A DNA stretch of 64,000 bases from an uncultured Acidobacteriota bacterium. GTDB taxonomy: Bacteria > Acidobacteriota > Terriglobia > UBA7540. Shown one piece after another: positions 1-64,000 of this stretch. Below the pieces are notes generated by a model. The model was given only the letters and a program-made list of their open reading frames with translations. It did no database searches and was not told the DNA's origin. The stretch's first letter is position 1, and the number at the start of each line of letters is the position of its first letter. The stretch spans positions 64,001 to 128,000 of the forward strand of contig CAWDSK010000001.1 of the NCBI GenBank assembly GCA_963804995.1, given 5' to 3'. The position numbers and the translations under genes were made by a program.

Positions 1-408
1 CTCAACATGCCTCGCATGTCAGGGCTTGAGTTTCTTGACGTAGTGCGCAAACGCTTTCCTCAAATACCCGTCATTGTAATTACCTCCGTCGCCATCGACG
101 AAATGCCAGAAGGAGTGGCCGCCGACGCTTACTATCACAAGACTGGATCCGGATTTAAGCAGCTCCATGAAACCATTTTGGATTTGACCAGAAAACCTCC
201 TCTACGAACTGCTCCCCAGCACGTTGATAACAAACCAGTCCAGGCAAGATGGGATGGGAAGGGACACATCATCGATTGCGAAGACTGCTTGCGTGAATTC
301 ATTGTCCCCCGTGTCTTTCGCAGGGGGCGAGATGAAGCGTGGACCCTCTGTGTGAACTGCGGGAAATTCGTTCGGTTCCTCGTTGCTGAGCACTCCGTGG
401 GTAAGTAA
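1..408 (+). CDS. Response regulator receiver-domain protein with C-terminal CxxC...CxxC zinc-ribbon-like tail; 5' end truncated by the window
   Basis: LNMPRMSGLEFL...PQIPVIVIT is the receiver core after the phospho-Asp; CEDC and CVNC near the C-terminus; frame open from base 1. Confidence 0.75.
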   Translation, partial: LNMPRMSGLEFLDVVRKRFPQIPVIVITSVAIDEMPEGVAADAYYHKTGSGFKQLHETILDLTRKPPLRTAPQHVDNKPVQARWDGKGHIIDCEDCLREFIVPRVFRRGRDEAWTLCVNCGKFVRFLVAEHSVGK

Positions 409-590
409 TCCGACGCGGTCTATCGGTCCACAGAGACGCTATCCCTCCGCCGCAAAAACCAAGACGGCTAAGTCAAATGACGCCACGGCCGACGGATGGT
501 GGGGTGGGCGACATAGGGATTGAGATTTGAAGAGTTTCTTTTTTTGTGCTATTAATCCTAACGTATATATACGTTAGGATTAGGAGGCTT

Positions 591-998
591 ATGACCGAGA
601 CGCTTTCTCAATTGGAAAAGGAAAGAGTTCAGGTAGTGCGGGATATCGCGGGGTTGGGAGATTTTCGCCGGGGCTCGATTAGCGGCATTATGGGGCGCTG
701 CGGGAAAGCCAACTGCGGCTGCCATCAGCCCGGGCATCCAGGCCACGGACCGAATTTTCGCCTGACCCGTAAGGTTCAAGGTAAAACCGTCTCGGAGACG
801 TTTCCCAGTCGCGCCGCCTTGCACAAAGCGCAGCGGGAGGTGGATGAGTTTCACAAGTTTCGGGCGCTGAGCGAGACCCTGGTGGAGGTCAACGAAAAGA
901 TTTGCCAGTTGCGCCCCGTGGCAGGGGAAGAAACTGAGATGAGCGAAGCGGAAAAAAAACGGCGGAAGCGATCCGTCAAGAGATCGCGCGGGAAGTAG
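591..998 (+). CDS. ISKra4 orfA / N-terminal part of the transposase (DUF6788-like, Cys/His-rich)
   Basis: AGGAGG RBS before ATG 591; RRGSIS...CGKANCGC...HGP motif; A8 run at 952-959. Confidence 0.8.
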   Translation: MTETLSQLEKERVQVVRDIAGLGDFRRGSISGIMGRCGKANCGCHQPGHPGHGPNFRLTRKVQGKTVSETFPSRAALHKAQREVDEFHKFRALSETLVEVNEKICQLRPVAGEETEMSEAEKKRRKRSVKRSRGK

Positions 999-1012
999 AT
1001 CAGCTCTTACGG

Positions 1013-2326
1013 GTGGTTTTCCAGGATCGGCGCAACAGCGGACGCCTCGACCTGGAAGCGACGGAGATGGCGGTGCGCTCGGCCCTGCACCGGGCGGGCG
1101 CCGCGGCCTTGACGCAACTGCTCCAGTTCCCCGCGCCCCGCGACGAGCCGCGCACCGTGCCTTGCCCTTGTGGCCAACCCGCCCCCTACCACCAACTGCG
1201 CACCAAGCCTGTGCTGACCGCCGTGGGGCCGGTGGAAGTCTCTCGCCCCTACTATTGGTGCCCGAGTTGTCACGCCGGCCAGTTCCCCGCCGATGTCGAA
1301 CTGGACATCGAGAATACGGAATTCTCTCCCGGGGTGCGACGCATGCAGGCGATGGTGGGCCAGGCGGCCCCCTTCGATCAGGGTCGTGAACAGATGAAAG
1401 TTCTCGCCGGCTTGGAGGTGACCGCCAAATCGGTGGAGCGTACGGCGGAAGCCCTCGGGGCCGATATCGCTCAAGGCGAGCACGCGGTGATCCCGCAAGC
1501 CCTACCGGTGGACCTGCCCGCCCTGGCCGGTGCACCGATTCCCATCCTCTATGTGCAAATGGACGGCACGGGCGTGCCGGTAGTGAAGAAAGAAACGGTG
1601 GGTCGTCAGGGCAAAACCGCGGGCCAACCGGCGCATACGCGGGAAGTCAAACTGGGATGTGTATTCACGCAGACGACGTGGGATAAGCAGGGCTACCCGA
1701 TTCGCGCTCCGGATTCCACCCCCTATACCGGCGCCGTCGAGACCGCCGAGGAGTTCGGGCGACGCCTTTATCGGGAAGCCTGGAAACGTGGCTGGAGTCG
1801 TGCCCAAAAGCAGGTGGTGATGGGCGACGGGGCCGAATGGATATGGAATCTGGTCGCCGAGCACTTTCCTGAGGCGATGCCAATTGTTGACCTTTACCAC
1901 GCTCGTCAGCATCTGTGGGAGTTGGCTCGCCGGTTGTACCCCAACGAGGAAGGGAAACAGCGGGGCTGGATGAAGCTCCACCCGAAGCGCCTGCTGGATC
2001 GGGGGAAGATCGAAAGGCTGGTGGGCGTGCTCCGGGCCATCCCATCCCGCAATCCCGAAGTGGCGGAAAAGCTCCGCACCGAGGCAGACTATTTTGAGCG
2101 GAATGCGGAGCGCATGCGCTACCCCAAGTTCCGCCGCCAGCACCTCTTTGTGGGTTCGGGCGTCATCGAAGCCGGATGCAAAACCGTGGTCGCCTCCCGT
2201 CTCAAGCGCTCGGGAATGTTCTGGACCGTCCGCGGAGCCAACGCCATCCTCGCTCTGCGTTGCGCTTATCTCAATGGCCGCTTTGAAGATTACTGGGAAA
2301 GCCGCCGAGCAGCTATGGCCGCTTAG
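1013..2326 (+). CDS. ISKra4-family DDE transposase, probably joined to orfA by a -1 frameshift
   Basis: YVQMDGTG, MGDGAEWIW, IVDLYHARQHL and GSGVIEAGCK motifs; this frame is open back to the A8 run. Confidence 0.9.
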   Translation: MVFQDRRNSGRLDLEATEMAVRSALHRAGAAALTQLLQFPAPRDEPRTVPCPCGQPAPYHQLRTKPVLTAVGPVEVSRPYYWCPSCHAGQFPADVELDIENTEFSPGVRRMQAMVGQAAPFDQGREQMKVLAGLEVTAKSVERTAEALGADIAQGEHAVIPQALPVDLPALAGAPIPILYVQMDGTGVPVVKKETVGRQGKTAGQPAHTREVKLGCVFTQTTWDKQGYPIRAPDSTPYTGAVETAEEFGRRLYREAWKRGWSRAQKQVVMGDGAEWIWNLVAEHFPEAMPIVDLYHARQHLWELARRLYPNEEGKQRGWMKLHPKRLLDRGKIERLVGVLRAIPSRNPEVAEKLRTEADYFERNAERMRYPKFRRQHLFVGSGVIEAGCKTVVASRLKRSGMFWTVRGANAILALRCAYLNGRFEDYWESRRAAMAA

Positions 2327-2457
2327 CTCCAACTTCTATGTCGCGCACCCCGGATGGTGTGGTTGATTGCTCTCCACTTGGAATAGAGGTACTATCGGGG
2401 CTCAACCCTCTGCGAACAAGATGATTTCCGCCACTCAAAGCGGAAGAAGACAGGCCG

Positions 2458-2637
2458 ATGATGGCCTCGCGTCATGATATAGAATCCGCAAGGCTCAGTA
2501 TGCTGGAAGCTCGAAAGGCTCTTGAGGACTACGAAAAGCTTAAGGGCTTTGTTTCGTCTTGCGAACACATAAGGCTAACTCAGGCATTCACCAAAGCCAC
2601 TCAGGCCTACCTAAAGCTTTCAGCGAGCCAACGATGA
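2458..2637 (+). CDS. Small hypothetical helical protein, 59 aa (below the ORF-track cutoff)
   Basis: Manual translation MMASRHDIESARLSMLEARKALEDYEKLKGFVSSCEHIRLTQAFTKATQAYLKLSASQR. Confidence 0.4.
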   Translation: MMASRHDIESARLSMLEARKALEDYEKLKGFVSSCEHIRLTQAFTKATQAYLKLSASQR

Positions 2638-2754
2638 ATAAGGCTATGGCGCGCCAGCAACCACAGCTGGCATATCTTCGTCGGCATGATTGACTGGTGG
2701 ACTGGGCTCGAACAGATTGCTGAATTCATCGGTTCCTCACGCGGCCTTCCCCAG

Positions 2755-3132
2755 CTAGTTTCTCTCCCGCTTGTCCATCCGGGCCAACACCTGGCCGGTC
2801 AGCAGATCCACGGCGAACACACCGAGCACGGCGACAGCTTCGAAGACCACTCCGGCTAGATGGGTGACAGCGAGGATGGACGCGAAGGCCGTGGTAAGCT
2901 GGATGATTTTGTTCTTGAAGGGGCTGGTCAGCCAGATCACCACGTACATAAGCAGTAAGGCCGGAGCATACATGACCATGACCACCACCAGCCCGGCATC
3001 GATGACGGCCTTACTGAGTCTCCAGAGTGAGGACTTGTGGGGATAGCTCCGGGAGTTCTTCCAAAAGGCCAAGCCCAAGAGGGCTGCCATCAAGGCAGTC
3101 CAGAAGAGCCGGTAACGGGTTACGAGTGACAT
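2755..3132 (-). CDS. Hypothetical membrane protein
   Basis: 125 aa with several hydrophobic segments; AAAGGAGAGG RBS upstream. Confidence 0.6.
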   Translation of the reverse strand: MSLVTRYRLFWTALMAALLGLAFWKNSRSYPHKSSLWRLSKAVIDAGLVVVMVMYAPALLLMYVVIWLTSPFKNKIIQLTTAFASILAVTHLAGVVFEAVAVLGVFAVDLLTGQVLARMDKRERN

Positions 3133-3188
3133 GCAGCCTCTCCTTTGACATCTATGAGAGTTGCAGCCCAGCGTCAGTGGGACGCCGC

Positions 3189-3419
3189 TTATTCGGTTGC
3201 TGTCTTGGGAGTCGTGCCAGCTTCGTGGGCAGCAGTGAGTTCGGTGTGAAGCAAGTTCTCCGCGAGGTTCCTGACGTTGTTGTTCGCCAAAATCTCATCC
3301 ACGACGAAACTTGGCGCGATTCGTCCTCGGCTCAGCTTGAAAGAGAGCCTGAATTCGGCCAGGGTTTGCTTGGAGGTGCGCGAAGTTCTCTCGGGGTGGG
3401 AACTAGTGTGCGCGCGCAT
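3189..3419 (-). CDS. Hypothetical protein
   Basis: 76-aa ORF co-oriented with the adjacent membrane protein gene; no recognisable motif. Confidence 0.35.
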   Translation of the reverse strand: MRAHTSSHPERTSRTSKQTLAEFRLSFKLSRGRIAPSFVVDEILANNNVRNLAENLLHTELTAAHEAGTTPKTATE

Positions 3420-3464
3420 GCGGCGTGTGTATACTATTTGGGACAGGTGAAAAATTGGTCCGGG

Positions 3465-4538
3465 TCAGGCAGCCCGATCGTAACGATGATGCAACCCGCC
3501 GAGTCGCTCCTGAGACAGGACGCGACCTGAGGCTCTGGAACAAGTTCTACAGTTCGGAGTTCCCTTCCCGAGTCCAAGATGCGTGCGATCCTCGTGGTAG
3601 TAGCGGACGTATTCAGAGAGCAGCCGTTTCAGATGGCGTTCATTCACCGCGATAACATGATCCAGTAAGTCTCGTCGGCAACTTTCGACCCAACGCTCCG
3701 CCACACCGTTCAGATCCGGTGAGCGCGGTGGCAGTTTCACCGATTGCACCCCACTGGTTCCGAGAGTTTCCAAGAACTCTGCCGTGAACAGCGGATCCCG
3801 GTCATGGATCAAGTATCGTTTGCCGACCAGGGAGCCTTCCAGAGCGTCAGCGAGATTGCGTGCCACCTGGCTCATCCAGAGTCCATTGGCCTGTCTGGCC
3901 AGTCCGGCGATCTCCACCCTTCGGCTCGCCAAGTCGATTAGGAAGAGCACCAGGAACCTCGTCAAGCCCCTCCGAGTCCAAGCCCCGACGGTGAAGAAGT
4001 CCGCCGCCACCATTACCTCTCGATGTCGCGACAGAAACTCCTTCCAGGTGGTCTTCCGGTTGCGCTCGGACGCCGGTTCCAGACCATGCCCCTTCAGAAT
4101 GTTGGCGATGGTGCTGCGCGCCACCTCATGGCCCAGATTGGCCAGCGCGCCCTGTATCCTCCGGTAGCCCCAGTCCCGGTTCTCCGTGGCCATGCGGATG
4201 ATCAACTGTTGGATCTCATCTTGCACCCGGGGACGTCCGGGGCCACGCTGTCTGCTGCCATCATATTTCCTGGCGATCAGCTTGCGGTGCCAAGCCAGGA
4301 GCGTCTCCGGCGTGACGATGGTGGTCAATTCATGAAGCACGCGCCGGCCCAGTTTCTTGGCCTTGACGGCTAGGCGCCGACGCTGATCGTCGTTCAAGCG
4401 CAGCCGCTTGCTTCCGAGTTGCTCGCGCAGCACCTGGTTCTCTTCCTGCAGGTAGTCCATCACGTCGCGCTGGTGTTGGTTCAAGCAGCCGCCGAGCGAA
4501 ATCAGCAGCAGATGAAATGGATCAAGGGTCAGACGCAT
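3465..4538 (-). CDS. Integrase-core (rve) DDE transposase, IS481/IS3-like
   Basis: HTH segment RDWGYRRIQGAL; AADFFTV, LIHDRD, NGVAERWV and C-terminal RLGGLHHRY motifs. Confidence 0.88.
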   Translation of the reverse strand: MRLTLDPFHLLLISLGGCLNQHQRDVMDYLQEENQVLREQLGSKRLRLNDDQRRRLAVKAKKLGRRVLHELTTIVTPETLLAWHRKLIARKYDGSRQRGPGRPRVQDEIQQLIIRMATENRDWGYRRIQGALANLGHEVARSTIANILKGHGLEPASERNRKTTWKEFLSRHREVMVAADFFTVGAWTRRGLTRFLVLFLIDLASRRVEIAGLARQANGLWMSQVARNLADALEGSLVGKRYLIHDRDPLFTAEFLETLGTSGVQSVKLPPRSPDLNGVAERWVESCRRDLLDHVIAVNERHLKRLLSEYVRYYHEDRTHLGLGKGTPNCRTCSRASGRVLSQERLGGLHHRYDRAA

Positions 4539-4653
4539 CTTGTCAGCCTATCACCCAGAGAGGTACCCGTGACAGCCTCTGACCCGCGGAGGCCTGGGCC
4601 TCTAAGCCGTTGCATTCCAGTGGCATCCAATATTTGGACAGTATGGGGTGGCT

Positions 4654-4726
4654 ACACAAAGTCATTTGTGAGATGGGTAAACATTACTATGATGTTCTTC
4701 AAAACCCCCTCTTTCAGGGGGTCTTG
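4654..4726 (+). promoter_or_regulatory. Candidate promoter/operator of the AbiE operon
   Basis: Inverted repeats CACAAA-N4-TTTGTG (~4655-4670) and ACCCCCT-N5-AGGGGGT (4704-4722) flank a TACTAT -10-like hexamer (4685-4690). Confidence 0.45.
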
Positions 4727-4740
4727 CAACGGAGAATGAC

Positions 4741-5606
4741 ATGGCTTTCACAACTCGGTCTCTATCGCCCCAGGAAAGTAGGGTCGTGCTTGCGCTCAGC
4801 GAGCACGGCCGGCGGGAGACGACGCGAGCGGAAATCGTCGAACTGCTCGGCGTAACCCCCAAAGCGGCCGATCATGTCATTGAATCGCTGCGCCGCAAGG
4901 GCTGGCTCGAACGAGCGACCTGGGGAAAGTATCTCCTTATCCCGCCCGAGCAGGGGCCGGACGCCCTGGGCGACAGCAATCCCTTGGCCCTCGCGAGCCG
5001 CATCACGAGCCGGTACTACTTTGGCTTCGGCACCGCCGCAGCGCACTATGGGCTGACGACTCAGCACCGCAACGTGATCGTTGTTGTAACGCCGCAGCGT
5101 CCGCGCGCGCGCGCCGTCGGCGAATCGCAGGTCCGGGTCGTCAATCAGGCGGAGAGCAAGTTCTTCGGATTCGAGCCGGTCGACGTGCTCGGCTACAAGG
5201 TGATGATCTCCGACCGCGAAAAGACTGCCATCGACTGTATCGATCACCCACCGCTTGCCGGAGGCGTGGGGGAGGCCGCCACCATTCTTGCCACCGCGAG
5301 TCGCCGCTTCGACTGGAACAAGGCGCTGCTGATTACCTCGAACGGATCGGCACCGGCGCGCTGGTGCGCCGATTCGGATGGCTGGCCGACCACATCAAGG
5401 CAGATATTCCGCCCTCGGTGCGCGAGCGCTTGCTTTGGTTGGCGGCGCGAAGCCGCAAAACCTGGCTCGGCGCCGCTCCCGAACACGCTGTGCCGGGCGC
5501 GATCGGTTATGACGAGTCATGGCGTCTGTTCGTGAATGTTACGCGCGAAGAGTCGCACGGCAGTGCCGGGCTAGGCCGTCGCAAAGTCGTGCGTAAGCAA
5601 AGTTAG
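4741..5606 (+). pseudogene. abiEi: Type IV toxin-antitoxin AbiEi-family antitoxin, frameshifted near 5325
   Basis: N-terminal winged helix (LRRKGWLERATWGKY), AAAHYGLTTQ and SDREKTAIDCID motifs; the C-terminus (ADYLERIG..LVRRFGWL..YDESWRLFVN) continues in another frame to 5606. Confidence 0.8.
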
Positions 5607-5608
5607 GA

Positions 5609-5720
5609 ATGTTCACACAGCCGCAAGCGCAGCGTTACTCCAATGAATCCGGCCTTCGCGACATCATCATCGCGGAGAACGAAGTGGTGCTGACCTTCCT
5701 GCTTCAGCTTCTATCCGAGC
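5609..5720 (+). pseudogene. abiEii: N-terminal fragment of an AbiEii-family nucleotidyltransferase toxin
   Basis: Starts 2 nt after the antitoxin stop; IIIAENEVVLTFLLQLLSE resembles the AbiEii N-terminal helix; the expected KGG catalytic region is missing. Confidence 0.6.
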
Positions 5721-5799
5721 ATGACCTACCCTTTGTCGGCCATAGCCAGAAGGGTGCCGCAGTGCACTGCCTGTCAATGATGGCAGCCTTTGGCCGTCA

Positions 5800-6036
5800 C
5801 TACGAGGGCGACGGCCCGTCGTCATTCACCAGGACTTGAAGCCATGCCTGGATTCCCTGCCCTCGCTTGGCGGAGACGGTAATGATGGGGAGATCGGGGC
5901 GCACGGCCTGAATGTTGCGGGCGGCAGTGGCTGAATCAAATTCCACGGCTCCTGCCAGGTCCCCTTTGGTGATCACCGCCAGGTCGGCAACGTGAAAAAT
6001 GGGCGGATATTTCAGGGGTTTGTCCTCACCCTCGGA
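5800..6036 (-). pseudogene. hypB: C-terminal remnant of hydrogenase nickel-incorporation GTPase HypB
   Basis: Manual translation SEGEDKPLKYPPIFHVADLAVITKGDLAGAVEFDSATAARNIQAVRPDLPIITVSAKRGQGIQAWL; no N-terminal part. Confidence 0.8.
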
Positions 6037-6211
6037 ACGGGCGTGAAGGCGAAGCAGGATTAGCCGGATTATTGAGGAACAAAGGGCACCAGAAATCCTT
6101 GCCCATTTCCTTGTCCAAAACCTTGCCGACTACGCCCGAATGAGGCCTTTTTACCCTACCAATACCGCCGTAATCCGCTGAAAACACTCGGAGCCGACAC
6201 CTGACAAGATA

Positions 6212-6251
<40 letters not shown>

Positions 6252-6490
6252 GTACAGTATTTTCAATAACTTATAAGCGAGATTTGGACAGCCCTTGTCA
6301 TTTTGTTGCCCAAAACTCGCGATCGCGCCTCCATGTCCTTTACGAGTCACTTCCAGTATCCTATTGATTTCACTCATTGGCAAGAGGTGGAAATCCGGGA
6401 TTTGTTATTGACATGCGGACCCAAAACCGCTGCTCATTGGTCACCTTCGACCCTCCTTGCCCCGCTGGGCATGAGACCGGCGCTACCACT

Positions 6491-7833
6491 TGTCCATGGC
6501 GAATTGCTAATTTGCCCGGAATTCCGCGAGGTATCGGTTTCTTGCTACGATACGGAAATGCGCGATCTCGTGATCCTTTTCGTCCATCTCCTCACGACCG
6601 TCGCCCGACTTGCGAGTCCGGGCGGCGTCCGTTCCGTAGTTGCCGAGTCCGTCCTCGTCAAACATCAACTGCTGATCCTCAATCGCTCGCGCCAGCGCGC
6701 TCCCCATCTCCGCCTATCGGATCACACCGTCGCCGGTTGGTGCGCTCTGTTTATGCGGCCGTCCCGGCTGATCCGTTCGGCCATCGTTCTGAAACCTTCG
6801 ACTCTCTTGAGCCTCCAGCAGGCCCTGAGGAACCGAAAGTATCGCCGGCTCTTCTCATCCGAGCGCAAGGGAAGGCCCGGCCCAAAAGGACCCAACAAAG
6901 AACTCATTGAAGCCGTTGTCCAAATGAAGCAGCGCAATCCCACCTGGGGCTGTCCGCGAATTGCTCAACAGATTGCCTGGGCCTTCGACATCCCCATCGA
7001 CAAAGACGTGGTTCGAAGGATTCTCGCCCGTCACTATCGACCGGGACAGGACTCTGGTGGTCCATCTTGGCTGACTTTCATTGGACACCTGAAGGACAGT
7101 CTCTGGAGCGCGGACCTCTTTCGCTGCGAATCGGTAGTGTTGCGGACTCACTGGATATTGGTCGTCATGGATCAGTACACTCGTCGGATCATTGGTTTTG
7201 GCCTGCATGCCGGCGCGGTCGACGGTATCGCCCTTTGCCGAATGTTCAACCACGCCCTTCGAGGCCACCGCTCAATCCCCAAATACCTCAGTTCCGACAA
7301 CGATCCGCTTTATCGGTTTCATCAACGGCAAGCCAACCTGCGAGTCCTGGATGTGGCCGAAATCAAGACCGTGCCCTACGTTCCCTTGTCCCATCCATTT
7401 GTGGAGCGGTTGGACCGCACCCTCCGCCGCGAGTGCTTGGATCGTACGCTGTTCTGGACAACCGCCGATCTCGAGAGCAAGCTGCTCGATTTCAAAACCT
7501 ATTTTAACCATCATCGCACCCATAGCGCACGGGTGGGGCGACCACCAGAGGACGCACCGCCTCGGCCCGTCGCCAACCTCCAATCCTATGATGGGAATCT
7601 CACTGCCGAGGTCTGTATCAAACACCGATAGCCGCCTGATTCCCAAGCAACCTAAAATATCGGCCTCGTGGCATTGATGGCGTCACGTTCGACGCATTGC
7701 GATGCCGAAGTGTAGAAGCAACTGTCTAGGGTCTCGGTGAAGATGGATGAAACGGCGGTCAGATCCGCGTGCCCGCGGCATAACAGGATTGCGAAATGCA
7801 GAAAACCTCAGGACTAGGAATTCGCCAGGGACA
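6491..7833 (+). mobile_element. IS481-like element with integrase-core transposase (copy 1)
   Basis: Terminal inverted repeats TGTCCATGGCGAATT / AATTCGCCAGGGACA (14/15) with TGT...ACA ends; no TSD seen. Confidence 0.75.
6558..7638 (+). CDS. Integrase-core transposase with a probable 1-nt frameshift near 7590 affecting the extreme C-terminus
   Basis: WGCPRIAQQI, SADLFRCE, YLSSDND and HPFVERL motifs; family-like tail WESHCRGLYQTPIAA lies in a shifted frame. Confidence 0.8.
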
Positions 7834-8015
7834 GGCTCTCGAGGCCCTCTCCGCAAGTGCTCAGCGGGTCGCTCGGGGGACCGATCCCTTCAAGGTGCTG
7901 TGCAAATGCTTTCCGAGTGCACAGGCTGGGGAGATTTGAGCCAGCGGTTAGGAACTCAAACTGATTCTCGAAATCCTGGGGACAGGAAACCAGTCCGCGT
8001 TGTCAATGCACAGGT

Positions 8016-8987
8016 TTAAGTTTGCCTAAGCGGCAACAAGAAACAGAATCTGCTCCCGCCGCCTAGTTCGCTTTCCACCCAGATTTTCCCCTCGTGCAGT
8101 TGAACAAGGCGTCGGGCAATAGCCAATCCCAATCCCGCCCCTTGCGTCTGAATCTCATCTCCAGGAACTCTGAAGAAATCTTCAAATATCTCTTGGTGAA
8201 ATTCGGGAGCGATTCCCTTCCCGCTGTCGACCACCGTCACCTGCACGGCATTAGCTCCCGCCGAACCTTCCCCGCGCCGTTCCACCTCGGGGGGGGTGTT
8301 CTTATGGCCGCGCCGCTCCCAGGCGTGCGGCTCTGCCGTCAGCCAGACCGTGCGCCCCGAGGGAGTGAACTTGAGTGAGTTCTCAAGAAGGTTCGATACA
8401 ACCTGTTGGACTTTGAGGCGATCGAATTTGAAAGGCGGTATCTCCGAGTTGGGGTGGAAATACAACGTCACACCCTTCGCAGAAAACTTGTCCATCCAGT
8501 ATCCGCATACCTCGGAAACGCAAGCCCACAAATCCCCGGACTCGAGCCTGAGCATGGCTGGCCCGTTTCCCATGGCGAGAGATCTGTAAGCCAGGAATTC
8601 CTCAGCGAGTTTCTGCAGTCGCGCGCAATTCGACTGAGTTTCTTCGAGGATCTTCCGCTGACGCTCCGTTAGTGGCCCCACTTGTCGGCTGAGCAACATC
8701 TCAACGTAGCCTGAGACAATGGCCAGCGGGTTCTTTATCTCGTGCGCCAACGTTGCCAGCGCTACCGCGCGACTATGGAGTTCCTCCTCCAGGTGTCCGC
8801 GAGCCTCCAATAAGTCCTGGTTAAGCGCAGGGAGAGAAGTGGATGCCTCACCAGTTCTCGGCGTCGTTGACGGACCCGGCGGCTGATCTCCTCTTATCGT
8901 CACGGAGCCTTTGGCCTTCTTGAAGGACTTCACGGACAAACCACGGGACATAGTCTGGACTTTCCTCGCCTGAAACAATTCCGCCAT
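8016..8987 (-). CDS. Soluble histidine kinase (HisKA + HATPase_c) without an evident sensor domain
   Basis: H-box LAHEIKNPL, N-box QVVSNLLENSLKFT, G1 DSGKGI, G2 GAGLGLAI; no transmembrane segment. Confidence 0.9.
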   Translation of the reverse strand: MAELFQARKVQTMSRGLSVKSFKKAKGSVTIRGDQPPGPSTTPRTGEASTSLPALNQDLLEARGHLEEELHSRAVALATLAHEIKNPLAIVSGYVEMLLSRQVGPLTERQRKILEETQSNCARLQKLAEEFLAYRSLAMGNGPAMLRLESGDLWACVSEVCGYWMDKFSAKGVTLYFHPNSEIPPFKFDRLKVQQVVSNLLENSLKFTPSGRTVWLTAEPHAWERRGHKNTPPEVERRGEGSAGANAVQVTVVDSGKGIAPEFHQEIFEDFFRVPGDEIQTQGAGLGLAIARRLVQLHEGKIWVESELGGGSRFCFLLPLRQT

Positions 8988-9297
8988 CGTGACACCCGCC
9001 GTGCTCCAGACAGGAAACAGGGAACAGGGAACACGGATCACCGGTCATTCGGCAGGTTTGACATTTTCAAGAACCCTACCACCTTTGGCCTGCCCTCGTC
9101 AAGCGAGCGGAATGCAAAATTCATGCACTCTTGAGAAAATCATTGCAACATGGGTCACTATGTCATCTTTCCCCGCGAAGAAGGTTTCCCAGAGGGCCAC
9201 ACAAACTAAATCTTCTCCGTGTGCTTCTCTCGTCTCTCACAGCAGGGAGTACACGACAGAACGCCTAATTTATTACACTTATTATTTAATAGGCAGT

Positions 9298-10628
9298 CAG
9301 TGCTGTCCCAAGAAAGTTGGGGCGCATCGCCGTAACTGCTTGATCGAAAAGAAGTAAGAGGTCGGGATGTTACTTTTCGATTTCAATTTTCTGCGGCTCT
9401 TTTGGCATCATTCTGTTGTGTCCCAGCCCAAGCCGGAGGCAGCAGATGAATGTTGGTCGCAGTGTTTTCTCGCAACTTTTGGATTTTCTCCCGACCTACC
9501 AGTTCGAGATTTGCGTCGATCGCTACCAGGGCAATCGTTACGTGAAGGACTTCTCTTGTTGGGACCAGTTCCTTTGCTTGCTGTTCGCTCAACTCACTTA
9601 TCGCCGCAGCTTGCGCGATATCGAAGCTTGTCTGCGCGCCCAGCCCTCCAAACTTTATCATATGGGTTTTCGCGGACAAGTTTCGCGCAACACGCTGGCG
9701 CACGCCAACGAGGTTCGCGACTGGCGCATCTACCGCGACTTCGCGCAAGCGTTGATTCACCTCGCGCGCGATCTTTACCGCGAGGAATCTTTCGGCGTGG
9801 ACTTGTCCGAGACCGTGTATGCCTTCGACTCGACCACCATCGATTTGTGCTTGTCGCTCTTCCCTTGGGGAAAGTTCCGCCGGCACAAAAGTGCGGTCAA
9901 ACTACATACCCTGTTGGACGTGCGCGGCAGCATTCCGACCAGTGTTTATGTGACCGGCGGGCAGGTGCACGATGTCAACCTTCTCGACGAACTGTTCCTG
10001 GAACCGGGAGCGCTTTACTTGCTCGACCGCGGTTATGTGGACTTCGCGCGTCTCTATCTGTTCACGCAAGCCTGCGCCTTTTTCGTTACGCGCGCCAAAA
10101 AGAACTTGCAGTTCTACCTGCGCACCTCGCGCCCGGTCGATCGCTCCAGCGGCCTGCGCTGCGACCAAATCATTCGCCTCACCGGCATCCGCACGGCGCA
10201 ACGCTATCCCGATCAACTTCGTCGCATCGTCTTCTACGATGCCGAAAAAGACTCGCGGCTGACCTTCCTGACCAACAACTTTTCCCTGCTTCCCTTGCTC
10301 ATCGCCCAACTCTATCGGGTACGCTGGCAGGTGGAACTGTTCTTTCGCTGGATCAAACAGCACCTCCGCATCAAGGCTTTTTACGGTACCTCCGAGAACG
10401 CCGTGAAGACGCAAGTGTGGGTCGCCCTGGCGGCTTACGTTCTGGTAGCCATCGCCAAAAAGCAACTCGGGCTGGACATGAGTCTCTATCAAATTCTCGA
10501 AATTCTCAGTGTCACGATCTTCGAAAAAACCCCGATTTTAGAGGGTTTTTCCAACTTCAACGAGCAATCTACCGATGTCGATCCAGGTATCCAATTGAGC
10601 CTGTTCGACTTGTAATGGGACAGCACTG
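9298..10628 (+). mobile_element. IS4-family insertion sequence, intact
   Basis: Perfect 13-bp TIR CAGTGCTGTCCCA/TGGGACAGCACTG; 9-bp TSD ATAGGCAGT at 9289-9297 and 10629-10637. Confidence 0.95.
9446..10615 (+). CDS. IS4-family transposase (DUF4372 + DDE_Tnp_1)
   Basis: GGAGG RBS; AFDSTTI, LLDRGY and YREK-type YRVRWQVELFFRWIKQ signatures. Confidence 0.93.
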   Translation: MNVGRSVFSQLLDFLPTYQFEICVDRYQGNRYVKDFSCWDQFLCLLFAQLTYRRSLRDIEACLRAQPSKLYHMGFRGQVSRNTLAHANEVRDWRIYRDFAQALIHLARDLYREESFGVDLSETVYAFDSTTIDLCLSLFPWGKFRRHKSAVKLHTLLDVRGSIPTSVYVTGGQVHDVNLLDELFLEPGALYLLDRGYVDFARLYLFTQACAFFVTRAKKNLQFYLRTSRPVDRSSGLRCDQIIRLTGIRTAQRYPDQLRRIVFYDAEKDSRLTFLTNNFSLLPLLIAQLYRVRWQVELFFRWIKQHLRIKAFYGTSENAVKTQVWVALAAYVLVAIAKKQLGLDMSLYQILEILSVTIFEKTPILEGFSNFNEQSTDVDPGIQLSLFDL

Positions 10629-10777
10629 ATAGGCAGTATTAACTGGGGTGACCTGTTTTGAACACTTAGCTGTCCGGTTTTGAACAGACAGCCTGTGTCC
10701 GAGGCCTGAGTATGCACATTTGCCTGTTAATGCGGTGAGGGGCAGTCCTCTGTTCTCTTGTCCGCCAGGAGGATCCT

Positions 10778-12199
10778 GTGGCGAGCGTCCCGAACATCCT
10801 TGTCGTTGATGACGAACCTCACATGGTCAACTTTCTGCGCACGCTGCTGGAAGCTGAGTCCTACAAGGTGGAGACGGCCGCCAATGGTCTCGAGGCTGTG
10901 CGGCGCGTTCAAGAGGAGCCTATCCCCGATCTTGTCTTGCTGGACGTGGCCATGCCGGGGTTTGATGGCCTTGAGACGCTGGGACGCATCAGTGGAATCC
11001 GGCCCGGAATCAAAGTGGTCATGCTTTCTTGTGTCAACGATCCTCGGACAGTCGTGAAGGCGATCCGTCTGGGGGCACAAGACTACTTGCCCAAGCCGTT
11101 CCAACAAGCGGATCTTGAGGCCGTGATGAAGAGGGCCCTGGGGCGCTCAGACCCAGGGCCTGAAGAGGAGACCTCGCTCAAGACCGTGGAAGAGGTGGGG
11201 GATGACCTGTACTTTCTTGCCGCCTGCGAGGCCATGCGCAAGATTCGCAGTCAAGTCGGCATGATCGCGGGCGTTGACGTCCCGGTGCTGATTCTGGGTG
11301 AGAGCGGCACGGGCAAGGAAGTTCTCGCACGCTTAATCCACACTCTGTCCCCGCGAGCCAACCAAACATTCTTAAAGGTCAATTGCGCGGCCCTTCCCAA
11401 CGATCTACTGGAAAGCGAACTCTTTGGTTTCGAGGCCGGCGCATTTACAGGTGCGATAAAATCCAAGCCGGGCAGGTTCGAGCTCTGCGATAAGGGGACA
11501 ATTCTCTTGGATGAAATTGGCGAGATGTCGCCAGCTTTACAGGCCAAGCTGCTTCAGGTATTGCAGGATCATCAGTTTTCCAGACTCGGCGGTCGTTCTA
11601 TGGTCAAGGTAGACGTGCGCATTCTGGCTACAACCAATGTGGATATTCCCAAGGCCCTGGCGTCCGGGAGACTGCGCGAAGACCTCTATTATCGGCTGAA
11701 CGCGTTCACTCTGACCATACCGCCGCTGCGCGAGCGCCGCCAGGAGATTCCTCTGCTTCTCCGGCACTTCATGGCCCGTTTCGCCGCGCAGTATATGCGT
11801 GAGCCACTCCCCCTCACGCCGGCGCTTGTGGATGCCGCGATGGCGCACGCCTGGCCGGGTAACCTGCGCGAGTTGGAAAATTTTGTGAAGCGCTATTTGA
11901 TCCTTGGAGATGAGTACCAGGTTATCCAAGAACTCCGCACTCGCCGGGGTGGAGCCGCCGACACTTCCGAGCCTTCCCCGGCCCCGAAGAAACCTACTAA
12001 TGGGGATCTGAAATCACTCGTTCGTAACCTCAAGGATGAGGCGGAGATTAAGGCAATCGGTGAGGCTCTTCAGCATACGAAGTGGAATCGCAAGGCTGCC
12101 TCGCGCCTACTGAAAATCAGTTACAAGGCATTGCTCTACAAGGTTCGCGAGTATGGCCTTGAGGAAGATCACGGTAGAACTAGCGCGCGTGCAGCTTAA
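10778..12199 (+). CDS. NtrC-family sigma-54-dependent response regulator (receiver-AAA-HTH), PrsR-like
   Basis: VVDDE...LLDVAMP receiver; GESGTGKE; ESELFGFEAGAFTGA; LDEIGE; WPGNLREL; Fis-type HTH. Confidence 0.93.
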   Translation: MASVPNILVVDDEPHMVNFLRTLLEAESYKVETAANGLEAVRRVQEEPIPDLVLLDVAMPGFDGLETLGRISGIRPGIKVVMLSCVNDPRTVVKAIRLGAQDYLPKPFQQADLEAVMKRALGRSDPGPEEETSLKTVEEVGDDLYFLAACEAMRKIRSQVGMIAGVDVPVLILGESGTGKEVLARLIHTLSPRANQTFLKVNCAALPNDLLESELFGFEAGAFTGAIKSKPGRFELCDKGTILLDEIGEMSPALQAKLLQVLQDHQFSRLGGRSMVKVDVRILATTNVDIPKALASGRLREDLYYRLNAFTLTIPPLRERRQEIPLLLRHFMARFAAQYMREPLPLTPALVDAAMAHAWPGNLRELENFVKRYLILGDEYQVIQELRTRRGGAADTSEPSPAPKKPTNGDLKSLVRNLKDEAEIKAIGEALQHTKWNRKAASRLLKISYKALLYKVREYGLEEDHGRTSARAA

Positions 12200-12687
12200 G
12201 GTGGCCCAGTCGCTTGGATGAAATCCTCTCCATGTCATCAGATAGGATCAGGGAGGGAAAATTACTTCGCTTGGTGTGCAAACTTTTTCTCTCTTTTTAC
12301 CTCTCTGCCATTGCGGGGAGTACCTTTATCTGCCCCACCATTCTTTCCCCAAGGCGCGTAGCCTTATGAAACCGCAAGGCGCTAAGTCTTTGATCCCGCC
12401 CTATGACTAGGATTTGGTGCAATATACTAAGTTAAAGCTCCTTTGGTCTTCCGTGTGCATTTATGCGCTTTGACATGGGTAAAGCGCATCCGTCTTGGCC
12501 CGGGCGAATGTGGCAAAGCCTGCCTCGGGCGAAGGCCCCCTTAGTGACACTATCGCGGATCTTCAGGTCTCCCGGTGAAGATGGGAAGGCGACACGCCGG
12601 CGGCTGTTGCGGCCATGGGTTGCTCAACTCGCCAGTCATTCGGTCGTATTTGAAACGCGATACCTGTGATGATGGGAAGGGTGGATC

Positions 12688-13785
12688 GTGGAACGTGCCG
12701 ACCAACAAATGGCGAACGACACCTCGATTTCAAGCTTAGGGTTGTCCGGGGTAGGCGAACCCACCTTCCCGCCGGATTCCGTAGTTTTTGGGCGCTCTCC
12801 CGCCATGGAGGTTGTCCGTCTCAAAATTCGGAAGGTGGCGGGGACGAACGTGCCGGTCCTCATCCAGGGGGAGAGCGGGACAGGCAAAGAGGTTCTAGCC
12901 AGGCTGTTGCATTTCCAGGCTCCCTGGAGCGACGGCCCCTGGGTGAAGGTGTGTTGTCCTGCCATTCCCAGCACGTTACTCGAAAGCGAGCTTTTTGGCT
13001 ACGAAAGAGGCGCGTTCACCGGCGCTTATGGTATGAAACCCGGCCGCGTCGAGCTGGCAAATCGCGGCACACTGTTTCTCGACGAGATTAGCGAGCTTGA
13101 CATGGGGCTTCAGGCGAAGCTCTTGCAGCTCTTACAGGATGGCCAGTTCTCGCGAATTGGGGCCCAGGAGGACAAACGAGTCGAGGTGCGGATCGTTTGC
13201 GCGACCAACCGCAATCTCGACAAGGAAATCGCGGCGGGAGCCTTTCGCTTGGATCTTTTCTATAGGGTCAACGTCCTTGACATGCAACTGCCGCCTCTGC
13301 GCGAGCGACGTGAGGATATTCCGGATTTGGTGAACTACTTCCTCGAAACTCATGGCGCTATGTTCAAGTGCACCCCTCGTCCTATCTCTTCCAGCCTGAT
13401 GCACGCGTTGAAGGCATACGATTGGCCAGGAAACATTCGCCAACTCGAGAACTTGGTCAAGCGTTACGTGATCATGGGAACCGAGGAAGAAGTCGTCAGG
13501 GATCTTGTCGCAAGTCGTCCCTCTTCAACTTCAACCTTTGAGCCGCAGATCCCAGCCGATGGTCCCATCTCATTAAAAGAGATTACGCAGCAGGCCGTGA
13601 CCGAGATTGAACGAAAAGTCATCTTGAGAACCCTAATAGCCCACAATTGGAACCGAAAACGAGCCGCCCGAGCACTGAGCATCAGCTACCGGTCGTTGCT
13701 GTACAAGATTCGGGATGCGGGGCTTTCTACCCCAGACTCGCGCTCCCCAGCGCAAATGGCTACCCACCCCGTTGCAGACGCTTGA
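12688..13785 (+). CDS. Sigma-54 activator (AAA-HTH) lacking a regulatory domain
   Basis: GESGTGKE, ESELFGYERGAFTGA, WPGNIRQL and HTH with only a short N-terminal extension; start may be 12709. Confidence 0.9.
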   Translation: MERADQQMANDTSISSLGLSGVGEPTFPPDSVVFGRSPAMEVVRLKIRKVAGTNVPVLIQGESGTGKEVLARLLHFQAPWSDGPWVKVCCPAIPSTLLESELFGYERGAFTGAYGMKPGRVELANRGTLFLDEISELDMGLQAKLLQLLQDGQFSRIGAQEDKRVEVRIVCATNRNLDKEIAAGAFRLDLFYRVNVLDMQLPPLRERREDIPDLVNYFLETHGAMFKCTPRPISSSLMHALKAYDWPGNIRQLENLVKRYVIMGTEEEVVRDLVASRPSSTSTFEPQIPADGPISLKEITQQAVTEIERKVILRTLIAHNWNRKRAARALSISYRSLLYKIRDAGLSTPDSRSPAQMATHPVADA

Positions 13786-13932
13786 TTCGAATGCTGAGCC
13801 AGGTTCTGGAATCTTTTGGGGACATTCCAAGTTAATTCCGTATCAGCGCAACGGTTTGCACATCCGATCGGAACCTCCCACTTGAGCGCCCTCTAACACA
13901 TTGAAATAAAAGGCTAAGGTTCATGCCCAGAT

Positions 13933-13948
13933 TGGTGCGTCGCGTGCT
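13933..13948 (+). promoter_or_regulatory. Candidate sigma-54 (-24/-12) promoter of PEP-CTERM gene 1
   Basis: TGGTGCGTCGCGTGCT = GG-N10-GC; IHF-like site ~13895-13907; candidate enhancer at 13845-13862. Confidence 0.6.
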
Positions 13949-13990
13949 CGGTATAGAGCTGAAGAGACAAGAGTCCTATTGGGGGTCTAT

Positions 13991-14695
13991 ATGAAGAGAG
14001 TATCCCTTATCGCTGCACTTTGCCTTTTGCTGTTGCCCATCGCGGGCTTAGCCAACGTCATCAACTTTACCGGGAGTGCCGGGGGGACGATCAGCCTAGT
14101 ACCTGGTGCCGGTGGGTTTACAACCTCGGGGATTACGATGGGTTATGTTCAAGGAGTCACGGTTCCACTTCACCAAACAGGAGCTCCTGGCTTAGCGGTG
14201 ACTGGTGGCACCCTGAGCTTTACGGGTACTGAGACGGGTGTTAGCAATATTGCTGGTGTTGAGACGTATTCTATTAGTCTCACGTCCCTTAGTATCGCGG
14301 GCGCTGTTCCGGGTGCTGGTATTGCCAGCACGACTCTCCTGAACTTTGCCCCCGGTGCCGCAACCGCACTGATCTTGACCACCAGCTCGAGTGGTTGGAG
14401 CGTTGATATGTCCGGGCTTCCCATCACGCTTAGCTCTGCTTTGATGACATGGTTCGGTGTTACCGATCCCCCGGCATGGTCGTTCGACAGTTCCATAAAC
14501 ACACCTCAGGGACCTACCTGTGCATATACCAATATTTGCGGCTCAAGCGGCTTCACACTTCCAGCACCAACCCAAAGCCAGTTTACAGCACTAAATTCGG
14601 CGACGGTGCCTGAACCGGCAACCCTCTCGTTGCTAGGTTTGGGCCTGTTTGGAGTTCTTGGCCTTGGGCGTCGGCGCCGCCACGAAGCGCTTTGA
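13991..14695 (+). CDS. PEP-CTERM sorting-domain surface protein, Ser/Thr/Gly-rich
   Basis: Signal peptide; C-terminal VPEPATLSLLGLGLFGVLGLGRRRR. Confidence 0.92.
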   Translation: MKRVSLIAALCLLLLPIAGLANVINFTGSAGGTISLVPGAGGFTTSGITMGYVQGVTVPLHQTGAPGLAVTGGTLSFTGTETGVSNIAGVETYSISLTSLSIAGAVPGAGIASTTLLNFAPGAATALILTTSSSGWSVDMSGLPITLSSALMTWFGVTDPPAWSFDSSINTPQGPTCAYTNICGSSGFTLPAPTQSQFTALNSATVPEPATLSLLGLGLFGVLGLGRRRRHEAL

Positions 14696-14765
14696 ATGGC
14701 GGGGGCCCTCAGAGGGTAAGAGAGCCACGCGCTGGGACGCAAGCGAAATTAAGGGATGCTAATCT

Positions 14766-14798
14766 CCCCGGCCACTGTGCAGCGGTGGCCGGGGTTTA
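14766..14798 (+). terminator. Probable intrinsic terminator
   Basis: CCCCGGCCAC-loop-GTGGCCGGGG followed by TTTA. Confidence 0.55.
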
Positions 14799-15110
14799 GT
14801 GTCTGCAAAGTCTGAACCCCGATCCCCACGCTCACGCTGGATTTGGCGCTGAGCAGGGCTGAAAAAGGCTTGCCTGGGCCAAAGTAATTCCTGCAGTTTC
14901 TTCCGTCCTTCCCGACGAGCAGCTCCCAAAACTCATATCGCGGCGGCCCATCGTTCTCGCACGGGAACTCGATACTGGAAATTCCGGTTGAGGGTAGCTG
15001 CCTTCCCTTTTTGCGCAGGGTGTTGCGCTTGCTTGTCCGTTCCAAGCTACGCTGTCCATGTAACCGTCTGAATCTTCGAATCTTGGCGCAGTGGAGACTC
15101 ATGCCCTGTT

Positions 15111-15126
15111 TGGCTGCTAACGTGCC
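15111..15126 (+). promoter_or_regulatory. Candidate sigma-54 promoter of PEP-CTERM gene 2
   Basis: TGGCTGCTAACGTGCC = GG-N10-GC, 45 nt before the ATG; candidate enhancer at 15012-15029. Confidence 0.55.
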
Positions 15127-15171
15127 AGTAGGGTAAGCTAGTGTAGTCTAAGAAACTCTCGGGAGGGAAAG

Positions 15172-16089
15172 ATGCTGAAGAGACGGGTCACTTCCATATT
15201 GGTTTTTTGCTTGGTCCTTATCCCGCTCGCGCAACTTAATGCTTCTGCGGATACGTTAGGGACTGCGGATAGTTTTGCGGTCCTGGCGGGTACGGAGGTG
15301 ACCAACATCACTAACCCAGCTCATGGCTTGACTGTAATCACCGGAGATCTGGGTGTCTCCCCATCAGCCCCCAACTTGGTTACTGGCTTTCCCCCCGGGA
15401 CTGTGACTGGAACGATATATACGTACCCCAATGCGGTGGTGGGAGGGGCTAAGACTGACCTCACGACTGCCTTCACTGCGTTATCCCCATTAAGCGACCC
15501 GCCCACTGCCACAATTCCGGGTGGTCTCCTGGATGGACTGCACCTCGGGCCGGGCGTCTATTCAGTTTCCGCGCCGCCAAGTAATTTGACGGGAACACTC
15601 TATCTCAACGACGGTGGCGTCAACGGTTCGATATTCGTTTTCCAGATGTCGAGCTCGCTGATTACCTCACCCGGCGCGGTAGTTGATGTGAGCGGCCTCT
15701 TACCAAGTGACAGCCTTTTTTGGGTGGTCGACAGCTCCGCGACTCTCGATGTCGACACTACGTTCTACGGGAATATTCTCGCGTACGCGTCCATCACTTT
15801 CGATCCCGGCGCCACGGATCTCTGCGGTAGAGCCCTGGCGGAAACCGGTGAAGTGACGTTTGCTGGACAGGCGGAGCCTTCAAAGACTCAGAACGCGGTC
15901 TCCATTGGCTGCACGAACACTTATGGCTACGGTGGTGGCGGCTTTAACGGTAACCCACCCGTCCCACCCGTCACCACTCCAGAACCCGGCACATTGCCAC
16001 TCTTGGGCTCCGGTTTCGCCGGGTTGGTCGGCATGGCACGGATGACGCGGGCGAAGGCGTGGACGCGTTCGGCGAAGAGCCGCTGCTAG
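15172..16089 (+). CDS. DUF3494 ice-binding-like protein with PEP-CTERM sorting signal
   Basis: Signal peptide; FAVLAGTEVTN, TVITGDLGVSP, TGFPPG, LGPGVY, FVFQM, FWVVDSSATL, FYGNILA, GRALA; C-terminal TPEPGTLPLLGSG...basic tail. Confidence 0.88.
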   Translation: MLKRRVTSILVFCLVLIPLAQLNASADTLGTADSFAVLAGTEVTNITNPAHGLTVITGDLGVSPSAPNLVTGFPPGTVTGTIYTYPNAVVGGAKTDLTTAFTALSPLSDPPTATIPGGLLDGLHLGPGVYSVSAPPSNLTGTLYLNDGGVNGSIFVFQMSSSLITSPGAVVDVSGLLPSDSLFWVVDSSATLDVDTTFYGNILAYASITFDPGATDLCGRALAETGEVTFAGQAEPSKTQNAVSIGCTNTYGYGGGGFNGNPPVPPVTTPEPGTLPLLGSGFAGLVGMARMTRAKAWTRSAKSRC

Positions 16090-16677
16090 TGTAGTGTCCG
16101 GTAATTAACTGGACATCGTAGCGCCACCATCTTGGCGGCATTTGCCGGCAGGATGCTGGCGCTACGTTCACATTAGGGCCCTTACTAACTAGACAAATTG
16201 TCATCCTGTTCTACCATTTATCATAATGCTGCTAACCGTATTTGTTTTCAATAACCTCTCAGCTTTGGCGCTCAGAAATCTCCAGCCGACACGCTTTGTT
16301 TTCAACATGTTCTCAGCTTTGGGCATTTTGGGCATCCAGCGACACATTGTCGGCTAAGAATGAACAGCTCAGACGGTGCGTTTTCGGTCTCATATTTACG
16401 CTTCGGGGCCTCCCTACGGTGCGCTCCACGCCCAGTCCTTCCGACAGTCAGCGCAGCCGGATTATACCAATCAGTAACACTTAGTGTCAAGCTTTATTGT
16501 TGCGGGGGATGAACTGGAGAAAGTAGGGCCTCCATCTTCGCCGCGAACCCTGCCCACTCTGAAATTAGTCGCTCCGGCGGCAAAGTGCACCACTACCGGG
16601 CTCTGGCCTCAATGCTAAGTTTGGGCCGTATGCGGAGAAGCTTCTCCCTCAATGCTTCGGCCTTCGGAACGTCCTAT

Positions 16678-16771
16678 CCAGGATTTCTCACGAGTGAGGG
16701 GAAAGGCGGGGCTGAAGCCCCGCCCTTCCGAGTTCTCGAAGAAAACGCCTCGGCGTAGTGAGAAATCCTGG
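16678..16771. mobile_element. 94-bp MITE (copy 1, empty)
   Basis: Perfect 14-bp TIR CCAGGATTTCTCAC/GTGAGAAATCCTGG; 4-bp direct repeat CTAT on both sides; internal palindrome GGCGGGGCT-GA-AGCCCCGCC. Confidence 0.75.
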
Positions 16772-16994
16772 CTATATCCACATCTCTTCGTACGGCTGCA
16801 AGCACGCCAGGAGCGACGCGCGAACGGTCGTAGATGATTAGCCTATCCGTAACCCCTACCGATCAGGACGTGCCAATCGTGAGACATCAGAGGTTGACCG
16901 TAAAGAAAGACGCCCAACCGGTGCCAGCACAGGCCCCCCCCAGAGGGGCTTAAAAGGCGTTTGCGCGGGCGTACCGGCTTTCCCGTCGCACAGC

Positions 16995-19311
16995 CTACCC
17001 TTTGCCGAGGTCCGCCAGTTGCTTGTGAATCTCTTGGCCCTTTACGTATCCGGGGTCTAGTTTTAGAACTTGTCGGAACTGAGTGGCGGCAGCCGCGGCG
17101 TTCCCCGATCGCTGATAAGCCACTCCGAGGTGGTAGTGGTAGGTGGGATTGTCCGGTGTCTGCGTGAGGGCTTTCAGCAGGAGATCGATTGCAGACCCGT
17201 AGATACCTTTCATAATATAGGCCCAGGCCAACGTATCGGCTGTGCTAGGGGAATCCGGCAGGCTGTTGCGCGCGGTCTGTGCCAGCGAGAGGGCTACGTC
17301 CACATTCCCCCCATGCTCGAGAAGCAGGAACGCGAGGTTGTTTGCCCCTAACCCGTACCCGGGATCGATCTGCATGGCCTTCTGATAAGCTTCCTCGGCT
17401 TTCTGCCAGTTCCCGGATTTCTCCTCAAGAACACCTACGACCGCATAGGCTCGCACACCGCGGGGATTTTGCTGCACCGCGCGCTCGGCGCTGGCCAGGG
17501 CCTGGGGAAGCGAACCGCGGGCGGCTTGCGCATCGGCAAGCATGAGGAAGGCATTAACGTTGTTGTGATCGAGTTCGACGGCCTTCTCAAAAGCGGCTTG
17601 CGCCTTCTCGAAATCCCGGAGGCCGTAGAAAGCCTGCCCGAGCATCAGGTAGTAGGCACTATTATTCGGCGCCCGCGTGATCTGGTCCTGGAGCCGGCTG
17701 ATGAGGACGTTGGCTGGCTTTTTCTTCGAGGGCATAGGTCTGCAATAAGCCGCCCAGAGCCTCTGTGAACGCGGGGTTAATGCCGAGGGCCTGATCATAA
17801 AGTGCCTCAGCCTCTTTGTATTTTTTCTGACCTGTCCGGACCTCGCCCAGACGCGTATAAGCAAGCGGGTCGTGGGGCGCCAGTTCGATAGCCTTCTTGA
17901 GGTCCGCTTCGGCTCCGACCAGGTCTCGCCGGCGTGCTTCCACTATAGCGCGAACGTTGTAGCCCCTGGGGGAAGTGGGCTGAGCGGTAATCAGCGCCTC
18001 AGCGCTTTTCTCGGCTTGTTCAAGGTCGTTTTGCTCTAGCCCAAGTTGTGCCAGAGCCTCCTGCGCCGGGGCTAGGTTGGGCTGCAGCTTTACGGCTTGC
18101 TGCCACTCTGTGTGTGCCTGCTCAAGATAGCCCGCCTTCGAATAGGCGACGCCCAAGTTGTAATGGCAAAACGCATTGTCCGGTTCGGTCTTGAGCACCG
18201 ACTGGAACAAGGGTATGGCATCGTTCGCCCGACCCTGGTTAACCCAGACCTGCCCTCTGACGACGAGGGCCTCGGGGGCGGCTGGATTCTCCTTCAATAC
18301 CTGGTCGTTGATCTTCGTCGCTTCGTCCAGACGATTGCCCGCAATGAGAAGCTTGACGTAGTTCATTTTGACTTGGAGATCCTTGGGGTGCTCTTGGCAA
18401 AGGCCGCCAAACTCCTCAAGGGCCTTGTCCATCTTGCCAGTCTGAACGTAAAACTCGCCGAGCATCCGGTAGCCGTCGGGGTTGTCGCTGAAGGCCTGCT
18501 TCGCCTGCTTCAACACTTCGACCGCTTCAGTCTCTTTCCCATCCGCCAAGTAAACACGCACGAGGGCTCCGCGGGGGGAAAGGTTCTTGGGATCCAGCTC
18601 GATGGCGTGCTGGAACTGCTGCTCCGCTTCTTGGAACCGGCGCTGTCCGGCATAGAAGGCTCCTAATGCGATTGCCGGGGTCGACGATCTGGGATCCAGG
18701 GTTATCGCCTTTCTATAGCTGTCCTCTGCCGCCGAGGGCTGCTTCGCGTGCATCTGCAGCATGGCCAACTTTATGTAAGAACTGGACTGGTTCGGAGCAA
18801 GCCGAATGGCCGTCTGCATTTCGTCCAGTGCGCCCTGAGAATTGCCCATCGCGGCAATGGCGTATGCCAAGAGCGTGTGCGCATCTACGTTCTGCGGCTC
18901 CGCCGCCAGGACGAGTTTTGCCTTGTCTTCTGCTTGCTGGGATTGACGAGCGGCGAGCAGTACATTGCCCAAATCGATTTGGGCTTTCCAATTCCGTGGA
19001 GCCAGATTAACCGTCTGGTTCAGTTCCGTGAAAACTCCTGCCCAAATCCCCAGCTTCATGTAGCACTGCGCCAACTGGTAGTGAGCGTCCGCATACTGCG
19101 GGTCTATCTTGATGGCATTCTGGAGCTGGATTGCGGCCTCGTGATATTTCCCCTTTTGGAAGTACGTCATCGCGCTTGTGTAATACTTCTGCTTCCTGGC
19201 GCTGGGATCCCGCCAGGAGCGGCTCGCAAGGAAGATTACGATCAGGGAAAGTCCTAGAAGCAAAAAGAGTAAATATCCAAGTCTCCTCTTTGTCAATGCA
19301 AGTTTCCACAT
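16995..19311 (-). pseudogene. PrsT-like tetratricopeptide-repeat protein of the PEP-CTERM/exosortase system, split by a 1-nt frameshift at about 17720
   Basis: Continuous TPR repeats across ORFs 17662-19350 and 16995-17864; C-terminal ANNLAFLL...ADTLAWAY...YHYHLG; junction at a T5 run (17719-17723). Confidence 0.85.
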
Positions 19312-19361
19312 GAAGAACCGACGCTCCCCTAAGATATATAGCGATGGCAACCCCTCGTGAT

Positions 19362-19377
19362 AGCACGTGCATAGCCA
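19362..19377 (-). promoter_or_regulatory. Candidate sigma-54 promoter of the TPR gene
   Basis: TGGCTATGCACGTGCT on the minus strand = GG-N10-GC, 50 nt before ATG 19311. Confidence 0.6.
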
Positions 19378-19790
19378 AGGTAGCGGCTTTCACTCGCTTC
19401 GCGGATGGAGTCCTCCCATGGCTCCCAGGCAAGGGGCAATCGCGCGTTTCGAAGCAGAGCCCAACTCAGAGCCACCTAGTGCATAGCTCCAGCCAGGAGT
19501 TTCCGCCGCGACCTTCCTGGCAAGAAGAGTCCATACATCCCCACGGGAGGTGCCCTGCCACAGCGGGTATCTGCCCTTTCTCAGATAGTTGCACGTAACA
19601 CCCTACTTCCTCCCTAAAAGGTGAACATGGTTGCATCAGTTTGCAGTATGAAGGAAAACTTCTTCCACTAAGTGAACGAGCCCTGGGACTGTGCGTTCGG
19701 GAACAGGACAGCAGCTGTGGATTCTGCATCTGGCCGACAACAAGGGCGTTGTGGAAGAGGAAGGCGTTTTTCGGTACGCTTCCCGGACAT

Positions 19791-19806
19791 TGGCCCGCCC
19801 CTTGCT
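19791..19806 (+). promoter_or_regulatory. Sigma-54 promoter of the EPS export operon
   Basis: TGGCCCGCCCCTTGCT closely matches TGGCAC-N5-TTGCW. Confidence 0.72.
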
Positions 19807-19854
19807 ATTCCGAAGACATTTAAGCTCCAGATTCCTGAAAGGAACGCCTATCAC

Positions 19855-20871
19855 GTGGCAAGGGAAATAATAGACCTCGACGCAGCAGGGATGACCGGCA
19901 AGTCCATGGCGCGGGATCCCGACGATCAGGTCTTCGTCAATTTTGTCAGTACGTCTGCACGACCCCTTGAGCGCATCATCGTCGAGATTGCGCCGACCAA
20001 CATACCCGTGCTCATCATAGGAGAGAGCGGTTCCGGCAAGGACGTGATCGCCCAGCGAGTGCATCGGCTTTCACGTCGCGGAGGTGAGCCATTCGTGAAA
20101 TTGAAGTGTGCCTGTCTTTCTCTGAAGGATTTGGACCAGCTCCTGGATGGAAAAAAGGCAGCCAGCATAGTCAAGCGCCTGTCTGACGCCGGGACAGTTT
20201 TCCTGGACGAGGTCAGCGACTTGGAGCTGGCTTGCCAGCCAAAGCTGCTCCACGTTCTTCCAGACGGCGATGCAGGGTCCCAGTATCCCTGCTTGCGGGC
20301 GCGGATTATCTCCTCCAGCAGTCGAAACATCGAGGAAGAAATCCGCAACGGACGTTTCCGGGAGGAACTTTATTACCGACTCAATGGCGTCTGCCTTCGG
20401 CTGCCACCTCTGAGACATGGAAAGGAAGATATCCCAGCTCTTGTCGATTTTTTCCTGAGGAAGTACGCGGGACAATTTGGGCGGCCAAAGCCGGTTTTCA
20501 GCACGAAAGCGATGGGCCGGTTCCTTGACTACCCTTGGCCGGGAAACATCCGGCAATTGGAAAATGCGGTGAGAAACATCGTCGCCTTGGGCGACGAGCG
20601 ATTGGCACTTGGAGACCTCGAGTCGATTGGCGCCGATCCTGGCTCTCGCGGGGAGGTGATCCAGAAGTTTTCCCTGAAGGAGGCTGCCCGGGCAGCCTCG
20701 CACCAAGCAGAACGTGAGTTGATCTTGAAGGCTTTGCAGCGGACACATTGGAACCGCAAACGTGCGGCACGCGAGCTTCAAATCAGTTACAAGGCATTGC
20801 TTTACAAAGTAAAGCAGATCGGGATGGAAGATTCGGCCGAGTCTTCGGGTCCCAAAGGACAAGACCTATGA
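19855..20871 (+). CDS. Degenerate sigma-54 activator-like AAA-HTH protein lacking both receiver domain and GAFTGA loop
   Basis: GESGSGKD, FLDEV, FREELYYRL, WPGNIRQL and HTH present; ESELFG..GAFTGA replaced by LKDLDQLLDGKKAASIV; start uncertain (19855 or 19891). Confidence 0.85.
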   Translation: MAREIIDLDAAGMTGKSMARDPDDQVFVNFVSTSARPLERIIVEIAPTNIPVLIIGESGSGKDVIAQRVHRLSRRGGEPFVKLKCACLSLKDLDQLLDGKKAASIVKRLSDAGTVFLDEVSDLELACQPKLLHVLPDGDAGSQYPCLRARIISSSSRNIEEEIRNGRFREELYYRLNGVCLRLPPLRHGKEDIPALVDFFLRKYAGQFGRPKPVFSTKAMGRFLDYPWPGNIRQLENAVRNIVALGDERLALGDLESIGADPGSRGEVIQKFSLKEAARAASHQAERELILKALQRTHWNRKRAARELQISYKALLYKVKQIGMEDSAESSGPKGQDL

Positions 20872-21503
20872 GCAAACCTCACGCCCTCGTCATGATTCTC
20901 CTGTTATGCCTGGGTTCAACTGGACTGTTCGCACAGCAAAAGAAGGCCCCTGCCGACCGACAGATTAGCGCAGGGGTTGGAGGAGAGAACCCGGAACCTA
21001 GGGGTGAAGGAGACGTTGAGCCTGGTACCTATATAATCGGGGCCGAAGACATTCTTGACATTAGTGTCTGGCAGGAACCGAATGTTTCGCGAAGCGTCCC
21101 CGTGCGTCCGGACGGAAGGATTTCGATACCACTTGTGAATGATATTCAAGCGGCGGGACTGACGCCCATGCAACTCGCCGCCTCCATAACCGAGAAGCTG
21201 AAAAAGTTCCTGACCAAACCTCAGGTGACCGTTACGGTTGTGGCGATTAACAGTCAGAAGATTTTTGTAGTTGGTGAAGTGAATCGGCCGGGGCCCATGG
21301 CTTTGCTTCCCAAGATGACGGCTCTACAGGCGATTTCAACGGCGGGAGGCGTAACGCAGTTCGCCGATCAAAAGCACGCGTATGTGATGCGGCACGAGGG
21401 GGAAAAGGATTCTACTTACCCCGTGAACTATCGTGACCTGCTCCGCGGAGACATGCACGGAAACGTGGTCCTGAAAGCTGGGGACACTATTGTGGTTCCT
21501 TAG
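20868..21503 (+). CDS. Polysaccharide biosynthesis/export protein (Wza/EpsE-like, Poly_export + SLBB)
   Basis: YIIGAEDILDISVW, VRPDGRISIPLV, VVGEVNRPG, LKAGDTIVVP; ATGA overlap with upstream gene. Confidence 0.92.
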   Translation: MSKPHALVMILLLCLGSTGLFAQQKKAPADRQISAGVGGENPEPRGEGDVEPGTYIIGAEDILDISVWQEPNVSRSVPVRPDGRISIPLVNDIQAAGLTPMQLAASITEKLKKFLTKPQVTVTVVAINSQKIFVVGEVNRPGPMALLPKMTALQAISTAGGVTQFADQKHAYVMRHEGEKDSTYPVNYRDLLRGDMHGNVVLKAGDTIVVP

Positions 21504-21509
21504 GGGTTC

Positions 21510-22991
21510 ATGGTGATGAGGAAGGGTTGCTTATCTCTGACAACGATTGCTCTGGTGGCGCTCTGGACTATCACCTCGCGGGCACAACAGGTAGGTGCGC
21601 AAGCTGGCGAGACACTGCTAACAGCCACTTTCCCCGATTCCCAGATCGGGCCGAGCCAGACTCCTGTGACTGCTCCGAATCCGAGCGATGAACAACCCCC
21701 CGCACCCGCGCGCATGCCCCCTCTGAGCGGGGTGCAAGTGCTGGCCCCCACCTTTGGTGGAACGTCTGAGAACTACTGGTTGCCAGCACTTGCATGCACA
21801 GAGTACGCGAGCACCAATCCGACCGGACTCAATCGAAAGTCGGGTTTTTTCAGCGAAACCTCGTGTGCCGGCAACCTGACCTTACAAAGGGTCGATAGGC
21901 ACACCCAGCTGAACTTGGACTTCACCGGCGGAGGTTTCTACTATAACCGCCCGTTCGAGACGGGGACTCAGCAAGACATTAAGCAGTACGGGACCTTCGA
22001 AGAACTCGCAGTGTTCGCGCAGGTGAAAGGGCGCCGGTGGAATTGGATGATTGGGGATGAGGGCACCTACCTGCCCGAGGGCTCCACGGGTTACGGAGGA
22101 TTTGGCGGTATATCGAGTTTTGCAGGAGGTATGGGAGGGGGGGCGATGGCCAGCGCGCCCGCGCTGAATAGCGGGTTCTCGCCGAACCAATCCATTTACG
22201 GCGGCCTGGCCCGGCGGTTCAGCAACCTAGCCTTGAGCGAGTTTAGCTACGTCGTTGGTCCACGAACCACCCTCACGGCCACGGGAATGTTCGGAACCCA
22301 ACAGTTCCTCACGCCCGGTAATATTGATGAGAGGTACTGGACCGTCATGATGGGTTACAACCGCACTTTCGGCCGGAGCAATGAGGTTGCTGTGACCTAT
22401 GAAGAAATGCATTTCAACTTCGGCGCCTCCCAGCAGGAATTTCTTAGTCGCGGGGCGTCGATTCTCTACGGCCGCCAAATCAGCCCCAAGCTCGCTGTGG
22501 AGCTTTCCGTGGCGCCGATGGCCCGTGAGATCTCCGTACCCCAGACCGGCTCGACAACCAATTTCTTCATAGGGACTTACGATTCCTTGGGCTACCGTGC
22601 CCTGCGGTGGGGTGGAACGCTCAGTTTTGACCGGACCCTAGCCGGAGGCGCGGGGGTCTTGGCGGGAGCGGAAATGACCATGGTGATGGCGTCGCTTGGC
22701 CGGCAGTTGTCGCGCCGGGTGTATGGGAGCCTGAGTATGGCGTACGCGGACAATCGGTCTTTGGCGCAGAGCTCATCCGGTGTCCCTCAACCCGCATATG
22801 ATTACGTGCAAGCCGGGGTGAATCTAACTCATGAATTGGGGCAGCACACCAGCATATATGTGAACTATTACGTGCAGCGGCAAATCTCCAACACGCCCCT
22901 TTGTGAAGGCGCCTCTTGCTCAACGTTATACTTCCAACACGTCGGGGGCATTGGCATTAATTGGCACGCGCGACCTCTGAAGATCGATTGA
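21510..22991 (+). CDS. Putative outer-membrane beta-barrel protein of the EPS export system
   Basis: Signal peptide, amphipathic aromatic-rich strands, C-terminal GGIGINW; lies between Wza-like and Wzc-like genes. Confidence 0.7.
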   Translation: MVMRKGCLSLTTIALVALWTITSRAQQVGAQAGETLLTATFPDSQIGPSQTPVTAPNPSDEQPPAPARMPPLSGVQVLAPTFGGTSENYWLPALACTEYASTNPTGLNRKSGFFSETSCAGNLTLQRVDRHTQLNLDFTGGGFYYNRPFETGTQQDIKQYGTFEELAVFAQVKGRRWNWMIGDEGTYLPEGSTGYGGFGGISSFAGGMGGGAMASAPALNSGFSPNQSIYGGLARRFSNLALSEFSYVVGPRTTLTATGMFGTQQFLTPGNIDERYWTVMMGYNRTFGRSNEVAVTYEEMHFNFGASQQEFLSRGASILYGRQISPKLAVELSVAPMAREISVPQTGSTTNFFIGTYDSLGYRALRWGGTLSFDRTLAGGAGVLAGAEMTMVMASLGRQLSRRVYGSLSMAYADNRSLAQSSSGVPQPAYDYVQAGVNLTHELGQHTSIYVNYYVQRQISNTPLCEGASCSTLYFQHVGGIGINWHARPLKID

Positions 22992-23033
22992 GCGCGGGTG
23001 AAGCCTCAGATTCAGGAAGGACGAGAAATCCTC

Positions 23034-24572
23034 ATGATAGGACACAGGCAGTTCGGGTGGGACGATTACCTGGCCATCTGGCGCCGGAGACGATTCTTGA
23101 TCATCGGACCAGCCCTCCTTGGTCCCGTGATCCTCTTTGGCATCTCCCTGGTGTTGCCCAATCGCTATGAGTCCGACACTCTGATCCTGATCCAAAGCCA
23201 GCGGATTCCGAATAATATGGTCCAGTCCGTTATCACCGAGGATTTGAATGGGCGGGTTGCCAGCTTGGAGGAGCAGGTCTTGAGCCGAACCCGGTTGGAG
23301 TCGATCATTAAACGTTACGACCTTTTCAAGGAGAACACCGGCGGGCGGCCTATGGAGTTGCTGGTTGACGATCTGCGCAAAGGCATCGAGCTGACCCCCG
23401 TGAAACCCATGGTTAGATCACGCGATCAAACCCTCCCTGGCTTCTCCATCGGTGTGAGGCTCTCCAGTGCTCAATTGGCCCAGCAAGTTTGCGGTGAGAT
23501 CACCTCAATGTTCATCGAAGAGAATCTCCGCCAAAGGGAACAGTCGGCCAAGGGCACGACCAGTTTCTTTCAAGCCCAGCTCGAAGATGCCAAGCGCCAA
23601 CTCGATGAGCAGGAGGCAAAACTGGCCGAGTTCAAGCTCAAGTACATGCGCGAGCTTCCCGAGGACACCCAAACGAACCTCAACTTGCTCGCGTCTCTGG
23701 ATGGCCAACTCGAAATGGCGACTCAAGCCCTCAGTCGTGCGCAACAAGAGAAGACCTACATGGAGTCTTTACTTACGCAACAGGTGGCCGCTTGGAAGGC
23801 TGCGCAGGGAGAAGGAGATAAGCCGCAACCCCAAACGCTCCAGCAGCAGCTTGCCACAATGCAGAGTCAGCTTGTGACGCTGGAGGTCAAAGACACACAA
23901 GAACACCCCGATGTCATCAAGCTCCAAGCTGAAATCGAGCGGCTCAAGAAGAAACTGCGCGAGCAGGGAACTACACCCGACACAAAAACCGAGGGAGAGG
24001 TCCAACATCCAGCGCCTATAGAACCCCCTCAGATCCAACAATTGCGCAGTCAACTTCATGCCTATGAAGAAGCCATGGGCACTCAAAGCAAGGTACAGCA
24101 ACGATTGCAGGGGCAAATCGAACTCCTCCAGTCGCGTATCCAAATGAGTCCGGTGGTGGAGCAACAATACAAGCAAGTCACGCGCGATCATGAGATGGCG
24201 CTGGGTTTCTATAACGACCTGCTCAAGAAAAGGAACGAATCGGAGATGGCGACCGATCTGGAGCAACGCCAGCAGGGAGAGCAATTCCTTATCATGGATC
24301 CGGCGAACTTGCCGAAGGAACCGATATTCCCGAACAGGCCCTTGTTTGCCTTGGGGGGGTTGGGTGGGGGCTTGGGCTTGGGTCTCTGTCTGGTGGGGCT
24401 CATGGAGGCGCGGGACAAGGCACTTCGGAACGAGAAAGACATAGAAGCCTGTTTGGGATTGCCGACGCTTGCCATGGTGCCTTTACTCACGACGGCGCCG
24501 AGGGTGAAGCGGTTCCGGGTTGGCGAGGCAGGGAAACTCGGGATGGCGGAAGAGCGTACCGGGGGGACTTAA
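23034..24572 (+). CDS. Polysaccharide chain-length determinant (GumC/Wzc periplasmic part)
   Basis: Two TM segments around a long coiled coil; HPDVI; IMDPANLPKEPIFPNR. Confidence 0.9.
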   Translation: MIGHRQFGWDDYLAIWRRRRFLIIGPALLGPVILFGISLVLPNRYESDTLILIQSQRIPNNMVQSVITEDLNGRVASLEEQVLSRTRLESIIKRYDLFKENTGGRPMELLVDDLRKGIELTPVKPMVRSRDQTLPGFSIGVRLSSAQLAQQVCGEITSMFIEENLRQREQSAKGTTSFFQAQLEDAKRQLDEQEAKLAEFKLKYMRELPEDTQTNLNLLASLDGQLEMATQALSRAQQEKTYMESLLTQQVAAWKAAQGEGDKPQPQTLQQQLATMQSQLVTLEVKDTQEHPDVIKLQAEIERLKKKLREQGTTPDTKTEGEVQHPAPIEPPQIQQLRSQLHAYEEAMGTQSKVQQRLQGQIELLQSRIQMSPVVEQQYKQVTRDHEMALGFYNDLLKKRNESEMATDLEQRQQGEQFLIMDPANLPKEPIFPNRPLFALGGLGGGLGLGLCLVGLMEARDKALRNEKDIEACLGLPTLAMVPLLTTAPRVKRFRVGEAGKLGMAEERTGGT

Positions 24573-24583
24573 GGACTTCGTGT

Positions 24584-25504
24584 ATGTACAAGAGATTCTT
24601 CGGGCTGAAGGAAAACCCGTTTAACGTCAATCCGGACCCACGGTTCCTGTTTCAGACGCGGGAGATACAGGAAGCGTTGGCTTGCCTGGCCTACGGCGTC
24701 CGGCGCCGGAAAGGGTTCATTCTGCTTAGCGGAGAGGTGGGGACAGGAAAAACAACCCTCCTCAACAAGCTGCTGGAGAATCTACGCGGGGAGCGTGTGA
24801 CGACAGCCTTTATCTTCAATCCGCGCCTCAGCGTGAATCAATTCCTGCACTTCATGCTGGCGGATTTTGGGATCTCTTGCGAATCTCACAGGAAGAGTCA
24901 GGTTTTACTTCAACTTAATCAATGGCTTTTGGAGCGGTACCGCGCCGGGGAAACCGCTGTCCTGGTTGTGGATGAAGCGCAGAATCTTTCGCTGGAAGTT
25001 CTTGAGGAGATCCGGTTGCTGACCAACCTGGAGACGTCAACGGAAAAACTCCTCCAGATCGTGCTTTCAGGTCAGCCAGAACTTGAGAATCTTCTCAACC
25101 AGGCGGTCCTTCGCCAGCTTCGACAACGGATCACCCTGAGATGCAAGATGGCGCCGTTAACTCTTGAAGACACACGGTGCTACATTTCCGAACGTCTCCG
25201 CATCGCGGGGGCCAGTGGTGACTCGATTTTCAATCCGGACGCACTCGAAGTGATATTTCGATATTCAGGCGGAATTCCTCGTGTGATCAATCTGCTATGC
25301 GAGCATGCGCTGATCACTGCCTTCGCTGAGGAGCAGAGGCCGGTGCTTGCCGACACGATCCAAGCCGTGGCGCACGAATTTGAATTGGATAGACCGCCAG
25401 AACCGGTCGTTCAGCTTCTCGAAGGGGAGAAACGTCCCTCACAGGTTGTTGACTCACTGCAGAACCTGGGCCAACTCATGGACCGGATGAGGAAGGGTAG
25501 CTAG
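24584..25504 (+). CDS. ExeA/GspA-like AAA ATPase associated with exosortase/PEP-CTERM loci
   Basis: MYKRFFGLKENPF..PDPRFL, GEVGTGKT, VVDEAQNL, GQPEL, GGIPRVIN. Confidence 0.9.
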   Translation: MYKRFFGLKENPFNVNPDPRFLFQTREIQEALACLAYGVRRRKGFILLSGEVGTGKTTLLNKLLENLRGERVTTAFIFNPRLSVNQFLHFMLADFGISCESHRKSQVLLQLNQWLLERYRAGETAVLVVDEAQNLSLEVLEEIRLLTNLETSTEKLLQIVLSGQPELENLLNQAVLRQLRQRITLRCKMAPLTLEDTRCYISERLRIAGASGDSIFNPDALEVIFRYSGGIPRVINLLCEHALITAFAEEQRPVLADTIQAVAHEFELDRPPEPVVQLLEGEKRPSQVVDSLQNLGQLMDRMRKGS

Positions 25505-25538
25505 AGGGCCCAGTTCAGCGTATAGCGACAGGACAGTT

Positions 25539-26477
25539 ATGAGCCGAGTTCACGATGCCCTGAGAAAAGCCGAAGAAGAGAAGGCGATACTGGGCGATCC
25601 CGATAGCTCTGTGGAGACGAAGGTACCAAACGCGCCCGGTCTCCACCACCTGGAAAGCACGGGTGTTGCCGCGAACCAGCAGCCGGTCGCGAATGCGGAG
25701 AGCAGGGCCGGGCAGGATGAGTTAGTCCCTGGGGCGTTCTTGGAAAGCTGCTCGCGCCGGGTTTGGAACATGGACCCCACCTTGACTCGACATGCGGATG
25801 CGCGGCGCCACACGCTCGTTTCAGAGCAATTTCGCACCCTACGGTCGCAACTCTATCTCATGCGCAAAGTGCGGCCGGTGCAAAAGCTCGTCGTTACGAG
25901 CCCATTGCCGGGCGAGGGGAAAACCTTCGTAGCCGCGAACTTGGCGCGGGTCACCGCGAAACAGACCGACAGTCGGGTCCTGTTGATCGATGGCGACTTG
26001 CGTAGATCCGCGCTGCATGCCGTACTGGGAGCTCCTTCTGTGCCGGGCCTATCGGAGTACTTGGCGGGCGGATTCGACCTTACCTCCGTCATTCAGCGAG
26101 GTCCCGTGGAAAACCTCTTCTTCATTCCCGGGGGAGAAAACGCACCGAATCCCACGGAACTTCTCAGCAATGGCCGTTTCGAGCTTCTGATGAACCGAGT
26201 GGTTCCGATTTTTGATTGGATCATTATTGACTCCGCTCCGGTCATTCCCGTGTCAGACACCAGATTGCTTGCTGGGTTCTGTGATGGGGTGTTGATGTTG
26301 GTCAATGCGGGCACGACGCCCTTCGACCTGGCGCAGAAAGCCTGCGGGGAGTTTCTGAAGAATCAACTTCTGGGTGTCATCCTCAACCGCGTTGAGCCGG
26401 AGCACACCTACGGTTACTATTATTATTACGGCAAAGGGAATCACCATAAAGGGAATGGCAAGGGCGTAGAGGTATGA
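25539..26477 (+). CDS. CpsD/CapB-family bacterial tyrosine kinase
   Basis: EQFRTLR, SPLPGEGKT, LIDGDLR, IIIDSAP and C-terminal tyrosine cluster YGYYYYY. Confidence 0.92.
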   Translation: MSRVHDALRKAEEEKAILGDPDSSVETKVPNAPGLHHLESTGVAANQQPVANAESRAGQDELVPGAFLESCSRRVWNMDPTLTRHADARRHTLVSEQFRTLRSQLYLMRKVRPVQKLVVTSPLPGEGKTFVAANLARVTAKQTDSRVLLIDGDLRRSALHAVLGAPSVPGLSEYLAGGFDLTSVIQRGPVENLFFIPGGENAPNPTELLSNGRFELLMNRVVPIFDWIIIDSAPVIPVSDTRLLAGFCDGVLMLVNAGTTPFDLAQKACGEFLKNQLLGVILNRVEPEHTYGYYYYYGKGNHHKGNGKGVEV

Positions 26478-26837
26478 GTTCTGCCGTAATAGCCCGCAAC
26501 CCTGCTCATCAGCCAGTGGGTGCCCTGGCCGCCAAGAGCCCACGGGTATGCCCTTTCTATAGCTTACGGGCGGGGGGATTTGTTGTCCGAAGCACGTCTC
26601 GCGCAGAGGGAGTGGCAGGTCCGGTGGCGGGCTCGTCGCACGATTGTCCAGACGGCGCTTATGATGGCCGTTCGAGGGACGGAATCAAAGACCCATCTAG
26701 ATGCAAATCTTTGCAAGTTTGGGTGGCTCTCAGGGCGACAACCTTTTTAGACATCCTAACGACCGCTGTCACGGACGTAACCACCTTATTTGTCAAGGTC
26801 CTACGCGTCAACGAAAAAATGACTGGCGGCCCGGGTT

Positions 26838-26853
26838 TGGCCCATCGCTTGCG
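26838..26853 (+). promoter_or_regulatory. Sigma-54 promoter of the EPS biosynthesis operon
   Basis: TGGCCCATCGCTTGCG; palindromic TGCAAA-TC-TTTGCA at 26702-26715 upstream. Confidence 0.65.
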
Positions 26854-27221
26854 GGATCTGTCTCCATATGGTCATGGGCATTACTCCAACGGATCCGCAC
26901 AATTCGGAGTCGGCAGTGGTCCGTCCACCCAGCCGAAGCGACAGCAAGAGCCTCGCGGCCGAGGCGGTGCCCCCCCCCTGCGAGTCGAAAAGGCAGGTGT
27001 GCGGCGCGAGGTTGCCTTTCCGAGGTCCCGGGGTTGGCGGTACGCAACCCGGACAGGAACTGCTGGAGCCAAAGTGGCCTCAACGTGGTCGCGCGAGAAT
27101 TGTGTTGGGGGCTCAAGCGGGAAGATCTGCTGACCACGGCAGTCTGGAAGTTTCACTACCACGTAAGAAGGAGCGAAGCGGCTTACGGAGACGGCTCCTG
27201 TAAGTCACAGGGCGGAGCTAT

Positions 27222-27815
27222 ATGTTGTCGATGCCTTTTGCGGCCGGCACAGGGGAAGTGGATTCGGACGCCAGTTGGTATGCACTCTACACCCGGCATC
27301 AACACGAGAAGACTGTCGCTAGCCTTTTGTCGGGAAAGGGATTCCAGGTGTTCCTCCCTCTGTATTCAACTGTCCACAGGTGGAAAGACAGGGACAAGCA
27401 GTTGTTTCTACCACTGTACCCCGGCTATGTTTTCTTACTGGATCGGCTCGACCGCACGCTCCAGATTCTGATGACTCCGGGCGTTCATTCGATCGTAGGA
27501 ACGGCGGGTGGTCCCGAGCCTATTCCGCAATTCGAGATCGACGCAGTCAAGCGCGTCATCGAAAGCTCATTGGCAGTTGAACCTCATCCGTTCCTGCGGT
27601 GTGGAGACCGAGTGAGGGTCACTTACGGCCCACTTGAGGGAATTGAAGGAATTCTCCTACGCAAGAAGAACGCGTTCAGGCTCGTCCTGTCTATGGAAAT
27701 GCTGATGAAGTCGGTTGCGATTGAGATTGATGCGTCCATTGTTGAGCGCATTAGCGCCCCGAATTGGAGCCCGATCAACCGCGGGTTTGAAGAACCGCTC
27801 TACTCTGCTTTCTGA
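27222..27815 (+). CDS. UpxY/RfaH-like NusG-paralogue transcription antiterminator
   Basis: WYALYTR..HEK, LPLYPGYVF and KOW motif GDRVRVTYGPLEGIEG; start may be 27231. Confidence 0.9.
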   Translation: MLSMPFAAGTGEVDSDASWYALYTRHQHEKTVASLLSGKGFQVFLPLYSTVHRWKDRDKQLFLPLYPGYVFLLDRLDRTLQILMTPGVHSIVGTAGGPEPIPQFEIDAVKRVIESSLAVEPHPFLRCGDRVRVTYGPLEGIEGILLRKKNAFRLVLSMEMLMKSVAIEIDASIVERISAPNWSPINRGFEEPLYSAF

Positions 27816-27831
27816 GATTGCGAGAGACCAC

Positions 27832-29025
27832 ATGAGTCTGGGGAGCAGCCCGTTGATCACCCTGGCGTTGAATGACAAGCCACAACCTCGCCGACGCGCC
27901 ACTAATCATCCTCAGCTCCCAGTCCCCTCGAGCACACGGCATTACGGTACTGTTCCTGAAGAGTCATTCAGAAGGACCCTTTCCTTGGAGCAGAAGAGGA
28001 CGGAGCGTTCAAGGAAGCCTTTCCTGCTCATGCTCTTAGAGGGGGAGAAACTCTTCCAGACCGACCGGCGGCAAAGGGCACTTCAAAACATACTCTCATC
28101 CCTGTCCAGCTCGGTCAGGGAGACGGACATCACCGGTTGGTTCATAGAGAATTCCATCGTCGGTGTCATCTTTACCGAGGTCGGCTCAGCCGACGCCGCG
28201 ACCTTTCCGGAAGCCATTTTGGAACGGGTTGTGACGGCACTGCACCATAACTTGAGTTCGGAAGAAGTCGATTTCATAGACATCACCCTCCATGTTTTCC
28301 CGGATGAGTGGGATGAAAAGAAGCCCGGGCCGCCAGCCAGATTGGATTTTTATCCGGACTTGCGGGAGCAGAAGGATTTCCGCCGGGTTGATCTGGTTCT
28401 AAAAAGGATCGTCGACGTAGGGGGAAGTCTGATCGCGCTTATTCTTCTATCCCCCTTGTTTGCGCTGATCGCTGCTCTCATCAAACTCACTTCTAGAGGT
28501 CCGGTATTGTTCCGGCAGACCAGGGTGGGCCAGTATGGGGAGAAATTCACGTTTCTCAAGTTTCGGACGATGGATGCCCGTAGCAATTCTAGCATCCACA
28601 AAGACTATGTCAGACGGCTTATTTCTGGAAAAGCATATTTGAACGAAGGTGAACACGGGCAATCTCCCGTCTATAAGCTAGTTGACGATCCGAGAGTGGC
28701 GCGTGTAGGGAGATTCTTACGGAGGAGCAGCCTGGACGAACTTCCGCAGTTGCTCAACGTCTTAAAGGGAGAAATGTCCCTGGTTGGGCCGCGCCCTCCT
28801 ATCCCCTACGAGTGTGATGTCTATGAATTGTGGCACAGGCGCCGGGTGCTGGAGGCCAAGCCAGGTATTACGGGGCTTTGGCAGGTGAACGGGCGCAGCA
28901 AGACAACCTTCGATGATATGGTTCGCCTGGACCTGCGGTATGCGAGGTCCTGGTCCCTCTGGTTGGACTTTAAGATCTTGCTCAAAACGCCTCAAGCTGT
29001 TCTCTCGGGCGAAGGCGCTTACTGA
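27832..29025 (+). CDS. Priming sugar transferase (Bac_transf) with N-terminal degenerate GGDEF-like domain
   Basis: [58 protein letters not shown]. Confidence 0.92.
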
Positions 29026-29210
29026 GAATGTTCGCATTCTCCTGTGTCCCCTTTCTCTCTACCCTGCCGGGATGAGCCTTCCGAACACAGCATCGAATCT
29101 TTGAGTTGCCGTTGCCTACGGACAAGAACGCTCCCAGGTGTTTTGCGGTCGTTGTCGGCGGCCCTAAGGGTGTCCAGTGGGGAGCCTGCTGTACGATCGC
29201 GAGGTGAACC

Positions 29211-30212
29211 ATGATCAGGGTTGGTGTCATAGGGTTTGGCTATTGGGGGCCGAATGTCGTCCGGAACTTCCAGGGAATGGATGATTGCAAGGTTGTGGCA
29301 ATCTGCGATTCGGATCCTAATGCCTCCCGGCGTGCCAGTTCAGCCTATCCTGGTCTGGAGGTCACGAACGATTCCTCCCAATTGCTCGAGTCCACCCGGG
29401 TCGATGCCGTGACGGTGATCACACCGGTCTGGACGCATTTTGAGCTGGCCAAGAGGGCGCTCGAAAATGGCAAGCACGTTTTTGTGGAAAAGCCATTCAC
29501 TTCAACCTCGGCGCAAGCCGAAGAGCTGATCGAGTTGGCGGAGAAGAAGCACCTCAAGATCATGGTTGACCATACGTTCATCTATACGGGCGCCGTCAGG
29601 AAAATTCGGCAACTGATCGATGAGGATGTCTTGGGTCGGCTGTACTACTACGACTCCACCCGGGTAAACCTGGGACTGTTCCAGCATGACGTCAACGTCA
29701 TCTGGGATCTTGCTCCCCACGATTTGGCGATCATGGACTACCTCATCGAGGGCAAGCCCCAAGCTTTGGTCGCAACCGGGGCCGTGCACTTGAATGCCCA
29801 TGAGGACATGGCTTTTATCACGGTCTATTTCCCCAATAACGTCATTGCCCATGTCAACGTGAATTGGCTTTCCCCGGTGAAAGTCCGAACCACCTTGCTG
29901 GGTGGCGAAAAAAAGATGGTGGTCTGGAACGACCTCGAGGCTGACGAGAAAATCAAAGTGTACGACCGAGGCGTGCAGGTGGGCAATCGTCATGGAGTTT
30001 ACGAACTCCTCGTGAGCTATCGCTCGGGTGATATGTGGGCGCCCAAGGTGGATCAGACCGAAGCGTTGAAGCTGGAATCAGCGCACTTTATTGAGTGCAT
30101 CATGAACAACCTGCTCCCCGTTAACAATGGAGCAGCCGGTTATCGAGTTGTTAAGATGCTCGAAGCGGCGGATCTCTCGGTCAAGCAGCGCGGGAAGCTG
30201 GTCGAACTATGA
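29211..30212 (+). CDS. Gfo/Idh/MocA oxidoreductase (WbpB/WlbA-like sugar 3-dehydrogenase)
   Basis: VGVIGFGYWG, KHVFVEKP, WDLAPHD. Confidence 0.85.
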   Translation: MIRVGVIGFGYWGPNVVRNFQGMDDCKVVAICDSDPNASRRASSAYPGLEVTNDSSQLLESTRVDAVTVITPVWTHFELAKRALENGKHVFVEKPFTSTSAQAEELIELAEKKHLKIMVDHTFIYTGAVRKIRQLIDEDVLGRLYYYDSTRVNLGLFQHDVNVIWDLAPHDLAIMDYLIEGKPQALVATGAVHLNAHEDMAFITVYFPNNVIAHVNVNWLSPVKVRTTLLGGEKKMVVWNDLEADEKIKVYDRGVQVGNRHGVYELLVSYRSGDMWAPKVDQTEALKLESAHFIECIMNNLLPVNNGAAGYRVVKMLEAADLSVKQRGKLVEL

Positions 30213-30706
30213 ACGAGTACCAGTGCATTGCCCCGGACGTCAGGCTGGGAAAGGGCGTCAAGCTCTCTAAGTTTATCAACCTATATGGCTGCGAGATTGG
30301 CGAAGGCAGCAAGATTGGCGCCTTCGTCGAAATCCAGAAAAACGCCCGGATTGGCCGCAACTGCAAGATTTCGAGCCACACATTTGTCTGTGAAGGCGTG
30401 ACGATTGAGGACAATGTATTTGTCGGTCATGGGGTTGTGTTCATCAACGATACTTACCCACGCGCCACAATCCCGGAGGGCAATCTGCAAACCGAAGCGG
30501 ACTGGAAAGTCGAGACGACCGTCGTCAAGAAAGGGGCTTCCATCGGTTCGGGATCCACAATTCTCTCCCAGGTGGTCATCGGGGAGAACTCCCTTGTCGG
30601 AGCGGGCAGTGTCGTGACGAAAGATGTCCCTCCTGGTGCGATCGTCGTCGGGAGTCCTGCTCGCGTGTTGAGACTTATCTTTCCGGAAGTGAGTGCACCA
30701 AGATGA
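30209..30706 (+). CDS. Hexapeptide-repeat N-acyltransferase (WbpD/WlbB-like)
   Basis: Left-handed beta-helix repeats; FINDTYPRA; GAGSVVTKDVP..VGSPAR. Confidence 0.88.
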   Translation: MNEYQCIAPDVRLGKGVKLSKFINLYGCEIGEGSKIGAFVEIQKNARIGRNCKISSHTFVCEGVTIEDNVFVGHGVVFINDTYPRATIPEGNLQTEADWKVETTVVKKGASIGSGSTILSQVVIGENSLVGAGSVVTKDVPPGAIVVGSPARVLRLIFPEVSAPR

Positions 30707-31923
30707 GCCGAGCAGACGGTATTCCATTTGTAGATCTTGTCCCGCCGCACGTCGAGCTTGAAGAGGAGCTCGTGGCGGTCGTGAAAAAGGCTTTGCGGAC
30801 CGCAGGCTTCATCGGCGGTCCCATGGTGGAGGAGTTTGAACGGGAATTCGCGAAGTTCTGCGATGTGCCTTATTGTGTTGGAGTGAGTAGTGGGACGGAC
30901 GCGCTGAGGTTCGCGCTCATGGCCGCAGGCGTGAGCCCCGGTGACAGCGTCGTCACCGTCCCCAACACCTTTATCGCCACGACCGAAGCCATCTCGCAGG
31001 CCGGGGCGCGCCCTGAATTCGTTGATATTGACCCGCGGACTTATAACCTGGATCCCTTCAAGCTGCGCGCGTACCTGGAGACTGGCTGCGACCTGGACGG
31101 GCTGACGGGCAAGCTCATCAGCCGAAAGATAGGGAGGCCCATCACGGCTGTCGTGCCGGTGCATTTGTACGGTCAGATGGCGGCGATGGATTCCATTCGG
31201 GAGTTGGCCGAACGCTACGGATTGATCGTCATCGAGGACGCCTGCCAGGCTCACGGCTCTGAATACTTTTCGGCGAAGGAGAATCGCTGGCGAAAAGCTG
31301 GGTCCGTGGGCGATGCGGCGGCGTTCAGTTTCTACCCTGGGAAGAACCTGGGGGCTTGTGGAGAAGGAGGGGCTGTTACCACCCACGACGAACAAATTGC
31401 GTGTAAGGTGCGCATGTTACGCGACCACGGCCAGGCTCAAAAGTACTACCACAACATGGAAGGGTACAATGGCCGGTTGGACGCGATTCAAGCCGGCATG
31501 TTGACGGTGAAGCTGCGGCGGCTTTCAGCATGGAATGCGCAGCGGCGTGAGATTGCCGCCCGATATAACGAATTGTTTGGATCTTTGCGCGACGCCCTGA
31601 CGATTCCTTATGAGCCCAATTGGGCCAAGTCGAACTACCACCTCTACGTTATACAAGTTCGGACCCGAGATGAACTTAGGTCCTATCTCTCCGAAGCCCA
31701 TGTTGGCACTGGAATCCACTACCCGATCCCCCTGCACTTGCAGAAGGCCTACGAGTATCTCGGTTACACCCAGGGAAGTTTCCCGGTAACGGAAAAGGCC
31801 GCCTCCGGAATCCTCTCGCTCCCCCTGTATCCTCAGCTTGGCCAGGAAGATCAGAGGCATGTTGCAGCCCAGGCATGCGAGTTTGTCGAGGCCACCACGG
31901 CGCCCGCGGCCGCCCGAGCGTGA
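30703..31923 (+). CDS. DegT/DnrJ/EryC1/StrS PLP aminotransferase (WbpE/WlbC-like)
   Basis: SSGTDAL, PVHLYGQ, IEDACQAHG, FSFYPGKNLGACGEGG. Confidence 0.92.
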   Translation: MSRADGIPFVDLVPPHVELEEELVAVVKKALRTAGFIGGPMVEEFEREFAKFCDVPYCVGVSSGTDALRFALMAAGVSPGDSVVTVPNTFIATTEAISQAGARPEFVDIDPRTYNLDPFKLRAYLETGCDLDGLTGKLISRKIGRPITAVVPVHLYGQMAAMDSIRELAERYGLIVIEDACQAHGSEYFSAKENRWRKAGSVGDAAAFSFYPGKNLGACGEGGAVTTHDEQIACKVRMLRDHGQAQKYYHNMEGYNGRLDAIQAGMLTVKLRRLSAWNAQRREIAARYNELFGSLRDALTIPYEPNWAKSNYHLYVIQVRTRDELRSYLSEAHVGTGIHYPIPLHLQKAYEYLGYTQGSFPVTEKAASGILSLPLYPQLGQEDQRHVAAQACEFVEATTAPAAARA

Positions 31924-31997
31924 GTTAGCAACACATCTGAACGTGGTCCTAAATCTCAACGTCCCCCCTCATCTGCTGGAGAATAGGCTCTTCAAGA

Positions 31998-33389
31998 ATG
32001 GAACAAAGCATGCCAGATGCCGGTCCTGCGGATGCCGCTGTCCGTGAAACCGACGAAGATACGAGCCCTAGCCGCATGAGTCACGGGGGAGCAGCGCGGC
32101 CAGAGCCCGCAACGAAAGGTGACGGGAAAGCCTGCCAAGGGTTCTCGCGCCGGATAGCGACTTTGAAAGACGTTGTGGACTGGGGTCTATGTACCGGCTG
32201 CGGGGCCTGCTATTACGCCTGCCCCAAGCAAGGAATCTCCCTGGTGAATATCGAATCGGTCGGAATTCGGCCGCGGTTTGACTCCGCCGCATGCGCGGGA
32301 TGCACTGATTGCCTCTCCATCTGTCCTGGCTATTCGGTGGATGGCGAGTTGGCCACAGGCCATTTTCTTAACGAGGCCGAAGCTCACCCTTCGGTCGGTC
32401 CTGTATTGGAGGTTTGGGAGGGGTATGCCAGCGATCCTGAGATTCGCTATCAGGGGTCGTCTGGGGGAGTGCTGTCAGCGCTGGCGCTCTACTGCCTGGA
32501 ATGCGAAGACATGGAGTTTGTGTTGCACACGGGAGTGGATGAGGCAAAGCCTTGGGCCAACAGAACCGTCCAAAGCAGGAATCGAAGCGAAATTCTGGCG
32601 CGAACGGGATCTCGCTACGCGCCCGCTTCTCCCTGTGACGGGCTGGGCCTGATTGAAAAGAGCCCCCGGCCCTGCGTGTTTGTGGGAAAGCCTTGCGATA
32701 CGGCCGCGGTGACCATGCTCCGCAACCAGCGCCCGGATCTGGATCGAAAGCTCGGGCTGGTCCTCACGTTCTTTTGTGCCGGGACCCCGAGCACTCAAGG
32801 GACACTCGATTTGCTGAAGAGGCTGGATGTTCCTCTCCAGGAAGTGACTTCTGTGCGTTACCGGGGCGAGGGCTGGCCCGGAGAGTTCAAGGTGCGTTCC
32901 CAGAACGAGGCGCCTGGAAAGTCGTTGTCCTATGCGGAGTCATGGGGACGTCTCACCGGATACCGACCCTTGCGATGCCATCTTTGCCCCGATGGCTTGG
33001 GGAGGGTGGCGGACATTTCCTGTGGGGACGCTTGGGAAAGACTGGATAATGGCTGGGACGCGGGGCGCTCGATTGTCGTCGTACGGACCGAGATAGGCCA
33101 GGAAATTCTGCACAGAGCCATGGCTGCGAAGTATGTAGAACTGGAGCCGGTAGGACCAGCCGCTGTTTTGGCGGCCCAGCCAAATCAAATCGCGAGGCAC
33201 CGGGAGCTATTGAGCAGGTTGCTGGGGATGCGGCTACTGTTTGTTCCTGTTCCGAGGTTTGTGGGGTTCTCGCTCTTTAACACTTGGAGTGAGTTGCCCT
33301 TCTTGAGAAAGGTGCGGACCATCCTCGGAACCATAAGACGGGTGGCCTTACGAGGCTTGTGGCGGAGACGCCCGATCCTCCAAGGGTGA
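31998..33389 (+). CDS. Coenzyme F420 hydrogenase/dehydrogenase beta-subunit-family (FrhB/FdhB-like) Fe-S protein
   Basis: CTGCGACYYACP and CAGCTDCLSICP ferredoxin motifs; SSGGVLS, GSRYAP, FVGKPCD, CHLCPD, ADISCGDAW. Confidence 0.85.
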   Translation: MEQSMPDAGPADAAVRETDEDTSPSRMSHGGAARPEPATKGDGKACQGFSRRIATLKDVVDWGLCTGCGACYYACPKQGISLVNIESVGIRPRFDSAACAGCTDCLSICPGYSVDGELATGHFLNEAEAHPSVGPVLEVWEGYASDPEIRYQGSSGGVLSALALYCLECEDMEFVLHTGVDEAKPWANRTVQSRNRSEILARTGSRYAPASPCDGLGLIEKSPRPCVFVGKPCDTAAVTMLRNQRPDLDRKLGLVLTFFCAGTPSTQGTLDLLKRLDVPLQEVTSVRYRGEGWPGEFKVRSQNEAPGKSLSYAESWGRLTGYRPLRCHLCPDGLGRVADISCGDAWERLDNGWDAGRSIVVVRTEIGQEILHRAMAAKYVELEPVGPAAVLAAQPNQIARHRELLSRLLGMRLLFVPVPRFVGFSLFNTWSELPFLRKVRTILGTIRRVALRGLWRRRPILQG

Positions 33390-33422
33390 ATCTGCGCTTT
33401 GGACCCTAGCGCGCATTTCTCA

Positions 33423-35342
<1,920 letters not shown>

Positions 35343-35554
35343 CCACGCTTGGATACTCTAAAGGAATTGCCGGAAGGGCGGCGCTGAAGCCCCGCCCTTC
35401 CAAACCCGTCGTGAGATATCCGGGCTAGCTGGGATGGCTTCAATCCTTTTATCGCGCGATACCTGAAGTGGAGGATAGAGCTTTTATCGATTAGGTGAGA
35501 AAGCAGCAGATGCGGCGACTCTTGCTGCAAGACAGCATCTGAAAATGAATCGGT

Positions 35555-36280
35555 ATGGTGACGGAACCTGTAACCCCCACTGACGAACTTACATACTGGG
35601 AAAGGGTAAATCTAACCACGAAGTGGGGCCGCTATTTGACCGAAATTGAGACCCGTACGGTTGTCTCGGCAACCAAAACGGCTGGCGGCCCCGGAACTGT
35701 ACTCGAAATTGGCACTGACGGCGGACGATGGTCCGGGGCTCTAATGAATCAGGGGTGGAAAGTCATCTGCACCGATGTTCGGCCCGAGGCCCTGGAGATA
35801 TGCCAACGCAGACTGCCGGGGGCGAAATGCATTCTTGTAAGACCAACAGATACGAGCTTGCCCTGCGCCACAGACACCCTAAATTTGGTTCTTTGTATGG
35901 AGGTTGATGCGGTAACCAGTTCTGAATGGTTCATCGAGGAAGCTTCGCGAGTTCTGACGGCTGGCGGGATCCTGGTGGCTACGATAAACAATAGGTCCTC
36001 CCTTAGAGCTGCCTTTCACGAGGCGTTCAGGCCCGGTGACGCGATCACAAGAAAAGAGCTGGGATTCTACCAGATTAGCTATCGTGACCGTAGAACGAGG
36101 CTCTTGCGATGTGGATTCGAGGTCATTCATGAGGAAGGCTGCTGCTGGTCCCCATTCCCACGCGATAGCAACTCTTTCCTCGTACCCCACTTTGTGCGAT
36201 TTGAGAAATATTTAGGCCTCAGGAGACTGACGAGCCTTAGTCCTTGGGTTGTCTTTGCGGCCCAGAAGGGACAGGCCTAG
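35555..36280 (+). CDS. Class I SAM-dependent methyltransferase
   Basis: VLEIGTDGG motif I; EASRVLTAGG. Confidence 0.8.
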   Translation: MVTEPVTPTDELTYWERVNLTTKWGRYLTEIETRTVVSATKTAGGPGTVLEIGTDGGRWSGALMNQGWKVICTDVRPEALEICQRRLPGAKCILVRPTDTSLPCATDTLNLVLCMEVDAVTSSEWFIEEASRVLTAGGILVATINNRSSLRAAFHEAFRPGDAITRKELGFYQISYRDRRTRLLRCGFEVIHEEGCCWSPFPRDSNSFLVPHFVRFEKYLGLRRLTSLSPWVVFAAQKGQA

Positions 36281-36449
36281 ATCCATTCATGGTGCACATC
36301 GTTGCAATTTTTCCATGGCCGCTCAGCGAGTCTATCGGGCACGCCCTCCGGGATGGGGAGCACGGCATATCCCCTATGTCCGTTCTGCGAAGCAAAGAGA
36401 TTTCTGATTCCTGCCTTGGGATTCCCGCCGCAGGGAAGGAGATCTAAAG

Positions 36450-37652
36450 ATGCGGGTCTGCATGCTGTCCTATTCGTTTTACGGAGACGACACACGCGTG
36501 CAGCAATATGCCAGCGCTCTTGTGGAACGCGGGGACGAAGTGGATGTTCTCGCTTTGAGTCGAGAAGGGTACCCGGCGGAAGAGGTTGTAGATGGCATGA
36601 AAGTCTTTAGGATCCAATCCAGGAGGCGTGACGAGCGCGGGCCACTTGCTTACCTTTACAGGGTCGTTCGCTTCCTAATTCGCTCCTCGATCATTATGAC
36701 CAGGCAGCACAGGGCCCGCCCCTATGATCTCATTCACGTTCACTCGGTTCCGGATTTCCTGGTTTTTGCGGCCTTGATTCCGAAATTGTCGGGAGCCCGA
36801 GTCATTCTGGATATCCACGACATTCTTCCGGAACTCTATGCGAGTAAGTTCAAGGTGAGCCAATCTTCCTTTGTATTCCGGCTCCTGAAACTCATTGAGA
36901 GATGCTCGATTGGCTTTGCGCATCACGTGATCATTGCCAATCACCTGTGGTACGAATGCCTCATCTCGCGATCGCTACGGCGCGAAAAGTGCACGCCCAT
37001 TTGCCACTACCCTGACTTGCGTTGTTTCTTCCCACACGCCAGAACCAGAACTGACGGGAAGTTCATCATGATGTATCCCGGAACGTTGAACTGGCATCAG
37101 GGATTGGATGTGGCGGTCAAGGCATTTGCAAAGATCGTCAATCAGGCCCCCAACGCGGAATTTCATATCTATGGTGAAGGTCCGACCAAGTCCATGCTGG
37201 CAGACCTCGCTCAAAACTTGGGATTAGACGGCAGAATTTATTTCTACGATTTTAAGCCAACACATGACATTGCCCAGATCATGAGTCAGGCCGATTTGGC
37301 CGTGGTTCCAAAACGCGCCGATTCCTTCGGGAATGAAGCGGTGAGCACGAAAGTCTCGGAATTCATGGCGCTTGGGATCCCCGTGCTTCAGTCGCGGACC
37401 AAAGTGGGAACCTACTACGATACGGAGTCCAGAGTGAGGTTTTTCGAGTCCGAGAACGTGGATGACCTGGCGAAGTGCATGCTCTTGCTCATCCGCGATC
37501 GACCACTCAGGGAGCGTCTGGCTGCTGCTGCCTTGGAATATGTGAAGGAAAACAACTGGGCGGTCAAGAAGTATGAGTACCTCGAACTAGTGGATTCGCT
37601 GACGGGTCGGGGCACCGGTCGTGAAGAGACGCGCGTCCCGGCGGTTGTCTGA
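36450..37652 (+). CDS. Glycosyltransferase family 4
   Basis: DTRV, LDIHD..PE, YPGTL..HQGLD, STKVSEFMALGIPV. Confidence 0.88.
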   Translation: MRVCMLSYSFYGDDTRVQQYASALVERGDEVDVLALSREGYPAEEVVDGMKVFRIQSRRRDERGPLAYLYRVVRFLIRSSIIMTRQHRARPYDLIHVHSVPDFLVFAALIPKLSGARVILDIHDILPELYASKFKVSQSSFVFRLLKLIERCSIGFAHHVIIANHLWYECLISRSLRREKCTPICHYPDLRCFFPHARTRTDGKFIMMYPGTLNWHQGLDVAVKAFAKIVNQAPNAEFHIYGEGPTKSMLADLAQNLGLDGRIYFYDFKPTHDIAQIMSQADLAVVPKRADSFGNEAVSTKVSEFMALGIPVLQSRTKVGTYYDTESRVRFFESENVDDLAKCMLLLIRDRPLRERLAAAALEYVKENNWAVKKYEYLELVDSLTGRGTGREETRVPAVV

Positions 37653-37761
37653 GAAGGGCCGGCCGGTGCTCTTCGGATCTTCCACCAGGGATCCTTGACG
37701 AATTCGCTGGCTTGCCCTTGCGCGCCGCTGGTTCGCCTCCCTTTGTCCAAGCCGAAACCCG

Positions 37762-38604
37762 ATGCTAAATTTCCATTTCGACCGCACCCTCAGCGTCTAC
37801 TTGTGTCACCCATTCGCGCGGGGACGCGACGGAGGCCGCCGGCTGCGCATCCCGATTCTGATGTACCACGGCATCAGGGAAGGGAGCGAGGGTCATCATC
37901 CTTACTATGAAACGAACACGTCTCCCCGGGTTTTTGCCCAGCACATGAAGTTTCTCCACGAAAACGGTTATAGGGCACTGGGGTGGGACGAGGTACTGCT
38001 GGATTCGGCTGGATGTCCTCCCCCCAAATCTGTGGTCATTACTTTTGACGATGGATATGCGGATTTCTATCGCCACGCATTTCCCATCTTGAGCCAGTGC
38101 AGTTTTACCGCTACCGTGTTCGTGATAACGGCGCTTCTGAAGCCCCAGAGGATGTATTTCAAGGGGACCGAATGTCTGACTTTATCGGAAGTCCGCGAGT
38201 TACATTCCCAAGGTATTAGCATCGGCTCCCATACCGTCACCCACCCCCAACTCAAGTTCTTGAAGCAGGACGAAGTGGAGAACGAGCTATCCGGGTCGAA
38301 GAAGTCCCTGGAGGACGCGCTGGGGGCTCCCGTCAAATCCTTCGCCTACCCGTTCGCGTTTCCGGAGGCCGACCGCGGGTTTGTGAGCAGGCTGGCGGAC
38401 CTCCTGAACAAGTGCGGTTACGAGAATGGTGTAACCACCATCGTGGGGACCGCCAAACCCGGCGCCAACCGATGGTTTTTGCCGCGATTGCCCGTCAACT
38501 CCTGGGATGATCTCCGCTTCTTCCGCGCCAAACTCGAGGGCGCCTATGACTGGCTGCATGGCCCCCAATATCTTGTCAAAACCCTCGAAGGCTTCCTGTC
38601 GTAA
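37762..38604 (+). CDS. Polysaccharide deacetylase (NodB/CE4)
   Basis: PILMYH, VITFDDGY, IGSHTVTH, FAYPF. Confidence 0.9.
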   Translation: MLNFHFDRTLSVYLCHPFARGRDGGRRLRIPILMYHGIREGSEGHHPYYETNTSPRVFAQHMKFLHENGYRALGWDEVLLDSAGCPPPKSVVITFDDGYADFYRHAFPILSQCSFTATVFVITALLKPQRMYFKGTECLTLSEVRELHSQGISIGSHTVTHPQLKFLKQDEVENELSGSKKSLEDALGAPVKSFAYPFAFPEADRGFVSRLADLLNKCGYENGVTTIVGTAKPGANRWFLPRLPVNSWDDLRFFRAKLEGAYDWLHGPQYLVKTLEGFLS

Positions 38605-38633
38605 GCAGGGTGCGGAGTGGATTTGAATTTACC

Positions 38634-38714
38634 GCCCTCTCCCCCAAGGGGGCGAGGGAAGAAGGGTTCTTGGAGTTGGTGCTGCAATCGAGAGCCTCTC
38701 ACCCAGGGGGAGAG
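38634..38714. repeat. CCCTCTCCCC...GGGGAGAGG-type intergenic palindromic repeats
   Basis: Two related short hairpins CCCTCTCCCCCAAGGGGGCGAGGG and CCTCTCACCCAGGGGGAGAGG. Confidence 0.5.
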
Positions 38715-38746
38715 GTCACTGACGGTCGAATACTGAGAACTGACAG

Positions 38747-39637
38747 ATGAACTCCGTGAATTCTGGCAAACAGACCCGATACGTCATCATCACGCCTGTG
38801 CGCGATGAGGCGCAGCATATCGAAGAGACCATCAAGAGTGTCACTCAGCAGACCATCAAGCCAACCGAATGGGTGATCGTGGACGACGGTTCCACCGACG
38901 GCACCTGGGAAATTATCGATCGTCTATCTGTCGAATGGCCTTGGATAAGACCCTTCCATCAGCCTAACAGAGGTTTTCGCGATGCCGATACGGGTGCAGT
39001 CGGCGCCTCTCTTGCGGGGTATCGGTTCCTCAAATCGGCGGACTGGGAATTCCTCGTCAATCTGGACGGAGATCTCAGTCTGGAATCTCAGTATTTTGAG
39101 AAGTGTTTCAGGGAGTTTGAAAAAGACCCAAGGTTGGGAATTGGCGGGGGATCGCTATACCATTTCAACGGTTCGGGTGCTAGGGAAGATGAGGCCTGCC
39201 CGCGATTTCACGTGCATGGTGCAACCAAGATCTACCGGCGAGCGTGCTGGGATGCCTTCGGGGGCTTGGCGGCGGTTCCCGCCTGGGATACGTTCGATGA
39301 AGTCAAGGCACACATGGCCGGCTGGCGCGTTCGGAGCTTTCCAAATTTGAGGGCTCTCCACCGGCGGCCTACGGGCGCCTCAAGCGGCGCGTGGCGCGAC
39401 TCCGTCAAGAACGGTCGCTGCGACTATTTCCTCGGTTACCACCCGGTGTTTATGCTTCTGAAGTGCCTCCGCCGAATCTTCCAGAAACCGTTTCTGGTCA
39501 TCGGAGCCGGCCATCTTTACGGTTTCATCAGAGGCTACCTTGATCGACGGCCGCAAGTTGAGGATGCAGCATTGATTCGGTACGTTCGGCGGCAGCAAAT
39601 GCGGCGTCTACTCCTTATGGGGTCGATGTGGAAGTAG
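38747..39637 (+). CDS. Glycosyltransferase family 2
   Basis: IITPVRDE, IVDDGSTDGT, NLDGD. Confidence 0.9.
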   Translation: MNSVNSGKQTRYVIITPVRDEAQHIEETIKSVTQQTIKPTEWVIVDDGSTDGTWEIIDRLSVEWPWIRPFHQPNRGFRDADTGAVGASLAGYRFLKSADWEFLVNLDGDLSLESQYFEKCFREFEKDPRLGIGGGSLYHFNGSGAREDEACPRFHVHGATKIYRRACWDAFGGLAAVPAWDTFDEVKAHMAGWRVRSFPNLRALHRRPTGASSGAWRDSVKNGRCDYFLGYHPVFMLLKCLRRIFQKPFLVIGAGHLYGFIRGYLDRRPQVEDAALIRYVRRQQMRRLLLMGSMWK

Positions 39638-39650
39638 TGCCGTTGGTTCT

Positions 39651-39706
39651 CTGTTGCGGCGCTCTATGAGCGCCGAAAATCCGGCGGTCGTAGACCGCCG
39701 CTACAG
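39651..39706. repeat. Inverted REP doublet (REPIN-like)
   Basis: CTGTTGCGGCGCTCTATGAGCGCCG and inverted CTGTAGCGGCGGTCTACGACCGCCG (21/25 identical), each a hairpin preceded by GT(T/A)G. Confidence 0.7.
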
Positions 39707-39739
39707 CAGGGGTTGTCCATGCGGAAGTGGATAGAGACC

Positions 39740-40681
39740 ATGGATCTCTCCATTATCATCGTCAATTGGAATTCAGCAGGATTTGCGACCCAATGCCTTT
39801 CCAGCATTTATTCTCAGACGCACGACTTGGGGTTCGAAGTCCTGGTTGTCGATAACGCTTCTACGGACGATTCATGTTGGGTCATTCAAGACCGCTGCCC
39901 CTCGGTCACGCTGATCCGTAGCCCCCAAAACCTCGGTTTTGCCAGGGCGAACAATCTGGGGTTCCAGAACTCCTCGGGACGTATTCTGCTGTTCCTTAAC
40001 CCGGACACTGAATTGCGTGGCCCGGCCATTAATCTGATGCAGGCTTGCCTCGACTCTTCGGCAGACATCGGGGTTTTAGGCTGCCGGCTCCTGAATTCGG
40101 ACCTAAGTGTGCAGACCAGTGCCATCCAGCCCTTCCCGACGATCCTGAACCAGCTTGCCGACCTTGAGCAGTTGCGGCGGCTCACTCCCCGGCTGAACTT
40201 GTGGGGCATGCGGCCCCTGTTCGAATCTGACCACGGAAGACCCGTCGAAGTGGAGGCGGTGTCCGGGGCCTGCATTATGGTTAAAAGGCAAATCTTCGAA
40301 CAAGTGGGCAAGTTCAGCACCGACTACTTTATGTACGCGGAAGACCTCGACCTCTGCTACAAAGTCAAGAAGGTTGGGAAAAAAGTCTGTTACCTGGGCG
40401 CGGCGACCATCGTGCATCATGGCGGGCAGAGTTCCAAGCAACGGGGCGGGGAGGCCTTTGCCGGCCCCTTAATGAAGGAGGCGTCGCTGAGGTTTTTGCA
40501 AAAGACGCGCGGGCCTTTCTATGCGGCTCTCTATCGTCTCGCCATGTTCCTGATTTCCATCCTCCGCATCGCCGTCCTGGGAGTGCTTATACCCATTCCC
40601 TCCGCAAGACTCGACAAAGAGTCCCTCCGCCACTCGCTGGCAAAATGGTGCAGGATTCTGCGCTGGAGCGTGGGGCTCTGA
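39740..40681 (+). CDS. Glycosyltransferase family 2 (WbbL-like)
   Basis: SIIIVNWN, VVDNASTD, NLGFARANN, FLNPD, FMYAEDLD. Confidence 0.9.
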   Translation: MDLSIIIVNWNSAGFATQCLSSIYSQTHDLGFEVLVVDNASTDDSCWVIQDRCPSVTLIRSPQNLGFARANNLGFQNSSGRILLFLNPDTELRGPAINLMQACLDSSADIGVLGCRLLNSDLSVQTSAIQPFPTILNQLADLEQLRRLTPRLNLWGMRPLFESDHGRPVEVEAVSGACIMVKRQIFEQVGKFSTDYFMYAEDLDLCYKVKKVGKKVCYLGAATIVHHGGQSSKQRGGEAFAGPLMKEASLRFLQKTRGPFYAALYRLAMFLISILRIAVLGVLIPIPSARLDKESLRHSLAKWCRILRWSVGL

Positions 40682-40780
40682 AGCGTGGACGCGGCAAATG
40701 GGGAAACCCGCCGCGAGCCAGCCAACAGGATCGTGAGTTTGAAGGCGACCAACGGATAGCGTGGATCACTAAACCCAATC

Positions 40781-42208
40781 ATGGCACTCATAATTGCGAT
40801 TATGCTCATCTCGGTCGGCGCTCTTGTCGCCATCACCCTGACCAAGGGTTTTGAACGAGCGCTGCCGTTCTTCGCCTTTCTGGTGATTGTGCTGCCGGGG
40901 GAATCCATGATTCCATTGCCGGGGCTGTTTGACTTGACCGCGACACGAGTTGCAACTGCCACGCTTGCTGTCCTCTACGTCGTTTTTGGAAACCAGCGTC
41001 CAGAGAGTCACCGCAACAATAAACTACCACTGAAGTATATTCTGCTGCTTTACGTGGGGTGGTGTGTGGTCTCGACCCTCAATTCTATTGTCTTTGCCAT
41101 CAGCCTGAAAGCAGTGCTTTCTACTGTCTTGGACTTCTACGTCATCTACTACGTCTACTCGAAATCCGTCACCAGTGTTGAGACCATCCACAAGATCCTT
41201 GCTGCCTCTGTCGCCGCTCTGGTGGTCTGCTGTGTTTTCGGGGTGATAGAACGTTTCACTGGCTGGAGAGCGGCCGACTTGTTTCCGGCACTCACGCATC
41301 GATTTGGGCCAGGAGCAGGAGAAGGAGGGGGAGAATCCGGCAGGATCTCATCAACCTTCCCGGTTATGATACTGTTCGGGAATGCTCTGGCCTTGGGCAT
41401 ACCCTGGGCACTCTACCTTCTAGGAATGGCCAAAACCGGAGCTCAGAAAGTCTACCTGTGGGTGGCTATTATCATGATGTTTTATAATATTTACAAGACC
41501 GATAGCCGTGGGCCATGGCTGGCACTAATCTTGTCAATTGTGCTGCTGCTTCTCTTCTCCTCAGGCCGCATCCGCAAGTACTTGGTTGTTATTTCTCTTC
41601 TTACGGTCGCGACGCTGATCATACGACCCGGTGTCTGGGAAACGCTGGAAAACATCTATCTTGAGACCCTCAACCCTGATTCAGAGCGTGGACTATCCTA
41701 TCAATACCGATACGACTTGATGCGCGTGGCTAGGGAGGCGCTGGCTAAAGATCCTAGCCGCGCGGTTGGGGGGTTTGGACCCGAATCGTTCTACTACGGG
41801 GGTTTAGAGGGGATAAATCCCGGCACCGGTAACGTTGTACCCTTTGATAGCTGCGACAGTGCATTCGTAGCGATCATGTTCGAGACCGGGTACGTGGGAC
41901 TCCTTCTGGTGGCAGCGTTGTTGATAAAGGCAGCTTTGTTCTCGTTGCACGGGTTTGCCCGCGTGCCCAAGCCAGCGAATCTCCTTTGCTTGATATTTCT
42001 GACCAATATAGTCTCCTACGCCTTCATGATGGCAAGCGTCGAGAATTTTGGGTGGGGGCAGCAGACGCAAATGCTGTGGATCATCCTTGCCTTATCCATG
42101 GTCTATCCTGGCTTGGTCCAACCCAAAAGCTTGGCGAAGGAGCTCGCAGTCTTTCCTTGGCAAGAAACGCGCCCGCAGTTGGCAGCAGTGAGGCAGCCCC
42201 GAGCATAG
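40781..42208 (+). CDS. O-antigen ligase/Wzy-like polymerase
   Basis: Multiple TM helices; TDSRGPWL, GFGPE, ETGYVGL motifs. Confidence 0.8.
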   Translation: MALIIAIMLISVGALVAITLTKGFERALPFFAFLVIVLPGESMIPLPGLFDLTATRVATATLAVLYVVFGNQRPESHRNNKLPLKYILLLYVGWCVVSTLNSIVFAISLKAVLSTVLDFYVIYYVYSKSVTSVETIHKILAASVAALVVCCVFGVIERFTGWRAADLFPALTHRFGPGAGEGGGESGRISSTFPVMILFGNALALGIPWALYLLGMAKTGAQKVYLWVAIIMMFYNIYKTDSRGPWLALILSIVLLLLFSSGRIRKYLVVISLLTVATLIIRPGVWETLENIYLETLNPDSERGLSYQYRYDLMRVAREALAKDPSRAVGGFGPESFYYGGLEGINPGTGNVVPFDSCDSAFVAIMFETGYVGLLLVAALLIKAALFSLHGFARVPKPANLLCLIFLTNIVSYAFMMASVENFGWGQQTQMLWIILALSMVYPGLVQPKSLAKELAVFPWQETRPQLAAVRQPRA

Positions 42209-42225
42209 GGCAGGATATTCCTGCA

Positions 42226-43380
42226 ATGGAAGGGCAAATCGTCACCAAAGTGGTGCGCCGTCTCGAAGAAGTCGAAGGAATCGCCGAAGTTTGGCGTTCA
42301 TGGCAGTGCCACCCCAATTCCGACCTTGACTATTATCTGACTATTCTTTGCTCGCGACCTGAGATCCTTCGCCCTCATATCCTTGTTCTTTGTCGCGACG
42401 GGCATCCCGAGGCCATGCTCATCGGCAGGCTTGATAAGAGGCGGGTGGAACTGAGAGTCGGGTACAAGACCTTGCTCACCGTGGGCGCCCGCTCGCTGAC
42501 CTTCATTTATGGGGGGGGGCTCGGTGACCACAGCCCTGAAAATTCGATCATTTTCGTGCGCGAGGTTGTCAAGTCGCTGCGGTTGGGCGAAGCCGACATG
42601 GCATACTTCAGCCATCTGAAGGTTGGCTCGCCAACCTATGAATCGATCCAGAGTATGGCGGGATTCCTCACGCGCGAGCACTTTCTGGCCTCCGGCGTCC
42701 ATCGCAGCATGGCGCTTCCAGCTTCGGCTGAGGAGTTTCAACGTCGGCTCCCCTCGAAGGCGAGGCAAAAGCAGAGGAAGCTGCTAGGTGCGCTCGGCGA
42801 CTCGCTTCGAGTGGTCTGCTACCGCACGGCTGAAGAACTGGAAACTGTGTGTCGAGATGTTGAGACAATTGCAAGAAAGACGTATCAGCGAGGACTTGGG
42901 GTGGGGTTTGTCGACAATGACGAGATTAGACAACGGATGCACCTGGCGGCCGCGCGCGGGTGGCTCCGCGCCTATCTGCTTTACTTCGGCACGCGGCCGG
43001 CAGCCTTCTGGATTGGAACCGTGTACGGCGAAAAATTCCATAGCGACTACATGGGCTATGACCCCGAGTTGGCAGAGCGCTCGCCTGGCATCTTCCTGGT
43101 GACGAAGGCGATCGAGGAGATTTGCGACCGGCAACGCGAGTGGGGTACCCTGGAAATAGACTGGGGGTTCGGGGACGCGCAGTACAAGGAGATGCTCGGC
43201 ACCTGCGAATGGAAGGAAGCGTCCGTGCACATCTTTGCCCCCAGCATCAGAGGGGTGGCTTTGAACGCCGTACGGACGCCGGGCGCGCTTGTCGAGCACG
43301 TTTCCAAGGATCTTCTCGGAAAGTGGAGTGTGGTCTCCTGGGTGAAAAAGAGATGGCGCCAGCGTTTGGCTCGGGCCTAG
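42226..43380 (+). CDS. GNAT-family (CelD/BcsL-like) acetyltransferase
   Basis: GYDPELAERSPG, IDWGFGDAQYK. Confidence 0.8.
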   Translation: MEGQIVTKVVRRLEEVEGIAEVWRSWQCHPNSDLDYYLTILCSRPEILRPHILVLCRDGHPEAMLIGRLDKRRVELRVGYKTLLTVGARSLTFIYGGGLGDHSPENSIIFVREVVKSLRLGEADMAYFSHLKVGSPTYESIQSMAGFLTREHFLASGVHRSMALPASAEEFQRRLPSKARQKQRKLLGALGDSLRVVCYRTAEELETVCRDVETIARKTYQRGLGVGFVDNDEIRQRMHLAAARGWLRAYLLYFGTRPAAFWIGTVYGEKFHSDYMGYDPELAERSPGIFLVTKAIEEICDRQREWGTLEIDWGFGDAQYKEMLGTCEWKEASVHIFAPSIRGVALNAVRTPGALVEHVSKDLLGKWSVVSWVKKRWRQRLARA

Positions 43381-43392
43381 GCCAGCGTTAAC

Positions 43393-44094
43393 ATGTACAG
43401 CCTCGGACGCCCAATTGGAAAGGCGATAAATCTCCTGCGGCCCCTGTGGACGATGCTTAACGAGGTCGTTCTCAACATCCGCACGATCTCGCCCAGCACC
43501 GCCGCCGATACCCCACCGGACCCGGTAAAGCCAAAATGGCGCGGTCCATTTTCACGGACGGTAAAACATGACGACAACTTTGAATACGCCTCCCCCGACT
43601 ACTGGTATATTCGTGCGATTGCCAATCGCTTGAAACTCGCCCGCGAAGATGTGTTCTATGATATTGGATGCGGCATGGGTCGCATCCTCTGCGTTGTGGC
43701 TCGCCGGCGGATACGAAAGTGCGTCGGGATTGAACTCCTCGAACCTCTGTGTGAGAAAGCGCGGCGCAACGCGCTTCGCCTCCGGGGACGGAAGGCTCCC
43801 ATCGAGATTATTTGCGCTGATGCCGCGACGGCAGATTTGTCAGAGGGAACAATTTATTTCCTTTTTAATCCGTTTGGAAAAGATACATTGCGGGTCCTCC
43901 TTGCCAATCTCCAAACTTCCATTTCACGGGACCCGCGAAAAGTGACGCTTGTCTACTACAACTCGGTTCATGAATCAGTCCTGGAAGCGTCGGGATGGCT
44001 TGACAAGTCTGATGAGTTTAACACCCTCTCGGGTCTCCACGTGACCTTTTGGAAGAGTTGTGGCGGCCGCTCTGCCCCAGACTATTCCGCGTAG
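43393..44094 (+). CDS. Class I SAM-dependent methyltransferase
   Basis: FYDIGCGMGR, GIEL, YFLFNPF. Confidence 0.82.
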   Translation: MYSLGRPIGKAINLLRPLWTMLNEVVLNIRTISPSTAADTPPDPVKPKWRGPFSRTVKHDDNFEYASPDYWYIRAIANRLKLAREDVFYDIGCGMGRILCVVARRRIRKCVGIELLEPLCEKARRNALRLRGRKAPIEIICADAATADLSEGTIYFLFNPFGKDTLRVLLANLQTSISRDPRKVTLVYYNSVHESVLEASGWLDKSDEFNTLSGLHVTFWKSCGGRSAPDYSA

Positions 44095-44311
44095 ACGATC
44101 TGCTCTGACTTTCCCCCGAGCAACCTGGACGGACGGGGAGGACTTGCTTTCATGGGTTTAGGAGCCCAGCCATTAGGCCTGCGGCCGGTTTGCGAAGTGT
44201 TTTCGATATAGCTTCCCACAGACACGAGGATTCTTGTCGCGTACGGCTCCCGGGATGCGTAAACCATGGCAAGGGAAATGTCAGGGCACTTAACGGGTGC
44301 AAGAATTCGAG

Positions 44312-46048
44312 CTAGTGGCCGGTGGCACGCACGTCCGTAGGTGGATTTGGCCGGGCGAACTCGAAAGCCCCCCGCTCCCACGTTCCATCCGCGCCGCGTG
44401 TCACGCCGAGCAAGTCCAGGTTATAAGGCGAGGAAAGGATTACCCCGTCGTTCAAGTGGGGGTCCACGGTTTCGCTGGAAAGACGAAAGTTTTTGCTCGA
44501 AGTGCTGACGAAGGGGTTTGCCTTTCGAGTCAGGTTGAAGTCATGCCTTCCGGCAAGCACCCCGATAGTGCCAGCGTTGTTAATGACCGTATTATAGTCC
44601 TCTACAATGCCCGGTCCAGCAAAAGTAGATTGGCAAGTTGACCCATATACCAGGTTGTTCTCCGCCACGGCCCCCGTGGAAGATGCGCTTATGAGGGAAA
44701 GCCCAGTGGTTACACAATTGTGCTGGTTGTAGAAGGTATTCCCATAAACTTTGATATTCGTGATGGGATTGTAGCCGTTGTTGTCTGTAATCGTTTGGGA
44801 TACACCGCACTGCGGACTCGCGGCGGTATCCACTGCCCCCGAACCGTCCGAGCAGAAGAAAACGTTGTTGTAGACACGCAGGTCGTTCACCGTGGCATTA
44901 CCAGGCAGGCTCTCGATGTCCCCGGAGCCTTCGATGTCCTCGAAAATGTTGTTGGCGATGATGGACGGGCTGCCACAAGCTGTGCTATAGCATGTGGCTT
45001 GAATGCCGTTTGTATGCTGTGTCGGTGTGCTGTGGTTGCGGGCCATCCAATTTCTTTCACTGTCTGAGTTGCTTGCGTTATTAATTACAAAGGCTCCACC
45101 GGCAACGTCGTGGATATAGTTATCTGTAATAGTGAGGTCTTGAATGGCTTTGTTTCCTCCCGCCTCAATTGCGACGCCTGGAGAATAGTCAAGCGTTGCA
45201 AATCCGGGCGTCGAGCAAGTCTCGTTAGGCGTTCCTGTCTGAGCTATAACGATATTCAAGCCTGAAATAGAATTGATTGTGCAGCCCGGTGCGCCGCAAT
45301 TAAAACCTGAAGGGGTTGTGTTCCAAACATCCAATGGGTCTCCCGATAGCCAATAGTCATTTGCTCGGTCATGCTGCATCACCAGAGTGACGGTTGAACC
45401 CGCACCGTTCCTCGTGCAAGAAACGATGTTGTTACCGTAATTCGGATTGACCCCATTGAACTCGATGTGTTTAATGGTCACGCCAACTACCGTACTTGTT
45501 GGTACCTGGCTGCATCCCGTGGCGACACCAATGATCGTGACTCGATTCGGACTCTGAAGTTGAATGCCGAAACCTGAAGTTGCGGGCGTCCCTGTGAGCG
45601 GCGTCACCCCATCCACAAGATAATTTCCGCCGCAGATTCTCAGCATGGAGCCATCGATATTCTTTAAGTCACTCGCGGTCTGGCTAAAGACGGCTTGTGA
45701 AGTTCCATAACGGGCTTGCCATCCTGCAATGGTCGCTGGATTGGTTGCTCCGCAGTAAGGAGCATTCGTCACTGAGCAGTCTACTGCCTTATAAACGCTT
45801 ACGGTCGAGTTTCCATTGCAGTCTGTATCCCATTCGGGAGCCTGACCAGAGACATCGTAACTGCCACCCGCGATGAAGTAGGAGTTGCCACAAGAAACGC
45901 TCGTTGGCAGACCGGACAGGGCGTTGTTCCAATCGGCCCCCGTCTTGGCACCAGCGCCGCTAGGAGTGATGTAGAAATTCGCTGCGAGGACAGCTTCAGA
46001 AACGGCCAGCGATAAAAGAATTACAAAGAGTCTCGTCAGGTTTTTCAT
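44312..46048 (-). CDS. Secreted right-handed beta-helix (pectin-lyase-fold) protein with choice-of-anchor-Q-like C-terminus
   Basis: Signal peptide; Asn-ladder repeats (DNYIHD, NNIFED, YNNVF, YGNTFY, ENNLVY); NPFV...NFRL...DLLGVTR...WERGAFEF. Confidence 0.75.
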   Translation of the reverse strand: MKNLTRLFVILLSLAVSEAVLAANFYITPSGAGAKTGADWNNALSGLPTSVSCGNSYFIAGGSYDVSGQAPEWDTDCNGNSTVSVYKAVDCSVTNAPYCGATNPATIAGWQARYGTSQAVFSQTASDLKNIDGSMLRICGGNYLVDGVTPLTGTPATSGFGIQLQSPNRVTIIGVATGCSQVPTSTVVGVTIKHIEFNGVNPNYGNNIVSCTRNGAGSTVTLVMQHDRANDYWLSGDPLDVWNTTPSGFNCGAPGCTINSISGLNIVIAQTGTPNETCSTPGFATLDYSPGVAIEAGGNKAIQDLTITDNYIHDVAGGAFVINNASNSDSERNWMARNHSTPTQHTNGIQATCYSTACGSPSIIANNIFEDIEGSGDIESLPGNATVNDLRVYNNVFFCSDGSGAVDTAASPQCGVSQTITDNNGYNPITNIKVYGNTFYNQHNCVTTGLSLISASSTGAVAENNLVYGSTCQSTFAGPGIVEDYNTVINNAGTIGVLAGRHDFNLTRKANPFVSTSSKNFRLSSETVDPHLNDGVILSSPYNLDLLGVTRGADGTWERGAFEFARPNPPTDVRATGH

Positions 46049-46277
46049 AGTTTATTCCTTCATGTGCAAAACAACCAGCGCCAGGATCGCCGAGAGCGAA
46101 GCGATCCCCTGACTCGCCCCTCCGGGCCACGAGCGGTGCGTGCTTGGTTGGGCCGCAAGTACGGGCATAGCTTAATACAATACAGCGGTCCGTTCAATGG
46201 CCGCGACGGCAGCATCCACGAAGTCGAACCACCCGTGGTGCCTAGCCTGAACGGGCAGGTTCAACCTGGAGCTACGA

Positions 46278-48212
46278 ATGGAAGGTAAAGTCTCGGTCGT
46301 AATCCCAACTTACAATCGCGCAAATCTGGTAATTAACGCCATCGAGAGCGCGCTGGGGCAAACCTTTCGCGACCTCGAAGTGGTCGTCGTCGATGATGGC
46401 TCGACGGACGGGACCGGAGAAATTCTTCGTCATGAATACGGCGAGCGAATTCGATACTTCTACCAGCCGAATCAGGGACAGAGCGCCGCACGGAACAGAG
46501 GGCTCGGGGAGGCGCGGGGCGAATGGGTTGCCTTTCTCGACTCAGATGACGTTTGGCTCCCCGAGAAGCTCCAGTACCAGCTTCAGGCTCTCGAACTCTT
46601 CCGGGGAAGATGTGAGGCCTGCTTTACCGACGTAGATTTTGCGGGCAGCTCGGAGCTCACCTCGACGGTGTTTCATCTGCGCGGCGAAGAGGGCAGGGAT
46701 CTCATGGGAATGGTTGCCGACCCCGTCCGGCTGATGCTGGACCGCCAGCGGATGCCGCCCGTGTGGCTGCCCTCGGTCGTGGTTCGGCGGGACCTGGCCA
46801 GAAGAGTGGGCGGCTTCGATCCGAAGATTCGCGGTGTTGGGGAGGATGAGGAATTTCTATTCCGTCTGGCTCGCGAAACCGGCTTTTGCTTTGTCAATAA
46901 GCCGCTCCTTGTCGCGGATCGATCACCCGTTGCCCAAAGGCACGCCGGTCCCAGCGCCTTGTGGGACCAGGCAGACTTTCAGCTCGCACAAACCCAATAC
47001 CGTTTTGAAAAGCAGCTTCGATTGAGCGAGGGAATGCCGCCGTACGTCCAACGACTGATCCGCAAAGAGCTCGCCTTGCTCCACAGCGCCTGGGCAAACT
47101 GGCATCTCCGCAAGGGCAATACGCCGAGGGCTCGAGAGGCGATGTCCATTTCGCTTGGATACGGGTTTTCGCCCATCCTGGCGGTTAAGCGCATTTTAGT
47201 CTCGGCTGACCCGAAGCTCGCCTTGCGGCTTGTGGCTCTGAACGCGGTGCGAAAGTCGAAGGAAAACCATATCGTGCCGACGAGTTCACCATCTGCGACC
47301 CGAGGGGGCCTGCTGGCTTGGCACGTCCCGGCGTTTGTGAGAAACCTGCTGCCTGCCGCAGCGCTGGACAGGATTCGTCGGGTCAGGGTCGGCCTGTTAA
47401 GCCGGCATTTGCCGCGCCACGCAGAATTCGCCCAGTCTCGGGAGGAGGTGGAAGCGAGCGCCGGCATGTCGGTGATTGTTCCGATCCGCGATGCGCCAGA
47501 AGTTACGCGCCGCTGCTTGGGAAGCCTGGAAAAGTATGCGACCCAAGCCCAGATCGTCCTTGTTGACGATGGATCAGTCCTTCCGGCGACCTTGGCGATG
47601 GTCGCGGAATTTAGTGTCCGCAACGGGTGGGAAGTCGTTCGGCATGAGCAGTCTCACGGGCATAGCCAAGCTTGTGCGGCCGGTGCGCGGCTTGCAGCGC
47701 GGCCGTACCTATGTCTCCTCAACTCCGACACTGTGGTTACGCCCTGGTGCTGGCGAGGTCCCAAGGAGCTGTTCGAAATAGAACCCAATATCGGCGTAGC
47801 GGGGCCATCCACCAGCCTTTCGCCAACTGCCCAGGCACTACCTCTGGCGAACTATTGTCGCCATTACTGGACCGATAGCGAGATTTGGGGGTTCGCAAGC
47901 GTTACGACGGGCAACTGTCCGGAACCTGTCTGGGTGGAGTTGCCTTGGGTTTCAGGCTGTGCCCTTTTCATCCGACGCGGCCTGTGGGAGGAACTGGGGG
48001 GATTTGATCCGCATCTGCCCGACTACGGAAATGAAGTGGAGCTTTGCAAGCGCGTATCCAAGATGGGCTACCGAAGCGTCTGGGTTCGAAACAGTTACAT
48101 CCATCATTTCGGGCAGCAGAGCTACGGGACGTTGCGCGAGCGGAGCATCTTCTCACGAATCCTTGCTGCTAAACGCTATATCGCCCGGAAGCATGGGGCG
48201 GAAGGGAAGTAG
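46278..48212 (+). CDS. Tandem two-domain glycosyltransferase family 2
   Basis: Domain 1 VSVVIPTYNR..VVDDGSTD..FLDSDD; domain 2 SVIVPIRD..LVDDGS..LLNSDT. Confidence 0.88.
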   Translation: MEGKVSVVIPTYNRANLVINAIESALGQTFRDLEVVVVDDGSTDGTGEILRHEYGERIRYFYQPNQGQSAARNRGLGEARGEWVAFLDSDDVWLPEKLQYQLQALELFRGRCEACFTDVDFAGSSELTSTVFHLRGEEGRDLMGMVADPVRLMLDRQRMPPVWLPSVVVRRDLARRVGGFDPKIRGVGEDEEFLFRLARETGFCFVNKPLLVADRSPVAQRHAGPSALWDQADFQLAQTQYRFEKQLRLSEGMPPYVQRLIRKELALLHSAWANWHLRKGNTPRAREAMSISLGYGFSPILAVKRILVSADPKLALRLVALNAVRKSKENHIVPTSSPSATRGGLLAWHVPAFVRNLLPAAALDRIRRVRVGLLSRHLPRHAEFAQSREEVEASAGMSVIVPIRDAPEVTRRCLGSLEKYATQAQIVLVDDGSVLPATLAMVAEFSVRNGWEVVRHEQSHGHSQACAAGARLAARPYLCLLNSDTVVTPWCWRGPKELFEIEPNIGVAGPSTSLSPTAQALPLANYCRHYWTDSEIWGFASVTTGNCPEPVWVELPWVSGCALFIRRGLWEELGGFDPHLPDYGNEVELCKRVSKMGYRSVWVRNSYIHHFGQQSYGTLRERSIFSRILAAKRYIARKHGAEGK

Positions 48213-48408
48213 GCAGAAGGCAGTAAGCAGAAGGCAGTGGGCAGTAGGCAGTAGGCGGAAGGCAGGAAGGGGCGCCCTGGAAATACAGCGCATACGAGTT
48301 TTTCCGCAGCCTCCCAAGCCGGTTGCTACGAACGGTGCCCGCTTTCTGCCCACTGGCACCTGCCCACTGCCCACTGCTCTTCTGCGGGCCGCCTTCAGAC
48401 TGCCAACT
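48211..48408. repeat. Two opposed arrays of heptamer tandem repeats (AGGCAGT / ACTGCCC)
   Basis: 8 units at 48211-48266 and a degenerate complementary array at ~48345-48408. Confidence 0.7.
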
Positions 48409-49851
48409 GTGAAAATTATCGAAAACATCGGCTATCGCACCGCGGCTCGATTGTTGACTCTACCCCTTCAGGCAGCCACCAGTGTAGTCCTCGCTCGGTA
48501 TCTTTCCGCACGCGATTACGGGATCGTGGGGTATGCGGTTATTTTTGTGTCTTTTCTCGCGGGATTTAAGGATTTGGGCTTGGGGAGTGCGCTGGTACAA
48601 AGGAAAGAGCTTGACGCCCGAACCGCGAATATCGCGTGGTCGTTGCGGGTAGTACTTGGAGCCGCGGCATTCGGCCTGGCGTTCCTGGCGTCACGACTTG
48701 CGGCAGTTGGTTTCGGAGATCCTGTCGTATCGGTCGTAGTCGTGGTGCTCTCATTGGATTTCCTCATCAGCAGCATCGGTTTTGTTCCAAGTTCTCTCAT
48801 GGTGCGGGGATTGGATTACCGGCGATGGATTCAACCGATGATCGCCGGGGCCTTCGTGCGCGCGGCCGCAGCGTGTTGGCTGGCAGTCATTGGGTTTCGT
48901 TTCTGGAGCATCGTTATAGCCCAACTCGCGTCGTCCATTGCTGAGGCGGTTTACTTTGTATGCCTCGACCACCGGAAACTCCAGTTCCAATGGGATAAGG
49001 CGATCGCTCGGGAGCTCTTAATCTTTGGGGTTCCTCTGTTTTCGTCCGGACTACTGACCTTCGCCCTGTTCAACGCCGATAACTTCATCGTGGGTGTGGT
49101 TTCGGGAGCTGTGGTGCTGGGATACTACGCCCTGGCATTTAATTGGGGTGCGATGGTTTCCACAACTGTGTCGGAGCTTGTTCATTCTGTGCTGTTTCCC
49201 GCGTTCGCGCGCATGCAACATGACCGGGAGCGCTTGCGGCAAGGCTATCTTCGCGTGTTGGAACAGTTAAGCGCACTGGGGGTGCTCGTCTACGTGGGAC
49301 TATTCTGCTGTGCGCGAGAGTTCTTGGTCATCGTGCTGGGACGTGGCGGTGAAAAGTGGTTGCCGGCTTGTCACGCCCTACAGATTTTTTGCGTTTACGG
49401 CGTGGTGCGACTGATGCTCGAGCCTTTGGGCAATGTGCTGGTGGCGCTGGGACGAACACGGCTGTTATTTCGCGCCACGCTCATCGCCGCATGTAGTGAA
49501 ATGGTTCTCTTGTATCCCGCTCTGGTTTGGGGTGGCATTGACGCCGTTGCCGTGGTGGTTACGATTTCCTATGCCGTCCAATGGTTCGTGTATTGGCCGG
49601 CGATTCGCCAAGACTTGAATGTGGGCATCACGGATCTGAGAAGAGTCCTTTTCCCTCCCTGTGCCGCTGGAGTTTGTGCTTGGGCAGCCGGCGCGGCCGT
49701 TCAGTCTGCTCTGCCTTTTGGCATCCCGACCTTTGGGTTAATGGTGGTTACCATCACCGTGGTATTTGTGGTCATCCAAGGCTGGCTCAGTTCCTGGCGT
49801 TGGTTTGGAGAGTGGAGGCAACTTTACTTGGCTCGGACCCGATGTGCGTGA
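48409..49851 (+). CDS. wzx: Wzx-family polysaccharide flippase
   Basis: LARYLSARDYG, DLGLGSALVQ, NADNFIVG..LGYY, VLFPAFAR; many TM helices. Confidence 0.88.
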   Translation: MKIIENIGYRTAARLLTLPLQAATSVVLARYLSARDYGIVGYAVIFVSFLAGFKDLGLGSALVQRKELDARTANIAWSLRVVLGAAAFGLAFLASRLAAVGFGDPVVSVVVVVLSLDFLISSIGFVPSSLMVRGLDYRRWIQPMIAGAFVRAAAACWLAVIGFRFWSIVIAQLASSIAEAVYFVCLDHRKLQFQWDKAIARELLIFGVPLFSSGLLTFALFNADNFIVGVVSGAVVLGYYALAFNWGAMVSTTVSELVHSVLFPAFARMQHDRERLRQGYLRVLEQLSALGVLVYVGLFCCAREFLVIVLGRGGEKWLPACHALQIFCVYGVVRLMLEPLGNVLVALGRTRLLFRATLIAACSEMVLLYPALVWGGIDAVAVVVTISYAVQWFVYWPAIRQDLNVGITDLRRVLFPPCAAGVCAWAAGAAVQSALPFGIPTFGLMVVTITVVFVVIQGWLSSWRWFGEWRQLYLARTRCA

Positions 49852-49935
49852 CCAGACTCCGGCCTCGAAAATGATATGGTCTGGCGATAACCACTCTTGA
49901 GTGGAGTGTCCTTTGCCCAGTTTGGAGTTTTTCGA

Positions 49936-50652
49936 ATGAACATCGGAAGGGCTAGGCCCGCTGACCTTACGGGGAAGTATCCCGAGTATTATCAATGGTC
50001 TCGTGCAGAAGTATTGCCCTTTGTTCCGCGCGAGGTCAGCAAAGTCCTGGAAGTCGGGTGTGGCGAGGGGCGGTTCGGTCTCGCCATCAAGCAGACCAGG
50101 AACGCGGAAGTGTGGGGGATTGAAACCGTCCCCGAAGTCGCTCAGCAAGCCGCGCAGCGGTTGGACAAAGTTCTTTTGGGTGACGTGGAACATGATCACC
50201 TGGAATTGCCGAGCGAATATTTCGACTGCATCATCTTCAACGATGTCCTCGAACACCTGACGTATCCATGGGCGGTACTCAAAATACTGCGTGACGCGCT
50301 TCAAACCTCGGGTTATGTTGTCGCCTCCATTCCCAATATCAGGTATTACCCGATATTGAAAGCGTTGGTTTTGCACAAGGAATGGGATTACACCCGAGAC
50401 GGCACTCTCGACCGTACCCATTTCCGGTTTTTTACTCAGAGGAGCATACCCAAGTTCTTCCAGGACTCCGGTTACGAGCTGGTCAGAATGGAAGGGATCA
50501 ACCCTCTGGAGCTTTCGTGGAAATTAAACCTCGCCTTTAAATTCCTGGGCGGTGCCATAGATGATACGCGCTACCTGCAGTTCGCGTGCGTGGCGCGGAA
50601 ACTCAGGAATACATCAGTGGTACGAGGAGGAAATGCCAACCCCCTCCTTTAG
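49936..50652 (+). CDS. Class I SAM-dependent methyltransferase
   Basis: VLEVGCGEG, DVLEHL, ASIPN, GTLDRTHFRFFT. Confidence 0.88.
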   Translation: MNIGRARPADLTGKYPEYYQWSRAEVLPFVPREVSKVLEVGCGEGRFGLAIKQTRNAEVWGIETVPEVAQQAAQRLDKVLLGDVEHDHLELPSEYFDCIIFNDVLEHLTYPWAVLKILRDALQTSGYVVASIPNIRYYPILKALVLHKEWDYTRDGTLDRTHFRFFTQRSIPKFFQDSGYELVRMEGINPLELSWKLNLAFKFLGGAIDDTRYLQFACVARKLRNTSVVRGGNANPLL

Positions 50653-51313
50653 TGAGATAGCCCGGTACCGAGGCGAGGCGCCTGAACTCATGACGGTCGT
50701 CGTCACTCACGACATGATCGGGCGACACGGCAAAATCGCCCCAGTGCTTCTCGGCCAACTCGAGCGGGCTGGTGCGCGGGGTGCTTTAAGGGTACTGGAC
50801 GTGGGCGCCTATGACCGGGCTTTCGGGCGGGCCATCGACCGGTGCGGATTGCCCTGCACTTATCACAGCGTGGATGTGGACGGATCAAGGGCCCATGATT
50901 TTCGGGACCTCTCCCAGGTGACGGGTTCCTACGATGTAATCGCCATGTTCGAACTGATCGAGCATTTGCCTTACGAAGACGTGGACAAACTTCTTCATCA
51001 AGCCTGGGCTCTGCTCTCGCCGGAGGGGCGGCTGTTCATTTCCACCCCGCATCCGTTCCACCCCACCCGGTACTTCTCCGACGTCAGCCACAAGCAGCAC
51101 TGGCCGCCAGACGACCTGTACGCTCTCTTACGCCACGTGGGCTTCGCCGGAGAGAATATTCAGGCATTCGGCGTGATCTACTTGCCATCTAATCCCTTGC
51201 GAAGTTGCATCACGCGAATCAGGAATCTGATCTGGCGAATAATTGGTTTGGAAATCTGCGGCGGAATTCTGGCTATTGCGAAGAAGGGACGGTCCGAAAG
51301 GGAAAAGGGATGA
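50633..51313 (+). CDS. Class I SAM-dependent methyltransferase
   Basis: GAGGAGG RBS; VLDVGAY, ELIEHL, LSPEGRLFISTP. Confidence 0.8.
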   Translation: MPTPSFSEIARYRGEAPELMTVVVTHDMIGRHGKIAPVLLGQLERAGARGALRVLDVGAYDRAFGRAIDRCGLPCTYHSVDVDGSRAHDFRDLSQVTGSYDVIAMFELIEHLPYEDVDKLLHQAWALLSPEGRLFISTPHPFHPTRYFSDVSHKQHWPPDDLYALLRHVGFAGENIQAFGVIYLPSNPLRSCITRIRNLIWRIIGLEICGGILAIAKKGRSEREKG

Positions 51314-52134
51314 ATTTCTCGACACCCTCAAGTCCGCCTCAGTCGCCGGCCCACTCATTCTCCGAGTGGACTCTAATCGTCGCTGTAAATCATGAGGAGG
51401 TTCTCCAGGGAACGCTGTTGAAATCGCCCGACATAGACGACCGCTGCCAGCTCGTCCTGAAGCGCGGCTATGCAAGTGCCGGGCAGGCATACGAAGCAGG
51501 GATTGCGGAAGCGAAGAATGAAATTCTGGTATTCGCGCATCAGGACGTTTACCTTCCGCAGGGCTGGCTCAACGGTGTGCGGGGGTGTATGGCGCAATTG
51601 CATCATCGAGATCCGAACTGGGGAGTTCTCGGACCCTCGGGAGTTGCGAACTCAACTGATTTCGTGGGGTATGTGCATTCGACGGGATTACGTCGGACCT
51701 TGGGCGCCCCGTTCGATCGGCCGATTGAATGTCTTACTCTCGATGAAATGCTTCTTATCATGCGTCGGTCATCAGGCCTGATGTTTGATGACCGATTGCC
51801 GGGCTTCCATTTGTATGGAACCGACATCTGCTTGCAGGCTCGCAGGCGAAATGTGAAGAGCTACGTCATTCCGGCTTTTTGCATTCATAACAGCAACGGC
51901 ATCGTCCGTTTGCCGAAGTCATTTTGGCAGGCGTATCTCTACCTGCGCCGCAAGTGGTGGAAGCAACTCCCCATCTCCACCACTTGTACCACGATTACGA
52001 GGTGGTGCGGGCCGTTGGGGTGGTCGGTCCTGCGTGGGACGATCAATGCAATGTTTTTCAGTAACGCTGTCGGAAAGCGGACCGCGGATCCGGAACGTCT
52101 TTCGAAGGACCTGCTCAATGCAACCGGCACATGA
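51310..52134 (+). CDS. Glycosyltransferase-like protein (GT-A fold)
   Basis: LVFAHQDV, TLDE, FHLYGTDICL. Confidence 0.8.
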   Translation: MNFSTPSSPPQSPAHSFSEWTLIVAVNHEEVLQGTLLKSPDIDDRCQLVLKRGYASAGQAYEAGIAEAKNEILVFAHQDVYLPQGWLNGVRGCMAQLHHRDPNWGVLGPSGVANSTDFVGYVHSTGLRRTLGAPFDRPIECLTLDEMLLIMRRSSGLMFDDRLPGFHLYGTDICLQARRRNVKSYVIPAFCIHNSNGIVRLPKSFWQAYLYLRRKWWKQLPISTTCTTITRWCGPLGWSVLRGTINAMFFSNAVGKRTADPERLSKDLLNATGT

Positions 52135-52156
52135 AAATTCAAGCCATCAAGGCCGC

Positions 52157-53515
52157 ATGAAGATCTGCCTCTTAGGCGCGGCATTCGACACTGAAAACTT
52201 GGGCGTCAGAGCGCTGGCGGTGGGGACGGTTCGCGCCATCCTGCACTGCTACCCCCAGGCGGAAGTTTTCTTTCTCAACTACGAGAAGTTCAGGACGGTT
52301 TACACCATCAAGTGCCCCGACCGGCAGGTTGCAATTCCGCTGGTCAACATGCGCTTTTCCTGGAGGTTTTGGCTTCGCCACAATATTGCTTTCCTGGTGT
52401 TCCTGACCGTTCTGATGAAGCTGCTTCCCATCCCCGCACTCCGGCGGCGATGGATTGCCGGGAACGACTGCCTGCGCCATCTCGATGGGTCGGACCTGGT
52501 GGTGGCTATTTCCGGCGGGGACAGTTTCAGTGACATCTACGGCCTCGGGCGGCTACTTTATGTATCTCTGCCGCAGATTCTGGCGTTGTGGGCGGGCAAG
52601 CGGCTGATCCTGCTGCCGCAGACGCTCGGGCCCTTCAAGAGCCGCTTTGCGCGGGCGATTGCGAAATACATCATGAAGCGCGCCGAGGTGATCTATTCGA
52701 GGGACTATGCCGGAATCAAGCATGTGGAAAACTGGCTGGGGCTGGACGCTCGCGCGGGCAGGCTGAAATTCTGCTACGACGTGGGCTTCGTAGTGGATTC
52801 CATTCCACCGGCCCGAATCGACCTCGTCGGGCTCCCCTTGGAGCAGATGGAAGCCAAACAGCTTGTGGGGCTGAACGTCAGCGGCCTCCTCGACATGGGA
52901 GGCTATGCCGGGAAAAATATGTTCGGGCTAAAGACGGATTACCGAGCCTTCATTTACACCCTCATCGATTTCCTGATCGAAAAGAAGCAGGCGAATGTCG
53001 TTCTGATCCCCCATGTGTTGGGAATAGGCGGCGAATGCGATTCGCCGGTCTGTGACCGAGTCTTCGAAGAGCTAAGGGACAAATATCCCGACCGGATTGG
53101 AGTGGTGCGAGGACGCTATAACCAGAGCGAAATCAAGTATATCATCGGGTCGTGCGACTTTTTCATCGGGGCCAGGATGCACGCGTGCATCGCTGCACTC
53201 TCGCAGGGCATTCCGGCGGTTGCTATTGCGTATAGCGACAAATTTACCGGGGTCATGCAGACGGTGGAAGTTGAGGGGCTGGTCGTCGATCCCCGCACCA
53301 TGGGAGAGGAGCAGATCCTGAACGCGATCGGGGATGCCTTCGACCGCAGGGCCGCATTGCGCCGACAGCTTGAGGAAACCCTTCCAGGCGTCAAACAAGC
53401 TGTATTAGATCTCTTTAAGGACTTAGTAACTCCTGTAAGCAATTGTCAAGGCTTGCCGGTCACGGCTGGGCAAGAGTGTCAGGGCATCGAGAAGGGAGAG
53501 GGACTGAAAGCATAA
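52157..53515 (+). CDS. Polysaccharide pyruvyl transferase family protein (WcaK-like)
   Basis: NLGVRAL, GGDSFSDIYG, PQTLGP, YSRD, IGARMHACIAAL, AYSDK. Confidence 0.88.
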   Translation: MKICLLGAAFDTENLGVRALAVGTVRAILHCYPQAEVFFLNYEKFRTVYTIKCPDRQVAIPLVNMRFSWRFWLRHNIAFLVFLTVLMKLLPIPALRRRWIAGNDCLRHLDGSDLVVAISGGDSFSDIYGLGRLLYVSLPQILALWAGKRLILLPQTLGPFKSRFARAIAKYIMKRAEVIYSRDYAGIKHVENWLGLDARAGRLKFCYDVGFVVDSIPPARIDLVGLPLEQMEAKQLVGLNVSGLLDMGGYAGKNMFGLKTDYRAFIYTLIDFLIEKKQANVVLIPHVLGIGGECDSPVCDRVFEELRDKYPDRIGVVRGRYNQSEIKYIIGSCDFFIGARMHACIAALSQGIPAVAIAYSDKFTGVMQTVEVEGLVVDPRTMGEEQILNAIGDAFDRRAALRRQLEETLPGVKQAVLDLFKDLVTPVSNCQGLPVTAGQECQGIEKGEGLKA

Positions 53516-53526
53516 GGGAGACGTTC

Positions 53527-54573
53527 GTGCCCGTTGATGAATTGAACCCGCTGGCAGACCCTCGATGGGGGGAGTTTCTAGAAAGACATCCGCAGACCTC
53601 GGTATTCCACACGTCGGGGTGGCTGGAGGCGCTGCGGCGGACCTACGATTATGAGCCTTTCGTTGTGACTACCGCGGCTCCCGGCGAAGAGCTGAAGAAC
53701 GGAATCGTGTTTTGCCGTGTCAAGAGCTGGCTGACGGGCAATCGTGTCGTGTCCCTCCCCTTCGCCGATCATTGCCAGCCGCTCGTGGAGAGTCCGGAGA
53801 GCCTTGCAACGTTGATAGCTGCGCTAAGGGAAGAGCAGGCGCGCGCGAAATGGAAATACATCGAGCTAAGACCGCTCACCTCAAATGGCCACTTGGAAGA
53901 CGGGATGTCCTTCGGGAAGAGCGCGAAGTTTCATTTTCACATGCTCGATCTGCGGCCCGATCTGGACTCTCTCTATCGCGGCCTTCACAAAAGCTGTGTG
54001 CGGAGGAAGATCCAACGCGCCGAGCAGGAAAATCTTGCATATGAGGAAGGGCGCTCAGACTCCATTCTTGCGAGCTTCTACCACCTCCTTCTCCTGACGC
54101 GCCGCCGCCATCAGCTTCCGCCGCAGCCGCTGGGATGGTTTCGGAATCTTCTCGACTGCCTGGGTGATCGAGCCAGAATCCACATGGTATCGAAAGATCG
54201 CCAACCTATCGCCAGCATCCTCACATTGTTCCATAAGCAAACTCTTGTCTATAAGTATGGCTGCTCGGATAGCAGGTTCCATAGCTTGGGAGGGATGCCG
54301 CTCCTCTTCTGGAAGGCCATTCAGGAGGGCAAGCGGCTGGGGGCCAGAGAATTCGATCTCGGCCGCTCGGATACTGATAATCCCGGCGTGGCGGCCTTCA
54401 AGGGACATTTGGGCGCCACCTGTTCCACGCTCACTTATTTCAGCTATCCGCCCCGGGTGCCGTCAAGCCCTGCTTCAGGTTGGAAAATGAAGATCGTTAC
54501 TAGTGCGTTTGGCTGGCTGCCCGATACGCTTCTGATTACGGCAGGCAGTCTATTGTATCGACATGTGGGGTAA
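53527..54573 (+). CDS. FemAB-like GNAT protein of exosortase/PEP-CTERM EPS loci
   Basis: VFHT..W, SWLTGNRVVSLPF, FDLGRS..N.G..AFK..LGA. Confidence 0.82.
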   Translation: MPVDELNPLADPRWGEFLERHPQTSVFHTSGWLEALRRTYDYEPFVVTTAAPGEELKNGIVFCRVKSWLTGNRVVSLPFADHCQPLVESPESLATLIAALREEQARAKWKYIELRPLTSNGHLEDGMSFGKSAKFHFHMLDLRPDLDSLYRGLHKSCVRRKIQRAEQENLAYEEGRSDSILASFYHLLLLTRRRHQLPPQPLGWFRNLLDCLGDRARIHMVSKDRQPIASILTLFHKQTLVYKYGCSDSRFHSLGGMPLLFWKAIQEGKRLGAREFDLGRSDTDNPGVAAFKGHLGATCSTLTYFSYPPRVPSSPASGWKMKIVTSAFGWLPDTLLITAGSLLYRHVG

Positions 54574-54575
54574 CA

Positions 54576-56020
54576 ATGCTTCAGGAGGGGAAGAACATGA
54601 GCCTGAATAAAGCGCTGATGGATTACTTTCGATGTCCTGAAGCCTTTGCGGATTTCGCTCTCCGAGGAGATCTGTGCCCGGGTAAGGGATATTTTCGCTT
54701 CGGGCCGGATGTTATCTGTTATGGGCAATCGTCCCCGGGCTATTATGCCGAAACGCCCGAGGAGGCAACTTGTGATCTCGCATACCATACCCGGACGGAA
54801 GGGACAACTTGCTACATTCCCTTCGACCCTTCGGCGGTGGTCGACAATTTGCGGTGCGAACGCTACCTTGGCCTCAACCCGGACAATGGGAGGGAGAAGG
54901 AACAGATAAGCTGGGTACGCAAAGCGTATTATCGTCTTCGCCCGCACCTGGGAGTCCCCATTCGCAAGCAACTGCAGCGATTGTGGTTGAGGGGCCGCGA
55001 AAAGAGGCGCTTTCCGAGCTGGCCCGTTGATCGAACCGTCGACCTATTGCTGGAGAAGCTTCTGGTCCTCTCCATGAAGGCACACCGGGTCGAGAGAATT
55101 CCCTTCATCTGGTTTTGGCCCAACGGTCAGAAAAGCTGTGCGATCCTGACGCACGATGTGGAAGAATCGTCTGGGGTTGATTTTTGTCCTTCGCTCATGG
55201 ATATCGATGATTCCTTCGGAATCAAATCGTCATTCCAGTTCATTCCGGAGGAACGATATGCCATTTCCCGAACCCTTTTGGAGCGCATCCGGGAGAGAGG
55301 GTTTGAGGTTAACATTCACGACCTCAAGCATGATGGCCATCTATACGACAGTAGGGAAGCATTCCTTCGCTGCGCTCTCAGGATCAACAAATACGCGAAG
55401 GAGTACGGCGCCCTGGGGTTCCGGGCCGGAGCACTTTATCGCAGACTCGATTGGTACGATGCCTATGACTTTTCCTACGACATGTCGGTTCCCAATGTGG
55501 GGCACCTGGACCCTCAATTCGGCGGGTGCTGTACCGTGATGCCTTATTTCATCGGGAATGTGCTGGAGCTTCCTCTGACAACGACGCAGGACTACACCCT
55601 CTTCAATATCATTTCTGACTATTCGCTCGACCTTTGGCAACGACAGATCAGACTTATCACTGAGAACCATGGCCTCCTCAGTTTCATCGTACATCCTGAC
55701 TATGTCCTCAGAGAAGGGCACGCGATACTTATGCTAGACTGCTGGCGCATCTCTCGCGATTGCGCAGTCAGGGAGAAGTCTGGATAGCTCTGCCCAAAGA
55801 GGTCGACCGCTGGTGGAGAGAGCGAGCCAGGATGACGATTGTGTGCGAAGCCGGACGATGGCGGATCAAAGGCCTGGGCCAGGAACGGGCAAGGCTGGCT
55901 TACGCGTGCCTCGACGGCGATCAGATCTCGTACACCTTCGAACCCCTCATCGGCGGAAAAACCACAGCCGCCCACGGCCGTCACATCGTGATCGCATCAT
56001 CGGGCATCGCTCTGCCATAA
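54576..56020 (+). pseudogene. Polysaccharide deacetylase-like protein, frameshifted near 55712
   Basis: ILTHDVE, IHDLKH, GFRAG, ELPLT, IVHPDY; the C-terminus (RARDTYARLL..VWIALPKEVDRWWRER) continues in another frame to 56020. Confidence 0.75.
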
Positions 56021-56064
56021 GACCTTCTATCAAGTCACCCTTCGCCTCCCAAGGTTTCGTGCAA

Positions 56065-57018
56065 ATGTCGATTCCATCGTTTGGTGCTTCGGTCCCGCCT
56101 GCGGGGCAAGACCCGCCCCCCCGGCTTGGAGCCACGTCGATCGCCCAGTATGCGGCGGGAGTAGGTTCCCCAAGAAATGTACTTTTCTTGTTCCTTGTAA
56201 TCGTGTCCCTTTTCGTGTTTTGGACGCCGCTGAGGACACTGCTGGATTACTCCTTGCGGGGACAGCATGAGTACGACAAGTACTCTCACACCGTGTTGAT
56301 CCCCTTCATCAGTATGGTACTGGTGTTTTTGGGAAGGAAAAGAACCTTTGCGAGTGTCCAATACGATTTTCGAATTGGCGCCATTCTGCTCTTCGCGGGA
56401 CTCATTGTGAATTGGTCAGCGGGGTGGGGTCTAAATCAGCTCGGAGCGGAGAACTCTCTCTCCGTACGGGTACTAGGACTGGTTGTATTCTGGATTGCTG
56501 GATTCATCCTTTGCTACGGAACACGAGCTTATCGGGCCGGCGCATTCCCACTCTTGTCCCTCCTTCTGGCAGTACCTATCCCTAACCTATTGCTCGACGC
56601 CCCGCTATCGGCTGTGCGGTACGGATCAACGGAGGTGTGCTCGCTGGTATTCAACCTGGCCGGCGTGCCGTTTCTGCGGAATGGGCTTGAATTCGCCCTG
56701 CCCAGCATCAGTATTGAAGTGGCGAAGGAGTGCAGTGGGATTCATTCAACCTTAGCCCTCTTTATCGTCAGCCTCATCGCAGGACACCTTTTCCTTACAT
56801 ACCTCTGGAAGAAAGTCCTTCTGGTTCTGTTCGTCCTTCCCGTTGTGTGCATCACCAATGGCTTGCGGATTGCCGGATTGACGTTGCTCGCGGTGTATGT
56901 CGATCCAAGATTCATGCACAGTAGTCTTCATCGCGAGGGAGGCATCGGTTTCTTTGTGCTGGCCCTACTATTATTGTTTGCGGTTCTTCACCTCCTGCAA
57001 TGGGGACAAAGGGTATAG
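56065..57018 (+). CDS. Exosortase/archaeosortase-family transpeptidase
   Basis: YSH..LIP; catalytic Cys (EVAKECSG), Arg (NGLRI) and His (HREGG); multiple TM helices. Confidence 0.92.
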   Translation: MSIPSFGASVPPAGQDPPPRLGATSIAQYAAGVGSPRNVLFLFLVIVSLFVFWTPLRTLLDYSLRGQHEYDKYSHTVLIPFISMVLVFLGRKRTFASVQYDFRIGAILLFAGLIVNWSAGWGLNQLGAENSLSVRVLGLVVFWIAGFILCYGTRAYRAGAFPLLSLLLAVPIPNLLLDAPLSAVRYGSTEVCSLVFNLAGVPFLRNGLEFALPSISIEVAKECSGIHSTLALFIVSLIAGHLFLTYLWKKVLLVLFVLPVVCITNGLRIAGLTLLAVYVDPRFMHSSLHREGGIGFFVLALLLLFAVLHLLQWGQRV

Positions 57019-57481
57019 GAGTCTCGAGGTGAAATCTCCTGCTATTCCCGTGATCGCCTGATTTGGTGCTTTACGGAAGCGTTCGAAACCAATACAAGCG
57101 CCGCGTGGGCAGAATACGCTCGGGACCTCTTTAGGCGGTCACGGGACAAGCGAAGATCCGCCAACAGTTCGCGCAAGGCAGACAAGGCCGGAGCTCATGG
57201 AAGACCTGAAGTTGGATTCAACGGGTTAAATATTCATGAATTAAATAGTATTCTCAAGATAGATTAAATAAAAGTCAATATACCATTGGTGCCGGCTTAT
57301 AGTCCTTTAGTGCCATCCAACGAAAATGTCGCAGCACTTTCAGCGTTTCCTTGCTATCACTAGCACTCAGAACAAGAAAATGTTACCTGTTTTCCTCGGA
57401 CAATTCGCTCATTATTAGATTGCCCCCACACCCCTGAAGCCGAGAGGATTCCAATATTCCCAACGCGGGCATGGGATGGGG

Positions 57482-58627
57482 TCAATTCGTGTGCGGCGCC
57501 ACTTGCCCTTTTCCAGCAGTTCCCACGATGTGCGCCCAAATTCTCGCGAATAGGACTCGCCTAAGGTTGAATTGATATAACCAAACCCCAAAACAAGTGC
57601 CCAAGGTATTGGTGATGAGATCCGTTGTGCCGGAATCCCGCGTCGGCAGGAATGCCTGAAGAGATTCGATCGTAAGGCTGACCGCGAACCCTAGAAGGAT
57701 TGTGACCAGCGCCGGCCTTTTGATCCGTCCGGCCAGCGAAAAGTAGGCGCAGAAAAGGAACCCGAAGGGAGCAAAACCTGCAATGTTGACCAGCACGTCC
57801 TCCCAATAGCCCCAACTTGGACGGAATTCCTCCCAGAATGGCTCTAGGAAAACCTCCTTCACAACCAAATAGCGGTCCGGAATATACAAGTCGGTTGCCG
57901 AGGACACTTGGTTATGAATGACACGACCCGCCCGCTCATCAAATAGATAAAGCCCCACGGCACGCTCATTTTCGGAAACATCTGGTCGTCCCTTTTCTAT
58001 CCAGGTCGCGTAGTGGTGAAAGACCTGCGCCGGAGAGAGCTCTTGGTCATAAATGGCAAGCCCCCGCAAAAGACCAGACCAGCTATTATCTTTTATGGGC
58101 GAGTTGGCGATTACGAGTTCGCCGTCAAAATCCCTGCCGGAAAGCGGAAATTTGAGGGATGTTCGGCCCAGCGCACCATCAATATAGACTGACGTTCGCC
58201 CTCCGTTCGACGTGACCGTTATGAACAAGCGCTTTCCCCGATGGAAAACGTCATCAACATAGAGTCTGGTGGCACGAGTTCGATTGCGCTCGTCTCGAAT
58301 GTCACTTTGCAAGGCAAGGTCAGCAATGGATTGGCGCAGCGAAAACTGCCGAGGGCGCCTAGGAGCGTAGAAAGCAATGAGAGTGCTGGAGGCCGCAGTG
58401 AATTCCGGTTCTAACCAGACCTCTAAGCTGCACGGGGTGTCCTCTTGCGCATTCGGCGCCCGGAATTTGCTGGAACTCAGTATCGTCCCATGACGACCAA
58501 AGTGCAAACCGTTGCTACCATCGAGCCATGTCACCTGATTCCTGGGAGAGTGAAAGGGCCAGAGTCCTGCCACGAACAGCCCCCCTAAGACCAATCCACA
58601 AACCACGCCGAGAACCTTCGTGCTCAT
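57482..58627 (-). CDS. VanZ-family membrane protein with a LamG/concanavalin-like extracytoplasmic domain
   Basis: VYIDG, WSG....LAIYDQELS (LamG-like); NIAGFAPFG, IESLQAFLPTR, DLITNTLG (VanZ). Confidence 0.82.
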   Translation of the reverse strand: MSTKVLGVVCGLVLGGLFVAGLWPFHSPRNQVTWLDGSNGLHFGRHGTILSSSKFRAPNAQEDTPCSLEVWLEPEFTAASSTLIAFYAPRRPRQFSLRQSIADLALQSDIRDERNRTRATRLYVDDVFHRGKRLFITVTSNGGRTSVYIDGALGRTSLKFPLSGRDFDGELVIANSPIKDNSWSGLLRGLAIYDQELSPAQVFHHYATWIEKGRPDVSENERAVGLYLFDERAGRVIHNQVSSATDLYIPDRYLVVKEVFLEPFWEEFRPSWGYWEDVLVNIAGFAPFGFLFCAYFSLAGRIKRPALVTILLGFAVSLTIESLQAFLPTRDSGTTDLITNTLGTCFGVWLYQFNLRRVLFARIWAHIVGTAGKGQVAPHTN

Positions 58628-59016
58628 CACCTCCCGGTTAACCTCGCCGATCTTTTGTTGAATTCCGGAGGTAATGCCTTGCCAGCCGGCTGCGGCGTTG
58701 CCTTGTTTCTTTTGAATCATTCGGCTCACCTGCTAGCCCTCTTTCGCCAGACGATAACAGGCAATCTTCAATTCACTATAACGCAATTGTTTCCTAAACT
58801 GTGGCTCCGCCGACGTGAAAGCATTTTCTCCCTTATCGCGCCGCTGTCCAAGCAATCTCAATTCAAATTTGCTGGGCGAAAAGCTGAAGCAGACTCCTTG
58901 CCATCCGTCGGGCAGCAGATTCCAAAGTCTCTGTTACCACGATCAAATCCCTTCTGCGGCGGCTCGTTCGAGAGTACCTCCACTACTACAACTACGCTTC
59001 ATACTGCCCCACCTCG

Positions 59017-61092
59017 CTATGTAGTTGAAAAACCTAACTTCCTTTGTTCAGACGTTGATATTGCGGGTCCCCGATTGCTGCCACGGACACGCGCGACGAA
59101 CTTTGCTGCGGCTTCTGTCTCCAGTGCACGCTGGCTAAAAACCCAGGGCCCATCGGCAAGGGGATGATCGGCTTCAATCTCGCCTCGTTCCACCGCCAGG
59201 CGGAGCGTCCGGGAACTCACGCCTAAGATGCAGGCCGCTTCCGTCAGGTTCATCCATTCTTCCGACTCGCCCCTGTCGATCGAGTGACCAGGAATCGCGT
59301 GATGACTGCGTAGTGAGGTCACCCGTTCCCGCGTCCAGCGATTACCTCGCCCAGTCAGTAGACCGCTCCGATTTAGCGCGCCGGCCAGCTGATCATCCGA
59401 ACAGATCCGCGCCAATACTCTTACCGCCTCGACGGTCTCTTTCGAGGTGTGACTGCTATTCTGTCCACGCCGCCGCCGGGGTAAACGCAGGTCGGTGTGC
59501 ACGCCCCCCTTCCAGTGAATCATCAGAATGATTTCACCTGCCTGCGCATCCACATCGACGACGATCTCATGGATCAGCGTTCGTACAATGCGTTTTTTCA
59601 GGCGAATATCGGCTCCCGGGTCATTCCACACGGCTTCAAGGTCGGCCGCCAAGTTCTCGAATTCTTCCCGCGTGGGTGCAGCTGCCTGACCCTGGTCCTG
59701 GACGTGCTGTTCGATTCGTAGTTCGATTTCGTGCACTCGCTGCAGGGCTTGGTCCCAGCGACGCTCCAATTCTTCTGTCACCAAGCGGTTTTCCGGGTCC
59801 GCGGCATCGTACTGTTTCTGGGCACGCTGCGCGGCATAGCGTGCTGCCTCCAGATCTCGTCCCAGGGCCTCCAAGACCTCGTCGCGCTGACGCGCTTGTT
59901 CTTCGCTGGCCAGCACTGCCGCTTCTATCGCTGCCGGTTGCACGACCCGCACCACTTCCTTTGCCATGATTTCGTCAACCAGCCTTCCGCCAAAGGCGAT
60001 GCAACGCGCTTCGCCATTGTCCAGCCAGCCTCGACGGCACCCGTAGCGGAGCACGTCATGCTCGTTCCCCGTATACCAGACGGTCAGCTTACGACCACAG
60101 CGCCGGCAACGCAACAGACCGGCCAACAAAGCCGGACCACTTCGGACGGCGCCCGCTTGACCCCATCCGCGAACATTCTCCGCCATCGCCTGTTGAATCC
60201 GCTCAAACTCTTGCCAACTCACGTAACCTTCATGAGCGTTCGGAATCAACGCCAGCCACTGCTCCCGCGGTTTGCGCCGAGAACCTCGGCGGGGCTCGCC
60301 GTTTTCATAATGCAATGACAGTTCGGTCTTTCCGTACGCATAGGCACCGCCGTAGATCGGGTTGGCGAGCAAGCGGTGGATCGTGCCATAAGAAGGACGC
60401 TTCCAGCCTGTTTCACCTTGGGGGGTGTGCACCGGAAGCTGCAAGCCGTGTTCCAGGAACTACAACAAGGTCTGACGAACGCTCCCCAGCTCGAGAAATT
60501 TGTGAAACACCAGCAGGAGGGCTTGCTGTACCCGACGGTCGGGATCTTTTTCCAAACCTGACTCTTCGGTCTTGAGATAACCGACCGGTGCGGCCACCAG
60601 CAACTCGCCCCGGCGCGCCTTTTCGCGTCGTGCTTCCACCGAGCGCTGGCGCAGCAGGTCCAGTTCATATTCGTTCAGGCTCCCCTTCAGCCCCAACAGT
60701 AATCGATCGTTACTGTGCCGGGGCGAATAAACCGTCTCCTGGTCGATCAACACCGTATCGACGACACGGCACACTTCCACCAACTGCTGCCAGTCTCGGC
60801 TGTTGCGAGCGAAGCGGGAGACCTCTCGAGCGGCCACCGCTCCGACCTTGCCCAAACACACCTCCGCCACCATGCGTTCGAAACCGGCGCGCGTTACCGT
60901 CCCGGCCGCGGACCGGCCCAGGTCTTCATCCACGACCTCGATCTCGCGCCAGCCTAGCTGTGCGAGGCGTTCCTGCATGGCATACTGCAACTTCTGGCTT
61001 TCCAGGTTATGGCTGACCTGATAAGCCGACGACTGACGAACATACAGGATCGCCTTGCGTTCCAGATGCTGCGTTTTGATCTTGTCACTCAT
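59017..61092 (-). pseudogene. Large serine recombinase (resolvase + recombinase + Zn ribbon) with an in-frame TAG at 60460-60462
   Basis: AILYVRQSS, DEDLGRSA, EVSRFARN, LLANPIYGG, HEGYVS, LLAGLLRCRRCG; the two ORFs are in the same frame. Confidence 0.9.
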
Positions 61093-61276
61093 TCCGCGCC
61101 TCCTTCTGATGGCCGGAGGCGAGGACCGGGCTTAAGTGCTCGCGCAGCAGTTGCGCCAGCAGCTTCAGGGTCTTCTGCTGGATTTCCTGAGGCAGTCTCT
61201 GCCAGGACGGACTCAGGTGGGGCGGATGAAACAATTTGAATTGATTGGCTGTCGGTCGGCTCTCTGACGTTCGCAT
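61085..61276 (-). CDS. Small accessory protein of the recombinase element (63 aa)
   Basis: AGGAGG 5 nt before ATG 61276; WQRLPQEIQQKTLKLLAQLL helix; stop overlaps the recombinase start. Confidence 0.65.
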   Translation of the reverse strand: MRTSESRPTANQFKLFHPPHLSPSWQRLPQEIQQKTLKLLAQLLREHLSPVLASGHQKEARNE

Positions 61277-61619
61277 CAGCACCTCCTGGGACTAGCAAGG
61301 AATGATGCTGAGCTTGTAGCACAACCTCTGGGCTGACCTGGGGGGCACCTCGAAGCAGGTCCTTCAAATCCAGCAATGCTTCGCAGGACACCGTGGGAAC
61401 TGCCATCTTACGCATCCGACAGCAGGTTGCAGAATCAAACATCCATTGCGGCACGTCCAAGCACCGAGCATCCGGGCTCTCCTCGATGCCGCACCGATAT
61501 ACCGCTTGCCTATTCTTGACGAGAGTTTCATAAGTCCAGACCGAACGACCGTACCACGGATGCCACGGGTAAAAGACTTCTCGAGATTCAGTACTATGGG
61601 TGTTGAGTTGTCGAGTTGT
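61089..61619 (-). CDS. Start-less accessory ORF (YPWHPW motif) running from the very end of the element; completed only on the circle
   Basis: Frame open from 61619: TTRQLNTHSTESREVFYPWHPWYGRSVW...LDVPQWMFD; no start codon before TTG 61460 in the integrated form. Confidence 0.65.
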   Translation of the reverse strand, partial: TTRQLNTHSTESREVFYPWHPWYGRSVWTYETLVKNRQAVYRCGIEESPDARCLDVPQWMFDSATCCRMRKMAVPTVSCEALLDLKDLLRGAPQVSPEVVLQAQHHSLLVPGGADANVREPTDSQSIQIVSSAPPESVLAETASGNPAEDPEAAGATAARALKPGPRLRPSEGGAE

Positions 61620-61974
61620 ACCACGAAGATCGCGTCCATGACGCCCTGAACAAAGATACGCCTACCGGCCGTTTTCTCGAACGGAGGCGACCGATGCAGC
61701 AAGAGTTCTGGCTTACCTCGCGTCGGTGGCCTCCATCACCGCTATCAATGGCGGACAGCCGCCTGGAGTGCATACGCGATCAAGCCGTTGCCCATCTGTC
61801 GCCGTCTTCTTCCTGTGGAGTCAAAGCCAAGCCTGTCAGAACTCCATCAAAAACTGCCGAAACTCCGTCTGCGCGTGCGCCCTCGTCATGTGGACAAAGG
61901 AGGGCGCGAGGTGGCGGAGAGATCACCCCTTTTCTCAGGCGGCTTATTTTTGAGGACACACAAGTTGCCTGCTC

Positions 61975-62784
61975 TTACGGCGCGGAGAAAATGACCTTCT
62001 CATTGGGGTCCAGGAAGGCCAAGACGGGGCCGGACGGATTCGCCGCCAGCCCGGCTCGAATCTTCCCTTCGGCATCGTAGAAACCCAGGGCTGGCCCGTC
62101 AGCTGTCACGGCAAGCCCTGCTCGTCTCTTCTCGTTCGCATCGTAAAGAGCAAAGACAGGTCCCAGCTCCTCGAGTCCCAAGGCCAGCCGTGCTTTACCG
62201 TTTGCGTCACGGATGCGGAGGGTAGGTTCTTCCCCTTGCAGGCTGAGTCGGACTCGCCCCTCACCTTTCTCGTCGAACAAGGTGAGGTTCATGCCCGCTG
62301 CCGAAGCGCAGAGTTCCACGCGTTGTTGGGCCCGAACTCCTTGCACGATAAGTCCGCTCAAATCCTTCGTCGCGTACAGCCAGGATTGTGACCTTCCGTT
62401 CGCATCGAAGAGGATGACGGCAGGTCCATTCGAGCCCAGTCCGATAGCTAATCTTCTTTTTCCCTCCGTGTCAAAGAAACTCAAACTCGGCCCACTTGGG
62501 GTCATGCCGAGAACGGCGCCGGTTCTTCCCCTTTCGTCCTTGAGGACGAGTTTCTCCGCCTCCACAACCCGGGGCGATTTCCCAACCGCCATCATCAGAA
62601 AACCCCCAGCGAGCACCGAAAAGACGAGAATCACCTCCCTGGCGAGAATCCCTTTCGTCACCCAGGGCACGTTGGCCATCAGCAGGACAGCCAGGCAGAT
62701 CGCCGTCACAAGGCAGATTCTTTTCCCTGCCACATTCGCGAGCAGTGCTTTAATCGTCTCTTGACCGGCTTTCAGTTGTGTCAT
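61975..62784 (-). CDS. Hypothetical membrane-anchored protein with tandem LxxxDxxGxxR beta repeats
   Basis: AGGAG RBS; two N-terminal TM segments, then about 8 repeats such as LSFFDTEGKRRLAIGL and LGFYDAEGKIRAGL. Confidence 0.7.
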   Translation of the reverse strand: MTQLKAGQETIKALLANVAGKRICLVTAICLAVLLMANVPWVTKGILAREVILVFSVLAGGFLMMAVGKSPRVVEAEKLVLKDERGRTGAVLGMTPSGPSLSFFDTEGKRRLAIGLGSNGPAVILFDANGRSQSWLYATKDLSGLIVQGVRAQQRVELCASAAGMNLTLFDEKGEGRVRLSLQGEEPTLRIRDANGKARLALGLEELGPVFALYDANEKRRAGLAVTADGPALGFYDAEGKIRAGLAANPSGPVLAFLDPNEKVIFSAP

Positions 62785-62863
62785 ATGGGCTCCTACGCCT
62801 GGGGCTAGAAAGATGAGCTGACCGGGATTTTGTACCACCGCAAGTGAGAGAGTCTACATCATT

Positions 62864-63279
62864 TGAGTGGTCTGGGTTTTTTGTACCACTTTCAGAGTGA
62901 GTTTTCGGCTCCTTCGGGGCCTGTCAGGTTGCGGCTAGCCGCGACCTGACAGGCGAATTCGGTCGGCGTCCGCTCTCCGAGAGCCCGGTGAGGACGGCTC
63001 TCATTGTACTCCCTCCTCCAAGCCTCGATGATCGCTTTGGCCTCACTCAGCGTCATGAACCAATGGGCGTTCAGGCATTCCCGTCGAAAGGTGCCGTTGA
63101 AGGATTCCACGTGGGCATTGTCGGTGAGCTTGCCCGGCCTGGAAAAGTCGATCCGCACGCCGCTCTGATATGCCCACAAGTCCATCGCCTGACTGGAAAA
63201 TTCGCAGCCGTTGTCGCAGAACAGCAGCTTCGGCGCTCCCCGTTGCGCCTGGATCCGGTTCAACACCCTTACGACGGCC
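62864..63279 (-). pseudogene. IS3-family transposase 3' remnant with its terminal repeat
   Basis: CDNGCEF, FSRPGK.TDNAHVESFNG..RRECLN, WRREYNESRPH; end motif TGAG...TTTTGTACCAC at 62864; cut at 63280 by the next IS. Confidence 0.85.
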
Positions 63280-63795
63280 TGTCCGTGGCGGATTGCTAAT
63301 TTGCCTGGAATTCCGCGAATTTTCAGTTTCTTGCTACGATACGGATATGCGCGATCTCGTGATCCTTTTCATCCATCTCATCACGACCGTCGCCCGACTT
63401 GCAAGTCCCGGCGGCGTCCGTTCCGTAGTTGCCGAGTCCGTCCTCGTCAAACATCAACTGCTGATCCTCAATCGCTCGCGCCAGCGCGCTCCCCATCTCC
63501 GCCTATCGGATCGCACCGTCGCCGGTTGGTGCGCTCTGTTTATGCGGCCGTCCCGGCTGATCCGTTCGGCCATCGTTCTGAAACCTTCGACTCTCTTGAG
63601 CCTCCAGCAGGCCCTGAGGAACCGAAAGTATCGCCGGCTCTTCTCATCCGAGCGCAAGGGAAGGCCCGGCCCAAAAGGACCCAACAAAGAACTCATTGAA
63701 GCCGTTGTCCAAATGAAGCAGCGCAATCCCACCTGGGGCTGTCCGCGAATTGCTCAACAGATTGCCTGGGCCTTCGACATCCCCATCGACAAAGA
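63280..63795 (+). mobile_element. IS481-like element copy 2, 3'-truncated (transposase from ATG 63347)
   Basis: Begins TGTCCGTGGCGGATT; nearly identical to 6491-7005; identity stops abruptly at 63796. Confidence 0.88.
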
Positions 63796-64000
63796 GGTTG
63801 TGTCAAGAATTTTTGTCCCCTAAGGCGATAACCCATTGAATTGCTGGGAGAAACTGGATTTTCTGCTTTCTCCCCCCTCCGGGTGCGCTTGACTAGGACG
63901 TTGGCGTGAGGTGCGGTCGGGTTGCCGCGCTTAAGTTCCTGGACGTAACTGCGTCGTGGGGCTTGACGGCAAACAAAAAGGGCGGTGAAGTCTCTCTTTC

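Follow-up and report, generated by a model that had tools for sequence, protein, structure and literature searches.

A large serine recombinase element with a terminal open reading frame split between its two ends

Positions 58987–61620 of the window (the whole 64,000-nucleotide stretch of DNA analyzed) hold a 2.63-kb, insertion-sequence-like element whose mover is a large serine recombinase (LSR). Three genes, ORF-A, ORF-B and the recombinase, are carried on one strand, and the split layout of ORF-A across the two element ends is confirmed. Of 53 related loci, drawn from several phyla, 50 have the same layout, indicating that the end structure is more than a product of chance. The element is a decayed LSR element in which integration probably splits ORF-A, so that the gene would be full only after end joining and its product would act as a circle-specific cofactor of the recombinase. 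The attachment site would then be located between codons 5 and 6 of ORF-A and, because it falls inside the gene, integration would leave a Shine-Dalgarno (SD)-like motif, an ATG and a five-codon leader apart from a startless body of 176 codons. Joining of the ends, either in an excised circle or in a head-to-tail tandem, would make ORF-A the last, translationally coupled gene of a B–recombinase–A unit, with full-length ORF-A being made solely from joined ends.

The element, its ends and its target

It had been claimed from the sequence alone that the element sits in a duplicated TA and that its removal restores the host frame. Both TAs were found (Table 1), and excision in silico returned the frame ...L-R-R-L-V-R-E-Y-L-H-Y-Y-H-E-D-R. 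Paralogous transposase genes of this genome that have no insertion read CAC TAC TAC CAC GAA GAC over the site, which is the empty site and has the core TA once, and two decayed copies in this genome had a right-end base identical to that of the 58987–61620 element; the empty sites and the decayed copies thus agree on the ends proposed earlier. A 2-bp core of this kind is characteristic of LSR elements. The junctions of the 58987–61620 copy have three bases (TAC) in common, and TA is taken as the crossover since relatives such as L004 have only TA in common at their junctions, which ruled out AC as the core. Cores among the 50 relatives were TA/TA in 49 and TG/TG in one.

The interrupted host gene is a mere remnant of a DDE (rve) transposase gene, with about 35 codons at the left side. 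Members of the element family insert into rve transposase genes at the TA of a Tyr codon that belongs to the conserved motif Y-N/H-x-x-R-x-H, and the 46 unique target sites have the defined motif TAY AAY N6 CGN NNN CAY. The element was always antisense to the transposase, and near-identical copies at differing sites in relatives indicate recent mobility. An Rfam search of 58700–61900 gave no match at E ≤ 0.1. The promoter scan returned none inside the element on the gene strand and one sigma-70-like site, outside the element, while terminator-like sites were at no more than chance level.

Table 1. Features of the element and its flanks in window coordinates
Feature	Position	Strand	Evidence
Left part of host frame, rve-type transposase remnant, ~34–35 codons open, ending ...R-E-Y-L-H-Y	58888..58986	+	
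Left TA crossover dinucleotide, junction with host transposase remnant	58987..58988	.	Empty site in paralogous transposase genes
ORF-A leader, ATG 59002–59000 plus four codons, the last completed by the core T	58988..59002	-	
SD-like GAGGTG, 7 nt 5' of the leader ATG and 2 nt past the recombinase stop	59010..59015	-	
Large serine recombinase gene, 691 codons including internal stop, stop codon 59019–59017	59017..61092	-	Collinear with relatives, residues 1–691
In-frame TAG in place of a Trp invariant in relatives (R-Q-T-L-L-W-F-L-E-H)	60460..60462	-	Relatives compared
ORF-B, ATG 61276, 63 codons, AGGAGG 61288–61283, stop 61087–61085	61085..61288	-	
ORF-A body, 176 codons beginning with the right-core A, stop 61091–61089	61089..61619	-	
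Right TA crossover dinucleotide	61619..61620	.	Sequence, decayed copies, empty site
Right part of host frame, (Y)-H-E-D-R-V-H-D-A-L-N-K-D-T-P-T-G-R, the rve Y-N/H-x-x-R-x-H...T-P motif	61621..61672	+	

The recombinase comprised Resolvase, Recombinase and zinc-ribbon domains and a C-terminal HTH_17-like stretch. The N-terminal resolvase catalytic domain matched PF00239 (E 1.1e-20), the Recombinase domain (DBD1) PF07508 (E 1.9e-15) and the zinc ribbon (DBD2) PF13408 (E 1.5e-5), and a Pfam search gave no DUF4368 match. Among 29 aligned recombinases, the catalytic-Ser block Y-V-R-Q-S-S was nearly invariant and four Cys were invariant; the protein thus has the catalytic Ser, DBD1, and DBD2 with an inserted coiled coil that define LSRs. 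The recombinase of one relative (L018) matched the integrase phrog_95 (E 5.8e-60). At the position of the internal TAG, Trp was present in all 45 relatives shown and in the partial copy C5, and the recombinase gene of the 58987–61620 copy is by this comparison a pseudogene, killed by a TGG-to-TAG change. An alternative genetic code was ruled out for this TAG, as relatives have TGG there and their recombinase genes stop at TAG. No intact copy of the element was found in the source genome (92% complete). The TGG-to-TAG change, ORF-B, the remnant status of the host gene and the targeting of a transposase motif had not featured in the sequence-only reading.

The split frame and its conservation

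At the left end, the leader reads ATG AAG CGT AGT TG and then the core TA, at a distance of 14 nt from the recombinase stop, and no gene body lies there. At the right end, the body extends from the terminal base at 61619 to 61092; its first in-frame ATG, GTG or TTG is a TTG at 61460, and its stop overlaps the recombinase ATG (ATGA). The ORF-A frame is closed in the flank by TAG at 61664–61662, 14 codons upstream, without a start between. When the ends were joined in silico over one TA, the frame was kept and five leader codons were followed by the body. The ribosome-binding site and start with no body, the startless right-end frame closed by a TAG in the flank and the open frame across one TA had all been put forward from the sequence alone and were borne out.

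Comparison of the 53 related loci showed that the layout is not peculiar to this copy (counts out of 50 refer to loci with an ORF-A start and a full recombinase). The leader start codon was ATG in 47 loci, GTG in one and ATA in two, and it stood 13–14 nt past the recombinase stop in 45 of the 50. A purine-rich SD-like motif at proper spacing was found directly past the recombinase stop, likewise in 45 of 50 loci, with six of six matches in 29 loci and at least four of six in 49. The in-silico junction ORF was open over 170–198 codons in 48/50. First internal starts in the ORF-A body were scattered from codon 9 to codon 60, and none was conserved before Y-P-W-H-P-W. An internal start ahead of this motif, loss of the junction frame or ribosome-binding site among relatives, and ends other than this TA had been named beforehand as outcomes that would speak against the split gene, and none of the three checks came out against it.

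ORF-B is read in another frame within the ORF-A tail, and its stop overlaps the recombinase ATG (ATGAGTGA). It was conserved, with an identical stop overlap, in all loci examined, and the wobble position moves to the ORF-B frame at ORF-A codons ~131–160. It is annotated as a hypothetical protein in Rhizobium etli p42a, and in the ESM Atlas it grouped solely with unnamed 63-aa proteins.

Several lines of evidence bear on whether ORF-A is a gene. Between codons ~11 and ~95, variability was concentrated at third positions of the ORF-A frame, the two indels between junction and domain were both in frame (+3 aa in L010 and -1 aa in L062), and W, P, C and H residues were invariant. In an alignment of 33 proteins, the conserved part opened precisely with the first codon of the element, and the N-termini ahead of it were variable and stemmed from the flank. 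AlphaFold modeled ORF-A with pLDDT of 78–91 over residue blocks within 11–90, and residues ~11–100 are predicted to form an SH3-like barrel with helices, followed by a disordered tail that overlaps ORF-B. Of 41 unique loci, 39 keep the frame of this tail open across ORF-B, whereas the third frame is open in 5. The third-codon variability, the in-frame indels and the confident SH3-like fold together show ORF-A to be a real gene, to which 3146 cluster representatives are related at E ≤ 1e-3.

ORF-A and ORF-B gave no match in Pfam, NCBIfam or PHROGs. ORF-A and two relatives had no match to the DUF5372 model PF17342 at E ≤ 10, which places them outside the family as the Pfam model defines it. The ESM features of ORF-A scored 0.93 to DUF5372 clusters, and 28 of 30 matches were in such clusters. 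The alignment of ORF-A with the DUF5372 profile by hhalign had a probability of 53% and an E of 1.3e-4 over 82 collinear columns, and one DUF5372 sequence taken singly aligned weakly (E 0.024, 16 columns). Foldseek against the PDB gave no match at E ≤ 0.001, and a wide VIA-align search returned only generic SH3/KOW/Tudor/PsaE barrels (best Z 5.6). On these similarities, ORF-A appears to be a distant relative of DUF5372 (Y4bD/Y4pK).

It is very improbable that ORF-A is no gene and that the conserved right end consists of the recombinase site and regulatory DNA for ORF-B and the recombinase. Such a view would fit the empty domain searches just described, the RefSeq annotation of R. etli p42a, which lacks ORF-A, the PLSDB gene table (incomplete), in which no feature lies beneath most plasmid matches, and the double use of the first ~25 nt as attP arm. 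It would have to account, however, for period-3 variability over ~95 codons, in-frame indels, invariant residues, a confidently predicted fold with thousands of related clusters, a profile similarity to DUF5372 and a complex model well above its controls (see below).

Translation of ORF-A while integrated, from a flank or non-canonical start, is a further alternative, the far-end ATG then being part of the recombinase-binding arm and opening a meaningless short ORF into the flank. Some in-frame ATG, GTG or TTG did precede the upstream stop in 30 of 50 flanks, and flank-coded leaders recurred, one of nine residues in 8 of 128 homologous proteins and a start two codons ahead of the junction codon in 14 of 120 DUF5372 proteins, so some integrated copies are perhaps translated. 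The junction leader was not clearly present in the 120 or 128 called homologous proteins examined, whose N-termini look flank-derived or internal. Yet 20 of the 50 flanks, among them that of L028, which has no flank in its contig, were without an in-frame start; flank starts lay at scattered distances (6 to 109 codons) and antisense to the transposase gene, and in the 58987–61620 copy the ATG that the conserved His codon provides on the antisense strand does not fall in the ORF-A frame. The leader ATG does lie inside the attP arm, and a GGG/CCC motif is present in both arms and partly overlaps the SD-like motif, so that the latter may belong to the recombinase site as well; with ATG and SD inside the recombinase-binding arm, their conservation is perhaps partly at the DNA level. 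Against this, the ATG was invariant in the tail arm only (13–15 nt from the core in 42–43 of 43 unique junctions), whereas the mirror positions of the other arm were the most variable, with a majority base in only 16–28 of 43, and the SD-like motif keeps its spacing past the recombinase stop in the 45 loci noted above. We regard this alternative, with ORF-A translated from the flank in the integrated state, as improbable.

The split could also be real and have no sensing role, if the attachment site happens to fall in the 5' end of the operon's last gene and if ORF-A helps integration or maintenance in an ordinary way and can be lost after integration without effect. ATG and core are always the same distance apart, so frame conservation was perhaps inherited once rather than selected repeatedly, and the same geometry in all lineages seen (ATG 13–15 nt from the core) could go back to one accident that became frozen. 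In some DUF5372 subfamilies, moreover, the gene perhaps has its own start, and two short N-termini that recur among bona fide members of the family may represent such starts. This explanation is nevertheless unlikely: the layout is kept in Acidobacteriota, Pseudomonadota, Planctomycetota and Gemmatimonadota and over two target motifs, leader codons vary freely while the start is kept, the ORF-A frame stays open over ORF-B to the recombinase start (the 39 of 41 loci above), and the predicted binding site is the site of directionality control.

Direct evidence for the joined form was sought in contigs from soil DNA runs. These stop at the element ends, with flanks absent, and no end-to-end joint was among the joints listed; the three DNA sequencing runs behind the contigs had just 0.06–0.07 of words in common with the query, and the matching runs listed included no RNA run. 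Neither a circle nor a transcript across the junction was encountered. A few short leaders (4–6 residues) among homologous proteins fit neither flank nor junction with certainty.

Complex model, proposed role and known systems

The complex of ORF-A with the recombinase, modeled from our own alignments, reached ipSAE values of 0.73, 0.73 and 0.72, against 0.00 for the best of three controls; of 157 solved complexes, 116 attained the mark applied to this score, as did 2 of 215 mismatched pairs. At least 73% of contacts were common to the runs, with a partner pLDDT of at least 71. Contacts were predicted with residues 117–123 (the first CxxC of the zinc ribbon), 168–185, 261–295 and 313–323 of the recombinase fragment. 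The surfaces involved are the CxxC of the zinc ribbon, the two segments proximal to the coiled coil and DBD2 in its second half. Recombination directionality factors (RDFs) bind at the DBD2–coiled-coil junction, according to PMC12286644, and the model places ORF-A at this junction. The reading of ORF-A as a circle-specific cofactor is thus based on its SH3-like barrel and on modeled binding where RDFs act. An accessory or directionality factor, made only from the circle, had been suggested from the sequence; the factor itself gained a complex model (0.73 vs. 0.00, a modeled result), whereas it is by inference that its expression would be limited to the circle.

As such a cofactor, the ORF-A protein would signal to the recombinase that the element is in its free form, most likely favoring integration or blocking the excision mode. 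Like ORF-A, the RDFs treated in PMC12286644 include small, fold-diverse partners modeled at the DBD2/coiled-coil junction and encoded beside the recombinase. They are described there as ordinary genes under phage circuits that switch the enzyme to excision, in contrast to a candidate that could be made post excision only, so the direction of action of ORF-A is perhaps opposite to that of known RDFs.

Other systems resemble the element in part. The 'suicidal' tyrosine integrases encoded by archaeal viruses and plasmids (SSV1/pTN3/pT26-2 type), recombinases of a kind that occurs in archaea only according to the review PMC8371274, also have the attachment site in their own gene, which is split on integration and whole in the free circle. 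The split gene there is the tyrosine integrase, whereas here it is the small accessory ORF-A, cut past codon five, and the enzyme is a bacterial serine recombinase that integration leaves unsplit, which sets the element apart from the SSV type. In a known small LSR-moved element, end joining likewise creates a circle-only expression signal; what is assembled there is a promoter for the recombinase, whereas here SD and start are joined to the body of an accessory protein, the recombinase is without DUF4368 and the target is a specific coding motif. TnpX/TndX-like LSR transposons are characterized by a DUF4368-bearing recombinase and relaxed multi-site targeting (Durrant preprint 10.1101/2021.11.05.467528), unlike the present family, with no DUF4368 match and a defined motif in 46 unique sites. 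The circle-specific promoters Pcirc of ICEclc and P3'end of ICEKp1, in which a one-end signal acts on an other-end gene post excision, give a state-dependent expression comparable to that proposed for split ORF-A, but these ICEs use a tyrosine recombinase and control int at the level of transcription, with no ORF across the junction (PMC13023037). Among the open-access (PMC Creative Commons) papers and bioRxiv preprints listed, judged by title and the opening of the abstract, no description of the layout or target was found.

A broader and more tentative possibility is that these elements represent a widespread class of LSR mini-elements in which DNA topology is the directionality sensor. ORF-A and DUF5372 proteins would be circle-only 'anti-RDFs' that turn the enzyme from excision to integration, support for excision would come from ORF-B or from the unaided enzyme, and ribosomes passing through the ORF-B start would provide a second control layer. 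The elements might also be dedicated parasites of insertion sequences (IS) that recognize invariant codons in the two rve motifs of highest conservation (Y-N-x-x-R-x-H and catalytic-Glu) and so inactivate the transposases in which they insert.

If the circle-specific cofactor is real, it would constitute a switch of a site-specific recombinase that is coded by topology and acts at the protein level, in which one gene is whole solely in the free form, and would bear on direction control in minimal serine-recombinase elements that have no phage regulatory circuit. DUF5372, an uncharacterised Pfam family, and its relatives (the 3146 cluster representatives) would gain context and a testable role, and the split layout would account for the mis-calling or missing annotation of ORF-A-type genes. 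Recombinases that read a short coding motif common to many insertion sequences would bear on the control of IS populations and on efforts to find integrases whose direction is set by a cofactor.

Bona fide DUF5372 elements

Three groups of elements with a bona fide DUF5372 gene also have the split-start layout. Open-access (PMC Creative Commons) papers and bioRxiv held no literature on 'DUF5372', 'y4bD' or 'y4pK'. DUF5372 (PF17342; the Y4bD/Y4pK family per one source) has an H-P-aromatic-H-P motif placed as in ORF-A, with a collinear profile alignment, and is likewise encoded at the very end of an LSR element with its start split off. The long disordered tail overlapping ORF-B is in contrast a feature of ORF-A, and the DUF5372 elements examined carry a 155-aa HTH protein where ORF-A elements have ORF-B. 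These elements also have a TT core in the catalytic-Glu motif, compared to a TA core in the Y-N-x-x-R-x-H motif for the ORF-A elements.

The source genome contained four DUF5372 matches in total and two end-mapped copies of a 3.38-kb DUF5372 element; the protein of this second element scored 79.9 bits against the DUF5372 model. Another genome (G279) had eight copies of one DUF5372 element type and three copies of a second type, and four of the seven copies compared there were 100% identical to the reference copy (L113).

Organization of the element and its ends

The 2.63-kb element, which interrupts the remnant of an rve-type transposase gene, carries three genes, all on the minus strand within 61620–58987: ORF-A, ORF-B and a large serine recombinase (LSR). 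The recombinase matched the Pfam families Resolvase (1.1e-20), Recombinase (1.9e-15) and zinc ribbon (1.5e-5), and its C-terminus (residues ~600–660, window 59020–59200, minus strand) contained an extra excisionase/MerR-like HTH that scored below the curated cut-offs (HTH_17, 20.9 bits; TIGR01764, 14.6 bits in the relative L018). ORF-B was preceded by AGGAGG and its stop overlapped the recombinase start as ATGAGTGA, with both ORF-A and ORF-B ending on the recombinase start codon. A promoter scan detected no promoter inside the element on the gene strand.

The sequence-only reading was correct at every point of its description. It had placed the beginning of the ORF-A frame at the terminal base of the element, without a start codon, and the earliest in-frame ATG, GTG or TTG was indeed a TTG at 61460. 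In the flank, the frame was closed by an in-frame TAG with no start in between, as described; the TAG lay 14 codons upstream. The putative ribosome-binding site and ATG reported just past the recombinase stop, at the left end, were also present, the strand reading C, GAGGTG, GGGCAGT, ATG, AAG CGT AGT TG and then TA (58988–58987).

Uninterrupted transposase paralogues provided the empty site, CAC TAC TAC CAC GAA GAC across the insertion point. TAC was common to both junctions of the window copy and only TA in relatives such as L004, which fixes the crossover as a 2-bp TA. Two further, truncated copies in the same genome, 88% (contig C5) and 99% (contig C6) identical, ended at the same right-hand base as the window copy; similarity beyond this end lasted only 13 nt because the three copies occupy related transposase genes at one motif.

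Coordinates of the element genes and of related features in the source genome (C1, C5 and C6 are its contigs)
Feature	Position	Strand	Remarks
ORF-A	window 61619->61092	minus	176 codons; stop overlaps next start as ATGA
ORF-B	window 61276->61088 (with AGGAGG and stop, 61085-61288)	minus	63 codons, other frame, within ORF-A tail
Large serine recombinase gene	window 61092->59020, stop 59019-59017	minus	Pfam domains
Truncated copies	C6:840365-841153; C5:1173760-1174983		C6 copy stops within recombinase gene, adjoining another rve transposase gene
Second LSR element, 3.38 kb	C6:304399-307774; C6:764623-767999		Ends mapped against intact transposase gene
Other two DUF5372 matches	C1:136219-136452; C6:885630-885863		C1 match 8 kb beyond window

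Conservation of the split start in relatives

A word-indexed search returned 234 ORF-A homologues, and a profile search of cluster representatives 3146 at E ≤ 1e-3, 1677 at 1e-10 and 359 at 1e-30. In an alignment of 33 proteins, conservation set in precisely at the element's first codon, and upstream of it the called proteins bore unrelated N-terminal extensions of many lengths, as expected from read-through into different flanks. Scanning one genome per species gave 233 encoding stretches, from which 80 loci were kept, distributed among Acidobacteriota, Burkholderiales, Accumulibacter, Planctomycetota, Gemmatimonadota, Alphaproteobacteria and others. The element also matched 174 plasmid records, rhizobial plasmids being rich in it. 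In R. etli CFN42 p42a (131493–134086; L084), which has the same end structure, the RefSeq annotation includes ORF-B and the recombinase and omits ORF-A; at the positions of most plasmid matches, no feature was listed in the PLSDB gene table, which is itself incomplete.

The proposal that ribosome-binding site, ATG and frame would be kept across the circularized junction was borne out in most of the 53 loci in which a full recombinase was present together with the ORF-A start. The same tail followed the recombinase stop in 50 of them (exceptions L031, L050 and L053). It comprised a purine-rich stretch resembling GAGGTG, then a start codon (ATG in 47, GTG in one, ATA in two), twelve bases and the core. 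The start lay 13–14 nt past the recombinase stop in 45/50 loci, and element length was 2606–2680 bp in 45/50, the remaining five having a deletion or insertions. Joining the ends in silico left the frame open for 170–198 codons in 48/50, the two exceptions being decayed copies. Cores were TA/TA in 49/50 loci; L013 had TG for TA at both junctions (1139–1140 and the far end), making the first body codon Ala, and its attachment and target cores had evidently both differed from TA.

Since the leader sits within a recombinase-binding arm, conservation at the DNA level is a confound, and the two arms were compared position by position in 43 unique junctions. Both had in common positions 1–4 and a CCC at positions 20–22. 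In the tail arm, which carries the leader, the ATG at positions 13–15 was kept in 42–43/43 and the bases directly flanking it varied; the mirror positions of the other arm were the most variable of all (majorities 16–28/43). Such asymmetry is what a start codon would predict, and not what symmetric half-site recognition would. The distance from ATG to core never varied, so frame conservation alone may be inherited rather than repeatedly tested.

Within ORF-A, variability was highest at the third codon position between about codons 11 and 95. Just two indels separated junction and conserved domain in any relative, and both were in frame (+3 residues in L010, −1 residue in L062). The variable position moved to the ORF-B frame at ORF-A codons ~131–160, and across ORF-B the ORF-A frame was open in 39/41 unique loci, versus 5/41 for the third frame; both overlapping frames are therefore maintained. 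Every locus examined had kept ORF-B together with its stop overlap, and ORF-B matched no known family in the libraries searched. AlphaFold (37 sequences) predicted for ORF-A a fold with four strands and three helices ahead of a disordered tail, with pLDDT of 78–91 over residue blocks 11–90, and fold searches returned only generic SH3-like barrels (best Z 5.6). By these sequence criteria, ORF-A is very probably a gene, read from the end of the element.

DUF5372 elements and choice of target

ORF-A had no family name in Pfam, NCBIfam or PHROGs. In the ESM Atlas its first 105 residues adjoined DUF5372 clusters (score 0.93, 28/30 matches), and a profile–profile comparison with 40 DUF5372 proteins (E 1.3e-4, probability 53%, 82 collinear columns) paired its Y-P-W-H-P-W with H-P-Y-H-P-L. 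Four bona fide DUF5372 matches occurred in the source genome, two of them in copies of a 3.38-kb element that encodes the DUF5372 protein, a 155-aa HTH protein and a recombinase, and is inserted at TT within the catalytic-Glu motif of transposases from the family that the window element also entered. Its DUF5372 frame begins with the terminal base and lacks a start codon; at its far end, GAGGTG and CAGT precede an ATG and four codons that stay in frame when read across the core. The same split-start layout was found in G279, a complete genome of the same class, in eight copies of a 3.35-kb element (4/7 compared were 100% identical to the reference copy L113) and three copies of a 3.49-kb element. 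The 120 called DUF5372 proteins had heterogeneous N-termini, among which two recurrent short ones may be genuine starts of their own; the split therefore occurs widely in DUF5372, though perhaps not throughout the family.

In the ORF-A family (46 unique insertion sites), the TA core began a Tyr codon within TAY AAY/CAY N6 CGN NNN CAY (Y-N/H-x-x-R-x-H). Twenty-eight flank translations were listed, and after removal of one with a stop and two duplicates, 23/25 matched rve or rve_3, with insertion at about rve_3 profile position 51. The target transposases came from different families. The other two insertions (L035, DUF6537; L070, DUF1559/N-methyl protein) were in unrelated genes with the same TAY...CG...CA base pattern, and recognition therefore appears to be at the DNA level. 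The element lies antisense to the transposase, and its orientation relative to the motif was fixed in at least 42/46 sites (L004–L083 and the window); in known serine integrases, a palindromic TA core cannot itself set polarity. In the DUF5372 elements examined, the core was TT and fell within the catalytic-Glu motif (G-N-x-Y-D-N-A, S-P-Q-A-K-G-R-V-E-R or G-W-E-K-G-K-V-E-R). Elements of either type thus target the codons that are best conserved in rve transposases, and would inactivate those they enter. No description of such homing was found in titles and abstract beginnings of the open-access papers and bioRxiv preprints listed.

Putative role of ORF-A and state of the window copy

ORF-A residues 1–105 were modeled with the C-terminal 480 residues of the window recombinase, each with its own alignment. 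The complex reached ipSAE values of 0.73, 0.73 and 0.72, versus 0.00 for the best of three controls; the mark was attained by 116/157 solved complexes and 2/215 mismatched pairs, counts that hold only roughly because own alignments were used. Runs agreed in at least 73% of contacts, with partner pLDDT of at least 71. The model supports binding of ORF-A, through its W-H-P-W motif and helix 68–92, to the first CxxC of the zinc ribbon (117–123), the segments that lead into and out of the coiled coil (168–185, 261–295) and the zinc domain's second half (313–323). The predicted site is the DBD2/coiled-coil junction, described as the place where directionality factors bind (PMC12286644).

If ORF-A is produced only when the ends are joined, in an excised circle or head-to-tail tandem, it would most plausibly promote integration, the reaction that a free circle needs, or shut off the excision mode; it may also act in the opposite direction. 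ORF-B, which would be made in both states, could be an excision cofactor or regulator, and translation of ORF-A over its start could lower ORF-B in the circle. No circle or end-to-end junction was seen among the joints listed for soil DNA contigs covering the element, and no clearly junction-derived protein among 120 and 128 called homologues.

In archaeal SSV-type tyrosine integrases, described as exclusive to archaea, an element gene is split by its own attachment site (PMC8371274). Here, by contrast, the element is a bacterial serine-recombinase mini-element, and end joining assembles an accessory gene rather than the recombinase. Tn4451 reportedly has a circle-specific promoter. Such promoters are also described for ICEclc and ICEKp1 (PMC13023037), whereas in the present element the joined ends assemble an accessory gene, not a promoter. 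The element combines the ideas of a split gene and circle-specific expression in a new form.

The window recombinase is interrupted by an in-frame TAG (60462–60460, minus strand) at a position that is Trp in the C5 copy and in all 45 relatives printed (TGG in the relatives), and is therefore a dead pseudogene. The C5 copy is cut short about 230 codons into the recombinase gene, and in this genome, which is 92% complete, the element family appears extinct. The window copy still has ORF-A, ORF-B and both ends intact. The host gene is a remnant, its frame open for ~34 codons on the left, and insertion-sequence debris lies nearby, with an rve_3 C-terminal fragment and an HTH_32 ORF at window 62892–63266 (minus strand) and 63170–63823 (plus strand).
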